From a virus (taxonomy: Duplodnaviria; Heunggongvirae; Uroviricota; Caudoviricetes): 7,830 nt of DNA. Shown piece after piece: positions 1 to 7,830 of the stretch; the first letter of the stretch is position 1; each line of letters begins with the position of its first letter. The stretch lies in the IMG/VR virus record IMGVR_UViG_2648501485_000012; one strand, given 5' to 3'. Below the pieces are notes generated by a model that made no database searches, was not told the origin of the DNA, and was given only the letters and a program-made list of their open reading frames with translations. Made by a program: the position numbers and the translations under genes.

Positions 1-1603
1 CGCCAGAGAAAGACATCGTTACTGAATTTAAAGTACCAATATCTTTCGGCGTTAATGTTATATCCGCAGTCAGTGCTTTTCCGTTAACTTTTCGGTTAGA
101 TGGCACCCTGCTATTCGCATTGTCATTGGCTGCTTTAACTGCTTTTGGCGTTGCGGCCAGCGATTCACTGGTGCTATCAACAGCACTGCTAAGTTTCACA
201 ACACCTTTAGTTGTAAGGCTTGCGTCTTCCATCGCAACTGCACCGGCAATCTCTTCAGCACGATCAGCAGCAGCTTCCGCACGGGTCGCAGCGGATTCAG
301 CAGCAGTTTTGCTCTGAGATGCTGCCGTCGCACTGCCTGCCGCCTCTGTTGCTTTCGTGGATGCCGTCGCGGCGCTGCCCTTCGCTGCTGACGCCTGTCT
401 GGTCGCCTCATCTTTTGAAGCAGACGCAGATGATGCCGATGACGCCGCCGAACTGGCGGACGATGCGGCAGCCGTTTTTGAGGATTCTGCGCTGGTTTCC
501 GACGCTTTCGCGTTCGTTTCGGATGTCTTCGCTGCGGAAGCAGACCTCGCTGCTGCGCTGGCCTGTACAGCGGCTTCGCCAGCATTCGTTGTGGCTGTTG
601 AAGCAGACGATGCAGCACTTTCTGCCGACTTTCCGGCAGCGGTGGCACTGGCTGAGGCCTGCCCGGCACTTGTTGACGCGGCACTGGCAGATGATGCAGC
701 CGCTGTTTTTGAGCCTGCCGCAGCTGAGGCACTCTGTCCCGCTGCCGTTTCAGAAGACCTGGCGTTCGTCTCGGACGTCTTTGCCGCCTTCGCGGAATTT
801 CCTGCCGCTGTTGCCGAGGAAGCTGCGCTACTGGCGCTCGAGGATGCGTTCGTTTCTGATGATTTTGCCGCCTCTTTTGAAGCCGACGCATCCCGGGCTG
901 AGGTGGCAGCTTCTGACGCTTTCGTGGTCGCGGTGGATGCAGAAGTGGCTGCTGATTGTTGTGACGCTGCAGCATTCGTTTCTGACGTTTTCGCGGCACT
1001 GGCACTGGTAGCTGCCGCGCTTTTTGAGGACTCTGCAGCGGCAGCACTTTTTGATGCTTCAGTGGCCTTTGCTGATGCCGTTCCTGCGCTGGAAGACGCT
1101 GACTGAGCCGACGACGCGGCCTGTCCGGCTGACGTGCTGGCTGCGCGTGCTGAGCCTGCAGCATCAGTCGCATGGGTTGCCGCCTCACTGGCAGATGTGC
1201 TGGCATCACTGGCTGACTTCTTCGCGGCTGCCGTGTTCTGTGCCACCGCGGACGCGTTACGCGCCACCTCTTCCACCATCAGTTCAAAACGGCGCAGTGC
1301 CTCCGGACGGGCATCATCCTCCGTCATGGCACCGAGAAAATCATTCAGCGTACCGGGTCGGGAATCTTCATACACGGTGATGGTCCCGGCATGTGACGGC
1401 GGGAATCCTTCCACCAACAGAATAACGCTGTACTGACCGTACTCAACGTCCATGCTGTAACGCCCGGCTTCATCCGGATTTTCTGAGGCCAGCGTGTTCA
1501 CCACCACCGCGGTGCTGTTACGTTTTGCTTTCAGCTGGATTGTGCAGTTCTGTACCGGTTTTCCTGTGCCGTCTTTCAGTACACCTGAAATCTTTACTGC
1601 CAT
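1..1603 (-). CDS. stf: Side tail fibre protein Stf, N-terminal 534 codons; gene runs off the window start (3' partial)
   Basis: I translated the minus strand by hand from the ATG at 1603..1601: MAVKISGVLKDGTGKPVQNCTIQLKAKRNSTAVVVNTLASENPDEAGRYSMDVEYGQYSVILLVEGFPPSHAGTITVYEDSRPGTLNDFLGAMTEDDARPEALRRFELMVEEVARNAS..., which matches my recollection of the lambda Stf (orf-401) N-terminus. The frame stays open with no stop down to position 1 and ends ...NANSRVPSNRKVNGKALTADITLTPKDIGTLNSVTMSFSG. The ORF track omits it because it has no in-window stop. A GGGG-rich Shine-Dalgarno-like stretch (gtggggtgaat) precedes the ATG. Confidence 0.88.
   Translation of the reverse strand, partial: MAVKISGVLKDGTGKPVQNCTIQLKAKRNSTAVVVNTLASENPDEAGRYSMDVEYGQYSVILLVEGFPPSHAGTITVYEDSRPGTLNDFLGAMTEDDARPEALRRFELMVEEVARNASAVAQNTAAAKKSASDASTSASEAATHATDAAGSARAASTSAGQAASSAQSASSSAGTASAKATEASKSAAAAESSKSAAATSASAAKTSETNAAASQQSAATSASTATTKASEAATSARDASASKEAAKSSETNASSSASSAASSATAAGNSAKAAKTSETNARSSETAAGQSASAAAGSKTAAASSASAASTSAGQASASATAAGKSAESAASSASTATTNAGEAAVQASAAARSASAAKTSETNAKASETSAESSKTAAASSASSAASSASSASASKDEATRQASAAKGSAATASTKATEAAGSATAASQSKTAAESAATRAEAAADRAEEIAGAVAMEDASLTTKGVVKLSSAVDSTSESLAATPKAVKAANDNANSRVPSNRKVNGKALTADITLTPKDIGTLNSVTMSFSG
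239..1258 (-). repeat. Low-complexity Ala/Ser/Thr-rich tract inside stf with degenerate repeats of the motif A-A-K-T/S-S-E-T-N-A
   Basis: Hand translation gives ...SAAATSASAAKTSETNAAAS..., ...KEAAKSSETNASSSA..., ...KAAKTSETNARSSETAAG..., ...ASAAKTSETNAKASETSAES.... At DNA level, related 20-25 nt segments (gcgttcgtttcKgaYgtctt...) recur near plus-strand positions 511, 764, 846 and 973. The tract explains the long spurious ORFs in other frames (357..1106 +, 220..1011 +, 196..1209 -). Confidence 0.7.
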
Positions 1604-1613
1604 ATTCACCCCA

Positions 1614-1641
1614 CAAAAAAGCCCGCCTGAACAGGCGGGCT
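1614..1641 (-). terminator. Putative rho-independent terminator downstream of lom, just upstream of the stf start
   Basis: On the minus strand: 8-bp GC-rich stem (gcccgcct / aggcgggc; plus-strand 1621-1628 and 1633-1640) with a 4-nt loop, followed directly by six T (complement of the A-run at 1615-1620). It lies between the lom stop (1668) and the stf ATG (1603). Confidence 0.6.
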
Positions 1642-1667
1642 GTCATAACACTGTGTTACCTGGCTAA

Positions 1668-2267
1668 TCAGAACTTATAACCGACACCCACGATGAAACC
1701 GTCAGTGCGCCAGTCACCACTGCCGGAGCCTTCATAAGCAATATCAATGGCCACGGATTCGGTCGGGTTAAACTGCACGCCAGCCCCCCACGCCAGAGAC
1801 GTGTTGCTGTGGCGACCGTCATCACTTCCGGTCAGCACATCGTGCGTTTTCCCCTTGTTGTCAGTTACGCGGAGATAATCCCCGGAGAAAGTCGACACAC
1901 GGCTGTAAGCCACACCCGCCATCGCATACGCGCTGAACCATTCATTCACGCGCACAGACGGCCCCGCCATCACGCTGAACCAGCGGTTACGCACGGAATC
2001 TTCATGCCAGCGGGTATCGCTGTAACGGGTAAGCTGGCGATTCTTGTCTCCTGCATAGCTGAATGACGTCACCAGCCCCAGTGTGTCCGTAAACTCATAA
2101 CGGTATTTCACGTTAATCCCGTTAAGATCATCGCTGCCGGGAACGTTCGTCGAGGCATGAAGATACCCCGCGCTCAGCGTGGACTGATGTTCAGATGCCC
2201 ATGCAGGCGCACCGGATACGGCCAGACAAATGGCTGCGGACAAAATGGCGGCATAAAGTTTACGCAT
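1668..2267 (-). CDS. lom: Outer membrane protein Lom (Ail/Lom/PagC/Rck family 8-stranded beta-barrel), a prophage moron
   Basis: 199-aa ORF. N-terminal signal peptide [24 protein letters not shown] with an AxA cleavage site. C-terminal ...GVGYKF ends in an aromatic residue, as typical for OMP beta-barrels. The sequence matches my recollection of lambda Lom. SD gagagg (plus-strand 2273-2278) sits 5 nt upstream of the ATG. Confidence 0.92.
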
Positions 2268-2291
2268 AATTACCTCTCGCTTTTCTGCAAT

Positions 2292-2315
2292 AAAAAAGGC
2301 ACCATTTCTGGTGCC
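2292..2315 (-). terminator. Putative rho-independent terminator between the J stop and the lom start
   Basis: On the minus strand: 7-bp stem ggcacca / tggtgcc with loop gaaa, followed directly by six T (complement of the A-run at 2292-2297). It sits 22 nt after the J stop codon. Confidence 0.6.
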
Positions 2316-2336
2316 CTTATATGGGTTATAACAATT

Positions 2337-5300
2337 TCAACGAATACTGATGCCGGAAGCGGCTTTTTTGGTCACAATCACCGTACAGTCGGTGATATTG
2401 CCTGCCCCCTGATTGCCTTTCTGGAAAATCTTAAACTCCAGAGTGACGCTACCACCACCACTAGGCATATCAATAACTGCACTGTAACTACCGGGAATGG
2501 CCCCTTTAGTTTCTCTGGATGCGATTAATACACCGTTTTTGCGAACTTCAAAACCATAACCCGTGTATCTTGTACCTCCCGGGTTATTACCACTTCCCGG
2601 ATCGCTATACGCTATTCCGTTAAAGATAATGGGCGGAATAATAATCTGGCGGTCAAAGTTATGATCATCGCTGATGGTGACTGTAACCGTACCGTTTGGT
2701 GTTTCCGTGTTACCCCACGTACCGACTTTTTTCGGGAAGGCTTTTGATACAGCTTTAACGAAATCTCCTCTGACCTGGGTCGCCTCCAGCATGCCCTTAA
2801 TCGTACAGTTCTGGTTAATCGTGACATTGTTGAGCGTTCCTGAGTTCGCATTCACACTGCCACTGATATCCGCATTTTTAGCGGTCAGCTTTCCGTCCGG
2901 AGTCAGGGAAAATGCCGGTGGATTTCCACCGCTGGTAATGGTGGGGGCCGTCAGGCGTTTCAGGAACACGTCGTTCATGAATATCTGATCGCCCTGACCA
3001 ACAAACATCGGTTTTGTGTTGCCATTCGCAGGATTAACCATCGCAATCCTGTCCGCCGCCAGCAGCACCTGACTCTGCATGCCGTCAGGGGTGTTCTCAA
3101 TACCGGCACCAATACCCGCAATATAAAGGCGTCCGTCCTGCATCTGCTGCAGCTTCACAGCCCACATGCTGTTCAGGTTATTATTTGTATCAACCTGAAC
3201 TTTCTGTATCTGCTGGATCGCTGCACTCTGGTCTTCCAGTTTCTTATTGACGGTCTGTGTGATTTCATTGCTGACATCCGTAATGGACGTCCTGATTTCA
3301 GCCAGGTCAGGCGCAAGCTGACCGTTATCAATCTGCGTCCACAGCTCCTGAGCCAGATGGGTTTTCCCTATCTCGCCTTTGAAAAAATCCAGATAGCCGG
3401 ATGCATCATCACTCGGCTGACCAACAGCCTCCACGAATGCCGATTTGCCAACGGTGTTCACACTGCGAACGTAAAAATAATAATCATAGCCCGGCCTGAT
3501 ATTGATACTGGCGGCTATCCAGTACAGCCCCGTGCCAAGGTAGCGGGCTGTGGTTTCAACCTGCCTGATATCGGTAATCCGCTTTTCCGAGAACCAGAAC
3601 TCAAACTGTACCGTCGGGTCATAAACGGCAAGATGCGGCGTGGCGGTTATCTGAAAATAGCCCGGCGTCAGCTCAATCCTCGACGGTGCTGCCGGTGCGG
3701 CAATCCGGAACGATACCGACGCCGGATCGCCCTGCTGCCCCCACGCATTTACCGCCCGGACTGTCAGCCTGTAGTTCCCCAGCGCCAGTTGCGTGAAGCG
3801 GTATGTGGTTTCCGTCGTCCGGGCCGTGCTGACCAGCCGCTCACTGCCGTCGTCCGCTGTTACGGTCAGACGGAGCAGGAAGCTCACGCCCTTCACCACC
3901 TTCGGTGTGTCCCAGCGCGCCAGCACCTGATATTCCCCGCTGTCTGCAGTGACTTCTGCGGTCAGGTGCTGCACCGCTGGCGGCGTGACACCGTTCACCG
4001 TGCCACTCTGTTCGCCGTCAAAGTGCGCCCCGTTATCCACGATGGCCTCTTTTTCCGGCACATGCTGCACGGCGGTGATGGCATACGTACCGTCATCGTT
4101 CTCACGGATACTCACACAGCGGAACAGGCGCTGGCGCAGCGTCGGCAGCTTCAGCCCCCACACGCTGTATTCGGCAACGCCGTCAGGAACACGGCTCACT
4201 TTCACCTTCACGCCGTCGGTGACGGACTGAACCTCCACGCTGACCGGACTCCCCTGCCCGTCAACCAGGCTTATCAGCGTGGTGCCGGAAGATGGCAGCG
4301 TGATTTCACGGTCGAGCGTCAGCGTCCGGGTCTGGCTGTTCACCGCCAGCACGCGCCCGCCGGTGCTGATACCGGCATAGTCATCATCGCAGATTTCAAT
4401 GACATCGCCCGGCACATGGCGAAGCCCTTCTGCGCCCACGCTGAAGTCCACGGTCTGCGTTTCCAGCAGTTCTGTTTTAATCAGCCACAGCCCGGCGCGG
4501 TGTGCCTGCCCCCGGCTGGTACAGCCAAAAGCATCCATCTTCGTGACGTTACGACCGTAACGGGCAATGGCCTGCGTGTCCTCCACAAGCTCTGTCGCCG
4601 TCTCCCAGCCGTTATTCGGGTCAATCCAGTTCACCTCAACGGCATTATGGCGGTCCTTCAGGGCGCTGAAGCTGTAGCGGAACGGCGCACCATCATCCGG
4701 CATCACCACATTACTGCGGTTATAGGTCCACACCTTATCCGACGGTCGGTCCTGCACGAACGTCAGCGTCTGCCCGTTCCATACCGGCATACAGCGCATC
4801 GCAGAGCAGAAATCACTGAGCACATCCCACGCCTTGCGCTGTGTGGTCAGGTACGCATTACAGGTGATGCGCGGCTCCGTGCCGCCAAAACCGTCCGGCA
4901 CCGACTGATCGCAATACTGGCCGATGACATACAGCGCCCATTTATCCACATCCGCCGCACCAAGACGTTTCCCCATGCCGTAGCGCGGATGGGTCAGCAT
5001 ATCCCACAGACACCAGGCCATGTTGTTGCTGTATGCTGGCTTAAACGTTCCGTCCCAGATACCGCTGTATTGCCGCGTCTGCGGGTTATAGTTCGACGGC
5101 ACCTGCAGAATGCGCCCGCGCAGATGATAATTACGGCTCACCTGCTGGCTGCCGAACTGCTCCGAATCCACCTGCACGCCGACCAGTGCCGTGTTCGGGT
5201 AGCCCTGTTTCACATCGATGATTTCGGTGTATGACGACCAGAGCGTTTTGTTCTGCAGCTGGTCTGTGGTGCTGTCCGGCGTCATCCTGCGCATCCGGAT

Positions 5301-5834
5301 ATTGAACGGGCGCGGCGGCAGGTTACCCACCACCACCGAGGCCAGATACTGCGAGGTGGTTTTGCCCTTAATGGTGATGTCTTTTTCCGTCACCCAGCCA
5401 CCATTACGCTGGATCTGAACCAGCAGGCGGACTTCCGACGGATTCCTGTCCCCCTTTGAGGTGGTTTCCACCAGTGCCTGCACACCGAAGGTAAAACGCA
5501 GACGGTCAATGTTTGCCGACGTGATGGTCCGGGTGATCGGCGTGTCGTATTTCACTTCCGTACCCAGCACCGTCTCGGAGCCGGAGGATTCAAATCCCTC
5601 CGGCGGTGTCTGCTCCTGCTCACCGGCCCGGAACACCACCGTGACACCGGAGATATTGGTATTCCCCTCACTGTCCAGCACCGGCGTACTGTTCAGCAGC
5701 ACGCTTTTTAATCCATCCACCGGACCTTCAATCGGCCCTTCGCTGATGGCATCGATCACACTCAGCAACTGCGTGGACTTCAGGTTGTCCTTCGCTTCGC
5801 GCGGAGTATGCCCCTTACTGCTGCCTTTACCCAT
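2337..5834 (-). CDS. J: Tail tip / central tail fibre host-specificity protein J
   Basis: 1165-aa ORF. The N-terminal roughly 800 aa ([54 protein letters not shown]...) closely match my recollection of lambda gpJ (1132 aa). SD GGAG (plus-strand 5843-5846) is 8 nt upstream of the ATG. The C-terminal and a central segment appear to differ from lambda (see findings). Confidence 0.96.
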
Positions 5835-5856
5835 TCCTCACGCTCCATAAACGACA

Positions 5857-5876
5857 AAACCGCCCGGAGGCGGTTT
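5857..5876 (-). promoter_or_regulatory. Stem-loop in the I-J intergenic spacer (possible attenuator or RNA-stabilising hairpin)
   Basis: On the minus strand: aaaccgcc-tccg-ggcggttt, an 8-bp stem with a 4-nt loop, followed by the U-rich but interrupted tgtcgttt. It lies between the I stop (5895-5897) and the J SD. Confidence 0.3.
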
Positions 5877-5894
5877 CACATAAAACATTTTGCA

Positions 5895-6566
5895 TCAGCG
5901 ACCAATCACCACAACCTGACCACCATCCCCTTCGTCTGCCGTGCTGATCTCCTGAGAAACCACCCGCGACCCCACGCGCATTTCACCGTACAGAACGGGC
6001 AGAACATTGCCCTGGGCAACCATGTTATCCAGTGAGGAGAAATAGGTGTTCTGTTTGCCGTTATCTGTACTTGCTGCCGTGGGCGTCCTGGCTTTCGGTG
6101 CCAGCATCTGCGCCACACCACCAAGTACCATACTGGCACCGAGAGAAAACAGGATACCGGTCATACCACCGGCCCCAATGGCTGCCCCCCATGCTGTAAG
6201 GGTGGCTCCGGCGGTAAAGAATGATCCGGCAATGGCGGCTGCTCCTAGGACAATCTGGAATACACCACCTGACTTGGCCCCGGCGACTCTGGGAACAATA
6301 TGAATCACAGCGCCATCAGGCAGAGTCTCATGTAACTGCGCCGTTAATCCGGACGTGCTGACATCCTGCCCGGCAATCCGTACCTGATACCAGCCGTCGC
6401 TCAGTTTCTGACGAAACGCCGGGAGCTGTGTGGCCAGCGCCCGAATGGCTTCAGCCCCCGTTTTCACACGAAGGTCGATGCGGCGGCCAAATCGTTGTAA
6501 ATCCCCGTAAAGGCAGATGCGCACCATGCCCGGTGACGCCAGAGGGAGTGTGTGCGTCGCTGCCAT
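5895..6566 (-). CDS. I: Tail tip assembly protein I
   Basis: 223-aa ORF MAATHTLPLASPGMVRICLYGDLQRFGRRIDLRVKTGAEAIRALATQLPAFRQKL..., matching my recollection of lambda gpI (223 aa). It starts inside the 3' end of K in a different frame. SD-like gagagagg lies about 11 nt upstream. Confidence 0.92.
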   Translation of the reverse strand: MAATHTLPLASPGMVRICLYGDLQRFGRRIDLRVKTGAEAIRALATQLPAFRQKLSDGWYQVRIAGQDVSTSGLTAQLHETLPDGAVIHIVPRVAGAKSGGVFQIVLGAAAIAGSFFTAGATLTAWGAAIGAGGMTGILFSLGASMVLGGVAQMLAPKARTPTAASTDNGKQNTYFSSLDNMVAQGNVLPVLYGEMRVGSRVVSQEISTADEGDGGQVVVIGR

Positions 6567-7207
6567 TTGTCGGTATACCTCTCTCGTTTGCTCAGTTGTT
6601 CAGGAATATGGTGCAGCAGCTCGCCATCACCACAGTAAATGGCGGCATGATTCGGCACCGATGAACCAAAACAGCACAGCAGCACATCGCCCGGTTGTGC
6701 TGATGACAACGGCACCTGATACAGCCCTGTGGCCTCCAGATTATCCAGATAGAGATTCTGACCGTGACGCCACCAGTCATCCCCGCGATGAAAATCCGGC
6801 ATCTCAATCCCCGCCAGATGATAAGCATCCCGGAACAGCGTGTAACAGTCCGTCACCCCGTGCTCAAAGCGCCGCCCGGTAAGATGCGGCACACAGCGGA
6901 ACTTATGAATCGCCCCCCGGCAGACCAGCCACCACGGCAAATCACTCTGCACCTGCAGCCGCCGGTCGGCCTCACTCAGCCAGGGCAGACCACCGGGGTG
7001 GCTGTGGACCAGCGCCACAATCTCACCCTGCATTTCTGCCTGCAGCCAGTCTTCCGGCGACATACGGAAATACGCCTCCGGCTCACCGGAGATATTCACG
7101 CAGGGGAAATATCTTTCCTCCTCCGGCGTGCTTACCACGAAGCCGCACGACTCCGCTGGCGCACATCGCCGGGCGTGCGCCAGAATCGCTGATTCTGTCT
7201 CTGTCAT
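6464..7207 (-). CDS. K: Tail tip assembly protein K (N-terminal JAB/MPN JAMM-motif domain plus C-terminal NlpC/P60 domain); the classical lambda start corresponds to the internal ATG at 7063
   Basis: 247-aa ORF starting 5 nt after the L stop. JAMM motif HSHPGGLPWLSEAD (HxHx7Sx2D) at residues 68-81, nt 6965-7006. NlpC/P60-like catalytic Cys context GVTDCYTLF, with downstream His residues. The internal Met49 (nt 7063) gives the 199-aa form annotated in lambda and has a GGAGG at 7075-7079, 11 nt upstream. Confidence 0.88.
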   Translation of the reverse strand: MTETESAILAHARRCAPAESCGFVVSTPEEERYFPCVNISGEPEAYFRMSPEDWLQAEMQGEIVALVHSHPGGLPWLSEADRRLQVQSDLPWWLVCRGAIHKFRCVPHLTGRRFEHGVTDCYTLFRDAYHLAGIEMPDFHRGDDWWRHGQNLYLDNLEATGLYQVPLSSAQPGDVLLCCFGSSVPNHAAIYCGDGELLHHIPEQLSKRERYTDKWQRRTHSLWRHRAWCASAFTGIYNDLAAASTFV

Positions 7208-7212
7208 GGGAT

Positions 7213-7830
7213 TTACTGCGAAAGTTTGTTAATGGAAAGGAAGCCGCCAAAGTTGCCGACGTTATTGCGAAACTTACAGCCGCTCAGGCATTTGCTGCAT
7301 TTATCCTTCGTGATATCGGACGTTGGCTGGTCATATTCATCCGCGACCGCCGGACCGTGATAACCGCACTCACCGCCGCGATAGGTCCAGGTGCAGGTGT
7401 TGGCCAGCATGATACGTCCCGGAAAAACAGCGCCATCCGTTTCCGTCGGCGTGGACAGTACAAAGGAGGCACTCACCGCGCTCAGTTCGCTGCACTGCTC
7501 AATGCGCCAGCGGCTGATCACCTCCTGCTCCGGATCGGCGTCACTGTTTCCGTTGACGAAGTTCACCGCATCCAGAAAACGGGCGTAAACCTTACGCCGG
7601 ACCACCGTTCCGCCGACCAGACTCTGCAGATCTTCCGCCATCCCGGTGACCATACCGTACAGGTTAGAAACCGTCAGCGTGGGGCGCGTACTGGTGCCTT
7701 TGCCATTCAGTTCAAAACCACTCCCCTGAATGGGATACGGCTGATACTGTCGCCCCTGCCAGGTGACCGGCTCACCTTTTTCGTTCTGCTCATTACAGAA
7801 AAAATAACGTTCTCCACCGACCTCTGTCAG
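7213..7830 (-). CDS. L: Minor tail protein L (tail tip); C-terminal 205 codons plus stop, N-terminus beyond the window end
   Basis: Hand translation from 7830 downward gives LTEVGGERYFFCNEQNEKGEPVTWQGRQYQPYPIQGSGFELNGKGTSTRPTLTVSNLYGM, then VTGMAEDLQSLVGG...SINKLSQ and a TAA stop. This matches my recollection of lambda gpL. The frame is open to the window edge, so the 7213..7653 ORF in the track is an internal-Met truncation. Confidence 0.92.
   Translation of the reverse strand: MTEVGGERYFFCNEQNEKGEPVTWQGRQYQPYPIQGSGFELNGKGTSTRPTLTVSNLYGMVTGMAEDLQSLVGGTVVRRKVYARFLDAVNFVNGNSDADPEQEVISRWRIEQCSELSAVSASFVLSTPTETDGAVFPGRIMLANTCTWTYRGGECGYHGPAVADEYDQPTSDITKDKCSKCLSGCKFRNNVGNFGGFLSINKLSQ

Follow-up and report, generated by a model that had tools for sequence, protein, structure and literature searches.

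The tip attachment protein J of lambdoid phages ends in a receptor-binding domain, and the locus described here raises the question of whether this domain has been exchanged in an otherwise lambda-like J and, if so, which outer-membrane porin the resulting central tail fibre would bind. The window, i.e. the whole stretch of DNA that was analysed, is an entire short contig of 7830 bases (JHSJ01000190.1, assembly GCA_001265915.1). A preliminary description, made from the letters alone, had proposed a module swap at the C-terminus of J with a possibly altered receptor specificity.

Gene content of the window

The real genes are all encoded on the minus strand, in the order of the lambda tail-tip operon, L-K-I-J-lom-stf, as read from the list of open reading frames and the Pfam matches. 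J stands after L-K-I and before lom and stf, as in lambda and 434, and the window is the tail-tip block of a lambdoid E. coli prophage. Its features, including the parts into which J is divided below, are as follows.

7830..7213, minus strand: L, 3' part
7207..6464, minus strand: K, with JAB and NlpC/P60 domains
6566..5895, minus strand: I
5834..2337, minus strand: J (tip attachment / central tail fibre protein), 1165 aa, intact open reading frame including the stop codon
3429..5834, minus strand: lambda-like N-terminal part of J (~aa 1-802; hub domains, two FNIII/Ig domains)
~2977..3428, minus strand: middle mosaic block of J (~aa 806-960; alpha-helical shaft and upper central straight fibre)
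2832..2976, minus strand: conserved junction of J (~aa 961-1001; lower central straight fibre)
2337..2831, minus strand: 434-type C-terminal receptor-binding module of J (aa 1002-1165 and the stop codon)
2343..2750, minus strand: Ig_GpJ_C match (PF12421), the Ig-like receptor-binding domain proper (aa 1029-1164), 88.8 bits against a cut-off of 26.2
2295..2318, minus strand: terminator-like GC hairpin with T-run, directly 3' of J; a 434 terminator is annotated at the matching position
2267..1668, minus strand: lom (Ail/Lom outer-membrane beta-barrel protein), 199 aa, PF06316 with E = 9e-121; next gene 3' of J, as it is in lambda and 434
1620-1641, minus strand: terminator-like GC hairpin with T-run, directly 3' of lom; a 434 terminator is annotated at the matching position
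1603..2, minus strand: stf (side tail fibre), N-terminal 534 aa, PF08400 (phage_tail_N) with E = 2e-71; cut by the contig end

The presence of one hairpin after J and another after lom suggests for lom a unit of its own with separate termination (a moron). Downstream of it, the contig ends in stf just past the conserved 'KGVVKLSSAVDSTSESLAATPKAV' region. Because the end falls inside stf, the receptor-binding C-terminus of the side fibre and the tfa chaperone gene are absent from the window, and the specificity of the side fibre cannot be read from it. The public gene call places a 249-aa open reading frame without a Pfam match on the plus strand at window 357-1106; as it runs antisense within the Ala/Ser/Thr-rich repeat region of stf, it is probably spurious, the real gene there being stf. 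At the other end of the operon, K (6464-7207, minus strand) encodes 247 aa with an N-terminal JAB/MPN and a C-terminal NlpC/P60 domain, a length that fits the longer start of the 434 annotation and not the 199-aa RefSeq annotation of lambda, and its 3' end is overlapped by the open reading frame of I. When the whole window was compared with complete E. coli genomes, most were found to have a prophage match, the best reaching about 97% identity from end to end, and at least 80% of the window was covered by a match in 3369 of the 5426 genomes.

Mosaic composition of J

The J protein of the window contains the full gpJ domain set (FNIII-A_GpJ, Phage-tail_3, Ig_J, Ig_J_second, Phage_Tail_Tip and Ig_GpJ_C), and all six Pfam families exceed their cut-offs and succeed one another as in lambda. 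It aligns with lambda gpJ from end to end at 82% identity, and the identity rises to 91% overall for J of phage 434 and to 98% over the full length for J of phi458. By these matches the protein can be placed in the lambda-type tip attachment protein (gpJ) family, and the 98% identity of its structural part to lambda gpJ leads us to infer that it would assemble into a trimer as the central fibre of the tail tip. It might be argued that such a gene is the decaying remnant of a cryptic prophage, whose receptor specificity has no current function, for many lambdoid prophages of E. coli are defective and the contig, only 7.8 kb long, ends inside stf. However, the open reading frames of J, lom, I and K are full-length and intact with complete sets of Pfam domains, and the closest of the three J proteins just compared, that of phi458, belongs to an inducible phage, which makes a remnant without function unlikely.

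The similarity to lambda gpJ is distributed very unevenly along the protein. Residues 1-805 are identical to lambda gpJ (NC_001416) at 789 of 805 positions (98%), in agreement with the near identity that the preliminary description had stated for the N-terminal 800 or so residues, and at the downstream end of this part the DNA of window 3429-3836 matches lambda at 389 of 408 positions. A small cluster of substitutions (G769, R780, Y783 and V789) is private to the J of the window when it is compared with lambda, 434 and phi458; it lies at window 3465-3530 on the minus strand (aa ~769-789), in the second Ig/FNIII domain and just upstream of the shaft block.

This block, approximately residues 806-960, is a second divergent region, which had been missed before: the earlier division of J into a lambda-like N-terminal part and a foreign C-terminus was correct for both ends and overlooked what lies between them. 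Relative to lambda and 434 it contains an insertion of 84 nt (28 aa), and its DNA is identical to that of lambda at 237 of 368 positions, with 84 gap positions, as against 445 of 452 for phi458. The same pattern is found in the protein, of which 70 of 127 residues are identical in lambda, 71 of 127 in 434 and all 155 of 155 in phi458. In lambda, the alpha-helical shaft comprises residues 809-861 and flips on receptor binding (PMC11101478); given this position, the middle block would encode a longer shaft together with the upper part of the beta-prism fibre.

Between the middle block and the receptor-binding domain, the DNA returns to near identity with all three phages. The junction at window 2832-2976 is identical to lambda at 137 of 145 positions (94.5%), to 434 at 136 and to phi458 at 141, and its residues 961-1001 are the same as those of lambda throughout (41/41). 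It is plausible that homologous exchange takes place in this conserved stretch, which would make it a recombination site upstream of the receptor-binding domain. Taken together, the alignments describe J as a mosaic of three parts, namely 805 lambda-like N-terminal residues, a shaft block of the type found in phi458, cdtI and Stx phages, and a 434-type receptor-binding domain.

Class and fold of the receptor-binding module

Directly downstream of the junction the similarity to lambda collapses. DNA identity steps from 94.5% (window 2832-2976) to 54% (window 2337-2831; 252/468 identical, 27 gap positions), which places an abrupt break at about 2831, and the region flagged in the preliminary description therefore begins on a real breakpoint. 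The peptide quoted there (...ASGISIR) is the true C-terminus of J (open reading frame 5834..2337, minus strand), and the last 160 or so residues are, as had been claimed, only distantly lambda-like: in residues 1002-1165 (window 2337-2830), 64 of 153 aligned positions are identical to lambda gpJ, with 11 gapped. At 42%, and not above 90%, pairwise identity to lambda, that claim stands; the high identity to lambda gpJ ~974-1132 that marks a lambda-class LamB-binding domain was not found in the module. On the other hand, the module is nearly the same as the C-terminus of J of phage 434 (OL657226), with which it shares 159 of 164 residues (97%) and 478 of 495 nucleotides (96.6%). The five differences, written as window residue, position and 434 residue, are N1047D, S1077D, I1136V, Q1138H and G1143R. 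[quoted passage not shown]

When the C-termini of related phage J proteins were ordered by identity to the module (tblastn, phage records), 74 records were at least 90% identical and 169 less than 60%, with no record in the band from 60 to 90%; lambda (38%) and the OmpC-using phi330 (44%) are in the lower group. On sequence criteria, the module belongs to a discrete 434 class that stands apart from the other J receptor-binding domains. The sharp DNA breakpoint together with this bimodal distribution indicates a recombinational module swap, as proposed in the preliminary description, instead of gradual drift. In principle, the C-terminus could have diverged from that of lambda in place, by point mutation or diversifying selection and without any exchange, since the two domains are homologous along their whole length, are 42% identical and agree in Pfam family and fold. 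Such a history is nevertheless extremely improbable and was rejected: a few bases suffice for the identity to lambda to drop from 94.5% to 54%, the band between 60 and 90% is empty, and copies of this module with 92-97% DNA identity follow different upstream blocks, i.e. the short shaft in 434 and the long shaft in phi458.

PF12421, which gave the Ig_GpJ_C match, carries the title 'Tip attachment protein J, C-terminal receptor binding domain', and a search of the PDB sequences with the last 250 residues returned end-to-end matches to lambda gpJ (8IYK, 8XCJ) and to 'A8 gpJ 713' (9WCA) with E values of 1e-72 to 1e-81. An AlphaFold2 model of the last 165 residues, calculated for a monomer of the receptor-binding domain from a shallow alignment of 12 sequences, is all-beta from residue 25 onwards and has a mean pLDDT of 77 (moderate confidence); the homologue search had yielded mainly gene fragments, among them several chimeric or frameshifted calls, and these were removed before modelling. 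The four best matches of this model in Foldseek (PDB), 9wcb, 8xck, 8xcj and 9wca, with E values of about 1e-12 and TM scores of about 0.7, are all gpJ receptor-binding domains (9wcb is A8 gpJ bound to OmpC; 8xck and 8xcj are lambda in the closed and the LamB-bound state), while the next matches reach only 1e-4. The domain thus has a fold in common with the lambda receptor-binding domain and a different specificity class.

Predicted receptor and triggering of the tail tip

Since the module is 97% identical to that of 434 J, the porin bound by this J is very probably OmpC and not LamB, as would be expected of a domain of the 434 allele. The use of OmpC by 434 was reportedly first described by Hantke in 1978. 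OmpC is the receptor of phage 434, and lambda turns from LamB to OmpC when it is given the fibre gene of 434 (PMC3509688, PMC11101478). In the sequenced lambda h434 imm21 hybrid, the changeover of J from lambda to 434 origin falls between residues 681 and 752, and the rest of the protein is that of 434; this hybrid also has lom, stf and tfa of 434, and from it alone the effects of J and of Stf cannot be told apart. Natural prophage variants that were swapped into the C-terminal portion of lambda gpJ only retargeted the particles from LamB to OmpC, and their delivery was tested with an unrelated, P2-type side fibre (PMC11338833). The OmpC-retargeting variants of that study belong to receptor-binding-domain classes other than 434, and the 434-type motifs of the window domain were not found in its text-form supplementary files. 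In the searched literature, no receptor experiments were found on phi458, mEp332, PhiR34_1, Kati, IdasGreatGrand or mEp460, and 434-type J is not covered by the BASEL completion paper or by a 2026 receptor-prediction preprint.

A 434-type domain might still differ from that of 434 in its receptor, in the subset of OmpC variants that it accepts or in the use of an extra porin, as a consequence of the five substitutions, the shaft block or both. All five differences lie inside the receptor-binding domain, and small changes can matter in this protein family: the A8 and 1A2 chimeras of gpJ distinguish among natural variants of OmpC (PMC11338833), and a handful of point mutations in J can extend the receptor use of lambda, e.g. 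to OmpF, by the account that PMC11101478 gives of its references 30-33. If this were the case, the phage would use a different subset of OmpC or an added porin, and its host range would not be predicted by the label 'OmpC-type'. However, the domain is 97% identical to that of 434, and its residues recur in the most populous natural clusters and in the 99.4%-identical phages ASU11, Stx2_EH2201 and mEp460_ev081, so that the allele of the window gives no sign of being unusual. We therefore consider a departure from the specificity of 434 quite unlikely and retain OmpC as the predicted receptor.

How binding would be transmitted to the tail can be pictured from lambda. Cryo-EM has shown that the three C-terminal Ig-like domains of the lambda J trimer enter the extracellular opening of the LamB trimer with four distal loops. 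This is followed by a widening of the base of the domains, a twist of the beta-prism, a flip of the helical shaft and the opening of the hub (PMC11101478). By homology, the Ig-like tip domains of the trimeric central fibre formed by the J of the window, three in number, would reach with their distal loops into the extracellular mouth of a porin trimer, and this binding would trigger a rearrangement of fibre, shaft and hub by which the tail tip is opened. The trigger mechanism, extrapolated here from the lambda structures, is thus expected to be the same as in lambda.

Prevalence, significance and comparison with known systems

The 434-type module is common. At a nucleotide identity of at least 90%, 2113 of 5426 complete E. 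coli genomes (~39%) contain its DNA, as do 74 phage records, among them cdtI, phi458, mEp460 and phage 2851; many phages converting to Stx1, Stx2a, Stx2c and Stx2d are among the carriers. The same architecture of J is found in phi458 (OP434518), cdtI, ev243, mEp332, several PhiR phages, Kati and some Stx2 phages. Among the complete RefSeq E. coli genomes, none matches the module DNA above 98.0%. The 48-nt stretch that holds the I1136/Q1138/G1143 codons has one exact match in a collection with one genome per species, at positions 6334-6381 of the E. coli SCPM-O-B-8794 sequence JAATUR010000020.1 (L006).

The reading as a module swap with an altered receptor specificity is thus supported; the preliminary description did not recognise that the incoming module is the known one of phage 434 (159/164). 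It is the long-known 434 host-range module on a common mosaic allele of J, already known and without a new specificity, and the case is one of textbook lambdoid mosaicism, the exchange of tail fibres having been known since the lambda h434 hybrids. For annotation, it follows that the label of this prophage's central fibre should be 434-type, with predicted OmpC binding, instead of the LamB-binding lambda-type, a distinction that is useful for predicting the host range of prophages and for choosing J modules in engineered lambda particles. Beyond correct annotation it has little consequence, and the 434-type J module in this prophage opens no new question.

Among the known systems, lambda gpJ (NP_040600; PDB 8IYK, 8XCK and, with LamB, 8XCJ) provides the structural reference. 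The J of the window resembles it in family, in domain order, in 98% identity over residues 1-805 and in the Ig-like receptor-binding fold (Foldseek E = 1e-12, TM 0.70), and presumably in its trigger mechanism; it differs in that the two receptor-binding domains are only 42% identical, with indels, in that lambda binds LamB, and in that the lambda shaft is 28 aa shorter. The A8 gpJ chimera (9WCA; 9WCB with OmpC) and J of phi330 likewise carry homologous Ig-like domains on a lambda-type J and show that a swap of the C-terminus alone retargets the particle. Both bind OmpC, although they represent other domain classes, with about 43-44% identity to the domain of the window. J of phi458 also has 1165 aa, with 98% identity over the full length, an identical long-shaft block (155/155) and a 434-type domain, and the J of the window is distinguished from it by scattered substitutions only, the receptor-binding domains being identical at 155 of 164 positions. 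Finally, J of 434 (OL657226, UMO75286.1), the OmpC-dependent 'h434' host-range allele, shares 97% of the last 164 aa and 98% of the N-terminal 805 aa, and is likewise followed by lom and then stf. Unlike the J of the window, that of 434 has the short shaft of the lambda type, whereas residues 806-960 of the window protein include 28 extra residues and are identical to 434 at 71 of 127 positions; the five substitutions in the receptor-binding domain are the other difference between this J and the allele whose receptor it is predicted to share.
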